Below, piece after piece: positions 1 through 64,000 of a DNA stretch of 64,000 bases (positions are counted from its first letter, which is position 1; every line of letters begins with the position of its first letter). Source of the stretch: Octopus sinensis. Lineage: Eukaryota. Made by a program: the position numbers and the translations under genes. Where the stretch lies: the NCBI RefSeq assembly GCF_006345805.1, contig NC_043004.1, forward strand, positions 102,858,001 through 102,922,000, read 5' to 3'. The notes below the pieces were generated by a model. It ran no database searches. It was not told the DNA's origin and was given only the letters and a program-made list of their open reading frames with translations.

Positions 1-970
1 TTTTTTAATTAGATCAACTAAAAACACAACCTTCAATGAATGTTTAACACTTTAGAAGAGAAGTAACCAGAGTTGTGGATGAAATGGAGACTTTTAGATG
101 AAATTTTCAAGAATGAAATTATAATGTCAGAAAACTGTAAATGATGGTCAGTAGGATCTAGGAAGATACAAAGCAATCAACTTCATCCAAGTTTTCAGGA
201 CATAGATGTAATAATTAGAGTATTTAACATCTTTATTATTGCATTCAGTGGTCAAAAACCCAATCCCTACAACTAGTGTCAATCTGAACCATGGGTTCAA
301 ATTTGGCAACAGCCACTATGTTTTAAGCAACATAGATAATTAGTTTGTGTCAGCCCAAATAGCTGAGAAATAATATCTTTTTCCCATTTTATAGTTGTAT
401 AATAGTGGCCATTTGTAAATAAGAACGCAAAACTATTAAAAATATACAAATTTAGTTTGCGAACGTTTTGTTCTGCTTTGCTGAGACTCCATGTTCTCAG
501 ACCTAAAGGGTAGCGACAGAAAAGAGGAAGACGGAAGGAAGAAACATTTAGTTTAAGAAATAGGGATCATGTGGAAGGATTTTGGAGTTTACAAAGCAAG
601 TGGAAACTAAAAGGGACATCTCACCTTATCCTTGTTCCATGATGAACAAACCTGAGAAAAAGCAAGTAACTTGCTTAAGAAATGCTAAACGATGAAGAAC
701 TGAAGGCAAATTTCATCAATAAAACTTATTCAGTAGTCTGTACCATTTTGTCAACTTGCTAAAGTTCAGGACATTTTTTCAATGTGTGCATGTTATTGTG
801 AGGCTATAGTAATCTAATGGCAATGTGATGTGCAGCTATGGTAATTCCTATCTTTTTGTATCCAAGAAGATAGACCCAACTTTCATTGGATAAAAATAGG
901 TAATTTATGTATGAATATAGAGGAAAAGAAAATACATATAGAAGAGAAAGAGATACAAAGAGATATTTAC

Positions 971-1089
971 CTGGATTACACTCGGAAACACTTTGGCATG
1001 GTCCAGCAAGATACAGTTGAAGGAGCCATAAACACCATCATTGACATAGTACATGAAATGGGGTTCGTCATTTGCATCCGGCTCCCTGT
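971..1089 (-). CDS. ODC1: ODC coding exon 8 (last in window): (D)[39 protein letters not shown]
   Basis: [13 protein letters not shown] motif. Acceptor ttttctttgaaggtgcag (phase 1), donor CAG|gtaaat (phase 0). In-frame alternative AGs would start the exon at 1095 or 1113. The GPTCD exon was not found in 1-970, so the gene continues off-window. Confidence 0.93.
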
Positions 1090-3133
1090 CTGCACCTTCA
1101 AAGAAAAGAGCCTCTTTAATAAGCAAAATAGTGACAGTAGATGACCACAAGAAACAGGGGAATTTCAAAAGGTTCAGCATACAATATAACCAGTATATTT
1201 ATTTGGATATTTCAAAATTCAATTGTAAATGTATGCAACATTTATCAAACATTAACAGTTAGGGACACCATGGAGAAAAAAATAGCTAGAAGCTGCCATT
1301 AATTTAATGTTACAATGCTATGTACATGAGCTTAATGGTACAACACAATGCTGTTGGCAAGTTTAAACCTCGGGTTAATAACCCATTAAGTATATTCAAG
1401 AGACGAACAACAACAACAAAATATTTAAAAACATACATACTTTGTTTCACTGTTCTATAAAGCTGACAAACTCTTTTCGACTCACCTAACTATGTTCACG
1501 CTAAAGGCATCGATGGGAAAGTTACTCGTATCATTAATTTAAATTACCCAAGTAAAATGCCCCCCCTCCCACTAAAAACCTTTACATCATCATCATTTAA
1601 CGCCTGTTTTCCATGTTGTCATGGGATGGACAACCTGACCGGAGCTGGTCAGTCAAAAGACTGAGCCAAGTTCCAGTGTTTGCTTTGGCATGATTTCTAG
1701 GGCTGGATGCCCTTCCAAATGTCAACCCGGTTACACAATATACTGGTTGCTTCTTACACGGCACCATCAGAAGTGAGGTTACCAAATAACCTGAGTGTGC
1801 GTGTATGGAATAGGGGTGTAGTAATAGTGGTATAAGCAGAGGGACAGGAATAGGTATCTTGGCAATAAAGGAGATACATGGCTACCCGAGGAGAGAGAGA
1901 AGCTGGGAGGTGTGATGGAGGCTATACTCAAGTTACAGGGAGGTGTATATAAGAGAAGTAGGACCAAAGATTGGATAGGGTGAATGGGTGGGTAAGTTCA
2001 AAAGGAGAGTGGAAGGTAGAGGTTTAATGAGACCAGAATATTTATTATCAGACAGCAGGTCCACCCTACTGCATAAACACATTCAGTTTTTAATTTGAAT
2101 TTGGGGGGGGGGGCTCTATTTGACATTGACAAGCTTTATAATTTGCTTTTTCATTTGGTGCACACTACATAACATTTACAGTCACATAATGTTATTCTTT
2201 TGGGAAAAATTTTCTCATGCTATCAGATACAGAACGTGCTGAGCATTATAACAAAAACGAAAACAAAAAAAAAAAAAATTCCTAGTGAAATGGTGTTATG
2301 ATGAATAGAATTAGTGCTCATGTTGAGACAAATACAATACACCCTGAAAGTACATCATCATCATCACCCACTTTTCCATGTACGGACCTGACAATTTTTT
2401 GAGGTATATTTTCTACCCATCCTGTTTCTAGACATTTCCCATGATCAGACATTTTTTTCGCAGAAGATTGGAAACAAACAATATTGCTTGTATTATGGTG
2501 ATGCTTGCTTACGACCATCAAGTAATGTTGAGACAAGGAAACACACACACACACACACACACAAAATGGGCTTCATTCAGTTTCCACCTACCAAATTTAC
2601 TCACAAAAGCTTTGGTAGGCCCAGGGCTATAGTAGAAGACACTTAACCAAGGCTCAGCTCAGCGAGACTGAACCTGAGATCATATGATTGTGAAGCAAAT
2701 TTCTCAACCACATAGAAAAGCTTAAATACTTAGATAATACACAGCAGATGTACATTTTGAATTGTTTTCACTTAGGTCAATTCATTTTAAATCTGAATTC
2801 ATTTCATCATTTAACTTGGGACTAAAATTCTGTATTTTCTTGTGGATAACCAAAATTAGTCTGCAAGTAATGACAGCTTTGTCTCAAGCTGCAAATGTTG
2901 ATGTTACATGAGGTATCAATGTAGGGAAGTAAATAGAACCATATAGGAAGTCAGTACTTGAAACTGTGATTAAGGCTAGGTTAAGGAAAAAAAAGAGAGA
3001 CTTCAGTTTGAGAAGGGACTGATCGATGAAAGTGTAACAATCAACGTCTATAGCATTGGCATTTATAATCTAGTATTATTGTGTGTAGAGCTTGCAGAAA
3101 CTTAAAGATTTTTTGAAAGAAGTTGAGCCTTAC

Positions 3134-3293
3134 CAAGCGCATTCTCATCTCTACTTGTTACCCTCATAGCTATGATATTCACTCCAAGGGTATATGCTGA
3201 AGATACAAAGTACCGGCCTGGTTCAGCGATGATGTCCACCCCACATGAAGGAGGGAAGTAAATATCCAGTGACTCATTTATAACTTCAGCAAT
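3134..3293 (-). CDS. ODC1: ODC coding exon 7: IAEVINESLDIYFPPSCGVDIIAEPGRYFVSSAYTLGVNIIAMRVTSRDENAL
   Basis: EPGRY motif. Acceptor tctcttttctag, donor G|gtaagg. 160 nt, phase 0 to 1, consistent with both neighbours. Confidence 0.96.
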
Positions 3294-4458
3294 CTAGAAA
3301 AGAGAGAAACCACATTTAACAGCATTCAAAGTCAATTGAAATGATTAAGAGACGGCTCATGTTACTAGAGCAGCTGCTGCTACTATTACAACTACTAAAT
3401 AATAATAATACAGACTTAAAACAGTAAAACTATTGGAATTAAATACAAACATTTTAACATCTTCAAAGACAAAAGTATTGGCTAGACATGATACTGTTAC
3501 AAGCAGTACAAGGATGGGGGATACACACACACACACACACAATCACAGTATAGACACTTTACAAACAATTACTTGAAGAGTCCAGCTTTTCAAACTGTCT
3601 TTCAAAGAGGTAAAATTCTTCTTGTCCAATATTTTGAATCCAGTTTTGTCCCCTGTTAACGGGTTTGTCTGGATCTACCTCACTCCAACAGCAACTGCTC
3701 TCACACCATCTTGCCCAGTTTGGGACATCCTCCCTCCTGAAGCCAACCCTCCCAATCTCTTCCATGTTTTCTTTGGTCAACTTCATTTTCATGGTTCATT
3801 CACTCTCCTCAGAACATGATCCACACCCTTCCTCAACACAGGTCCATACCACTGCACTCCATTTGTCCTGATTCCTCCAACCCCCAGCTTCCATATCTAT
3901 CTGAGCCTGAACTCAAGTTTTTATTAACACAATGCCGGGCACAATCCTGTGGTTAAGATGTACACATTGCAACTGCATCCTACAATGTCTCCCTTTGGGC
4001 AAGTCTTGAGTCAACCAATGTAAGTGAAATTTGGTAGACTGAAACCAAGTTGAAGTCAGAGGTGGGAGTTTATGTTGTTCCATTGCTTAATTTAACCACT
4101 TAGCATTCAGATTACAGTCAAATGTAATTGCCTATTTTTAGAGTGACAGTGTAGGGTAGGAGTGAGAGGTCAGATCAGACCAGTTCTATAAAACATAGAA
4201 TTTCAGTCCAACATGGCACCTGAATATCATCTATAGGTATTCCAACCAAGATTGTAGTTTGAGGTTAACTTTCTTCCAATGATCTCAAGAAGATCATGGA
4301 TGGTACCCTTCTTCCATTGAGTAAGCCATTAATAGTATCTATCTATCTTTAAAGGCGGTGCTCCAGCATGGCCGCAGTCAAATGACTGAAACAAGTAAAA
4401 GAAAAAAAATATATATATATATAAGAAAAAAGGACAAGAGATGAGATATACAACTTAC

Positions 4459-4624
4459 CTCGTCAAAGGTTATTTCCGGAATTTCATGTCCAGGAAAGCC
4501 TCCTCCTATATCTAAGAGTGTTAAATTGTAGCCAAACTTTTCAGCAACATCAAAGACATGGCGTGCATCTCGGATAGCAACTTCATAGGCTGCTGCTTCT
4601 TGACATCCACTGCCAACATGGAAG
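4459..4624 (-). CDS. ODC1: ODC coding exon 6: (S)FHVGSGCQEAAAYEVAIRDARHVFDVAEKFGYNLTLLDIGGGFPGHEIPEITFDE
   Basis: SFHVGSG and LDIGGGFPG PLP-binding motifs. Acceptor ggttacag, donor GAG|gtaagt. 166 nt. Confidence 0.97.
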
Positions 4625-5567
4625 CTGTAACCAGAATAAATTTATCCGATTATTATTACATTTTTGGCAGAAAAAAAGAAAAGAAATGTAAAATATAGAA
4701 TGTACATGGTCTAACAAGGAAAAACTAATGACTTTAAAATGGCAGCAATTTTTGAATACATCACATACTTGTATCTACTCTATACCAAATCAAGTTACTG
4801 CTACTTACTACTCAAACAATTATGTAATAGCTCATCATCTGAGTCATCCAGGCTACACCACCGATACAATTGTAGTAATTGAGATGTACAAACAATGAGC
4901 TATTTTCATCCACAAGTGGTCGGACACAAGATTGTTTCTGCTCAGAGCTGCTTGCAAATTTCCTTTGTGTCATTGGATGTTCACTTCTTTATATTCAACA
5001 GATTGCAATCTTTACAGCACTAGTATACATAGCTACAGCTTCTAAGCCCACAAATTTGTCTGAAATATCAGTCAAAAAAATGCTATATGGCTTTCAGCCA
5101 CATTGTATGGAAACGATGATTTCCAGCTCATATTGCACACTGATTGACCATTGTCTTCTTTATAAAACCAAATTGCAACAATACTCAGTGTCCACTTCAC
5201 AAATCTTCCAAACCTTCATCTCTTATTTTATGGCTTATCTGGGATATATTGCTTGAAGGCCTTTAAATTCTACCACCCCTTCATCAATGGACAGTCTTTC
5301 TTGGTTGGTAATAGGACTTACATTTACTTTGCAAAGGATCCAGGTCTCAATTTAAAGACATCACCTGGATACTGGAAAGAACATTATAATCATACTTGTT
5401 AAATTAAGAATCATAATATTCTTCTCCATGTATTGCTTTGGTGTTTTGCTCATGTAAATATTGATAACTTAAAAAACTGAATTGTGATTATGATATTAAA
5501 AAATACCCATTATTATATTTACTTAAACACCTTCAATTATGACTAACCCAAAAGTATTCATACATAC

Positions 5568-5705
5568 CTGACACCAACGACTTTTAAGTCAAGGTCTTTT
5601 GCTCTCTTCAGTAGAGATGGCACTGTTTTCAGCAGGCATCCAAACTTCAGGCTTAGTTCACACTGAACCTTATAGTCACTTGGAGGAAGGATCCTGATAA
5701 CCAAT
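5568..5705 (-). CDS. ODC1: ODC coding exon 5: (K)LVIRILPPSDYKVQCELSLKFGCLLKTVPSLLKRAKDLDLKVVGV
   Basis: LSLKFG motif (K169 equivalent). Acceptor ttctttcttag, donor AG|gtatgt. 138 nt, phase 2 to 2. Confidence 0.96.
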
Positions 5706-6373
5706 CTAAGAAAGAACAATAAAGGAATGACAATTAGCAATGTTGTTTGGGATTTTGTAATTGCCATTTTGCAAAGATATAGCTTTTATTGGATTGATTA
5801 TACTATCTTAAATATTTTATCACAAATTTGGCAAAACCATCTCAAAGTAAATGAAAGAAAAAATTAATAAAACCCCATTATGGAAGAGCTATAAATAGAC
5901 CAGTCTCTTACCATGTTAGTCTTTAGCATGAAAATTACTCTCTCAAATGCAATGCTTAATTATTCACATTGTTTTGAATTAACTATGATGCATAATCTCA
6001 TAGCTATAAGATTTCAATGGTATGATTGGTTATTTTCAGAATGACATTATAGGATGGGGTGAGTGGCTGGATCTGGCCAGTCTGAGTATATAAAACAGGC
6101 ACAAAATACGGCCAATTTAAATGCTAAAAGGTTGTTATTAACTGTTCTTCTATGTTAGCACTAGTTAGACAAGAGTGTGTAGTTTTAAGGTCTTTCCTGC
6201 AAGACAACTATTTAGAAAATGAAGGGTCATAAAATCAGTTCAAAATAAGATTTACTATAATGAAAAATAATCGCACAAGTTTATGTAAACCTCAAATATA
6301 AACCTTATGTAAACCTCAAATAGTTACATTAAAAACTGAGAAATGTGATCAAAATAGTGTAAAGGATATTTAC

Positions 6374-6546
6374 TTGGCATCTGGATAGAGTTCTTTAATC
6401 TTGTACAGTTCTGTTTCATTGTCAAATGTCATCAAAGAGACATTATTCTTTGCAGCATATCTTATGAATGATTTTTGCTTGCATGGGTTGGCATAAATAA
6501 TGTTGTCACTAGATACACCGAGTTTCAAGATTTTCGAGATTTCAGT
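6374..6546 (-). CDS. ODC1: ODC coding exon 4: TEISKILKLGVSSDNIIYANPCKQKSFIRYAAKNNVSLMTFDNETELYKIKELYPDA
   Basis: IIYANPCK and MTFD motifs. Acceptor ttttttacag, donor AA|gtaaat. 173 nt. Confidence 0.97.
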
Positions 6547-6761
6547 CTGTAAAAAAAGACAAAAGACTTCATGTTTAATATATCGACAAAGGAACAGCTC
6601 TCTTAGCATATATTTCTCGACAGGTTCTTTTAGACCATAATTTACTAACAAAATCACAAGCTTTTGAGTAACTAAACATAGCAAACAATATCTTGATATT
6701 CAGTGGCCGTTTCAGTCTTTTCACGCCTCATTGTCACAGTTAAGTAAATGAGGGAGGGTAA

Positions 6762-6979
6762 TTAACCCTTTCGTTACCAACCTGGCTGAAATCGGCACTG
6801 GCTCTGTAGTACAAATGTCTTGTTTTCATAAATTTTGAATCTTCCACCAAAACCTAGTAGCAATTTATGTTCCTAACACTAGCTTAATGATAAAGTTATT
6901 TAACGAAATTCTTTGTTATATTTAAAGTAATTGAAAGAAACAGAGCATTTCAAAATAAATACAGTAACGAAAGGGTTCA
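6762..6979. mobile_element. piggyBac-like MITE
   Basis: TTAA|CCCTTTCGTTAC ... GTAACGAAAGGG|TTCA: perfect 12-bp TIR with TTAA-type flanks. Second copy at 11390. Confidence 0.7.
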
Positions 6980-8851
6980 GTGTTGCTACTGTACTAAGGA
7001 TGGTACTGTGACATAATTCTACAACACATTCAACATACTGACTATGTTGTAAAATAATGAACTGAAAACTGGGTTTCACAGAGAAAAGAAATGGCTGAAT
7101 GATTGATTCTCTTAGTAATGGTTCTTCAAAGATTTTGATTTTTGTCAAACAAGAAATTTATAGAGTATAAACATGACATTATAAATAGGAATTCTTTAAT
7201 TCTATGAAATACATGTCGTGAATACAATTTGTATGCAAAAAAAAAAAAAAAACTAAAGATTAAACACGGATGCAGCATTGTAAACATCTAAAACTAAGTC
7301 CCACAGTTTTATGTTTACAGCGAGGAATTTATCAAAGAATTGTGTATCATGTGGAGAACAGTGTGCTTACACACTGTAACACGTAAAAATACAAAAGATG
7401 ATAATTCAAATATCAGCACCCTTATAGTTCCAAATAAACTGTCTTCTTTATCTTAGATCAGCTATGAAATCTTTAATATATACTATTAATTAACAAGTAT
7501 TCATGATCCAAAAGATTCTATAACATCTTCACGTCCAATTTTCGGGAGTCCTGCTTTCTAACATTGCAAAGACAGGGAATAAATACAGAGCAGTTTTTTT
7601 TTTGTTATTGATTGTTCAACTACAAACTCTTCATTGGCAAATCATGTGTTATCACACAGACATCTAACATCTAAATTATTTTGCATGCACTAGGTCTGCA
7701 CCACAGCAAACATGATTCTGGGTCTGACCCCATGGTACAGCAGCTTGAACAAGTATTTACTTATAATCTTGGGTTGGCCAATATATTGAGTGGAATTTGG
7801 TAGACAGAAATTCTGCAAAAGCTTGTCGTGTGTGTGTGTGTGTGCAATTTTTACAGGGAAAAGGTTGACAGTGATTTTTGAAATTTCACCATGAATTGAT
7901 TTTTTAAGGAAGCCTGTACATGATGAAACTTTGGAGAGAGAGAGAGAGAGAGGGGGAGGGAGAGAGCACCCCAAAAGCCCCCTCAAATGCATGGGGTGAC
8001 GCTTCAATTAACATTTGATTGTTTTGATGCATGACTTGTGTGTGTGTATATGTCTGTATCTATGTGTGTGTGTTTACCAATGCAGTCAGTTTAAAAAAAA
8101 AGTTGTGTTGTGTTAAAATATTATCTTAGCCACTTGATAAAATAAGTACGAGACTGAAATAAGTACTGAGGCTGATATGACCGACTAAAAGTTCTGGAAG
8201 GCAGTGCCCTGGCATGGCTGCAGTCCAATGACTGAAACCAGTAAAAGAATAAAAAAAAAAAAAAAATCAAAAAAAAAAAAATCAGTGAAACAACATTGAG
8301 AGGGAATTAAAAACAATAAAAAACCCACAATGTCAGAGACAAATTAGAAGGTCAACATCAGATTTTGAAAGCAACTGACACTAAATACAGGTTGACCTCA
8401 AAAATCTAATCACAAGACATCCAACAAAGCTAAATATGGAAGCAAAGCAAATGAGCTACTGATCTACTTTAACAAAGTTAATGATGAAATTAATTGGGAT
8501 AGAGGAGTTGATAAACTTATCTAGTTTAAAGGCAGTGAGTAGTTGAATACAGCCAACACTACTGCGTGACCTTTACACCGTGTTATTTAGTAGAATACTA
8601 AACCTGCTACATCATTCAATACTTGATGGAAATATCCAGCCGAAGCTTTAATGAAAACATTGCAATGCTTCTCATTTCGAAAAATGTTAATTTGTAATAG
8701 TGAGAGGCAACAATGTGTAATTATACCGTGTAACATTTAGCTGGGTGTGAGAGATGGAGCAGAGAGAAAATATGAAGTGATGGAAAGAGACGATGATGTC
8801 GGTGAAAAACTAGAAGGCTTTAAGAGTGCGAGAATGTTAAGACAAACTCAC

Positions 8852-8928
8852 CATACTGGCACAATCAAATCCTGTTCCAAGGCTGACCAAGGTCTTCAGA
8901 ACCACAGGATCATCATTGCACTTAACAG
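8852..8928 (-). CDS. ODC1: ODC coding exon 3: (A)[25 protein letters not shown]
   Basis: AVKCN with the PLP Schiff-base lysine (AAG at 8923-8921) and GFDCAS. Acceptor gtttactttcag, donor ATG|gtgagt. 77 nt. Confidence 0.97.
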
Positions 8929-9087
8929 CTGAAAGTAAACCCAGAGATTATACTGAAGCTTCCTCTATGTTGCAATGGTGGCAATTATTTACACAATAAT
9001 ATGAGGTTAACTGGCTTTTTAAAAACATTAGTCTATAGATTCATCCATTAATGAGTATCTTTAAACTTTTGGTAGAGTTACTTCCAT

Positions 9088-9236
9088 AGTGGTTGGCATT
9101 AGGAAGGGCATCCAGCTGTAGAAACACTGCAGGATCAGACTGGAGCCTGGTGCATCCTCCTGGCTTCCCAAACCCCAATCAAACCATCTAGCCCATGCTA
9201 GCATGGAAAACTGACGTTAGACGATGATGATGATGA
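9088..9236 (+). mobile_element. Family C repeat (RTE-LINE 3' end or partner SINE) with (GAT)n tail
   Basis: gtggttggcattaggaagggcatccagctgtagaaac ... catgctagcatggaaaac ... gatgatgatg, shared with about ten copies in the window. Confidence 0.8.
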
Positions 9237-9266
9237 ATCCAGGAGTCATTTCTCTAAACAATATAT

Positions 9267-9498
9267 ATTTCTTTACTACCCACAAGGGGCTAAACACAGA
9301 GGGGACAAACAAGGACAGACAAAGGGATTAAGTCGACTACATCGACCCCAGTGCGTAACTGGTACTTAATTTATCGACCCCGAAAGGATGAAAGGCAAAG
9401 TCGACCTCGGCGGAATTTGAACTCGGAACGTAACGACAGACGAAATACGGCTACGAATCTCGCCCGGCGTGCTAACGTTTCTACCAGCTCGCCGCCTT
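9267..9498 (-). mobile_element. Family B tRNA-derived SINE, full length
   Basis: Head GGCGGCGAGCTGG (A box) and GAGTTCAAATTCC (B box). Central gcctttcatcctttcggggtcgataaattaagtaccag resembles the Nin/Meta-type SINE domain (recalled, not verified). Confidence 0.8.
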
Positions 9499-10097
9499 AA
9501 ACAATATAACCGCAGCAAAATTTGATTCTTGGTTCTTATACAAGAAATAAATAGATCTGTGCCTATATTTTGGACATTTACACAATGTTGGAAGAAGTAG
9601 TTTATATCGCCCTTTGTATCATGAACTACTCAACAATGAAGCAGCAGTAGTAGCAGCACCTTTTGTTGAGCTAGGCAGAGAGATGAGACACAGCACAAAG
9701 GTTGTAGCAAAATTAGAACACATGACCCTTATACTATCACAAAGACCTTTCTCTGGCAACATAAACAGTTGTAAATATTTTCTAATACAATGAAATACTT
9801 GGAAGAATTCATTGTCAATAGATTCTTTACATACAGTACCGAGATAGCATCATCATCATCATCATCATTTGACATCTGTTTTCCATGCTGGTATGGTCTG
9901 AACTGGTAAGGCTAGGGGCCACACCAAGTTCCAGTCTATTTTAGCTTGGTTTCTACAGCTGGATGTCCTTCCTAATGTCAACCACTCCACAGAGTATACT
10001 GGGTGATTTTTATGCAGCACCAGCACCCACACTAATGCTTTTTACATGGCAGCTTGTTTTTAGGACATGCAATATATTCTCAAGTACTTGTACTTAC

Positions 10098-10194
10098 CAT
10101 AAAATGGCTTGATTCTTGGTAGTTTGACATTCCAGTTACAATACTTTTCAATAATATCACCAATGTTGCAAATGGTGAAAGCATCTTCACATCC
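10098..10194 (-). CDS. ODC1: ODC coding exon 2: GCEDAFTICNIGDIIEKYCNWNVKLPRIKPFY
   Basis: Aligns to the DAFYVADLGDI..W...LPRV.PFY segment of ODC. Acceptor ttttgttctacag, donor G|gtaagt. 97 nt. Confidence 0.96.
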
Positions 10195-10848
10195 CTGTAG
10201 AACAAAATAATTACTGTTAGAACTACAATTTACTTGCTGTTACATAACAAGAGGTGAATTAATTCTATAGAAATGGTAACAGTTAACAAAGGTACTTTAC
10301 AGTCAGTGGTTTGCAATCTTTTATTATCAGGAGTAATATTTGACCTAATATTAAGTTACTAAATGAAAACACAGTTTTTTTTATTGTGTATCTCATTTTT
10401 ATTTGAATGTATTTTGAAAAAATATCTGAGAAAAATACTATATCCTGCTTTGTATCTATGATTGTCAATGTAGAGTTTTCATAAAAGTTTTGCAATTTGT
10501 AGCTTTCTCGACAAACAGCATGTGAAATAGAGTAGAACTGCACACTCAATAACCAAATAATCTGCTCAATAAGCAAGACAAACAAGTAGGCAAGGATGAT
10601 AAAAACAGTGGTTCATAATATAACCAACTACCCTAACAACTGCTGTTATGTCACTACATGTAGTAGTGGCTCACAAAGTATAAAACCAAATATGAAAAGC
10701 GAAGTTGACCCCCAACAAGATTTGAATTTAAAGTGTAGAGACATCCACTGAGACATCCATTGGTAAGGCATTTTGTCAGCTGATCCATGAATTTTGACAT
10801 CTACCATTTTGGGTTTTAAGAACAACAAATCAACTATAAAGAACTTAC

Positions 10849-10971
10849 CGTTTTTTTGCGATCTTCTATCAGTTGAGCTACAAGCTCCTTGTGGGAAGGA
10901 TTGGGAAGCAGTTCTGGGACTACGATGTTCATTTGGCGTCTCATAATTTCGGAGGAATCTTCAAGCGGCAT
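10849..10971 (-). CDS. ODC1: ODC coding exon 1 (exon 10849-11004): MPLEDSSEIMRRQMNIVVPELLPNPSHKELVAQLIEDRKKT
   Basis: Acceptor catcttgctttcag before 11004; donor ACG|gtaagt, phase 0, matching the next exon. An in-frame TGA lies upstream of the first ATG. In-frame ATGs at 10971, 10944 and 10932; 10944 has the best context (A at -3). Confidence 0.88.
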
Positions 10972-11389
10972 AGAGAGGAGTGATCAAGTAATAATACAAA
11001 CAATCTGAAAGCAAGATGAAAAAAAATATTAAGATGGAAATACTTGAAGGAAATAGAAAAAAAGAAAGAAATTATTCTGAAATTTGAAAATGAGTAACAA
11101 AAAATTGGATTTATTCTTATTCCAATAAAACTGCATCGAAAATATTTCTGTTTGGGACCAGGAAAGTTGCAGTTTTTGTAATTGCTTACCCTCTCTGAAA
11201 TAAGACACAATGAAAATACTATTCACATATTTGGGATGATGAACTATTTAGCAGGATATATCTCTCTACTCAGACCAATCAGTTTTCTCTTATCAACCTT
11301 GCTGTGTCTCACTTTTCAGACCTGTGCTAAATGCTTCATCCAACCTACCATTTTTTTGGGAATCCCACCTTATTTTTCACATTTTGTCT

Positions 11390-11615
11390 TTAATTCTTTT
11401 GTTACTGTATTTATTTTGAGATGCTCTGTAGTTATTTCAATTACTTTAAATATAAAAGAATTTAGTAAAATAACTCAGTTATCATTCAGCTAGTGTTAGG
11501 AACATAAATTGTGGCTAAGGTTTGGTGGAAGATTTTAATTCAAAACTCATGTAAACAAGACATTTGTACTCAGAACTGAAGCCAGTTTCAGCCAGGTTGG
11601 TAACAAAAGGGTTAA
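11390..11615. mobile_element. piggyBac-like MITE, inverted relative to the 6762 copy
   Basis: The body is the reverse complement of 6762-6979. Ends AAAAGGG|TTAA, with a degenerate left TIR. Confidence 0.65.
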
Positions 11616-14517
11616 ACATCTCATCCAACAGATTTTCAAATTGAATATCTAAACTCTCTTAGTTGCTTCAGAGGTGGGCACTGCCACTAACAAATTATTC
11701 CTCTTACTGTGAGCTCTGCACAGTAACAAGTGAAGGTACCTGACCTTTCAAGGTCAACAACTCCAGTTCTGCTGTACCCCTACTCAATATTTGGTTTACC
11801 TTACTAAAACAGTAATTGCCTTTCTCACTGGACTAAGTTTCAACTGATATTAGGCAAATTTTCATCAGCTGGACATATAACAACTACTGCACAAGTTCAT
11901 TAAGGAGACATTTGCAGACAACTGGAAACTTCAAATCCACCCAATCTATGCAAATGTGAAATACAGACAGACATATTTTATATATAATGTCAATGTCTTA
12001 TTTCAGGATGTGTGTGCATTTTTTTTTTTTTGATAGAGATACGACAGCGAGACAAGAAAGACTAGATCAAAAGAAAAACAAGGTATTCATTTTATTGTTC
12101 TACATTGGCGAATAAAATGTTTAGCCTCCATCTAAGCAAAACAAATATATTATACAAGTTTTTTTTTTTGTTTGAAATTAGTTTCTATACTTTTCACCAG
12201 TATTTTTAATTGGTTTGACCCCCCAAAGAAAGAGTACTGCATATAGCTTTTGCAAGCTGTCACAAATTGATGAGATTGATGCTGCCTAGGCTCCTCTTGA
12301 ACAGCTTGCAAGCTGAAATCTGCATTTCCTGGAAAGCATGGAAATTCTAGAGAGGCAAGGACCAGGCATATTAGTAAGTGCAGGGCTTGCAGGAGAGATA
12401 CAACACAAGAAACCAAAGGAAGAAAAACGTGTGAGTGCCTGAATGAAGGTGATATAAAAATCAGTAAGCTGTGTGGAGAAGTCAATGTATTAAAGCAAGG
12501 ACACAGCACATCCATAAGCCAGAAGTTGCAGTGTAGTGTCAAGTGCAACTCCATGCCAATCAGCCGTGTGGTTTTTTGTGGGGAGGGAGGATGAAATCAA
12601 GAACATAGTGTGGCAGCAGCACCATCCCAGATGTGGGAATAGTATTCCCTTATGGATTTCATTAGAGCTTTGGAATCATTGGTTGTTGAGGAGCTGAAAT
12701 ATTATCAAATACTGAAGAGGAAGGCCAGTAATTGTGATGTAGTTTTTTTTCTATGTTGAGAGTGTGTGCAAATGCCAAGACAAATTTGTAGAAATGGTGA
12801 AGACTAGCTTTAGTAGTAACCTTGAGAGTTCTAATTATACGCCGTTCATGTTTAAGGATAGGCTACAATACTGTAATGATTGTGTCCCTGAAGGAGACAA
12901 AATTAGCATGATATCATTAGAGAGTGTTTTGAGGTCCCTATAAGGAAGTTGTCAAAACTGAATGTAAATGATGCTTGTTGTAAATGTTAAGCAAAACTGT
13001 AAGGTGCTGTAATCAGCATAAGAAATTTAGAGGTGATAGTAAGCTATACTTTGATGGATATAAGACAGAGTAGGGAGAAAAAGAAACATGAGGCATACCA
13101 GAGTTGATCAGAATGCAAATGTTTATGTGAGAGAGAGAGAGAAATACATTTCACAAAATTTCTAGCTGGCAGGTAAGAGGGGCTATGTTTCTTGATCAGG
13201 GGACACACTGTTGAATGCTTCTTAAGATTAGGATAGATATTTGTAGAGAGAGAGCAAGGTCAGAGGCTAAATTCAGGGCTTGTTTGAAGTAATTGGAAGT
13301 GCTTTTCCAATTGGTATGCATGTATCTGTGGTGATGGAGGGGCCTGGTGTACAAGCATGTGCAGTGGGGGAGCTGGATGCAAAGCAGCCAACAGAGGTAG
13401 AGCTTTTTCTAAGGAAGGACTACTTAAAAAAACCCCATCATTGTTGAAAAGTACAGGGATGGCAATACCTTTAAATTGGTAGACATTACTTTTGAAAGGA
13501 ATCAGAAAGAATGGCCGCAGTTCAGAGGCAACACATTTTAGAGCAGTGATACAGAGCAGGTATCTTTTGTATTTGGAGGATAGTTATGTGTAAGTTATGG
13601 TAATAGGTAAATGCCATCCTGTTTGTAGGGTAGGTGATTTTCTCCAAGTGTTGTAGGCTGTACTGTTTGTACAAGTAAAGTTTTGAGCAAAATGAACCAA
13701 CTGAAAGATTGGGTGATCTGATGGGTGCAGATGATGAAAAAGAGACCAAAAGTGTATGCTAAAGATCCACGTAGGAATAAACTAACTGTAAAGTGTTAAT
13801 TGCAAAAGAATTGGTTACTGCACTAATGAAGTCAATATGAAGTGTGTGAGAGAATCAGCCACAGATGGTTGAAGTGAGATAGATATCATTAATATGAGGA
13901 GAGCAACAGTGGTTGAAGGTGTTCAGAAAATGGTTAATGCAGCAGATATATTCAGAAGAGTGGAGGAGTGAGACTGAACCAAAGTAACTGGAAGACTTTG
14001 TTACAGCCATCAGAGTGAGACGTCAGAGGCAGAGAGAGCAAAGTCTATATTTGTAGAGAGACCACCATTTGAGTACCAAACTTCTTATTTCTCACCAAGA
14101 CTTAATTTTTTCATTCTTCGTATCCGAATCCATCTGGACAGCAAAAGAAGAATGAAAGAATTAAGTCTTGGTGAAAAATAAGAAGTTTGGTTTTTGTTAG
14201 GTGGTAGAGGGTCTAAATTGAATAAGAGTCCACAGATCTTAGGGAAGAGGGAGAAGGACTGTGTTCCATTTCAGTCAAGATATTTTAAGAGTGTAGCAGG
14301 TATTGGTCCACCATGTGGTCATGATACCACATCCTTGCTGAGAGTTTGACTCAAGTGGCTGTAATAGAGAACTGATTAATACGCTCACAGGCCTAAAGAT
14401 GGTATTATCCAGGAAGCAGAATAGGAGCTTTTACACATTTAACCAACCTTATGCCTCACAGGTAACAAAACCACACAAGAAAGTGCACAAAAATTTACAG
14501 GGTTAATTAAAAAGTAG

Positions 14518-14851
14518 TCATCATCATTGTTTAACGTCCGTTCTCCATGCTAGCATGGGTTGGACGGTTCGACCGGGGATCTGGGAAGCCAGAAGGCTGC
14601 ACCAGGCTCCAGTCTGATTTGGCAGTGTTTCTACAGCTGGATGCCCTTCCTAACGCCAACCACTCCGTGAGTGTAGTGGGTGCTTTTTACGTGCCAGGCA
14701 AGGATGGCAATGGCCACAATCGGATTGGTGCATTTTACGTGCCACCGGCACAGTAGCCAGTCAAGGTGGCGCTGGTATTGGCCACGATTCGGATGGTGCT
14801 TTTTACGTGCCACCGGCACGGAAGCCAGTCTAGGCGGCACTGGCAATCAGC
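14518..14851 (-). mobile_element. Family C repeat
   Basis: The + strand starts catcatcattgtttaacgtccg; two internal ~68-bp units. Confidence 0.85.
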
Positions 14852-16114
14852 CACAACAGTGTCAAAAGAAGCTTGATCAATAAGAGAGTGGGAAGGTGTG
14901 TATTGGGAAAGAAATCAGAGATTGAAGAAGTAAATAATAGAGACAGAAAGTGAAAAACGAAGGCTCATATTTGGTGATGTATACCAGCTAAAGATGTAGA
15001 TGTTATCTCTTACCTCCATTTCTGTCACACACACAACAAGCTTTGGCAGATTCCATCTACCATATTACAATGCAAGGTATTGGTGAAAATGAGGCACTCG
15101 TAGAAGACACTTGCCTCATGTGAGGTCCAACGGGACCAAACAAGACAATTACAAAGCAAACTTACAAACATACATTATGCTTGTGAAATTAATGACCAAG
15201 GGAGATCATCATCATTTAGCGTCCGCTTTCCATGCTAGCATGGGTTGGACAGTTCAACTGGAGTCTGGGAGGCCAGAAGGCTGCACCAGGCCCAGTCTGA
15301 TCTGGCAATGCTTCTACGGCTGGATGCCCTTCCTAACGCCAACCACTCCGTGAGTGTAGTGGGTGCTTTTTACATGTCAGACGGGGCTGGCAAACGGCCA
15401 CGGTCGGATGGTGCGTTTTACGTGCCACCGGCACAGTAGCCAGTCAAGGTGGCGCTGGTATTGGCCACGATTCGGATGGTGCTTTTTACGTGCCACCGGC
15501 ACGAAGCCAGTCTAGGCGGCACTGGCAATCAGCCACAACAGTGTCAAAAGAAGCTTGATCAATAAGAGAGTGGGAAGGTGTGTATTGGGAAGAAATCAGA
15601 GATTGAAGAAGTAAATAATAGAGACAGAAAGTGAAAAACGAAGGCTCATATTGGTGATGTATACCAGCTAAAGATGTAGATGTTATCTCTTACCTCCATT
15701 TCTGTCACACACACAACAAGCTTTGGCAGATTCCATCTACCATATTACAATGCAAGGTATTGGTGAAAATGAGGCACTCGTAGAAGACACTTGCCTCATG
15801 TGAGGTCCAACGGGACCAAACAAGACAATTACAAAGCAAACTTACAAACATACATTATGCTTGTGAAATTAATGACCAAGGGAGATCATCATCATTTAGC
15901 GTCCGCTTTCCATGCTAGCATGGGTTGGACGGTTCAACTGGAGTCTGGGAGGCCAGAAGGCTGCACCAGGCCCAGTCTGATCTGGCAATGCTTCTACGGC
16001 TGGATGCCCTTCCTAACGCCAACCACTCCGTGAGTGTAGTGGGTGCTTTTTACATGTCAGACGGGGCTGGCAAACGGCCACGGTCGGATGGTGCGTTTTA
16101 CGTGCCACCGGCAC
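14733..16114. repeat. Tandem duplication, period 680-683 bp, with breakpoints inside family C repeats
   Basis: 14733-15415 versus 15416-16114 are nearly identical; the ORF track also repeats at a +680 offset. Confidence 0.95.
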
Positions 16115-16146
16115 GGGGGGGCCAGGCGAGGCTGGCAACGGCCACG
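15885..16146 (-). mobile_element. Family C repeat (right parent of the duplication; chimeric copy at 15205-15531)
   Basis: Same head as the 15205 copy, with a different 3' continuation after gtgccaccggcac. Confidence 0.85.
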
Positions 16147-18119
16147 TTAAATAAAAAGTATACTGATAAGGTGAGAGAAACAAGTCATATGAATAATTCT
16201 CAATTAAAGCAATATATTCACAGATAATGTACCCCAAGCTTGAACATAAAGTGTAATCCATACTTCTTCAGAGACTGAAACATTCACTTCAATGAGAAAG
16301 CAGTCAAATATATATCCTAGTATCAACTAGATCAGGTGTAGAGAGCCTGCTGGCTTCTAAAGGGCTGGGCTAAGTGCAGCCATCTAAAAGAAGGCCAACG
16401 TCTGAGAAAATCCTTATACTGGTCTAAGTCTATTGATTTGATTTTATTTCAAGCCTACCCTTCCAACCAATTGCAAATTTTAGAACACTTATTTATACAT
16501 TTGTTTACATTAGTAGTTATTTGGTTAAAAATACAATTGTATTTAAAATCTAGAAAACTTAAAGAATTTGTTGGAAAAATGCCATGGATGTGTGTGCTTA
16601 TTTCAAAATTATTGTTTTTTCATATTTCATTAGAATTTTTATGCATATTTTATAAAATAATAGGTTTAGCACCACAAAAATTTTGAAATGTGAACTTGTC
16701 TGATGCAGCCTTCTAACATAAAAATGTTCCCTATCTCTGAACTTGGTAACAATTAATGGTTTCAAATTTTAACACAAGGCCTGCAATTTCAGGAGGAGGA
16801 GGGAAGGTCAATTACATCAACCCCTGAAAGGATGAAAGGCCAAGTCAACCTTAGTGGAATCTGAACTCAGAACATAAAGACAGATGAAAAGCCACAAAGC
16901 ATTTTGCCTGGTGTGCTAACAATTCTGCCAGCTCACCACCTTTGAACTTGGTGATAATTAGTGAAATATATCAAAGAGAGAGGAAGGAAATTGCTAAAGT
17001 TTCATATGCAATTCGTTCCACCTCTACTCCAGCACATGCAGAAAATAAAAATCTATTGTCTAAATTTGCAGTGCTTTACATATTGGCATAGGCTGGATGG
17101 GTTGTTACGGTCCAAATCCTTGTTTGAACTAACACCCTTTAAGCTCAGATAGGAGATAGCAGCTCTTTTGTCTCTTTTCAAATAAAGAAAACAAAACTTA
17201 TCCACCAGGAAAAATTAAAGGACTAGTGGCAAACATGTAAGGATATGGTATTTTGTTATGCAACCATAATACACTACAATGTACATTAAATGTTTCTGTA
17301 AGTCAATACCGTATTCTAGATGAAGCATGTCAGATATGAAACGTAACAAAATCAGTGCTGACTTTAATTTCTATAGAAAATCTGTAGAGATAACCCGAAC
17401 AAGTGTTGTAGCAATTATATATACAGAAATGTAGAATGCCTAGTAATGGAAAATAGAGGGACTAAGGGAGGAGTTCTAATAACCAAATGGTTAACATTGA
17501 CAAAGTACCTTCTTTCTGACTCGGATGAAGAGCTTCTGACATTGATAATGAATTCCTGATTCAGAGAACTGAGTTATCACAAAAACTCATGTATTTTTCA
17601 ACAGACAACTGTACAACAAACCTTGTGCAATATTAGCAATTACTATGTATAAATAAAATTGCAAAAAATTTCTAGCACTCAAGAAGATGCAGGTTTTAAG
17701 ATTTATCACCTCCTAGTGTGCTTGGTATTTGCAGAATAAAATCATTTTGGTAGAAAGCTGATTTACAAGTTGAAATGAAGAATAATATATAAAAATTAAA
17801 ATAACAAGGTAAATGTATGTGAAATTGTGTTTTAAGTATTAAAAAGAATGCTAAATAACACAAAATTTGTCCTAGACAGATCATTAATGTGATGAAAGAT
17901 GAGAAGAATTTCATATTGTACATGAATTTTTAACCAGTCATGATTGAAAGACAAGAGGAATGACTGATGGCAGTACGTTAAACAGTGTTTAGACTAACTC
18001 TTCAGCATTTAAACTTGCCATATACAATGTAAATATTCTACCTTGTTTTATGTTTAAACTGGCCAGATTCAGCCTCTTATGCATTCGCTATAATGTCATT
18101 TCGAAAATAAACACTCATC

Positions 18120-18452
18120 TTGACTGGCTTCCGTGTCGGTGGCACGTAAAAAGCACCATCCGAATCGTGGCCGAAGCCAGTGCCGCCTCGACTGGCTTCC
18201 GTGCAGGTGGCACGTAAAATGCACCAATCCAACCGTGGCCGATGCCAGCCTCGCCTGGCACCAGTGCAGGTGGCACGTAAAAAGCACCCACTACACTCAC
18301 GGAGTGGTTGGCGTTAGGAAGGGCATCCAGCTGTAGAAACATTGCCAGATAAGACCGGAGCCTGGTGCAGCCTTCTGACTTCCCAGATCCCCGGTCGAAC
18401 CGTCCAACCCATGCTAGCATGGAGAACGGACGTTAAACGATGATGATGATGA
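18120..18452 (+). mobile_element. Family C repeat, opposite orientation, (GAT)n tail
   Basis: Reverse complement of the 14518 copy. Confidence 0.85.
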
Positions 18453-19254
18453 TCATCATCATCGCAATCTTGAAGTTACAAGACAATACCTGGTCAACTG
18501 AATACAATATGAATAAATAAGCATTACATTTGACAGAGTAGTCAACCATATTATTCCTATTTAAACAAAGCCAGCTCATCTGTAGCATATTTCTGGTACC
18601 TGCTTCATTAACTCAAGAGTGATAACAGTTAAAGTCAGTTGCAGAGGAATAAGCAGTAGAGTCAAACACAGAATGAGGAGTACTACTAATCAGACACAAA
18701 CGAAAATGTGTATTCTGATGGGTTCAGATTTGTTGATACAGTATCTTTATGGTCAGATGCTTTTTCTGTTGCCAAACTTCATGTATTCCCAAGCAATCTA
18801 ATATTTTCCCCTAGTATGGACTGCAAACAAACACCACTGATTATGTGATGGTGAAATTTGTTTCTTATTAGAGTGCAATGTTAAGACAAGGAGACTCAGT
18901 CTCTGTCTTCGAAATTCACTATAATCATTAGTAAATAATTTAGTGGGTGTACTTAGGAATGGGATGCTACCAAGATTGTCCCAATCCTAGATTTGCTAAA
19001 GTAAAATTCTGGCGACATTCTAAACTTGAAAGAAAATTCGCTATTAGGTAAGGTATCCGAACAGTACTATAATCACATAGGCAAACATCTATACAATTAC
19101 CTGAAACAACTAGCATGGAGGAAGGAGTGTAAATTTGTAAAGAATACAAACTTATATTCATTTATCATGGAATATTACTAAATAGTATTTATTGTTGTAG
19201 AAACTGTTGCAGTAGAATTAAACTCTTCCTTTGGGAATATATTAATATATATTC

Positions 19255-19632
19255 AGGCGCAGGAGTGGCTGTGTGGTAAGTAGCTTGTTTACCAACCACG
19301 TGGTTCCGGTTCAGTCCCACTGCGTGGCACCGTGGCACCTGAGGCTACTATAGCCTCAGGCCGACCAAAGCCTTGTGAGTGGATTGGGTAGACGGAAACT
19401 GAAAGAAGCCCATCGTATATATGTATATATATGCGTGTGTGTGTTTGTCCCCCTAGCATTGCTTGACAACCGATGCTGGTGTGTTTATGTCCCCGTTACT
19501 TAGCGGTTCGGCAAAAGAGACCGATAGAATAAGTACCGGGCTTACAAAAGAATAAGTCCCGGGGTCGAGTTGCTCGATTAAAGGCGGTGCTCCAGCATGG
19601 CCACAGTCAAATGACTGAAACAAGTAAAAGAG
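19255..19632 (+). mobile_element. Family A tRNA-derived SINE, full length
   Basis: Head aggagtggctgtgtggtaag (A box) and ggttcagtccc (B box), internal (TA/GT)n, tail gcatggccacagtcaaatgactgaaacaagtaaaagag. Confidence 0.85.
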
Positions 19633-20140
19633 TTAAGAGATTCAAGGATATAGACATATATATGTAAACACATTACACGTACATAAATACATGCTTCACT
19701 ACAAATAAGTGTGTATATTTACAAGACTATAAAAGAAGTGTCTTTAAATGTATAAAAACATTGAATGAAGGACTCAATACATGTGCCAAGTCTATATTGA
19801 TAGCAACTTCAAACAATTTTGTGTGTGTGTGTGTGTAGACATATACACACAACTTTTATGCCTGCTCTCTCTGTTGGCAAGAGTCGGATGAATCATCACA
19901 ATATGAGTCAGTTCTTATACAACATTACTGCCTTTCCACACTGATCATGCCTCATTCCAGTTTTCTGTTTTGGCATTATTTCTACAGAAAGGGTGTCCTT
20001 CATAACATCAACCATTTCAAAGGGTGCTGGATGCACTTTATCATGGCACTGTACAGATGTCAAGTCTTCGAACAAATTTAAGAATCTTCTCTGCATTATC
20101 TCACTTTACAGAATATATTGAGTCCATCTTGTCATGGAAC

Positions 20141-20173
<33 letters not shown>

Positions 20174-20174
20174 C

Positions 20175-20393
20175 AAGGCAGCAAACTGGCAGAATCGTTG
20201 GTACACCAGGCAAAATACTTAATAATATTTCATCTGTCTTTTTTTTTTTTCTGAGTTCAAATTCTGCGGAGGTCGACTTTACCTTTCATCCTTTCAGGGT
20301 CAATATAACAACTACCAGCGGAACACTGGGGTTGATGTAATTGACTTAACCCCTCCCGTAAAATTTCAAGCCTTGTGCCTTTAGTAGAAAGGA
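20175..20393 (+). mobile_element. Family B SINE variant inserted next to a (TAT)n microsatellite (20140-20172)
   Basis: aaggcagcaaactggcagaatcgtt ... gagttcaaattctgcggaggtcgac. Confidence 0.75.
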
Positions 20394-20780
20394 TTATTAT
20401 CATCATCATCAAGTGTGCTTTGTGCTCTGCAGTGTCTTCATTCAGTCAAAGCAACATGACCGTGACCATGACAGAGAGAGTGAATAGAGGGTGGGGAATG
20501 AGGAGGGAAATTGTGGTTTAAAACAATGATAGAGGTGAGAGCATTGGAAAAGATACAAAATTGCAGTGAGAGTATGATGGAGAGAGAGAGAGTTCAGTGG
20601 ATGAGAAGGTAAGCTGGTTAGTGAAGGAGAGATTAGCAACAGATAAAAGTGTACCAGAGAGCTTAAAAAGAGAAATAAGCCCAAATGTAATAAGGAGAGG
20701 AGCAGCAGATGGTGGCTTAACAGAGATATACTAAATATATAGCTCAAAATGTAGACATAAATATCAAGTCACCATCACTA

Positions 20781-21630
20781 CATCATCATCGTTTAACGTC
20801 CGTTTTCCGCGCTAGCACGGGTTGGACGGTTCGACTGGGGTCTGGGAAGCCAAGAGGCTGCACCAGGCTCCAGTCTGATCTGGCAGTGTTTCTATAGCTG
20901 GATGCCCTTTCTAACGCCAACCACTCTGCGAGTGTAGTGGGTGCTTTTTACGTGCCAGGGGAGTCTGGCATCGGCCACGATCGGTTGGTGCTTTTAACGT
21001 GCCACCGGCACGGAAGCCAGTCGAGGTGGCACTGGCATCGGCCACGATTCGGATGGTGCTTTTTATGTGCCACCGGCACGGAAGCCAGTCGAGGCGGCTC
21101 TGGCATCGGCCATGATTCGGATGGTGCTTTTTATGTGCCACCGGCACAGAAGCCAGTCGAGGTGGCGCTAGCATCGGCCACGTTCAGATGGTGCTTTTTA
21201 TGTGCCACCGGCACAGGTATCACAACTACTATTTCCATTGATATTTATTTCGATGTTCATGTACTTGACTCAATAGGTCTCCTCAAGCACAGCGGGATGT
21301 TCTGGTATCCAAGGTAGTTTGAATGGGCAGGGGCTATCATAATGCTTACTATACCATCCTTGCATGGATGGGTGAGGGCCCTTCCTAGCAATGCATGCTA
21401 TCAACCATTAGTCCTTTGTCAGCTTTATGAGAATCACTCTCCTAATATCAATCTTCAATGTATCTCATGTCTTTCTAGGTCTCCCTTTTTCCACAGGTTC
21501 CATCCACGTCAAGTCATCTTTCATATGTACCACATGCCCATACCAATGTGCTCTTCCCTCTTGCACACTATATCTCTCTTTTTAACCATTTTGCCCCAGT
21601 TTCTTTGTGCTACATGGTTCATGTAATCTA
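20781..21630 (-). mobile_element. 5'-truncated RTE-like LINE remnant: degenerate ORF end plus family C 3' end with a four-unit 68-bp VNTR
   Basis: The reverse strand of about 21460-21620 encodes degenerate HWYGHVVHM ... GRPRKT, followed by family C sequence. Confidence 0.6.
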
Positions 21631-22676
21631 AAATTACAGAACAGAACATTGCTCACTACTTTTCTTTCTAGTCTTTGTAAATCCTCTGCATTCAAGCCCC
21701 ACATTTCACAACTGTTCAGTTTTTCTAGTTTACACTCAAGCACAATACAATTTGCTTTTTAATCAGAGAAAAATCGCCTTTTGTTTTGTTTTGTTTGTGT
21801 GTTTATGTCATTTTTATTTTTACATCCATTTTTTTTTTCCATACAGGTTTGAATTTGACAAGTTATTGAGAGAGTATTCTACAACTCTTTCAGTAACCAA
21901 CATTCATTTTGCAAGGTATTTTTATTCCACTATCTTCACGTATAATAAAACCATCCACAAGGCATATTGGTTATGAAAAAATGTAAATGATGTAACCACG
22001 TCTGTGTCACACACAGACACACACATAGCTGGCTTCTGTATAATTTCTATCAACCAAATTGATTTAGTTTTGACAGGTGGGGTAGGGGTGAAGGTAGTTG
22101 AAAAATGCTTATCACATGACTTATGTTAAATATTTATTTTTATTTTTCATTAGAGGTTATTTCAACATCTGCAACTCTTGTCTGTGTATGTATAGGAGTG
22201 ATGCATATGTGGAAGTGATGTGTGTGACTGTGTAGAAGTAGTTAAGACAACAAACTGGTGGAGTTGTTAGAACAATGAATAGCATATCCTGCAGTGTTTG
22301 TTCTGGTTATCTGCATGCTGGAGTTCAAATTCAATCTAAGTTAGCTGTGCTTTCTATGCTTTTTGGGGTTGATAATATAAAGTATCTCAGTATCTCAGCA
22401 GATTGCATTGGTCTTTGCTCATCTCATGGGAAACATTAGTCACAGGATGAATGGGTCTACCACTAGAAACATTATCTAGGAGACCTAGGCTTTGAGAAAA
22501 ACTTTCCAAGCACAATCCAGTCTCATGAGATACAGTCTGTGCACGTATGAGTGTGTGTGTGTATATATATATAGGGAGAATTCACACAAAAACCCCCCAC
22601 AAAAAACAAAAGACGAAGACAGGTAGTGTAGACAACAAACAGATGTATTAGTTTAACGCTTGGGAAGTGAAAAAGT

Positions 22677-22712
22677 CTTTAATGTTTCGAGCCTATGCTC
22701 TTCCACAGAAAG
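22677..22712 (-). ncRNA. Decayed minimal hammerhead ribozyme motif (Penelope-type)
   Basis: cttt-CTGTGGA-A-GAGC-atag-GCTC-GAAAC-ATT-aaag: stems I and II intact, core A6 and the ACGT palindrome mutated. Confidence 0.45.
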
Positions 22713-23333
22713 GAACAGAGAGAGAAAAAAAAAGAATGTGTAGTGGCCAGCGATCTATCATGGCAAATGCCAGACAGAGAGATAAAAAGCAGAAAGTACA
22801 AAAAAGTTCAAAGTTCAAATGTTGTGGTGTATTGGAGCGATACGATGGACGTTAAAAGATGGTGAGATATATACATACATATAAAAATTTGTTGATTGTG
22901 ACCAAGTTCCACCCGAGGGTTTATACAACTGTGCGAGTGTGTATCTGCCTGTGTAGGAGTGTCTACATTTATTGCTATGTATATCAGTTAATGTGCGCAG
23001 TATGTATATGTGTACAGATGTATCTGTATATATACATAAATACTTATATGACTTTACAGTAGACTGAGGCTCAATTAAATAGATCAGAGTTCAATACATT
23101 ACATAGAGTATATATATTGAGTTATTAAGTTGAAGATCTCATTTGAAATTTTGGCTGGTATGCTTAGACCAAATCATTGCCTTTTATTTGCATATATAAA
23201 AACACAGACAGACATACATAAATTGTTTGGTGTGGAGGTAGAGGTATACATGCACACATACACATAAATCTATATGCTTTAGTTAAGTGAGAGATTCAAT
23301 GATCTCATTCATTTTGCAATAATCTCATTAAGA

Positions 23334-24080
23334 TCATCATCATCATCATCATCGTTTAGCGTCCGCTTTCCATGCTAGCATGGGTTGGACGGTTCTACTG
23401 GGGTCTGTGAAGCCAGAAGGCTTCATCAGGCCCAGTCAAATCTGGCAGTGTTTCTACGGCTGGATGCCCTTCCTAACGCCAACCACTCCGTGAGTGTAGT
23501 GGGTGCTTTTTACGTGCCACCCGCACTGGTGCCAGACAGAGCTGGCAAACGGCCACGAACGGATGGTGCTTTTTATGTGCCACCGGCACGAGGGCCAGGC
23601 GAGGCTGGCAACGGACACGAAACAGGGCGGTGCTGGCAACGGTCGTGAAATGGAAAGTTCTCTTACATGCCACCGGCACTGGTAACACATCTGCAATTTC
23701 CATTGATCGATTTCGATTCTGATCGTCACTTGCCTCAACGGGTCTTCACAAGCAGAGTTTTGACATGCCACCAGCACTGGTAGCACATCCGCAATTTCCA
23801 TTGATCGATTTCGATTCTGATCCTCACTTGCCTCATCACGTCTTCACAAGTAGAGTTTTGTGTCCCAAGAAGGGAAGGTATGCATACGTAGGCTGGCTCC
23901 ATCCCATGTAGAAGGCCACGGGTTATGGACTCACTTGTCCTGCCGGGTCTTCTCGCGCACAGCACACTTCCAGAGGTCTCGGTCTCTAGTCATTTCCTCA
24001 GTGAGACCTAAAGTTCGAAGGTCGTGCTTCACCACCTCGTCCCAGGTTTTCCTGGGTCTGCCTCTTCCACAGGTTCCCTC
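23334..24080 (-). mobile_element. 5'-truncated RTE-clade LINE: ORF C-terminus, 3' UTR (family C) and (GAT)n tail
   Basis: EGTCGRGRPRKTWDEVVKHDLRTLGLTEEMTRDRDLWKCAVREKTRQDK* (TGA 23933-23931) is a typical RTE C-terminus. An internal ~98-bp tandem duplication lies at 23668-23860. Confidence 0.85.
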
Positions 24081-24241
24081 AGGTTCCCTAAAGATCTATT
24101 TACAAATGTGAAAACATGGTTTCGTTACAAGTATGAAGAAAACGAGGTAGAAAAATTATAAATGATGAAATGAAAAGTCTGAAAACCCTTGATTTACTAA
24201 TAAAACATCTCAAACAACAAATGTGTAATATAGCATCTTAC

Positions 24242-24376
24242 CTGGCCAATAGGAACACCTGCACTCAGCCGATGCTAGCTGGGATCCCACGGTGGCTCTG
24301 CGTTGAAGTTGAATTTCCGCTTGAAACGGCAGAAGCCTTCGGGATTTTCTATGTAATAAAGACCAGAACAGCCGCC
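24242..24376 (-). other. ODC 5'-leader exon carrying the 3' part of the uCC uORF
   Basis: Acceptor ttttcttgtcttttttcag, donor CAG|gtaaga. Unique GC-richer sequence in AT-rich intron. Confidence 0.9.
24275..24376 (-). CDS. Regulatory uORF (uCC), 3' part: GGCSGLYYIENPEGFCRFKRKFNFNAEPPWDPS*
   Basis: Read directly from the sequence. EPPW-x-PS-stop is the C-terminal signature of the uCC of ODC/AZIN mRNAs. PPW at 24295-24287, TAG at 24277-24275. Confidence 0.9.
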   Translation of the reverse strand, partial: GGCSGLYYIENPEGFCRFKRKFNFNAEPPWDPS

Positions 24377-24661
24377 CTGAAAAAAGACAAGAAAATACAT
24401 TAAAATGGGAACTGGCCCAAAGAATTATCCCACATCACGTCTGTTTTTAAAGTACAAAACTTGCAGTTTTAAAAATGATTATAGGAAATTAAAACCTGCT
24501 GTAGTTTAATGTTATAAATTATGTTCCATAGTTGCTTTTATATCATTTCCAAAAGTAATTGAAGTATATAGACAGCGAATTTCATTAGAAACACAGTCAT
24601 GAATTGCCAAAGGTTAAAGTCAGAATCATTTATAATCTGTCAGTATATCAAATTTGACCAT

Positions 24662-25033
24662 TACTCCTTACTTGTTTCAGTCATTTGACTGCGGCCATGC
24701 TGGAGCACCGCCTTTATAGTTGAGCAAATCGAGACCAGAGCTTATTCTATCGGTCTCTTTTGCCGAACTACTAGGTTACAGGGACGTAAACACACCGGCA
24801 TTGGTTGTCAAGCGATCCTGGGAGGACAAACAGACACACAAACATATATGTATATATATACACATATACGATGGGCTTCTTACAGTTTCCATCAACCAAA
24901 TCCACTCTCAAGGCTTTGGCCGGCCTGAGGCCTATAGTAGAAGACACTTGCCCAAGGTGCCATGCAGTGGGATTAAACCCAGGACCATGTGGTTGGTAAG
25001 CAAGCTACTTATCATACAGCCACTCCTGCGCCT
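24662..25033 (-). mobile_element. Family A SINE, full length
   Basis: Reverse complement of the 19255 copy. Confidence 0.85.
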
Positions 25034-25041
25034 ATTCATGG

Positions 25042-25085
<44 letters not shown>

Positions 25086-25773
25086 AATAGAAAGAAAAAA
25101 ATTCTTGTAATCAAGATGCAGGTAAATAAAAATGCTAAAAATATAAATATACATGAAAAAGCTTCCATCAGTTTAAACTAATGTCAAAATATCAACCATT
25201 TTAGTTGCTGTGATCAAAAATTTTATTTTATATATATATACACTCCAATTATATAAACATGATGTTATGACAGAATTTAGGAAAACAGACAGAGCAATAT
25301 TCTAAACTGTAAGTAGCCAGAAAGACACGGAAAAACTGATATAATGTTAAAAGGTAGAGAGGACAGTGAAGTTATTTATTTTACTAGTTGAGTCAATGTT
25401 AAACACTGCATAGCTTTTAAAGCAGCTGTAAACTCTGCAAGCAACTCTTAATTAGACAAGTATTATTCAGTTATGTAGATATACTTATCTTTATGTTTAA
25501 CAATCATAAATGATACATTAGGGTAAATAGAAAAGCAAAAGAAACCCACATTTTATATTTACGTTTTATCTTATAGAATCACACCACCATCATCAATTAA
25601 TAAGCCCGTTGGTCGTACTGTTTAGTTTCAATGACGTAAAGTATAAAGTAGTTAACAGATACCAGCCATCAGTACATTTTGGTGTCCGTAGCAGTATAAT
25701 ATGGTAAAATGTTTTATTGAATTATACTGCCATACTAAGTTTTAAAAAACTAACTATTCTTTTATTCTTTCTT

Positions 25774-26135
25774 TCTTTTACTTGTTTCAGCCATTTGACT
25801 GCGGCCATGCTGGAGCACCGCCTTTAGTCGAGCAACTCGACCCCGGGACTTATTCTTTGTAAGCCCAGTACTTATTCTATCGTCTCTTTTGCCAAACCGC
25901 TAAGTGACGGGGACATAAACACACCAGCATCAGTTGTCAAGCAATGCTAGGGGGACAAACACAGACGCACACATATACGACGGGCTTCTTTCAGTTTCTG
26001 TCTACCAAATCCACTCACAAGGCTTTGGTCGGCACGAGGCTATAGTAGAAGACATTTGCCCAAGGTGCCACGCAGTGGGACTGAACCCGGAACCATGTGG
26101 TTGGTAAGCAAGCTACTTACCACACAGCCACTCCT
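25774..26135 (-). mobile_element. Family A SINE, full length
   Basis: Reverse complement of the 19255 copy. Confidence 0.85.
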
Positions 26136-27979
26136 ACAAACTAGTTTGTAAACACAGTAGACAAAGGATCTGTAGTGTCTTACTCAGAAAATAAACGTCA
26201 CATTTGTTTCGAACCTAAAACACTATATACTAAATTTGTTTGTAAGGTGACACTAGTTATACTAAGGCATCAACATGAAACATCACGAAGATAAACAGAC
26301 AAAATAATTCCTTGAACTCGAAAAAATGTGTATACCTATGGAATTAGCAGCCAAGGCTTTTGATCACACATAGGTTTGTTCAATCTAAACACATACATTC
26401 ATTATTTTAATTAAACTCAAACTTCTCAGCTCAAGGAGTAAATAGGAAGGACAGTCAAATCAGCCCTGCGTAAAAATGCAGTTCTTTTGCTTGAACAGCA
26501 AAATTAAGTAACGATATGTATGCCACTGAAGATATAACTAATGGAATGGTCATTTTTGTAAAATATTTCGAATTAATAACTATAATCAACTTCTCATCCT
26601 ATAAGCTATATATTATTTTCCGCCCCAATTAGTCATGGAGGGAAGAGCAGTGCTCTTGACTGTTAATTGTTCAAGGACTCCCAAGATTGGTAGAAAGAAA
26701 GGAGGAAGTTATCTTCAGACTGGAGACATGGCTTGAATTATTGCAACTGAATGGCCTCTGCCAACAGTACTACAGAGCACTGGATTGAACAACCACAAGG
26801 TGGGTGAAATAGTAAAACTGTGATGAGAAATACATGAAATATTTTTGAAAATACAAATCTATTTTTCACATAATACAATGTAAAGTATGAACATTTATAG
26901 GACAAGAACTCATTAATTAATAGCTTAAAGAGCTGCGAAAGAAATAAAATGAGTAAAAGTTCTTAGGTGAAACCTTAACCATGCAATCTTTCTGAAATAT
27001 TGAAAGTTAGATTTGATGAGGGTCCCTTGTACCAACTTTAATGCATTTAGTGTTCTACCTAAACAAGTTATGGGCAGTAGTATCATCATTTGACATCTGC
27101 ATTCCATGCTGGCATGGGTTAGACACTTTGACAGGAGTTGGCAAGCCAGTGGACAGTGCAAAGCTCTTTTGTCTATTTTGGCATGGTTTCTATGGCTGGA
27201 TGCCATTCCTAAGGCTAACCATTTCATAATGTACTGGGTGCTTTTTACATGGCACCAGTACCACTGGAGTCACAAAGTAACTTGCAAGACAAAGACTCAC
27301 ATGACAAGGAGTGGGAGTAGTATTGAGGGAGGAGGTGGCTTTGTGCCAGTTGATCAGAGGTTTAAGTATAAAAGAGCAATAGAGATGGGTGTCTTGCTTT
27401 AGATGAAAACACATGGCTACCCCAGTTGGAAGTGAAAGGAAGATGGCAGTGGAGGAGAGTGTTGGACATACTTTCAAGGTACAGTGGAGATGAAGGTAAG
27501 TGAAGTGGTACAAGGGATTGGACAGGATGAATGGGCAGGAGGATGCTTCAATAGAGTGTGAAGAAAGATGGTTAGAGATGGGGCAGAATTGAGATGTATA
27601 GGAGTGGCTCAGAAAGGGTACTGACAGTCATAGGTATAAGGTGCAGCAGAAGGGGGAGAGAGAACAATGAATGAAGACACAGAAAGGGGATGATGCATGT
27701 GTGTGTGTGTGTGTGTGTATAATAGTGAAATAGGTTGGATGCTTTGACAGGATCTGATAAACCACAGGGTTGCACAGAACTCTAGTGTCAACTTTAGCAT
27801 GCATTGTATGTGTATGCATGCGTGGGTGTATATATATGTACACACACATACATAGATGTTTAAGCTATAAAACCATTATATTTTTTACTGGAAAACTACC
27901 AAGTAGAATGAAGTAAGCAATAGTTTAATATCATTAAAATGTATTGCTAATATTTTACTTGGTGTGACTAGCTATTACA

Positions 27980-27993
27980 GTTACCATAGCAAC
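27980..27993. promoter_or_regulatory. RFX X-box-like palindrome GTTACCATAGCAAC
   Basis: Matches the GTTRCCATRGYAAC consensus. Motif match only. Confidence 0.3.
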
Positions 27994-28980
27994 TTAAACC
28001 AATAGTGCTTCTTTGTTGAAATTGGAAACTAGAGAGAATTAGGAGAAAAGCAGGATTCCCAGTTTCTACTAAGACAAACAAAGGATGATGTGTGAGTATA
28101 TATATATATATATATATGAAGTGAACAGAAGGAAGAGATTGCACATATCAAAAATGATCAGAGAGAATTCTAAGACAACGAGGGAAAATAAAAGTACTAG
28201 AATTTATTTAATTAAATTAAAACTCTTCAAAGTGTTGCTCTACCATGGCTGCAGTCTAACAGGTAAAAAAATGCGAGATTTGGCCTTGATTGTTTTTTTG
28301 CGTGTGTGTGTAATAATACATTTAGGACCACATCATTCAATATACAGTTTCGTTTTTGAGATGGCAGGATATAATTAAGATTTGACTGATCTTTCTAGCA
28401 GATCAAGCAAACTCGTAAGCTCTTGCTTTGGTTAGTTTTGGCTACAAGCTATGTAAAATTTTAATAGAATAGAACTATCTTGTAGATTGTGAATTACATT
28501 TCAGTTGCACATGGTTACCTCTTCTTAACTACTAAGTCTAACTTAATAAAATAAATGACTGAGGTTATAATTAGAGATACTATCTGAAAGAAAAAAGAAT
28601 TTCATTGTGAAAAATCTAATCAGAAATACTATGCTGTGAGTGGAGGGGGAGAAGACTTCACTGTTGTTGATATTAATCCATCTAAGAATTTAGAACAAGT
28701 ATTATTAATGAGTCAGTTATAGACACTATTTTACAGAAATAAAGAAAATTCATCCAAAATAATTCTATTTGATGTTTAGAAAAAACAATATTCATTTCTT
28801 ACAATGTATATATAAAAACAAAATGGTTGATTGAGAGAAATAAAAGCTACATAACTCACAATAGGAATCTATTGTAAGCTATGTATCTTAATTAACAATC
28901 CACTACCACCATGGTGAACACCATAGGGAAAGAGGTAAGCTTCCAGCAAACTGAAACCATATAGAATTCACTTCACTTAC

Positions 28981-29162
28981 ACTACTAAGCTTTTTGGAGA
29001 GGACTTTTGTGCCTAGTCAAAAAGTAAAGCGATATTTCATCACGTCTTGCGTTAGCTGCTGCAGAAGTTCCATCTTTTCCTTCGTCTTTAAGCCCCAACT
29101 ACCACCTGGTGCCTGGTGATGAATAGAGAGCTTTGGCCGTGCGTAAATGGCAAGTACAGAAG
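28981..29162 (-). other. Candidate alternative 5'-leader exon of ODC containing an AUG uORF MELLQQLTQDVMKYRFTF* ending in UGA-CUAG
   Basis: Acceptor ctgtttgtattttccatactctctgcag, donor AGT|gtaagt. 182 nt of unique sequence. ATG at 29073 (aagATGg), TGA at 29019-29017. The frame continues open to the donor and joins exon 24376 in the uCC frame. Confidence 0.55.
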
Positions 29163-30655
29163 CTGCAGAGAGTATGGAAAATACAAACAGGTAGAGATGT
29201 GGAAGTTACCAAATCTATCAACTTTCAAGCAAAAGCAAAATTACAAGTATATATATTTCATTTTCCCCTACATCTCACAAACGAATCCCAACAAAATTGT
29301 CTGCTAAACTGATTCATAAGTCATGCTGTATGTATACATACATATATATATATATATAATATATATATATATATTATATATATATATATAATATATATAT
29401 ATATATGTACACACACACACACACACACAGCACGGTACATTTGGTTTCTTTCACTGGCTATGCTATTCTCTGATAAAGATTACAAAACAATAAGACAAAT
29501 ACAAAGTGAGTGCATTTCCCTGATAATTCACAATTGAAATCACTGCCTACATTTTGTTTTAATAGATAATATTAAAACTGTGATTGCACAATATTCTGAA
29601 ATAGCTTACTTGATATGATAATCGTGCATATATACTTTACATATAAACTATTACTATGTATTCAACACAGTCCTTCATGAAAATACCAAAGTCTTCCCAA
29701 TATTCCATATTCCTAGCCCACTTACACATCAAAGACTTATGCCTCATAAGGCATAAGTCTTTCACATTAAGACCTATGCCTTATGAAAAACTATTGCTGC
29801 TTTTAAATCTGCAGTACTGCCTAAGTCATTAGATTTTAGGTAATTGCCACCTTATGAGGTAAGTGTGGCAGAAGAAAAGGAAAAATACACATCTACAAAA
29901 TTCCTTCACAATATCAATGCTAACTTCTAAAAATCACTCTCAGCTAATTCATTTGAAACTTACAACTATAACACTACTACAATGAATATAAACTAGATCT
30001 TTAAAATATAGTTTTAAAAAGCAATATTTACATAAAGCAAAAGTAGAAAATATTTTATATTCTAGGTTTAATTACATTGGTTTACTGAGATACCATGAAA
30101 GTACCCTGTACAAAACTTTTATCGGAAACACGCTATGGACCCTAACACTGTTACTTTGTGTAACCATTGTTCCTACCTTATCATACTTGAACAAGCTGTT
30201 GCTATTGAAAAATTGAAATTCCAACCATCAACAGTGGAAGAGCAACAAGTGGTCTATTCAAAATTACAGAAAGAAAAACAGCAATGGACCCAGTAATAGG
30301 ATGGTAGGGTAAGAAACGGGCAGTGCAAATTCAGCATGTACACGCTTCTAAGTGGTACTAAGAGTACTAACGTAATAGTATACACAATCATTTTGAAAAC
30401 TTACAAATTTTGATTGATGGTCATTGTTTCGACCCAGGTCATATCTGAAGAAGCAGATCTGACAAAAGGCAATCTAGCCATAACAGTTCTGTCTTTCTTC
30501 ATCAAACTATTTTATCTAATGTGTTCCTCCATTTTTAAAGACACTAGGAGGCTTGGTAGTTAAATTTAGCAGATCGAGAGCTTTCAACTTGTGAATGTTG
30601 TTGGCTCTAAAAAATGTGATTTGATAAGGACGGAGTAAAGGGCCAAAAGAAACTT

Positions 30656-30884
30656 CATCATCGTCATTTAGCGTCCGCTTTCCATGCTAGCATGGGTTGG
30701 ACGGTTCAACTGGGGTCTGAAGCCAGAAGGCTGCACCAGGCCCAGTCTGATCTGGCAGTGTTTCTACGGCTGGATGCCCTTCCTAACGTCAACCACTCCG
30801 CGAGTGTAGTGGGTGCTTTTTACGTGCCACCTGCACAGGTGCCAGACGGAGCTGGAAAATGGCTACGGACGGATGGTGCTTTTT
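30656..30884 (-). mobile_element. Family C repeat (older diverged copies at ~1586-1780, ~9848-10050, ~27081-27280)
   Basis: catcgtcatttagcgtccgctttccatgctagcatgggttggacgg head on the + strand. Confidence 0.8.
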
Positions 30885-31363
30885 GACCCTAGTTATACAA
30901 ATATTTTTTTTATCAAACCTTTTATGTTTATGCTGTCAATATCACTTGAATAATGCCTTGAACCTGAGATAGAGAGATAAGTGTTCAAAAACACAAAAGA
31001 ATAAAACAAGTTAGAAAATTCAGGATAGAATCATTTTATTGTTATTTACAAAACTATAACAGATGCAATTGAATTTTAAACAAGTTGAACACGTAACACA
31101 TGAGAAAAATAACCAAAAGGCACAATCAAAGCATTAAAACAAAAAGCTAATACTATCATGGACATTCATTTCAGCAATCAGCAGTTAGTTTCCATATTCT
31201 GAAAGATTTCCAACTTTGGCACAAGGGTACAAGTTAACTTTACTCGACCCTCAGTGCACGACTTATTTTATCGACAGGAGAGGAATGAGAAAAAATTGAC
31301 ATAGTAAAGATATAAAAGAACTATGTTATTCAATAAAATTCTGTCTATTTCTACAATCAGACA

Positions 31364-31758
31364 TCTTTATACATAAAAGTGAAGTTGTGTGTCTGTCTGT
31401 CTCCTACGATTTAGATTCCTAACTACTCCCACATTTTGCGGTGCAGTTTAACCAAAACAGGGTATCTTATAGTCGTGATTCATATCGAGCCCTTCTGGGT
31501 ATTAGCGCGCGTCTACGATGAGTCTACGATTTAAAAATAAATTTACCATCAGTTTTTCCCATTTTTAATGCATTTTTGGCATATAAGGAAGTAACTCTCT
31601 AAAAATTTATTAAATCTCAGAACGTAAAAAGCTACAGTAACAGCCTCCCCCCCTTTGTGGTTAGCCATATTGAGATGGCTATTATACTTTACATCTCTAA
31701 AAATGCGTATATAGTTATTTCCCTTACAAACCCGAGCAACGCCGGGCGATACTGCTAG
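31364..31758 (+). mobile_element. Non-autonomous Helitron-like element
   Basis: A|TC 5' end, subterminal hairpin CCCG-agcaacgc-CGGG, CTAG|T 3' end, no TSD; three copies in the window. Confidence 0.85.
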
Positions 31759-33020
31759 TCACAAATAATTAAATAACGAGTTGATTGATACTAGATAAAG
31801 CGTTTTTTTTTTTTAAATAGGCAACCTTGTGACTAAGGATTAGCTAGTACTACAGGCAAAACACGGAGGCAGAAAGAGAAAAACTATAGTAAATAAGTTG
31901 TATTTATAATCACAGAATGTGTAAAGGAAGACCATTCGGAAAGCACATGGCAGCAAAAGCTGAGATAAGTGCTTTAATATTGGGAAAGAGATCAGGCTGG
32001 AACCTGAAATACCATTTCATTTAAGGCAGAGGTAGAATAGTCGAGTAAAGCGTTTCCAGGTTCTTCGACGATGTAAAAGAAATAAAACTCTCCACAGCTA
32101 CTACAACTAGTCATATGCGGCATTATCTACTGCTGTGAAACCAGAGATTGCGGTGGACTTGTTTCACGCATTTACATGAACTTTCGGAGAAACGAATACG
32201 TACACAACACATACACCGAGACACTAATAACAATGTCTTCAGAAATGGCTTCTCTCCATCCAAGAATTTCCGAGACAGATGGACGCGACTAAAACAGCCA
32301 TGGCTATCTGACATTATCTTAGCCGAGAACTTGTGTTGAAGCTAATTGCCTGCAAGGTAGAGAAACAGGAAGAACTCAACACAATTTCATAACAAGACAA
32401 TGTGTGCCAACGAATGTGTGTATTAAAAAAAAATCGATATGGTCACCTTGACACACAACCAAGGTAGAAACGTTAATCAGATTGACACACACTACACAAC
32501 CCAATCAGAAACGACTTGAACATACAAAGCTCAGTCGGACTGACAATAAATACAATACAGATTAACTGGATTGTACACACAAAATCCAGACTACACACAC
32601 ACACACATTAAACAGCCTTACTATGGAGAGGGATAAAATGCCCAATGCCAAAGACATAATCTAAACGCACTGCCTTCTTCAGGGTATTGAGAGAGAGAGG
32701 CGGGGTGTACGACGGTCAGCTGGTAATGAATAAATACATTTCTAGAAATGTCACGCAGTAGAAAGCAGTCGATGTTAGAACGTTTACGAATGATTTTATA
32801 AGATTGAAGCATTCAGCGAAGTAATAAACCCCTACAACTTGGTGGATAGTGGTTTCTTTCCAGGAGCAGGGAAGATAAAGCCCCCCCCCCCAAGGACATC
32901 AGTGAATATATTCTAGGGTGAATCGAAAAATCCTCAGTTTATGAACTTTCAATTTACAGTTCTCGATAATCATAAGGCTTCGATTTAAATCAATTTCAAA
33001 CCAACCTTGAAGCAACTCAC

Positions 33021-33051
33021 CCGTCACAACAGCTTCAGTCCAGACGAAACT
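33021..33051 (-). other. Candidate short alternative first exon (or 29-nt internal micro-exon) of ODC
   Basis: Strong donor CGG|gtgagt at 33020. Upstream TTAGTTTC could be an initiator-like element or an acceptor (tttttag). Sits at the edge of a CpG-containing zone. Confidence 0.35.
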
Positions 33052-36000
33052 AAAAATTACAGCATAGACTCTAGAATCAGGGCTTTACTCGGACATAGTA
33101 ATAATAATAATGATAATAAATATATGTAAGCAACAGATGACTGTTGAATGCCGACGCATGTACATAAAAGGATATTTTTGATAAGAAAAGCTGGTTATTC
33201 AATGCCCATTTAACTATAAACTGTTCAATATAATCAATGAGAAATAGTAGAGGGTTGCAGAGACTGGCAATGGCCAGAGAGGAGGTAAGGCATTGGACAG
33301 CAGAAACTAGCAGACCATCGTTGTGTCCAGCAGCATAAATGATGTGTTTTACAGGACAAAACTACTGGAAATTTCATAAGCAACAAGCAAAGCCGGTTTA
33401 TTCTATTTTGATGAAGCACTTTCTGAAAGAGACATGTTTTGAACATTAGATATTTCTTTTATATTATTAATTACTCCTTCGTAGTGAATTAGCTGCTATT
33501 TCTAACTGGTTGAGAGGCCACATAAAACTTACTGCCTGAAGAAATAGCAGTCAAATCTCCCCTAAATCACATACAAGTCTTCAAAAGAGGGATGCATTAA
33601 GGATAATGCGGTTCTCAATTCTGTCTACATTTAAAGAGGTGACAATAGTCACGGTTTGCACTGCCTAAGATTAAAAGTTCATATCATATAAGTGTACAAA
33701 CGAAGCACATTGCAATCCAGTGAAGGAAACATTTTCTATTCATCAACTCTGTTATAGACTGGAAATAATAAATGTTACCAAATAACGACGGTGACCAATT
33801 AGGGGAGAATTAAAAGGCTGTTTTTTTTTTTATTAAACTGTCACAATTCCGATTTAGACATTAATAATACGTGGGCAAAGAAGAAAGGTAGAAACAGGTG
33901 AGAAACTAGAGAACCAATAGTAATAATAATAATAATAATAAACATAGAGCAAACATATTTCTCGTCTCGACTGAATAAATAATGAAGAATAAGGGAATAA
34001 ATAATGGAGAATAAGGGAATAAATAATGAGTATATTCTCTCATTCTCTCCACACAGATTTACAAAGCCTCTAAGCATTCGCTCGAGCTGCTTGAAACAAG
34101 AGCTAAAATCTCCTAAAAATCGAAGCCTATTAATTTTTTAAACGGGACATATTGGACAATGTGGTCCTAGAAAAACAAAAGAGAAGACTGTCATGGTCGG
34201 AACGCTTCTGACTGTCTGTTAGTCGACACGATCAGAACTGAACACACACACAAACAATGTAACATGGCCGACAGTTAATAATGTGAGCAGGTGGTGGTGG
34301 AGATGGTTGCCACGTGTGGTACCAGAGATAAAAGTCAATGTTGGTTTGACTGTCACACTAATCAACTGAAAGTGAAGTCATCAGTATAAAATTAGAAACA
34401 ACAGTTGCTCGCTGTTTCAAATAACAATAAAATGATTTTGGTAAAATTAGCAGATATAACGAAGATACCGGAGAACACCAGTTTGTCCCAGCCTACATGA
34501 GATTATCTAAACTCTCAATCGGCTTGCTATAAAAAATAAGATTTTCCACATTTTTTTTTTCGGTCTGCAAAACTAAAGATACTATACATAGTCCACTGCC
34601 TTATAAAATAAAAGGATGCGATGGTCGTGGCTCGGAGCAGTTGTAACCAGAGGTAAAAACCGTCCCACGTTGCTAAAACCACTGGCGAAAACCTTAAGTC
34701 CCATTATACATATAGCGAGGGTTTAGACCATGTGTTAAGAAACCGATCTCATCTGGAACAAGATGGGATGGTCTTGACTGGAACATTTTTGATCTGGCAC
34801 TAAAACAACAGGCTTCTCTGACCAACTCGCACACTGTTCTATCTTTTGTTTTTCTAGTTTATAAACAGCTTCCGAGAGAGAGGGAGAAAGAGAGATTTGT
34901 TACGCTAATAGTACTAAAGTAAACTTGATAATTATATGCAACAAAAAGAACTGCTACGAATTCAATGCTTGGCTGGCTAGTAAAGAACGAAAAAATTAGC
35001 AACATGGGGGGGGGGGTCAGAGGTCGGATAGAAATTATATTTAAACTACTGTCCGAAATCACATGGTTTAGAATTTAGCCAAAGTAAGACATGAAACCGA
35101 AGACTGATTGTGATTAAGTGGGGGTAGTAAAAAGCAACAATTCTAAGGCGAAACGATCAACATTCTGCAGAGTGAACCGATTGTGGGACACGAAAAATTA
35201 CTGGAAACACAATGTGATGTATAACATGCGGAGCTGAGTATATAAACACTGATACAAAGAGGAAAACAGAAAAAACGCCTACTAAACACTCGCAGGCTTA
35301 AAACCATTCCAAATAGCAACACAACCAAACGCTCCAACGGAAGAAAGTACGGAAACTATTTAGCATGGATCTAAGGAATAAGATTGAGTATGACCCCTCT
35401 TAAGATCTGAAAAGCCGAGGTGCCAAGTTGAGTGGTGGACATTATTAGACACACACACAAATTACAGTAGAATAAACATCCCGCTAAGGTTTATTATTCA
35501 ACGTGTGAATGAAATAATAAAAAGATTACTCGATAGAAATGCCACAATTTAAAAAGAGTAAAATATAAGTCTCACTTTATGTTTTGTAGACATATCCATC
35601 ACACACAGGCACGTGGCATTGCAGTTAGATTAAGGCAGCGGGCTTCGATTGCTCTGCTAATTATCTGGTACGAATTGTCCTTCGTTCCATTTCCTCATCG
35701 ACAGTTTACTACCGTCGGCGTTCTTATTTTAGGTGTTGAAGCTGTTCACCTACTGAGCAAAACGGCTCATTTCAAGTTGCTCCAGGGGGCTGGTACAACC
35801 CCCCTTTTTCCCCTGTAGTTATCACATCCTGGATGCTTCCTGAGGATCAAGAGGCAGAGCGGTCTCTCTGTCGGCTCACGACGACAGAGGCACTTAAAAC
35901 AATTAGCAATAGTGCGCGCGCACGCACACACATGAACCAGCGCATGTCTCGAAGTATTTTGCATATATCCCACCCCGTATTGGGTTAGCAAAAAGAGAAT

Positions 36001-36660
36001 ACAATAAACAATGATATACAAAAGGGACACAATTGAAACGACAGACCATAGAACTGCTCGATTAAGTTGACCGAGGTTAAACAACATGAATGTGTATTAA
36101 CCAAATTCAAAGCCAACTTGATCATAAATATTCATCAGGCTGACCCGATTAAATAGATTGGCCAACAAAAGTGCCCCAGCAATGGCTGTCTGCTAATGTC
36201 TTAAAGACTACGCCATTCGAGGTGTCCTTCCTTTTGATGTTTTAATGATCTTGTTTGTAGGCATAGTGACATCAACATGGCTGGTGTTATTAGACAAAAG
36301 GTAGGCGAAGAATTTCTGAGGACTCACGTCTCTAAGAAGGAAGAAAAGATTGAAATGTGATTAGTAAGGGACTATGGGTGACGAATACACACTATGCGTT
36401 TATGACCAAGTCGGATGGGCCTAAATAGAGATAAGACTTGATTAGTCAGCTATATATTAGCAGTGAATGAGACAGAAGTACGAATTGCTATCTTTTAGCA
36501 GATCAGGCAACCTCTCAGAAGCTCTCGTTTGCTCGATGAAGTTTAACCTGGCATATTGTGTTACAATATTATTTGGAAACAGACGACAACCATAAATGAA
36601 CAATTTCAGTAACTAATACCAATCGACAGAAGTATTACTTATCTGGATGTGAATTATTCT

Positions 36661-36872
36661 TTTCTACTCTAAGGCACAAGGCCCGAAATTTTGGGTGAGG
36701 GGGCCAGTCGATTAGATCGACACCAGTACACAACTGGTACTTAATTTATCGACCCCGAGAGGATGAAAGCAAAGTCGACCTCGGCAGAATTTGAACTCAG
36801 AACGTAAAGACAGACGAAAAACAGCTAAGCATTTCGACCGGTGTGCTAACGTTTCTACCAGCTCGCCGCCTT
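36661..36872 (-). mobile_element. Family B SINE
   Basis: Shares the body and head with 9267-9498. Confidence 0.8.
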
Positions 36873-39658
36873 CTGGATCTGAATTATTGCTGGAAGTGTT
36901 AGCTATCTCTCTCTCAAATTACATCCTACTGTCTCTAGTCCATGATATACAAAAAGGTGGGATGATGAACACGATCAGAATGCTTTGATCAATAGGCCTG
37001 CTCGATCAGATTGACCTTAGGGGACTAAACAATAAACATGTGTCAATCAGACAGGGGGTCCAATTCTTGTTTGGGGGTTTAATAGCAATCGACATCATTA
37101 CTGCCAGATACAATAGTAACAGTGGAATGATGTAACAGAACCTCTAGTAGCAGTGTTAAAGAAACCCAACTATGGAATCAACAAACATGCATTGCCTGTT
37201 GAGTAACAAATTACTTTTACAGGTTGTAGCAGCTTCGTTGTCAAGGAAACAAAGATTGCAATTAACGGAGGTATATTCCTCGAACAAGCTAACAAATTCT
37301 ACCTTCACTTACAAGCCGTAGTAAGCGAGGTGCACACGGTACACACTGCTGTAAGCTGAAATGAGGATTACTTTATATCATCAGCTAATTAGACATGGAG
37401 AACAGACAGGCAACTTTTACTATTCAGATTGCTACTGCAGGCGATGGACTAATTAAATATTGTAAAATAATCCTGATTATTATTATTATTATTATTAAGG
37501 GAGCTCTCTAAAACGATACAGTCGAAGTATTTGCCCTTAAGCAGACCCTTTCACACAGCAGGAGGTCTGTCAGTTAGGGAGGGCAATTCAATTGATAAAA
37601 ACCATGCAGAGGGAGACAGCTTTAACACCCACATAAAAACACCGATGATAGTAAGCTAGGTTGGTGAGGATATGGAGCAAGGGGGGATTCGTAGAAGATA
37701 AATTAGGACAGGAAGGCAAGGAGACCAGTTGGATCTCATTCATAACTTCTAACAATAGACAGTAAGAAAAAATGTTTCTTCATTGGGTAGCTTAAGTGGT
37801 GCTGAAGAGGGAGACTAAATTTTGAAGTGGGGATGGCAAAGAGACATTAGTACAAGGCTGTAAAAGGGGACGTATATACCTAAACTAGTTTACACGCAGT
37901 ACGAAACTTAACATTTTCAAGTGTTTAATACTTCAGCGATTTATTCATCCACCTGCCTCCAGCTTTCAGCCCAAACAAAGTGAGCTGGCATTGATACAGA
38001 TTTAACAAAATGGTGTTAGAAATAATGAAATAAAGCTGGTTTAATCCACGTAGATCTAACCATAAAGGAATGTCTGTCGAGAGAGGAGGGGCAGTTAGTA
38101 ATAATCGAGAGATAAAACGTACAGAAAATTCAGAAATGATGCTAAGCATAACGTCAGAAAGGCATTGGTTAACACAATATAAAATAATTGGAGGTGATTA
38201 ACTTGTATTTTAGACTATCATCCCCCGCACTATTATAGCTCTGGAGTATGTGACGATGACAGCAAATAAATTTAGGTTAGCTATTTATTTAGGCATTTCA
38301 TTAATCAAGAAACAGATAATAACGATAGAGAGGGTTGACGTAAATAGAATTCGCCGCCACCGCCAAAGGATCGTAGATTGGGGAAAATTGTAAAACGACA
38401 TGTGATGAAATAATGGCGACTGGTCCATGCGTAGTTGGTGCAACAACAGAACAAGGCGGATAATAGGAGGCAACTGACGATTTCAACGAGATTAAAAGAC
38501 ATAAACAGTATTATTTATATATATTACACACGTTGAATAAAAATTTAACAGCACAACCGTTTTGCTACATTGGATTATAAAGGAAAAAAAGATGAAGGCA
38601 GAGAGCTTAATGCGAAATGCGTTCTAATGGGTTCTGTACAAGAGCTGGAGGTGAAGCTACTAGTGAAGAGCCATGTAACCAAAACCATCTCTGAAATAAC
38701 TAATGTTAAACGTTATTACAATTATTTCAGTTATTATAACAAAGCTAACAGAACAAAAGAGATGGCCAAAGATGGTCTTCTATGAGATGACAAACCATAT
38801 AGAAAATACTGTGATGTCTTAAAACCTTGTTCAGGAAGTAAATTATATTTTCCCTTTCATCTACCGCTTCCATTACCAAAATATCAATAGTGTGGCGATT
38901 TTTTTTTTTTTTAAATATACTGAGAATAGTAGGAAAGTAAATCAAACGGACTATTAACATTGGAAGAAGAATCTGAAAGTAAAAGAGACTAAACAGAAAA
39001 GAAAAAAAAAATTACAGATGGTGACAGATCGAATCAGAAGAGTCGCAATGGCACCACCACCAGCATTATTGGTTAGCTACAGTAGTAGCAGAAGCAGTAA
39101 TCGTGGTAATAAGAACATAGTAATGAGTTTAGTAGTAGATGTCTATATATAGCCAAACAGTGAGTTACATACACCATGGCGAGAGGTAGATAGATGTACA
39201 GCTCATTACAGTCAGACTAGACAGACACAATCTGACAATATTCCATTGAGAAAAAGTGTGAGTGTGGCAAAGACAGACATTAAATGATAATGATGCTAAT
39301 GATTTTCTTGCCCAATATGAAATAACGATTGCGTTTTGCAGTATGTTTACACATGCACACACATGTGTGTAGGGCTGTATATGTCACTGTCTCATCTCCT
39401 CTGTAAGTAGAGGATAGTACAAACACATTATATATATGTGTGTATGTATAATATATATACATACAGACACATATGTACGGGTGTATACACACACACACAT
39501 TAGGTACTCATAAAAATAAGAGCCAGCAATAGAAATCAATAATGCTAAATGGCTACGTAGACAGAGAGAGAAAGAGAGAGAGAGGCTTTCAGCAATTACA
39601 ATCTGACCGATCACACATACATAAGTATATGCATGTCTGTCTCTCAAATACGTACGTA

Positions 39659-39713
<55 letters not shown>

Positions 39714-41335
39714 GGATAAATTGGCTTTTGTAGTTCTTGAATCAGTAACAAAAAAAACAACATATTAATACCTGTTGAGGAAATTAGTTATATTTCATTA
39801 CTTAAGAAGGTAATATTAAATATTAAATATATATATATATATATATAATATATATATACACCCACTATATATACATATATAATGTATGTGTGTATGTATA
39901 CACACTTCGCATATGTGAATTGTATACATGTATGTTCTGTATATTCGCACTCATGCGAATGTGTGTATATATATAAATATAAATATATATATATATAAAA
40001 TGTATATGTATACACTGTTGTATACATTCAAGTCTCAAATTGCGTGTTTAATTCAAAACATAATTGTTGTTTTGGATCATAGTTCAATGAACAATGGATG
40101 ATTTGAGTGAAGAGAAGATAATATATTGTGTTTTGATCTGGACATTAGAATCACCCAATTAAACTGACCTTACCCAGAGGTCGGGCTTAATGGGTGCATT
40201 GAGAGTGTGAGATAGGGTTAAGAAATCAGAATTTTATAATATATATTCCTGTAGCCAACGTGTAAATGCGTTTATGTGTATTTCTTTAGCCCCAAATCAG
40301 CACTGATTAAGCTAGAAATATCAGCCAAATTAAAGGCGTTCCAGTCGTAACCATCGCGACCGTTTGTACATTTAAGACCTTAGAACAGAATTGTTTAATG
40401 AATCCTTTAAGGAAGAGGAGGGAGGGACGATATGGTGTGATGTGATATGATATGATATGAGGACTTGGCTGCTATTTCTAGCAAATCGAGCGACCACACA
40501 GACACCCGTCATTGCTTATACACGAATGTTTCCGTCAGTAAGAATTATGGGGATAATATAGATTATATAATGCTGTAGGTGTTCTCTGTAACAACAGATT
40601 GGATATTACAGAACGGGGTACATGTATGTGCTCTATGGCTAAGTAAATGTACGTATGTACATACGTAAGACTATAGATTTTGAAGCAAATATCACCAACT
40701 GGCTAATCAATAATTAAACTGAGCTATCGATGAAACCACACTGATATATATATATATATATATTAGTAGAATGATTACAGCTCGGTGCCAGACACCACCA
40801 AACCGTGATTGTGCTCATTATGCGTAATGAATGTATACAGGTATCTGTATTTGAGTAACAGGAGTTATTGAAATGGGAAATACAAGACTATCCCAAAAAT
40901 GGTGATGATGTAACGTCAACTGAACAGAAAAAAAAGATAACAAGAAATACAGTATACTACTGTAACTATGTATGAACAAGGAGCATATATACAAGGGACT
41001 TCGACTTGCTAGATATAGCAGCCAAAATTCTCATATCCTCCCCGTCAAAAGAGTATGTGAGAATATATTATAGTCATAGACAGTCACAACTTAGGTGTAC
41101 TAAACTAAGATTGATGATTTAGGACTAACAGACAATAGATAATCAAACAACGATGTCTACTACGAATTTGTACCCAATCTACCTTATTATCTTCAATATA
41201 TAGACATTCACACTATGCAATTTTTAGAAATATGAAGAAAAAAATGTGGCAGAAAGCAAGTACCGTTAAGTAAAGCTAGGTAACGGTTTAACTAAAAAAA
41301 TATATATTTTTATATTAAATATATTATATATTTAC

Positions 41336-41383
41336 CTGAACAGAAGCTCCACAACCGTTCTCCTTACTGTTTTTCCCCGGAAT
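41336..41383 (-). CDS. Regulatory uORF (uCC), 5' part, AUU-initiated: (I/M)PGKNSKENGCGASVQ
   Basis: ggcaag ATT CCG, with A at -3. Exactly 16 codons to the donor, phase 0, matching the phase-0 acceptor at 24376. Confidence 0.8.
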
Positions 41384-41515
41384 CTTGCCGATTGTGGACT
41401 AACACATTAAAGCATAATACAGCCAAAGGAAGAGTTGAGACACCGGCGTAAGAAAGAAAAACGTAATTGATTTGCCTTCGACTTCCTATCAGTGTGTGAC
41501 ACCGGTGAAATAGGC
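41336..41515 (-). other. Distal first exon of ODC (5' end approximate)
   Basis: Donor CAG|gtaaat at 41335. Contains the AUU-CCG uCC start. TATATAAG about 30 nt upstream of the inferred 5' end. An alternative TTAGT initiator-like site lies at about 41400. Confidence 0.75.
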
Positions 41516-41536
41516 TGCGCACAGGTCATGGAAAAT

Positions 41537-41544
41537 CTTATATA
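41537..41544 (-). promoter_or_regulatory. TATA box (TATATAAG) of the putative distal ODC promoter
   Basis: Lies 28-33 nt upstream of initiator-like adenines (CTATTTC at 41511), within CpG-containing sequence. Confidence 0.45.
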
Positions 41545-42445
41545 CGACGCCGCGCATGTATACAAATGTGAGTAGTCTAGCGGAAGAACAAAGTGATTTA
41601 GCGGGGGGTGTAGGAGATTAAAACATAGATCTGAGAGAAATTTAGAAAAATATTAAAACGAGAGAATGCTGATAAAAGTTCTAACAGGTAAAAGTAATCG
41701 TAAAAGAAATTAAAAGCTTACGATGCATTGCACTACGAGACTATAAGCGTGGTTATGTATGTAATAATGTGCTACTTTTCTCTCTTTCTCACTTACTCCT
41801 TTTCTTTCTTATCTCATTAGCTGTCTGTCTCTCTCTCTTATCTCATTAGCTGTCTGTCTGTCCTCTCTCTCTTTATCCCATTGTGTTCTTCCTCATTTTT
41901 TTTTTTCTCTTTATGTCTTTCTACATTTCTCTCTCTCTCTAGCTTCCTCGTTTTTCTCTCTTCCGGTCTCTCTTAAACACACACACACACACACACACAC
42001 TCTCTCTCTCTTTCTCTCTACTTTGATCTTAGACTTTAAAATTTCCTCTTCTCCCTCTTTCCCTCCTTCCTCTCACTCTTTCTCCTTTTCCTTCCCTCTC
42101 TCTCTTCCCCTCTCTCTCTTCCCCTCTCTCTCTTCCCCTCTCTCTCTTCCCCTCTCTCTCTTCCCCTCCCTCTCTCTCTCTTTATAATAATTCGGCTTTT
42201 CTTCTCCCAATTCAGATGTCCCTCCTTATCTCACTTATAACACTCTACAATCTCCCTTCTCTGCATCGGTCACTTCTGGTACACTGCCGCTTTCTCGACC
42301 TTTTTCATTCCGCTCCCTCCCTCTGTTTCTCCTAGTAAATACTTGTATACATTATTTTACACATGCATACACAAACACAAACACACATGTAATAATATCA
42401 ATAAATTATGAATTAATATAATTTCAATGATACACGCAAATACAT

Positions 42446-42545
42446 NNNNNNNNNNNNNNNNNNNNNNNNNNNNNNNNNNNNNNNNNNNNNNNNNNNNNNN
42501 NNNNNNNNNNNNNNNNNNNNNNNNNNNNNNNNNNNNNNNNNNNNN
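42446..42545. other. Assembly gap (100 N) flanked by microsatellites
   Basis: Run of N. Confidence 1.
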
Positions 42546-42672
42546 ATGTATGTATGTATGTATGTATGTATATATATGAGCGTCCAATAATACTTTATTT
42601 GTTCCACGTCCTTGCATTGTTGTCTTTTTGTTTTCTTTGTTTGGATTAACTATATATAATATTATATATATA

Positions 42673-42729
<57 letters not shown>

Positions 42730-42739
42730 ATATATATGC

Positions 42740-42895
42740 GACGGGATTCTTTGAGTTTCCGTCTACCAAATACATTCACAAGGCTTTGGTCGGCCGAGGA
42801 TACAGTGAAAAACATTTGCCCATGGTGCCACGCAGTGGGACTGAACTCGGAACCACGTGGTTGAGAAGCAAGCTTCTTACTACATAGCCACTCCT
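42740..42895 (-). mobile_element. Family A SINE, 5' half, adjoining (TA)n
   Basis: Head and B-box segment match the 19255 copy. Confidence 0.8.
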
Positions 42896-44448
42896 TATAT
42901 ATATAACTAATTTTGTTAGAACACCGAATACCGCGTTATTAACCCCGAGAGAACCTCTCATATAAACTCGCCATGTATAAAAGAACTCGTTTTTATATCA
43001 TTGACAGACGAGAACCGTCTGCTACCAGAAAAGTGGTTTCGACTTGTTTGAGGTTCCTCAATAGAAGACATCCGGTAGTAATATAACAACCAAATTTCAC
43101 TTTCGATTATTAAAGAATAATTAATTAATAGCAAGAGAACTAATACTAACACCAACAAATAGTTTTAAGTTCAACTTAACGTGGCTGTTTCGTTAGAACA
43201 CCAAATACTGCGTTTTTAACCCAGAGAGAACCCTTCATATGGAATCGTGGTGCATAAAGAGACTCGTATTTATATCATTGACAGATGAGAATCACCTGAA
43301 AAGACACCGGAATTCTACATATCATTGACAGTTCCGGCGGCTGCGTATGTATGTATGTATGTATTGTATTGTATATATGTAAGTATATGCACAACTAGGC
43401 CCCTTGCCCAGTCCCTAATCTCTCGACAATCTCACCAGCCTTCATCTCGATACCACTTACCTTTCTCAATACCCGGAAACATTTCACTCGATATCTGTCT
43501 CTCATCTTTAATACTGTTTGTTCATTGCACATTGACCATCACCGACCACTATCCTGACCCACCATAACAACTCACCTTCCTCGCCAAGAAATGCCCCGCA
43601 CTCCACCCATGCACTACCTCTCCTTTTCCTACGCTCTTGTAACCGACCAAATCACTCATCACTCTGTCTGTTTCTGTCTGTCTATCTGTCTGTCTGTTTG
43701 TCTGCTTCTGTCTGTCTGTCTCTCTCTCTTTCTCTCTCTTCTCTCATCCTTCCATTGTTAATTGTATTGTCATTACTATTCTACTCTCTAGCCCCATGCA
43801 ACATTGGTCACCCCACCTTTTGTCCACCATTTGCTACATCCATCCCATAATGTTATCCAATCTCTACAGTTGTCAACTACCCTTCCTCATCTCCCCTACT
43901 TCTTATCATCCATTCAACATTCGTCCTTCATTATATTCGCCCTGTCACCCATTCCCCAATTCTAACCATCGCTTACTCTTTCATACACTCTTGTAACAAC
44001 TGTCCGCTCACACTCTCGGTTCTTCTCTCTCCATTCACCTCTCCTCACCTTGTTTCTTGAGGCTTCACACAAAAGTCTCATCACCAATATTTTATCATCA
44101 CTTCCTCCGATCTCCACCGAAAATCCCTTCGTCCTCTCTTCCACAATTTGAGTAGCCATGTGCTACCTTTACAGCAAGAATATTATTTTCCCCTGGCCTC
44201 TTCTCTAAACTTTAACCGCCTCATCTTTTAGCGTAAAACTGCATCTCTTGGGGTTTCGAAGTCTTGCAAGCATTAGTACTGGTAGTACGATTAAAAATTC
44301 CTAGTACATGCTGTAAAGCAACTGATATGAGGAACAGTAACGAGCCGTAGAAACCATACCAAGGTAATCGGTGGAACCTTATGCAGTTCTTAGCCCAGTC
44401 GGATTCTGTCAAACTCACCAAACCACGCCAGTATGGGAAATGATTATA

Positions 44449-44837
44449 TCTTTATATATAAAAGTCAAGTTGTGTGTCTGTCTCCTACGATTTAGATTCC
44501 TAACTACTTCCACATTTTGCGGTGCAGTTTAACCAAAACCGGGTATCTTATTGTCGCGATTCATATCGAGCCCTTCTGGGTATTAGCGCGCGTCTACGAT
44601 GAGTCTACGATTTAAAAAAAAATTTACCATAATTTTTTTTCCATTTTAATGCATTTTTTTCGCTATTATATAAGGGAAGTAACTCTCTAAAAATGTCTAC
44701 GATGAGTCAACGATTAAAACAAAATTTAACATAATTTTTTTTTCCATTTTTTTGCTATTTTTTGGCTATAACTCTCTAAAAATGCTTATATAGTTATTTC
44801 CCTTACAAACCCGAGCAACGCCGGGCGATACTGCTAG
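44449..44837 (+). mobile_element. Non-autonomous Helitron-like element
   Basis: A|TC ... CTAG|T, same family as 31364, with an internal duplication. Confidence 0.85.
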
Positions 44838-44901
44838 TAGATTATAAAGATATTATAGATTATATTTTAATATAATATTACAATGTGCGCGCGCGCGTGT
44901 A

Positions 44902-44933
<32 letters not shown>

Positions 44934-45704
44934 CGCGACGTGCCGGCAGAATCGCTAGCACGCTGGGCAAAATGCTGTGGCATTTTGTCCGTCTTTGCGT
45001 TCTATGTTCAAATTCCGCAGAGGTCGACTTTGCCTTTCATTATTTAGGGGTCGATGAAATAAGTACCAGTTAAGCACTGTAACTGATTAAACCTTCCACC
45101 ATAATTTCAAATCTTGTGTTTATAGTAGAAAGGAATATATATACATACATATAATTGAAAACGAAGAGGAGAGTGGAGATTTATTCACATCTAAAACTTT
45201 TATGAAATCACCACCACCACCATCATCAACATCGTCACCGTCGCCTCCGCCTCTATCACAACTACAGCTCATACTATTACTATCACCCCATTACCATCTC
45301 AACTGTCAATCTACTACTGCCCTCACCGTCTCTATGCCTACTATTACTCTCACTCCAACATGAGGAATAGTAGAAGTGTCATTGAGTAGTGACACACAGA
45401 AATTCGTGTTGGCATTTATTATTATAGACGACCAACAATTTTGGCCTTATAATCACCTCTACTGTTATTACAGTTGAATTGGGGTTCATAAAATGTTCAT
45501 TCATATTACAATCAATTGTAGCAGATTTGTTTACATTTTACTGTATGGAGTACATTATTCATTCACTAGTAATTCACTTACGTTTGGGTTTATACCCTCA
45601 ATTAATATTATTATTGTTCAGTTCTATATTTAAGAGATGAGGAATTATGTACATTATTTACATTTGACGGATATTTGTTGTGACTAGTTCTAAATGATTC
45701 TTTA

Positions 45705-46680
45705 CGTTGATTATGTTACCAGAATATAACTTTAGGTCATCAACATAAAAATGCATGGGTGACATTAATTTCATTCTTTTCTGCATATCCCATCATGCAG
45801 CCTTGGCATTTTGTTAACAGGGCTGACAAAAGGTTCACTACCAGTACAAACAACATTACAGATAAACTGTCACCCTGGAATATGCCTGTTGATAGCTTAC
45901 GAGCTATCGTGATTCTGCTTGTTACAATAAGTGTTGTTTTAGTAGCAGTCAATGATAACTGTGTGGACCATTTTGTGGTCAGTCTTTCAGTGGCATTCAC
46001 TATAATAAATTTCTTTATTGGCCACACAGGGCTGCACACAGATGGGGCAAGTTACAAGGTAGAGCTTTTCTTTTAGGGGATGAAAAAAAAAAGGGTGGCG
46101 TAGGTTTTCGATCAAAAGAGATCGTAAAAGGGAAAAAAGAACAAAAAAAAAGGAAAAGAAAAAAGAAAAAAGGGAAAAGGAACAAAGGAAAAGAAAAATG
46201 AAAAAGAAGAAAAAAGAGGAAAAAAGGGGAAAGGAAAAAGAAAACGATCAATAGGGATCGTGTATCACAGTGTCATGATGTATGGTGTAAAGGGGAAAGC
46301 AAGTAAGGTTTATCCGTGGGAAGAAAAGCCTACGAAAAAGACCACGGTAACCTTGGTCAATATTGTTATATGTTAGCTAGTACTTAGGCAAGGTGTAGTG
46401 ATTCTATCATCCACGAATGAGGGACAGAGTCGAACGCCTCCTTATAGTCTAGCCATATTGTTAAGAGATTACGGTGATGTTGCTTGGCTCCCTTAAGGAC
46501 AGCTTTGTTGGGGAGAGGCTGTTCATCACAGCTCCAGACTCCTCTCTTTCCTTCTGCCCGTTTATCAGTTATCACACCATTTATTTGTCAGTGGCCTTGG
46601 AAAAAACATATTCAGACAACCTGTGTACATTGTGTCCATAACGTTCAAGCATGCTATGGACCTATAGTTTTTGGTAACAT
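45705..46680 (-). pseudogene. R4/Dong-like non-LTR retrotransposon reverse transcriptase fragment, interrupted at ~46040-46383
   Basis: PKNYRSIACL; WLDYKEAFDSVPHSW; GIFQGDSLS motifs, with stops and frameshifts. Confidence 0.85.
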
Positions 46681-46691
46681 GGGTGTATGCA

Positions 46692-46744
<53 letters not shown>

Positions 46745-46761
46745 GTGTACATATGCACTTG

Positions 46762-46973
46762 ACTCTCTTTTACTCTTTTACTCTTTTACTTGTTTCAGTC
46801 ATTTGACTGCGGCCATGCTGGAGCACCGCCTTTAGTCGAGCAAATTGACCCCGGGACTTATTCTTTGTAAACCCAATACTTATTCTATTGGTCTCTTTTG
46901 CCGCACCGCTAAGTGACGGGGACGTAAACACACCAGCATCGGTTGTCAAGCGATGCTAGAGGGACAAACACAG

Positions 46974-47032
<59 letters not shown>

Positions 47033-47186
47033 CGACAGGCTTCTTTCAGTTTCCGTCTACCAAATCCACTCACAAGGTCAGCCCGAGGCTATAGTAGAAG
47101 ACACTTGCCCAAGGTGCCACGCAGTGGGACTGAACCCGGAACCATGTGGTTGGTTAGCAAGCTACTTACCACACAGCCACTCCTGC
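46762..47186 (-). mobile_element. Family A SINE, full length, with (ACTCTTT)n tail
   Basis: Reverse complement of the 19255 copy. Confidence 0.85.
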
Positions 47187-48257
47187 TTACTAAATTTTTG
47201 TCTTAGTTACTTTAAACAGCCTGCTGCCTTTCTGTCTGTCATTTAGTCATGCTTTCACTTGATCAAGTATAATTACATTTTTTTGTAACATTTAATGCTT
47301 CCTAAAATATTGTTTCGGTTCTGATTTATAACGAATACTATCTCATAAGGTTTGCTGCTAGATAAAGCTTGTCTGTGACTACAAACAAACATTACATAGA
47401 TCAGTTACTGAAAATTTACCGGTGAGATCAGTGTTCGCTTATAGATAAGATAAAAACAAAATTACTTCTTGTTTCTCTTGTCATGAGAGAGCAATTAGTA
47501 TAAATGAGGAAGTTATTTAAGATAACAACGGAAAACATCCTTCTTGGGAAGTTTCATGCACAAACTGCATAGAGAATCAGGATATGTATATAAAATAAGA
47601 CAATTTCAAAGATCTCTTTCTTTTCTCTTTGACAGATAATGAAAAAGATGTTATTCTTAAAGCATTACCTTAAATCCTTAAATCCCTAAAAATGTTTTAG
47701 CCCGAAGGCCGCAGCCAAGCTGGGGCACCTTGATGATAGAAAATATTTGTCAGATTTGTTGTTGCTGCCATTTTTGATTCGACTGTCCTGGAATACTTTT
47801 CATTTCAAGAATGACAGTTCCTGTTCATGACCTTGTAATTAAGTAGTTCCCGTAATCATATGCTTCTGGGTTCTACTACCGGCTCAGGTCGGCGCAACCT
47901 TTGTTAGTGAAACTGAGTAAACGGATACCGTGATAAAAGCCTGTCGGATAACTTTAATAGTTCTTGGGTGGAAGACTTAATCCGTTACCCGGTTTAATAC
48001 AACCACTTCTCGTTATGCATCGTTAGCATAATCCACTCTGATGCAAGTATTCAGATCGAGTGTCTGAGTTGAGGATACCAGAGACTCGTGGTTTATTCCT
48101 ACTTTTCTTCCTACCAGTTTCAAAGGCTCTGCAAAATGGTAATAAGCATTGCCCTTCTTCTAAGTCATAAAAAAGCAAATTATTATGGATGAGATAAGCT
48201 ATCTCCTTGCGGAGATCTCTGTGTTTGGCCAAGTTAGTTAATTTTTAAACAGAGAAA

Positions 48258-48653
48258 TCTTTATATATAAAAGTAAGGTTGTGCTGTCTGTCTCCTACGA
48301 TTTAGATTCCTAACTACTCCCACATTTTGCGGTGCAGTTTAACCAAAACCGGGTATCTTATAGTCGTGATTCATATCGAGCCCTTCTGGGTATTAGCGCG
48401 CGTCTACGATGAGTCTACGATTTAAAAAAAGATTTACCATAATTTTTTTCCATTTTAATGCATTTTTTCGCTATTATATAAGGGAAGTAACTCCCTAAAA
48501 ATGTCTACGATTAGTCAACGATTTAAAAAAAATTTACCATAATTTGTTTTCCATTTTTAATGCATTTTTTGGCTTTTTTGGCTATATCTCTCTAAAAATG
48601 CTTATATAGTTATTTCCCTTACAAACCCGAGCAACGCCGGGCGATACTGCTAG
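48258..48653 (+). mobile_element. Non-autonomous Helitron-like element
   Basis: A|TC ... CTAG|T, with the same internal duplication as 44449. Confidence 0.85.
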
Positions 48654-50012
48654 TTACAAATAAACCAAAATCTCATTTTCATCATCAGAAGAGATATGGA
48701 AAATTTTAAATGTCCTTTTTCAGCGATTGTTTTTAATCAACGGTAACCAAGAAGAGATGATAAGAAACAGAAACGAATGTTGTGATGTTTATACTTTTCC
48801 TTATCTCTTACACTACATATTATGGTGAGTTTTCGACGAATCCTTTACGCTACTTGGTCCCACCCAGTTCCTGCCAAGACTCGCTTTATTTTTATTGAAA
48901 AATTCACTGGGAAAAGTATGAACGCTCGCAACTCACCATTACATGAAAATCAACAGCATTGCAGTTTGTGTAAAAATCAGTTGTCAAAATAATTTTGTTA
49001 AAAATTTATTATTTTGTAAACTTATTTTATCTGAAGCTATCAGGCTTTGTATCTTTTCTCTCTTACGAATACGGATAGGTTTTGACAATTCAATTTAATA
49101 GCAGTTTACACTGCTAGAAGTTTTATATAGTAAATTGCACTACTGCAAGACGGAAAACTAACCATGCTTGCCACGGCACACAACTTCAGAATATAGGGCC
49201 AACTGCTAAGAAATGAAATTAACAATTTACCCCGAAGACATTTTTGTTCATACGCACGCATGGAGCTCGAAGTTTTTAAGACTGGGAAAACTTTTAGAGC
49301 TGAAGAAAGTTGTGGATTCGTGCATTTCCCAAAGGCATCATTGATGTAAGTGAAACGAAGCTGTTCAAAATGGAAAATGAAATAAGTTGGCAACCCTAGC
49401 TGATCGAAAACATTCTGTCATGCTGTCAGTAAAACACTGACACATAGGAGATAGGCATAAAGCTTAAGCATTTTGAAGAACTAGAAAAGATGGCGACTCA
49501 CCATGGCTAGTCGACCTTTTGCAATAGTTTAGCTAACTGCACACACACACAAACGTACGAGTGCATATCTTTTAGCAGCATAAACTGTTATTAAATTAAA
49601 TTGATGACAGCTTTTCATATCAAATGGGTAAAGACACAAAACCTGACTTCACTTGATACCTTTATTCGTTTCCTACATTTCAGTGAGGAAGCATCTAAGT
49701 GGCTACTCCACCCGCAAGAAACAGCAGCTAATTTCGCTTCAGATTACACTAGGACGTCTGTAACAAGACAAATAACTTTTCTCTGCTAACGCAAAGAAAA
49801 TTTAATAAATCGGATCTGGAAACATGGTGTTACCTGCATAACAAAAATAGCGAGACAATGTGAGATGTGACATGCGCATTTCGTTTTTATTATTCTCTGC
49901 CGTTTTCCGAATCTAGTGTGCACATGCGCATGGCATGTTCATATTTCTCTTTTCGGTGTTCCTATGTCTGTATGTATGTATGTATGTATGTATGTATGTA
50001 TGTATGTATAAT

Positions 50013-50285
50013 GGCGCATCATGGTCTAGTGGTTAGGATGTTGCACTCAGGACCGCGAGATGGTAGTTTCAATTCCTGGATCGGGTGGTGCGTTCTGTTC
50101 TTGAGCAAAACACTTCATTTTACGTTGCTCTGCGATCACTTCGACACCTGACGTGTGGTACGCAGTGCACCTGTTCAGGTAACACCGATTTGATGGAGGG
50201 AATAAGCTAATGCACAGTACATTAATTTGATTACTATAAACAGTCATTTGTGCAGTTTCAGCAAGGAACTGCAGAATCGTCTCGG
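50013..50285 (+). mobile_element. tRNA-derived SINE, another family (diverged relative at ~62341-62490)
   Basis: tggtctagtggttagg A box, gtttcaattcc B box, followed by ttcttgagcaaaacactt. Confidence 0.6.
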
Positions 50286-50709
50286 ACTACGAGATCCTAC
50301 CACCGTATATAAGAGAGTTTAAAACACCTCACCACTTAGACTGTCCCCATATTTGGTGTTATAAACATACAATGAACGTCGTATGCCATTCGGGTTTAAA
50401 ATTACCTATAAGTTACAATAAAACACGAAAACTGTTTTGAAATGTATAGCAAGAAATTCTTGTGAAAGGTTTCATTGAAACATCTTTCATTACACATACT
50501 CTTTAATGATTTTAGAATTTCGTCTTCATTAAACAATAAATAGTTCATGCGTGTTTATCTTAGCGACGTCCATATTTTCTTTCTCAGAAAATAACAAGTC
50601 CAAATTACGAAAAAAAAAAAATCAATGTTTACTTATAATTTATAACTATGAGCTTTGAAGGGGGTGTTTATTTGGTCGCTTAACATGCAAGAAATAGCAA
50701 TCAAATTAT

Positions 50710-51493
50710 TCACAAAAAGGTGGCTGTGGATGACTAAAAGTGATTTAGAACTGGAAACAGAGACTCTAATCTGTGCTGCCCAAGAGCAAGCATTAAGAAC
50801 AAACTACATAAAATGCAGAATACACAACAAACTAGAAAGTGATAAGTGCAGAATCTGTGAACAAAATGGTGAAACCGTATGGCATATTGCTAGCCAATGT
50901 ACGCCACTAGCCCAGAAGGAATTTAAGAGACGCCACGGCAATATAGCAAGGCTTGTCCACTGGACACTTTGCAACAAGTATGGACTTAATAGAGCAAAAA
51001 ATTGGTACGACCACAAACCTGAAGGTATCATCGAAAATAATAATGCAAAGATCCTATGGGATTTTATGGTTCAGTGCGACCATAAGATAGAGAATAGGAA
51101 GCAAGGCATAGTCTTAATTGAGAAAGAAAACAAACTATGCTGGATCATAGATATAGCATGCCCAGCTGATAACAAGGTATGCGATAAGGAAGAAAGAAAA
51201 GTCGATAGATATGACAGGTTACCTTGGGAGGTTAAGCTGTTGTGGTCGATGAAAAAGGTGGTAGTAGTACCAAGAATTGTCGGAGTCCTGGGGACAGTGA
51301 GTAAAAATCTTGAGAAGTACATGGAACAAATAGGGGATGCAATAAGGGTGGAGCACTTTCAGAAAACAGCACTGCTTGGAACCGCTCGAATACTCCGGAA
51401 GGTGCTCGAAAAATAAGAGGTGTTACCTTAGTTCACTGGTAGTGAACAGCTGACACCGAAGTACATCTCCAGCGTTAGAAGCTGTGTAAAGGC

Positions 51494-51549
<56 letters not shown>
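50710..51549 (+). mobile_element. 5'-truncated R4/Dong-clade LINE: CCHC knuckle and restriction-like endonuclease, 3' UTR, (AAT)n tail
   Basis: AAQEQALRTN, CRIC..ETVWHIASQC, RH, ILWDF, IIDIACP..KVDRY, TALLGTARILRKVL*. The PD motif is degenerate (KQGIV). (AAT)n at 51494-51549. Confidence 0.9.
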
Positions 51550-51551
<2 letters not shown>

Positions 51552-51598
51552 TCGAAAAATACCTTAGGAATGAGAACCCAGGTTCGAAATTTCCCTAA

Positions 51599-51644
51599 GA
51601 CACCTGATGAAGGCTGGAGGGTTTATCAGCCGAAACGTTGTGTT
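51599..51644 (+). ncRNA. Minimal type I hammerhead ribozyme (Penelope-type)
   Basis: GACAC-CUGAUGA-A-GGCUG-loop-CAGCC-GAAAC-GUU-GUGUU: intact core, 5-bp stems I and II, ACGU palindrome in place of stem III. Confidence 0.7.
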
Positions 51645-51769
51645 AATAACAAACAAGGTGAGGACAAATATCCGTCAAATGTAAATAATGTTTATAATCA
51701 ACCTATTGTAAATACTGATTTCAAATTTTTGCACAAGTCCAGAAGTTTCGGAGGAGTAAATAAATTGAT

Positions 51770-52752
51770 TACATTTATACCAGAGTTCAACTGATACTTA
51801 TCTTATCGACCCCGAAAGGAGGGAAGGCAAAGTTCACCCTGGTGGCATTTGAACTCAGAGCATGAAGTTGAAAAAAAGAATGCCGGTAAGAATTTTTCCC
51901 AGTGCGGTAACAATTCTGTTAGCTTGCCGCCTTAACCAACCAATAAATATTGATTTCAAATTTTGGCACAAGGCCAGCTATTTCGGGGAAGCGGGTTAGT
52001 CGATTGCATCGGCCCCAGTACTCAACTGGTACTTATTTTGTCGACCCCGAAATAATGAACGATAAAGTCAACCTCGACGGAATTTGAACATAAAGACGGA
52101 CGAAATGTCGTGAAGCATTTTGCCTGGCGTGCTAACGATTCTGCCAACTCGCCGCCTTCCTACCGGTAGATATTATTTTCTTCCATAGGCACTAGGCCTG
52201 ACAATTTTGGGGGATAGGGGATAGTCGATGTAATCGACCCCAGTGCTCAAATGGTACATAATTTATCGACTCGTAAAGAACGTCAAGACAGACGAAATGC
52301 CGCTAAGCATTTTGACCGGCGCAGTAACGATTCATATTTCTTTATCACCCACAAGGGGCTAAACATAGAGGGGACAAACAAGGAGAGACAAAGGGATTAA
52401 GTCGATTACATCGACCCCAGTGTGTAACTGGTACTTAATTTATCGACCCCGAAAGGATGAAAAGCAAAGTCGACCTCGGCGGAATTTGAACTCAGAACGT
52501 AACGGCAGACGAAATACCCATTTCTTTATTAGCCACAAGGGGCTAAACATAGAAGGGACAAACAAAGACAGACAAAGGGATTAAGTCGATTACATCGGCC
52601 CCAGTGCATAACTGGTGCTTAATTTATCGACCCCGAAAGGATGAAAAGCAAAGTCGACCTCGGCGGAATTTGTACTCAGAACGTAACGGCAGACGAAATA
52701 CTGTTAAGTATTTCGCTCGGCGTGCTAACGCTTCTGCCAGCTCGCTGCCTTC
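51770..52752 (-). mobile_element. Cluster of about five tandem or nested family B SINEs
   Basis: Repeated atcgaccccgaaaggatgaaa..caaagtcgacctcggcggaatttgaactc blocks. Confidence 0.8.
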
Positions 52753-52971
52753 CTAACAATAAATATTATAATGAATAACCAATAAAGAAGTTTTTACGCG
52801 GTTGCTTGGCCTGGCAGAAATAACCGAATTTCCTTCAAGTTTCTCACACCACCGTCATGAAAGGGTTTCTGAACCATTTTTTTTCTACCTATGGATCCAT
52901 TTGATTTTTATTTTACTCGGATGGACAATCCTAGCCATTCAATGATTTAAAAAAATCATATTATATATTCT

Positions 52972-53169
52972 ACTCTTTTACTTGTTTCAGTCATTTGACT
53001 GTGGCCATGTTGGAGCACCGCCTTTAGTCGAGCAAATCGACTCCAGGACTTATTCCTTGTAAGCCTAGTACTTATTCTATCGGTCTCTTTTGCCGAACCG
53101 CTAAGTTACGCAGTGGGAATGGACCCGGGACCATGTGGTTGGAAAGCAAGCTATTTACCACACAGCCAC
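52972..53169 (-). mobile_element. Family A SINE with internal deletion (another diverged copy at 54941-55310)
   Basis: Tail joined directly to the head segment. Confidence 0.75.
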
Positions 53170-53643
53170 AGGGATTGTAGAAAAAATTGTATAATTGGGA
53201 ATTGTATAAAAAAAAATTAAATAACTTATTAGTTGCAGTTAACTTGTAGCAACAAAATCTTATATGAACCCTGGTTAAGAATCGCCATACTAAACAGACT
53301 TTGTCTTTGAAGAAAAGATGAAGATGAGATAGTGACAACTGAAACGCCTTTCATCATTGATAAATCTGCACGATAGAACTGAACGGACTACAGTGAGAAA
53401 CACCCCCCCTCAAAACAATCAAAAAAACACGTCAGCTAATGTCAAATATAGAGTATGACGAAATAGTAGAGACATACTAGAAAAAAATAAGTAAACGACA
53501 CTTTTATCAGTTTCTGTATGAAGAAATACTTCCTGTATAAATATGATATAATGTCGCGTGTTGTAGAAGCATGTGACATGATAGTGAAAAGAATTACTAG
53601 GTAACCTACAATAGAGCATATTATCAGTTGAATAAAGACTGTC

Positions 53644-54290
53644 CTCATGTTACAGAATTAAAGCGTTCCCGAAAATCTTAACGTAACGCGAAATTAATTT
53701 TCCTACTGGCTTTCAAGGTATAACTTAGGCATATTTAAATACAGGAACTCCCTCATGTTACAGAATCAAAGCGTTCCTGAAAATCTTTAACGTCGCGCGA
53801 AATTAATTTTCCTAGTGGCTTTTATGGTATAACTTAGAGCATATTTAAATACAGGAACTCCTTCATGTTACGGAATTAAAGCGTTCCTGAAAATCTTAAC
53901 GTAACGCGAAATTAATTTTCCTACTGGCTTTCAAGGTATAACTTAGAGCATATTTAAATACAGGAACTCCCTCATGTTACAGAATCAAAGCGTTCCTGAA
54001 AATCTTTAACGTAACGCGAAATTAATTTTCCTAGTGGCTTTTATGGTATAACTATAGATGATATTGTTTAAATACAGGAATTCCCTCTCATTACGGAATC
54101 AACGCGTTCCTGAATAATTTTGACGTAACGTGAAATTAATTTCATTGCTGGCTTTTAAGCTATAACTATAGAGCATATTATTGTTTAAATACAGGAACCC
54201 CCTTACGTTACGGGACAATGCGCTCCTAACAATCTTGACGTAATGCGAAATTAATTTTCTTATTGGCTTTCAACCTATAACTATAGAGCA
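53644..54290. repeat. Minisatellite, about six units of 108-116 bp
   Basis: Unit starts at 53644, 53752, 53862, 53971, ~54087 and ~54202. Confidence 0.9.
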
Positions 54291-54774
54291 TAAAATGAAT
54301 TATTAGTGACGGAAGCAGTATTAATATCAAAAATTAACCTTTATATTCAAATTAACATGGTTACCTGTGTGCTTTTACGCACAAAGCACCTATATGAGAG
54401 AGTTCCTCATGGCTAATAACGCAGTATTCGGTATACTTGCAAGACACCCATGTTAAGTTGTATATAGGGCATATTATTATTTAATATTATTTAAATACCG
54501 GAATCTCTTCACATTACGGAAACCACGCGTCCTAGAAAGATCTTGTCGTAACGGATTTTTTTTTTGTAAGTGAATGGACGGCAAAAACAACCGTAACAAT
54601 AAAAATAAAACAACCAACGCAACCACTTATTCTTCTGATTCTTTTCAGTGTTTCAACTTTAAAACTGCGGTCATACTGGGGCACCACTATTTTATACATG
54701 AAAATAATTTCTAAACATGCATAAAAAAAACATTTGGAGAGAAATACATTTATGTAGGTGGTGAAGGTCGATAG

Positions 54775-54780
54775 ACAGAC

Positions 54781-54817
<37 letters not shown>

Positions 54818-54856
54818 TTTAGATAGATGGACAGATAGATAGATAGATAGATGGAC

Positions 54857-54890
<34 letters not shown>
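54775..54890. repeat. (GATA)n microsatellite
   Basis: Direct reading. Confidence 0.95.
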
Positions 54891-56087
54891 TCATTGTGAC
54901 CCCCTCCCCCCAAAAATATATATATACAAGTTTTTTTTATCTTTTACTTGTTTCAGTCATTAGACTGCGGCAATGCTGGGGCACTGTTTTGAAGAAAATG
55001 TTAGTCCAGTTGAACCTGCTACTTATTCTATTGGTCTCTTTTACAGAAACGCTAAGTTACGGAGATGTAAACACACCATCACCGGTTATCAAGTGGTGTG
55101 AGAAGCAAACACAGACACAATGACACACACATAACACACACACACACGATTGATTTCTTTCAGTTTCCGTCTACCAAATCCAAATAATAAGGCTTTGGTC
55201 AGCCAGAGGCTATAGTAGAATAGAAGACAATTGACTCAGGTCTCACGCAGTGGGACTGAACCCAGAACCATGTGGTTGGGAAGCAAGCTTCTTACCACAC
55301 AGCCGCGCCTTCACGATGAAAAATTCCATCTCACACTCCGTTAGTCTTTATAGTGACGCACACACAAACAATTGCATGCATACTCAGTCCTTCCTTCCTT
55401 CCTTCTTTCATTCCTTCATTCACCACTACCCATCTCTCACACATACATATGTATCGTTAGCGTGATTATATATATTTCATAATTGTTAACTATATGCTTT
55501 GATCTTCGCTAAAACGCCGAAACGTGGCCACCTGGCTAAAAACGTTAAGTCGAGAATTGTGTACCCCAATGAGCTTGAGAGCTATGCCAGTAGAGCACCA
55601 GCTCCTGGTCCCATATTCGACAGGTCAAAGGATAGAAGCCAGATAAATGTGGACTACTTCTTCTCAGAGGTAAAAGTGAGTATGTGTAGGGCCAACATCC
55701 CTAAATAGAAAAAAACCCCGGCAAAGTTACCGAGGCAATGATGACAAATCAAAACCAACATGACCTGGGACAGGAAAACTTCTCGCAACGAAACATATGA
55801 CGCGGTGCAACAAAATCTGAGAGGAAGTCGTAAGGAGCCAGGGATCGAACTGGAAAGAAGCAGAAAAGTCAGTCCAAAGTCGAAAGCAGGGGAGAAAAGT
55901 CGTTGATGGCCGATGAATTGCAAGGAACGAGGGACTCAGGTAAGCAAGGAAGCAAGTATATAAATAAATGACATACAAATAAAGGAACCAAAAATTTTTT
56001 ATGAAAATAATAAAAGAGTACAATAGGAAAATTAGATTAGTTGTTGTAGTTGCACACATTGTCAAGAATTAATTAATTAAGATAATC

Positions 56088-56412
56088 TTTTCTACTCTCG
56101 GCACAAGGCCCGAAATTTTTGAGGAGGGGAGCCAGTCGATTAGATCGATCCCGAAAGGATGAAAGGAAAAGTTGACCTCGGCGGAATTTGAACTCAGAAT
56201 GTAACGGCAGACGAAATACCTATTTCTTTACTACCCACAAGGGGCTAAACACAGAGAGGACAAACAAGGACAGACACACGGTTTAAGTCGATTATATCGA
56301 CCCCAGTGCGTAACTGGTACTTATTTAATCGACCCCGAAAGGATGAAAGGCAAAGTCGACCTCAGCGGAATTTGAACTCAGAACGTAGCATCAGACAAAA
56401 TATCGCTAAGCA
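56088..56412 (-). mobile_element. Two nested family B SINEs
   Basis: Same blocks as 9267-9498. Confidence 0.8.
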
Positions 56413-58029
56413 TGAAAATAAAGGAACCAAAAATTTTAAAGGAAAAAAATAAAAAGAGTACAATAAGAAAATTAGATTAGTCGTAGTAGTCGCACACATT
56501 GTCAAGAATTAATTAATTAAGATAATCAGTAGCTGTCCGGTTGTGTTTTAATATAATGAATTAGAAATGAATTGAACTGAAAAAGAAGAGACTAGAAGAA
56601 GGCAAATTATGTTATGCATTATATAACCTGTCAATTGTATTTGGATGTTGAAAGGATTTAAAGAATCAATAGGGGTATCCAATCTCTTTGTCTTTGGATA
56701 AAGATGCTTCTTTTTCTCTTTCTTTGAGCTCTCATCACTTCAAATTTCTAAAATCTGTCCCTAATTTCTATGAGATACATATTTAATACTCTTGTAGTTA
56801 ATTCTAATTCTGGCTTTCAATTAGTGTTGCAATTTTCTGCCACAGAAAAGAAATAAGGGCAATTTTTTTTTTAAATCAGAGCAAATTATGAGAATATAAA
56901 AAGAAAAAGAAAAAGAAAGAAATGTTTTATTCAGAGATTTTTCGTTTACTTTCTGGGTCTGGAGGAAGGGGCAACGCTCACGGCCTTCGCTTCCCCCTCT
57001 TCCCACTTGACTGGTGGAATTGATGGGCTTTATTGTTTCTCTTGAACATCAACACCGGTAGGAAACATGAGCAGGAGGGAATTCCGGAGGGATGATAATC
57101 TGGGGGAAAAGGACTGGTTTGAGTGATTAGTGAGAGGCCGAATGTAGGGTAGGGTTGGTTGGACATAGCAAGAGTAATGAGAGGAAGAGAAACGAGCATG
57201 AAACATAAATGGAGATGGCTTGAGTCCAGTCTTGTTTGAGGAGTAAAGGCCCATTGTCGTCGCAATAGGAAAAGCAGAAAAAAACCCAGAGAGAAGCGAC
57301 AGCACGCCTGTAGGCCAGAGGTTAGAATAGTATCTGTAAGTGACTTTATAGCAATCAACCGGATGGCCTTTTACAATCTAGGATGTTTGTATGTGTAGCA
57401 GCAGCAGATAAGTAAAACATAGACATCAAAGAAACTGGGAATTTAGAATATAATTAAAACACACGAGATAAGAAAACGAAAATTACCATTTAAGATAACG
57501 ACAATGAAATATGTAATGACAAACATTTGCATGGCCTGAATTCAGCATAACTAGGACAAGGACTGAAATATGTGTATGGACACGGCCACGGCTGTTGTGT
57601 TCTATCTCACTGCAGGAAATATTGAATAAATCAGAGCCGGATAGAGGTCCTAAGCACTTTGGTGCATATAAATAATAATAGACCGTAAAACCGATTTTTA
57701 TTTGTTCAAAATGAAACAAAAATAAGAGTACGATAAGAGATAACGTTTATTTTTGTATACTTCTATTTCATTTATATTTGAAAAGTTTTCTACTTTTCTT
57801 TTGTTTTTTAATTGCAAAATCTTTTCTCAGATCCTCACTTTGACAAATGAACACTTCGAAATTATATTTCCCTTACGAATATTATTTTAGCAAGTTTAAA
57901 GTGATTTCTTTTGTGCCGTAAACCATTTACTAATTCTGTGGTACCTTTTCCCCTTAAACCTGGAACATAACTGAGAACCCATAGGGTGTCCGACTGGATA
58001 ATGTATCCATCCAAACTCACATTAATACA

Positions 58030-58838
58030 CACACGCACACACACACATACATACACCCCCACATACATACACACATACATACATACATACATACATACAT
58101 ACATGCATGCATGCATACATACATACATACATACATACATACATACATACATACATACATACATACATACAGATATCTCCCGCGTTACGACAACTTCAGA
58201 TGACAGTATCTCACGCTGGGGGCAGAATGGGGATATAGATCGCAGCTAGGTGATCCTAGGAGAGGGGAGAGGGGAGAGGTGAGCCAGAAGAAAGCGAGCA
58301 AGATACTCGGGTGTAATAGACACAATGCTAAGGGGCAGTGGCGTCACCATTATCATCAAGGACTGTGCTCTTTGCATTACGTTGTATTTCACCTTTGGAC
58401 TGCGGCGGACCCATGTGCACATGCGACAGTGAGACATGCGAGTAACACCTGAGCCGAAACCTGAATCGTGTAATTCCAAGTGGTTGCGTGGTAAGAGGTT
58501 GGCTTCCCAACCAAATGGTTCCGGGTTCAGTCCCGCTGCGTGGCACTTTGGGCAAGTGTCTTCTATAGCCACGAGCCGACCAAAGCCTTGTGAGTGGATT
58601 TCGTTGACCGAAACTGAAATGAGCCCGTCGTATGTATGTATGTATGTATGTATGTGTGTGTGTGTGTGTGTGTGTGTATGTATGCATGTATGGATGCATG
58701 TATGCATGCATGCATGTATGTATATATGTATGTATGTATGCATACATGCATGCATGTATGTATGTATGTATGTATGTATGTATGTATGTATGTATGTATG
58801 TATGTATGTATGTATGTATGTATGTATGTATGTATGTA
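58030..58838. repeat. (ACAT)n tract (58030-58170), family A SINE 5' half (58483-58630) and (TATG)n tract (58630-58838)
   Basis: Direct reading; accounts for the stack of low-complexity ORFs here. Confidence 0.9.
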
Positions 58839-59574
58839 TAAATCAAACTTCACCACCACGATGCATCAACACCAATATAACCACTGCCATTACCGACCCA
58901 TCAACTACTTAATGAGCAGAAGCTGCAATAGTATGATTAATATAAGGAATTTAATCTAGAATCAAGCTCAATCATTTGAGATAATGTGGTGCTTGTCATA
59001 CAATCAACATGAAAAATATGATGACTGCCAGCACAAGCAACGCCTCCGCCAGCACCATCACCACCGTCACCTGTACTAAAACCAATGCAACGAAAACCAC
59101 CGCCACTACCAGCCCAACTTTTGAATAACCAACTGGCAACAACAATAACAGTATCAGCAAAATAGCAATGTCTGTAGCTACGTATGTTGCATGTCAACAC
59201 AACGGTATGTGGGTGTGCGTATGCGTGAGTGTGTGTGTATGTGTGCATATGTGTGAGCGCATGCATGCGAATAGAGAGTGGAAATACAATGGATCTAGGT
59301 AGAGGAGCAAAGTGCGGAGTGTTTATGGAGCTCGTAACCCGTCAACTGTAATCATATAATGCTTCATCCCACTTCATTCTTTCCTTTTCTTATTTCCATT
59401 CATACATATATAGAAATGCAATAGATTTTTGGTCTCGCAAGACAGTTTTTGTTAGTGTTATATTTTTTTTATGACATATTTGTTGCGGCTACATGTTGAT
59501 GGAGGCTTTGCTAGATTTACCTACAATTCAAGATGTCTAGAAAGAAGCCATCAAGTGGAACTGAAGGTAGTAGT

Positions 59575-60330
59575 ATGAAAAAGAACCGTTGAAAGATTAC
59601 ATTGGATATTAAGTTGGATACCTTAAAAGAGCTTGATGCAGGAGAAAAATATCAGCCGCATTGCAAAACAAAATTAAGGTTTGCACCGTTGAGCAACAGA
59701 GAGAAAATTAGGTTACGTGTTTAAGAAGTTACTCCGTTAACAGTTCAAGAGTTGTTTTTTCATAGCTCTGGTTTGATGCTCGAAATGAGACGCCTCCAAG
59801 GCGTATGGATCGAGGATCTCATTCTATGCATCATACCGATAAGCATGATGGCAATTATAAAAAATGCTAAAAGTTTGCATAAAGATTTGCAGAACAAGAT
59901 TATGGAAACTACTAATAAAACCTTTTTGGTGCTAAGTAAAGGCTAGTTTTAAAAAGTTTAAGAAGCACTTGAATTAGTACAATATTAAAAAGTGACTGGT
60001 GAAACTCCCAGTGCCGATACAAAGGCTGCTACTAATTATTCTGAATAGCTGAAGAAAATGATTGCTGAAACGGGTTACACACCACAACAAGTATACAATG
60101 TCGGTGAAATTACACTTTCCGAGAACTTGCGAGAACTTTCATTTCTGAGAAGAAAAATCAACACATGGATATAAACTAGGAAATCATTTTACTCTTCGTG
60201 GAGGAGACGCTGCTGGTGATATGAAATTAAAGCCCCTACTTATATATATCACTCCGAAAATCCAAGGACTTTTCAGTGTTACGGAAAGTTTCATTTGCCT
60301 CTGATTTAGTGTTCAAATAACCCATAAATG
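59575..60330 (+). pseudogene. Tigger/pogo-family transposase relic
   Basis: Degenerate VWIED..IPIS, SKG(W)F, VTGETPSADTKAA, GYTPQQVYNV, GD(A)AGDMKLKPLLIY..ENPR segments with stops and frameshifts. Confidence 0.8.
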
Positions 60331-60664
60331 ACGAAGAACCTTTTCGAAGAGTAGTTTATAAAAGATTTTGTCAGACATAATATTGATTTCAAATGTCAAC
60401 ACAAGACCAGCAATGTTGGGGGTAGTGGGTAGGTCGATTACATCGATCCTAGTGCTCAACTGGTACTTATTTACTCGACCCCAAAAGGAGGAAAGGTAAA
60501 GTCGACCTCGGAGGAAATTGAACTTACAACGTAAAGGCGAACGAAATGTCGCTAAACATTTTGCCTGGCGTGCCAGCTCGCCGCCTTTTGTCAGGCAAAT
60601 ATTCTCAACTAAAGCTATCCAGTGAATTCGAATGAGCTTTCTGATAATGTGAGAATAGAATATA

Positions 60665-60901
60665 TCTATTTCTTTACTACCTACAATGGGCTAAACACAG
60701 AGGGGACAAACAAGGACAGACAAACGGATTAAGTCGATTACATCGACTCCAGTGCATAACTGGTATTTAATTTATCGACCCCCGAAAGGATGAAAGGCAA
60801 AGTCGACCTCGGCGGAATTTGAACTCAGAACGTAACGGCAAACGAAATACGGCTACGCATTTCGCCCGGCGTGCTAACGATTCTGCCAGCTCGCCGCCTT
60901 T
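60665..60901 (-). mobile_element. Family B SINE, full length (degenerate copy at ~60380-60590)
   Basis: Nearly identical to 9267-9498. Confidence 0.85.
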
Positions 60902-63147
60902 AATGTGAGTGTAGGATATATCACCAACAACACGACTTCGTTGCTGCAGGCATCGTTTCAAAGTGTGATAGTTAACTTAAGGCATCAGACGCGATACCAA
61001 TCGATATTTGTTCCAGCTTCGTGTTCTTTGCTAGTAAATATACTCTGTTGTCCGGACTAACACCACCATCTGGTCGTTGAACGGAGTACACTCTGTTGCA
61101 AGAATTAGAGCGAGATCTCGGATTTCAGAAGCTTTGGAAAAGATTTAAAAGGAGTATCATTGGCGCTTTCCTTTCCTTCTCTGGCAAGGTAAAAGAGCAA
61201 GAAAAAAATCAGATACTAAAAACTTGGGACATAATCAAACAAACAGTAGTAAATAAGGATGCCTTAATGTGATAGTTCTACCTACCAGAAAGAACAGCGA
61301 AATTGCCTTTGAATTACATTATACTGTTTAAAAAACTTGGTTACAACGTGTATTGTATAATATACCTTAAAGGATACATCGTATAATGCAATTCGAAATA
61401 CATTATGGATTGTTATAATTGAAGCACTGTTGGCCATAGGTGTACTCAATAATGGATGACTTGGCACTTAACAACAATGACCAAGCAAACTGATAAGAAA
61501 ATTATTAATTTTTGACATAGCCACAAAGCCAGAAATCGGAGGGGATAATTGTTAAATCGTCCCAGCATTTGAATACCACTTCACTTTATCAACCCCTGAC
61601 AGGGTGAGTGACAAAGCTAGCCGTTGACTTCAAGGAATGAGTAGAGATTTGAAATCAGAATTTAAAGTGTCAGATGAAATATTGCAATGCATTGTCCGTC
61701 TCTCTAACGATTCTGCTAAATCATCTAGACATCATCCTTAAGGATATGAGAAGGAATTATCATGTCTTTAGAAATGTTGCATCAAATTTTCTTAATCGGT
61801 ACTGCATGTCCGCAGTCAAATGACTGAAACAAGTTAGAGAATGAAAGAATAGTTCGGCAGCAGGTCAGACTATCGAAATACAAGGCACGACACATAATGT
61901 TAAAAGACACCGGATGTGGTTGATCAAATCAACACCAGTACTTTTTTTATTTGCTACTTTTTGCTGAACGCTGAAGTACGGAGAAGTAAGTAAACTAACA
62001 CTTATGTGTACTTTCTCTCTCTCTCCCTCTCACACTCTCCCTATCACACACACACACACACACACAACATACAACCTGTGAAGCTAACAACAACACTTCT
62101 CGCAGGTTGTTTGTAGACCTGCAAGAATTAGAAACTAAATCTCCGTGAAATCCCATCCTATCTTCTTTAAAAACGGATTGGATTATAAATGTAACCCTGA
62201 GTGTAATGTCTTAAGGAAAAAAAATACTGGGTATTCACGGCTGGATTGCTTTTGATCACAGACCTAGTCAATCCGGGCTGATCTTGGGTTAAAACGCAAG
62301 TATCGATTAGTTCATTGTAAAACGTGAACTCTGCGAAGGTGTGTAGCCTAGGGGCTAGGGTGTTCGGCTCATGATCACAAGATCGTGGGTTCAATTCCTA
62401 GACATTGCGTGTCCTTAATTAAGACTCTTCATATCACAACCTTTTACTCTACTCAGCTGTAATGTGTACCAGCTAGATGCTGGTGCATTCCCCTGTCTCC
62501 TTTCCCCTTTTTCTCTCTCTTTCTCTCTCTTCCCGACAGCTACATTCTGGATATTCCGCTGGATAAAGAGTGAGGAAGCCGAGAAGATGCCTATGTTTAC
62601 TGGTTACTGCATAGGCATCTGAAACAATTAGCGAAAGCATGGCACATGTCAAGCTACTACCTCTCCACATTGTGTGATCCCTGTTTCGTAAGAAGGACAT
62701 TTGGTTAGAATATCGCAAATCAAAAATCGAAAGATAGACTTTTTCAAGATGAGCCATCTGGCAGTGACACAACTAGAGTATGTATTTCCCAGTCGGCCCT
62801 TGTGTTCCCCCCACCCAATCTCACTCATATAATAGACCCCAAAAGTGGGGTATGAAGAATTAGTTACACCGTTGTGGGAATCGGCATAACTATTGGCTTA
62901 ATGGACCAGTTGACCTGAGTTCAGTAGCGAAGCTACAGTGTGTATCGCCCGGAGGCAGCCCTTGAGTTTTCCGCCCACGACTTCTGAAGATGTCGCCTCC
63001 ATAAAATGGTAGTCCGGGGCCGACCGCCCCTACTTTCGCTATTGCCATTCAGTTGGAGATGAAGGGGTAGATCATGATAGTTAGATGGTTTGAATAATAT
63101 CCGTAGTTTCAGTAAGCTTGGAAATCTAACAAGGATGTTTCTGGGAA

Positions 63148-63342
63148 TCCAGGTAAAAAAATGTCACAGGTAAAAGTCACGGAAAAAATCACGGAAAAAA
63201 AGTCACAAGAGTTTTGTTTGGGGGTGGTTGTCCGAGGGGGTTTTGTCCTAGGGAGTTCTGTCCTGGGGAGGTTTTGTCCAGATCCCATAAATTAATTGTG
63301 ACTTTTTTTCCTAGCCAAAAATTGTGACTTTATTACCGGTCA
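63148..63342. mobile_element. MITE-like DNA transposon remnant
   Basis: Left AAAAGTCAC(A/G) repeats mirrored by right TGTGACTTTT repeats, with internal GGGG-TTTTGTCC repeats. Confidence 0.45.
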
Positions 63343-63923
63343 CCGTTTCTGGCAGTACCCCATGGAAGAGGTACCTGAGAACTCTCTTTCTCTCCACACA
63401 TATGGTGGGTGGGTGGTGTTAGGTGGGGGAGACTGTACTCCACGAAACCCCTGTTCCCGAGCCTATGTGCCCCCACAACCTTCCAAGAAATAGTGGGCAG
63501 CGAAAATGGCTGAATGGATTATAGAAGGTACATGTCACCAGGTCGAACAAACTCTCTCACGAGTGACGGCTGGTTGAACAGTATTTTCAGTAAAACATAA
63601 CTTCTGAGAGTTAAGTCGAATGTTACGGAGTTTCAAACTCATCTCAAAATTACTTTCAAACTAACTTATCACTAATTTATATCTCTTATGATTCAGTTGG
63701 CAAACGGTCAGGTTGATGATGAGGAAGACGATGGTGATTATAATGATGATTACGAAGGGGTAGAGGTGATGACGGCGTGATTATGATGATACGATGTGAT
63801 AGTGATGAAGATAGTGAGGGCGACTGTGGCAGCAGTGATTCTATTTGACACGATCTTTATTGTAGGTGTTCTAGAGAATTAAAAAGGAGACCTAGAATGA
63901 CAAAGTCGTTCCTACAATAAACA

Positions 63924-64000
63924 CTCTTTTACTCTTTTACTTGTTTCAGTCATTTGACTGCGGCCATGCTGGAGCACCGCCTTTAATCGAGCAACTCGAC
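63924..64000 (-). mobile_element. Family A SINE 3' end, running off the window
   Basis: actcttttacttgtttcagtcatttgactgcggccatgctggagcaccgcc. Confidence 0.8.

What the first reader, a model, noticed from the sequence alone, without database searches (positions are those of the whole stretch)
28981..29162. Candidate readthrough-gated entry into the ODC polyamine-sensing uORF (AUG...UGA-CUAG...PPW)
Seen: an exon-shaped segment with a good acceptor and a gtaagt donor inside ODC intron 1. It has a strong-context AUG (aagAUGg, 29073) and a second AUG (29040). Both are in the frame that, after splicing to 24376, encodes NAEPPWDPS*. The only block is one UGA (29019-29017) followed by CUAG. After it the frame is open for 45 codons (LGTKVLSKKLSS|GGC...PPWDPS*), with no AUU start. 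If the exon follows the distal exon 1, the AUU uORF stops early at TAA and never reaches PPW. Established: UGA-CUAG is the leaky-stop context of AQP4, OPRL1, MDH1 and LDHB; known uCCs are gated by a weak non-AUG start. Inference: this isoform would swap a leaky start for a leaky stop. Termination after 18 codons would permit reinitiation at ODC, while readthrough would deliver ribosomes to the PPW/PS-stop stall and repress ODC. Readthrough could be polyamine- or eIF5A-sensitive, or come from A-to-I editing UGA to UGG, although a 5' G disfavours editing. I know of no description of this arrangement. Exon inclusion itself is unproven.
Basis: partly seen in the sequence, partly recalled or inferred. 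Interest (0 to 1): 0.9.

Follow-up and report, generated by a model that had tools for sequence, protein, structure and literature searches.

The report
Conserved leaky-stop exon in octopus ODC leader
A 182-base exon-like segment in the octopus ornithine decarboxylase 5' leader is kept almost unchanged in the distant octopod Argonauta, and it places an AUG-started mini-ORF, ended by the leaky stop context UGA-CUAG, in frame with the gene's polyamine-sensing peptide, so stop-codon readthrough may replace the usual weak AUU start, although no RNA or translation data yet show this.

Summary
On the minus strand, 29162-28981 has a good acceptor and a GTAAGT donor. AUG 29073 (aagAUGg) and AUG 29040 share one frame. 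After 18 codons comes UGA (29019-29017) followed by CUAG. Twelve open codons then join in frame to the uCC exon (24376-24242, ...NAEPPWDPS*).

New evidence: Argonauta hians has the same element. Introns of the two species do not align and third codon positions of ODC are 75% identical, yet this exon is about 91% identical. Acceptor, donor, both AUGs, the 18-codon length and TGACTAG are all kept. The only indel after the AUG is 3 nt; a 2-nt indel lies before it. The segment is single-copy, matches no Rfam family and looks coding on neither strand.

Squid RNA contigs show the canonical leader: exon 1 with the AUU start spliced directly to the uCC exon. The segment is therefore an optional cassette that breaks the AUU frame.

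RNA evidence for its inclusion is only indirect. My reading is a conserved regulatory 5'-UTR cassette (about 0.8). Readthrough-gated entry to the PPW sensor is the favoured but untested mechanism (about 0.4). A plain AUG-uORF switch is the main rival (about 0.35).

The parts
41336..41560 (-). Distal exon 1 of ODC. The 3' end is defined; the TSS was not mapped, so 41560 is approximate. It carries the canonical uCC start AUU at 41383-41381 (aagAUUc) and ends ...TTCTGTTCAG|gtaaat.
   Evidence: sequence; orthologous squid exon 1 (...AAGATTCCGGG...TTCTGTTCAG) is spliced directly to the uCC exon in RNA contigs, with the AUU in frame.
29163..29262 (-). Conserved intronic flank upstream of the cassette, with polypyrimidine tract and AG acceptor (29164-29163).
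   Evidence: 80.6% identity to Argonauta against 38-49% just outside; acceptor ...TTTTCCATACTCTCT(G/A)CAG kept.
28981..29162 (-). Candidate cassette exon of the 5' leader. It is 182 nt in Octopus and 177 nt in Argonauta.
   Evidence: about 91% identical to Argonauta; single copy in the 2.72-Gb genome; no Rfam family; splice sites like those of real ODC exons.
29088..29090 (-). TAA that ends the AUU-initiated frame when the cassette follows exon 1. Argonauta has a TGA a few codons earlier.
29020..29073 (-). AUG uORF of 18 codons (MELLQQLTQDVMKYRFTF). AUG1 is 29073-29071 (aagAUGg) and AUG2 is 29040-29038 in the same frame.
   Evidence: Both AUGs and the length are kept in Argonauta. The peptide is not conserved: 5 substitutions, none at a third position, 4 codons changed and all nonsynonymous.
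29013..29019 (-). Stop codon UGA (29019-29017) plus CUAG (29016-29013), the high-readthrough context.
   Evidence: Identical in Argonauta within a 25-nt invariant block. The motif is described in PMC12233894 and PMC4359377.
28981..29016 (-). Post-stop stretch of 12 stop-free codons (LGTKVLSKKLSS) ending at the donor, in phase with the uCC exon.
   Evidence: In Argonauta there are 11 codons, one substitution that is synonymous in this frame, and a 3-nt deletion.
28937..28980 (-). Donor GTAAGT and conserved downstream intronic flank.
   Evidence: 88.6% identity.
24242..24376 (-). uCC exon. It holds 33 sense codons, GGCSGLYYIENPEGFCRFKRKFNFNAEPPWDPS. PPW is at 24295-24287 and the TAG stop at 24277-24275. 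A further 33 nt of leader follow.
   Evidence: RNA contigs; 98.7% nucleotide identity to Argonauta; the only copy in the genome.
10849..11004 (-). Exon carrying the main ODC AUG (10971-10969). In the cassette isoform that AUG lies 204 nt after the UGA, with no other AUG between.

Best explanation
Segment 29162-28981 is a conserved, optionally included 5'-UTR cassette exon of the octopod ornithine decarboxylase gene. It lies between exon 1, which carries the weak AUU start of the polyamine-sensing uCC, and the uCC exon.

Inclusion rewires the leader in three ways:
1. The AUU frame runs into a stop inside the cassette, so the normal entry to the sensor is cut off.
2. Two in-frame AUGs, the first in a strong context, load most scanning ribosomes onto an 18-codon uORF whose peptide does not matter.
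3. That uORF ends at UGA-CUAG, in frame with the rest of the uCC and with no further stop.

Most ribosomes would terminate there and could reinitiate at the ODC AUG 204 nt downstream. A small fraction would read through, translate 45 more codons and reach PPW...PS-stop. When polyamines are high they would stall there and block the subunits travelling to the ODC start. A leaky stop would thus deliver the low, tunable flux that the leaky AUU delivers in the canonical isoform.

Shown: the anatomy, its conservation, and the canonical isoform in RNA. Inferred: exon inclusion, readthrough, the stall and the repression.
For: 1. The exon is under strong purifying selection. In Octopus versus Argonauta only exons align, and ODC third codon positions are 74.8% identical. 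The cassette is 90-97% identical by segment, while its far flanks are at random level.
2. Acceptor, GTAAGT donor, both AUGs, the 18-codon length, TGACTAG and the frame into the uCC are all kept in Argonauta.
3. Indel pattern: a 2-nt indel before the AUG and a 3-nt indel after the stop. The single post-stop substitution is synonymous in the uCC frame only.
4. For a given uORF stop, the chance of being TGA-CTAG, in frame and followed by 12 open codons is about 1.5e-4.
5. No coding pattern on either strand, no Rfam family and no repeat explains the conservation.
6. The canonical exon 1 to uCC splicing and the in-frame AUU are seen in squid RNA contigs. This makes the segment a cassette, not a constitutive exon.
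7. Indirect RNA hints. Both octopod RNA contigs and one squid contig begin exactly at the first base of the uCC exon. In a de Bruijn assembly this requires an upstream partner whose last base is not G. Exon 1, the intron and the 33021 candidate all end in G; the cassette ends in T. Separately, NCBI lists four accessions for O. bimaculoides isoform X1 and two for O. sinensis isoform X1, each set with one protein sequence, which would fit alternative 5' UTRs.
8. UGA CUA G is the established high-readthrough context (PMC12233894, PMC4359377).
9. The uCC mechanism is established: a weak AUU start and a C-terminal PP...PS needed for polyamine repression (PMC2811004).
10. In the same pathway, AMD1 already couples readthrough to a downstream arrest (PMC13025110).
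Against: - No RNA contig or read with the cassette could be retrieved.
- None of the 30 squid contigs contains it.
- Only two species could be compared. The exon is so conserved overall that retention of a 7-nt motif is expected about half the time or more.
- The 3-nt indel sits in an AGTAGT repeat, where slippage would give 3 nt anyway.
- The base before the UGA is U, which lowers readthrough in mammalian reporters.
- The motif has not been tested in molluscs.
- No stimulatory structure is predicted.
- The hypothesis was formed after seeing the sequence.
Confidence: 0.4

Rival explanations
1. Plain uORF switch. The cassette is a real alternative 5'-UTR exon, but its only function is to disconnect the AUU from the uCC and insert a strong AUG uORF. 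The isoform is then translated by reinitiation or leaky scanning. ODC synthesis is lowered, or made sensitive to eIF2 status, and escapes polyamine sensing. The in-frame position and the UGA-CUAG context are coincidences, and any readthrough is noise.
For: Conserved AUGs and uORF length with an unconserved peptide are typical of barrier uORFs. The AUU frame is closed inside the cassette in both species. The uORF is short and lies 204 nt from the main AUG with no intervening AUG, which favours reinitiation. The overall nucleotide conservation of the exon explains retention of TGACTAG without any special selection. U at -1 argues for modest readthrough.
Against: It must accept a coincidence of about 1.5e-4, kept across a divergence at which third codon positions are only 75% identical. 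It gives no reason for the frame-preserving indel, or for the post-stop 36 nt being the best conserved part of the exon at 97%.
Confidence: 0.35
2. Not an exon. The 345-nt conserved block is an intronic regulatory DNA or RNA element, such as an enhancer, an alternative promoter, a splicing or antisense element, or an unannotated ncRNA. The splice-site-like ends and the ORF features would then be incidental.
For: Conservation runs about 100 nt beyond the acceptor and about 44 nt beyond the donor, so the conserved block does not stop at the exon ends. No cassette-containing RNA was retrieved. Squid transcripts lack it.
Against: Conserved flanks are usual for regulated cassette exons (general knowledge). 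Identity peaks inside the splice-site-bounded part. Acceptor tract, AG and GTAAGT are all kept. There are only two AUGs, both in one frame. No Rfam match and no structure signal were found. The contig breaks at the uCC exon boundary need an upstream partner ending in a base other than G.
Confidence: 0.13
3. The sensor in the cassette isoform is entered by another route than readthrough. One route is A-to-I editing of UGA to UGG. Another is near-cognate initiation downstream of the stop, for example at the conserved in-frame AUA in the uCC exon, or at AAG.
For: Cephalopods edit RNA extensively (general knowledge). An in-frame AUA (codon 9 of the uCC exon) is conserved in octopods and squids.
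Against: The edited A would have a 5' G and a 3' C, a poor ADAR context. Only a small local hairpin is predicted. The AUA has U at -3, and it encodes a conserved residue, so its conservation says nothing about initiation. Reinitiating subunits use near-cognate codons poorly (general knowledge).
Confidence: 0.05

Closest known systems
uCC (upstream conserved coding region) of ODC homologues and AZIN1 (Ivanov, Atkins and colleagues; review PMC2811004)
   Same: It is the same gene family and the same sensor. The conserved peptide in the 5' leader ends ...PPW..PS-stop. Entry of only a small fraction of ribosomes is the regulated step, and the read-out is repression of the main ORF. The window's canonical isoform (AUU 41383 + uCC exon) is an ordinary member, confirmed by squid RNA contigs.
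   Different: In the cassette isoform the weak AUU start is out of frame and closed by a stop. Entry would be through a leaky stop after a strong AUG uORF, and it would be switched on by alternative splicing. None of the papers I could search describes this.
AMD1 stop-codon readthrough with C-terminal tail arrest (PMC13025110; Yordanova et al. 2018, from my own knowledge)
   Same: It is in the polyamine pathway. A small fraction of ribosomes read through a stop and then arrest at the next in-frame stop, so that stalled ribosomes limit further translation.
   Different: AMD1 readthrough is at the main-ORF stop and the arrest is in the 3' UTR. Here both would lie in the 5' leader, upstream of the regulated ORF. 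The arrest peptide is the uCC PPW...PS motif, not the AMD1 tail.
Functional readthrough at UGA-CUAG (AQP4, MDH1, LDHB, OPRL1; PMC4359377, PMC12233894)
   Same: The stop codon and the four following bases are identical, and an open, conserved in-frame extension follows.
   Different: Those cases extend a protein to add a targeting or functional tail, and they are in vertebrates. Here the product would be a regulatory nascent peptide, the stop belongs to a uORF, the organism is a mollusc, and the -1 base is U.
Alternative 5'-UTR exons that add or remove uORFs
   Same: An optional non-coding exon with conserved splice sites and conserved intronic flanks changes the uORF content of the leader.
   Different: Here the added uORF is in frame with a pre-existing sensor peptide and is separated from it only by a leaky stop.
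Antizyme +1 frameshifting (PMC1874602)
   Same: It is a polyamine-sensed recoding event at a UGA stop codon in the same homeostatic circuit.
   Different: That event is frameshifting, not readthrough. It lies in the main ORF and synthesises a protein; it does not deliver a ribosome to an arrest site.

Membership tests
ODC/AZIN1 uCC | Conserved coding region in the 5' leader of an ODC homologue, ending with adjacent prolines and a terminal Pro-Ser before the stop | tested here: met
   ...NAEPPWDPS* at 24376-24275, upstream of an ODC ORF. The peptide is identical in Argonauta and near-identical in squids.
ODC/AZIN1 uCC | [quoted passage not shown] | tested here: met
   This holds for the canonical isoform. 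aagAUUc at 41383 is in frame through the exon 1/uCC junction, and the same codon is present in 27 squid RNA contigs.
ODC/AZIN1 uCC (cassette isoform) | Entry by an in-frame non-AUG start | tested here: not met
   With the cassette included, the AUU frame ends at TAA 29090-29088. No AUU, CUG, UUG, GUG or ACG lies in frame between the UGA and the PPW. The cassette isoform works like a uCC leader but lacks this defining feature.
ODC/AZIN1 uCC | Polyamine-dependent repression that needs the C-terminal peptide | not testable with these tools
   Needs reporters with or without spermidine or DFMO.
High-readthrough stop context (UGA CUA G) | UGA followed by CUAG | tested here: met
   29019-29013, identical in Argonauta.
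High-readthrough stop context (UGA CUA G) | Favourable upstream context (purine at -1) | tested here: not met
   The context is UUU UGA, so the -1 base is U. [quoted passage not shown]
Functional (programmed) readthrough | In-frame extension kept open across species, with frame-preserving indels | tested here: inconclusive
   The extension is open in both species, with one 3-nt indel and one synonymous change. There are only two species and the indel lies in a trinucleotide repeat.
Functional (programmed) readthrough | Measured readthrough product or footprints | not testable with these tools
   No Ribo-seq, mass spectrometry or reporter data were available.
Alternatively spliced cassette exon | Conserved acceptor and donor with conserved intronic flanks | tested here: met
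Alternatively spliced cassette exon | Both inclusion and skipping junctions seen in RNA | tested here: inconclusive
   Direct exon 1 to uCC splicing (skipping) is seen in squid RNA contigs. Inclusion was not seen directly. The only hints are the contig breaks at the uCC exon boundary and several accessions per protein isoform at NCBI. Look-ups for cassette ORFs found nothing.
AMD1-type readthrough-then-arrest | Leaky stop followed by an in-frame arrest peptide at the next stop | tested here: met
   This is met at the level of sequence arrangement only: UGA-CUAG, 45 codons, PPWDPS-stop. The arrest itself was not tested.

The most novel reading that the evidence does not exclude
In octopods, alternative splicing converts the ODC leader from a leaky-start gate to a leaky-stop gate. 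Programmed readthrough of a uORF stop codon (UGA-CUAG), possibly stimulated by polyamines, feeds ribosomes into the uCC arrest peptide. This would be the first case of stop-codon readthrough used inside a 5' leader to deliver ribosomes to a metabolite-sensing stall site.
Probability: 0.35. Interest if true: 0.85.

Novelty: new variant of a known kind. Interest (0 to 1): 0.7.

Why it matters
The uCC is a model for how a small metabolite controls start-site choice through ribosome queuing. All known uCCs are thought to be entered through a weak start codon.

If a conserved splice isoform enters the same sensor through a leaky stop codon, three things follow. First, the low-flux gate and the sensor would be separable modules. 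Second, functional readthrough would extend from protein tails to 5'-leader regulation. Third, a third recoding event (after antizyme frameshifting and AMD1 readthrough) would join the polyamine circuit.

It would also give a clean natural test of whether polyamines act on termination as well as on elongation. Even if readthrough proves irrelevant, the element is a previously undescribed, deeply conserved regulatory exon in the leader of a rate-limiting enzyme.

Tried and rejected
Repeat or transposon: rejected. The 345-nt block is single-copy in the 2.72-Gb assembly.

Known ncRNA (snoRNA or miRNA) in the intron: rejected. The cassette has no Rfam match. The only hits are far below gathering scores and lie in the neighbouring TA-rich low-complexity stretch 29322-29438.

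Conserved RNA structure or readthrough stimulator: no signal. The fold z-score is +1.25 and no pair covaries. A small hairpin, CUUUUUG...CAAAAAG, embraces the stop, but it is not significant.

Protein-coding exon on either strand: rejected. All six frames have stops and mostly nonsynonymous changes.

Enrichment of TGACTAG in the window: none.

RNA evidence via protein look-ups: failed. The junction peptide and the cassette ORF found no candidates in the protein database; short ORFs seem not to be held there. Exact look-ups of two cassette-internal ORFs found nothing.

O. bimaculoides orthologue: the fetched locus L003 ends about 110 nt short of the uCC exon. That genome cannot be searched here.

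A second uCC or ODC paralogue in the genome: none found.

It does not align to Argonauta within the 2.7 kb available upstream of the cassette. It also ends in G, so it cannot explain the contig breaks.

A paper on cephalopod ODC leaders or on uORF readthrough: none found.

Full report
LOCUS

The gene lies on the minus strand. ORFs at about 10970, 10195-10098, 8929-8852, 6547-6374, 5705-5568, 4633-4459, 3295-3132 and 1096-970 encode ornithine decarboxylase. The residues match the Octopus sinensis/vulgaris form (Ile in ...AFTICN..., Ser in ...PPSDY...). The window is contig C8:102,858,001-102,922,000 of a 2.72-Gb assembly. The main AUG is at 10971-10969 in exon 11004-10849.

The exon 24376-24242 ends the upstream conserved coding region (uCC): GGCSGLYYIENPEGFCRFKRKFNFNAEPPWDPS, then TAG. 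Two octopod RNA contigs show this exon spliced directly to the AUG exon: L001, whose ORF equals an O. bimaculoides isoform, and L002, closest to the Callistoctopus minor protein.

THE OBSERVATION

- The acceptor is ...ctctctgcag|CTTCTG at 29162 and the donor is AGTAGT|gtaagt after 28981.
- AUG 29073 sits in aagAUGg. A second AUG at 29040 is in the same frame.
- Eighteen codons are followed by UGA at 29019-29017 and then CUAG.
- Twelve further stop-free codons join in phase to the uCC exon, giving 45 open codons ending PPWDPS-stop.
- If the segment follows distal exon 1, the AUU frame ends at TAA 29090-29088.
- One small correction: the uCC exon ends at 24242, not 24241.

The splice sites are as good as those of the mapped ODC exons.

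THE CANONICAL LEADER

Thirty RNA contigs from what appear to be two decapodiform species were fetched through their ODC proteins. Of these, 27 carry the AUU of exon 1 and two shorter ones still carry the junction. In all 29, an exon ending ...AAGATTCCGGG...TTCTGTTCAG is spliced straight to GGCGGCTGTTC.... The remaining contig, L012, starts at the first base of the uCC exon.

That exon is the orthologue of the window's distal exon 1 (41336 donor). Its AUU (aagAUUc, 41383-41381 in the window) is in frame with the uCC. This is the textbook arrangement: a conserved AUU in good context and a terminal PP...PS required for polyamine-dependent repression (PMC2811004). The finding's segment is therefore not constitutive. 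If used, it is a cassette between exon 1 and the uCC exon.

CONSERVATION: THE MAIN NEW RESULT

The ODC locus of Argonauta hians (L004) aligns with the window only at exons and dispersed repeats. ODC coding identity between Argonauta and O. bimaculoides is 93%, 94% and 75% at codon positions 1, 2 and 3. Neutral sites are therefore well diverged.

In the 9.4 kb upstream of the Argonauta uCC exon, exactly one block aligns: L004:2698-3030 with window 29281-28937. Identity by segment:

| Segment | Identity |
|---|---|
| Far flanks | 38-49% (random) |
| 100 nt before the acceptor | 81% |
| Exon before the AUG | 90%, plus a 2-nt indel |
| uORF | 91% |
| TGACTAG | 100%, inside a 25-nt invariant block |
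| 36 nt after the stop | 97%, plus a 3-nt deletion |
| 44 nt after the donor | 89% |

Argonauta keeps the acceptor, GTAAGT, both AUGs, the 18-codon length, UGA-CUAG and the frame. Its spliced sequence reads MEREQQLTQDEMKYCFTF*LGTKVLSKKLSGGCSG...PPWDPS*.

The uORF peptide itself is not conserved. There are five substitutions, none at a third position, and all four changed codons are nonsynonymous. No frame on either strand looks coding.

Other explanations for the conservation do not hold. The block is single-copy, matches no RNA family and has no structural signal. Conserved splice sites with conserved intronic flanks are what regulated cassette exons look like.

IS IT INCLUDED IN RNA?

I could not show this directly. 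The protein database does not hold such short ORFs. Exact look-ups of cassette ORFs found nothing. The O. bimaculoides locus I could fetch stops about 110 nt short of the uCC exon. Two indirect hints remain.

First, both octopod RNA contigs and one squid contig begin exactly at the first base of the uCC exon. In a de Bruijn assembly a contig starts at the first base shared by all incoming paths. A partner ending in another base is needed, and the cassette ends ...AGT. This is an inference about assembler behaviour, not a read count.

Second, NCBI lists four accessions for O. bimaculoides isoform X1 and two for O. sinensis isoform X1, each set sharing one protein sequence. That would fit alternative 5' UTRs.

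HOW IT WOULD WORK

Inclusion closes the AUU frame inside the cassette in both species: TAA in Octopus and TGA in Argonauta, 15 and 21 nt before the AUG. The strong AUG, backed by a second in-frame AUG, should capture most scanning ribosomes.

After 18 codons they meet UGA-CUAG, the established high-readthrough context (PMC4359377, PMC12233894). Terminating ribosomes have 204 AUG-free nucleotides in which to reacquire initiation competence before the ODC AUG. Ribosomes that read through are carried into the PPW...PS-stop sensor with nothing in their way.

The flux expected from such a stop is a few percent or less. I recall that being of the same order as initiation at a good-context AUU. In the same pathway, AMD1 couples readthrough to a downstream arrest (PMC13025110).

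I also note that the UGA lies 40 codons (39 in Argonauta) before the first proline, while the AUU lies 43 codons before it in the canonical isoform. I attach no weight to this without experiments.

WEIGHING

For one uORF stop, the probability of being TGA-CTAG (0.001), in frame (1/3) and followed by 12 open codons (0.475) is about 1.5e-4. The motif is not enriched in the window as a whole, and the hypothesis was made after looking, so this figure must be discounted.

The Argonauta comparison adds only modest weight to the readthrough part. The motif sits in a very conserved exon, the 3-nt indel is in an AGTAGT repeat, and there is a single synonymous change. U at -1 argues for modest efficiency. 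Nothing is known about this motif in molluscs.

My estimates:
- Genuine conserved regulatory exon: about 0.8.
- Full readthrough-gate model: about 0.4.
- Plain AUG-uORF switch that merely disables the uCC: about 0.35.
- Non-exonic conserved element: about 0.13.
- Editing or near-cognate entry: about 0.05.

COMPARISON WITH KNOWN SYSTEMS

The canonical isoform is an ordinary uCC leader. The cassette isoform fails one defining feature of the uCC, the non-AUG start, while keeping the sensor. It therefore works like a uCC without being a standard one.

It shares its stop context with the vertebrate functional-readthrough genes and its logic with AMD1. It differs from all of these in placing both the readthrough and the arrest in the 5' leader, under control of splicing. 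I found no description of such an arrangement in the searchable literature. I class it as a new variant of a known kind.

Noticed in passing
window 24242-24376 vs L004:9393-9527: The uCC exon is 98.7% identical at the nucleotide level between Octopus and Argonauta. That includes third codon positions and the 33 non-coding bases after its stop. It is far above the ODC coding exons (82-93%), so the constraint goes beyond the peptide.
   Followed up: partly
window 10849-24241 vs L004:9528-9973: The intron between the uCC exon and the AUG exon is about 13.2 kb in Octopus but only about 450 nt in Argonauta. The Octopus intron is filled with dispersed repeats.
   Followed up: no
window 14855-15206 and 15537-15886: A tandem duplication with a period of about 680 bp lies in that intron. 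Both copies match a single O. bimaculoides segment (L003:5947-6298, 92%), so the duplication appears to be specific to this lineage.
   Followed up: no
window ~9100, 14600, 15300, 16000, 18200-18400, 20900, 23450, 27200, 30750 (both strands): Many copies of one short interspersed repeat occur here. Their ORF translations read ...RQPLRECSGCFLRATGT... or ...DALPNANHSVSVVGAFYVP.... The repeat is also present in the O. bimaculoides and Argonauta loci.
   Followed up: no
window ~42440-42540: A run of N (assembly gap) lies just upstream of ODC exon 1, flanked by CT/TC-rich low-complexity sequence at 41800-42200. The promoter region may therefore be incomplete.
   Followed up: no
window 41409-41401; L018-L027 around position 68: Exon 1 carries its own small AUG uORF upstream of the AUU, out of frame with it. 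In Octopus it is the minimal AUG-CUU-UAA. In the two squid leaders it is an 8-codon or a 10-codon ORF.
   Followed up: partly
L012, L001, L002 (first base): A squid RNA contig also starts exactly at the first base of the uCC exon, as both octopod contigs do. This hints that decapodiforms too have an alternative upstream partner ending in a base other than G.
   Followed up: no
P0121/P0125 vs P0126/P0124 (ODC proteins): The octopus ODC isoforms differ by a 9-residue insert (VCSSWNKDK) after ...VFPSVIQ, which looks like a coding micro-exon. Its exon lies at or beyond the low end of the window.
   Followed up: no
L028-L034 (P0131, 473 aa): The 473-residue squid 'ODC' is a gene-caller artefact. 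The ORF was started at a TTG upstream of the real AUG, which adds MARLFVLSRSLLS to the normal MPLEG... start.
   Followed up: partly
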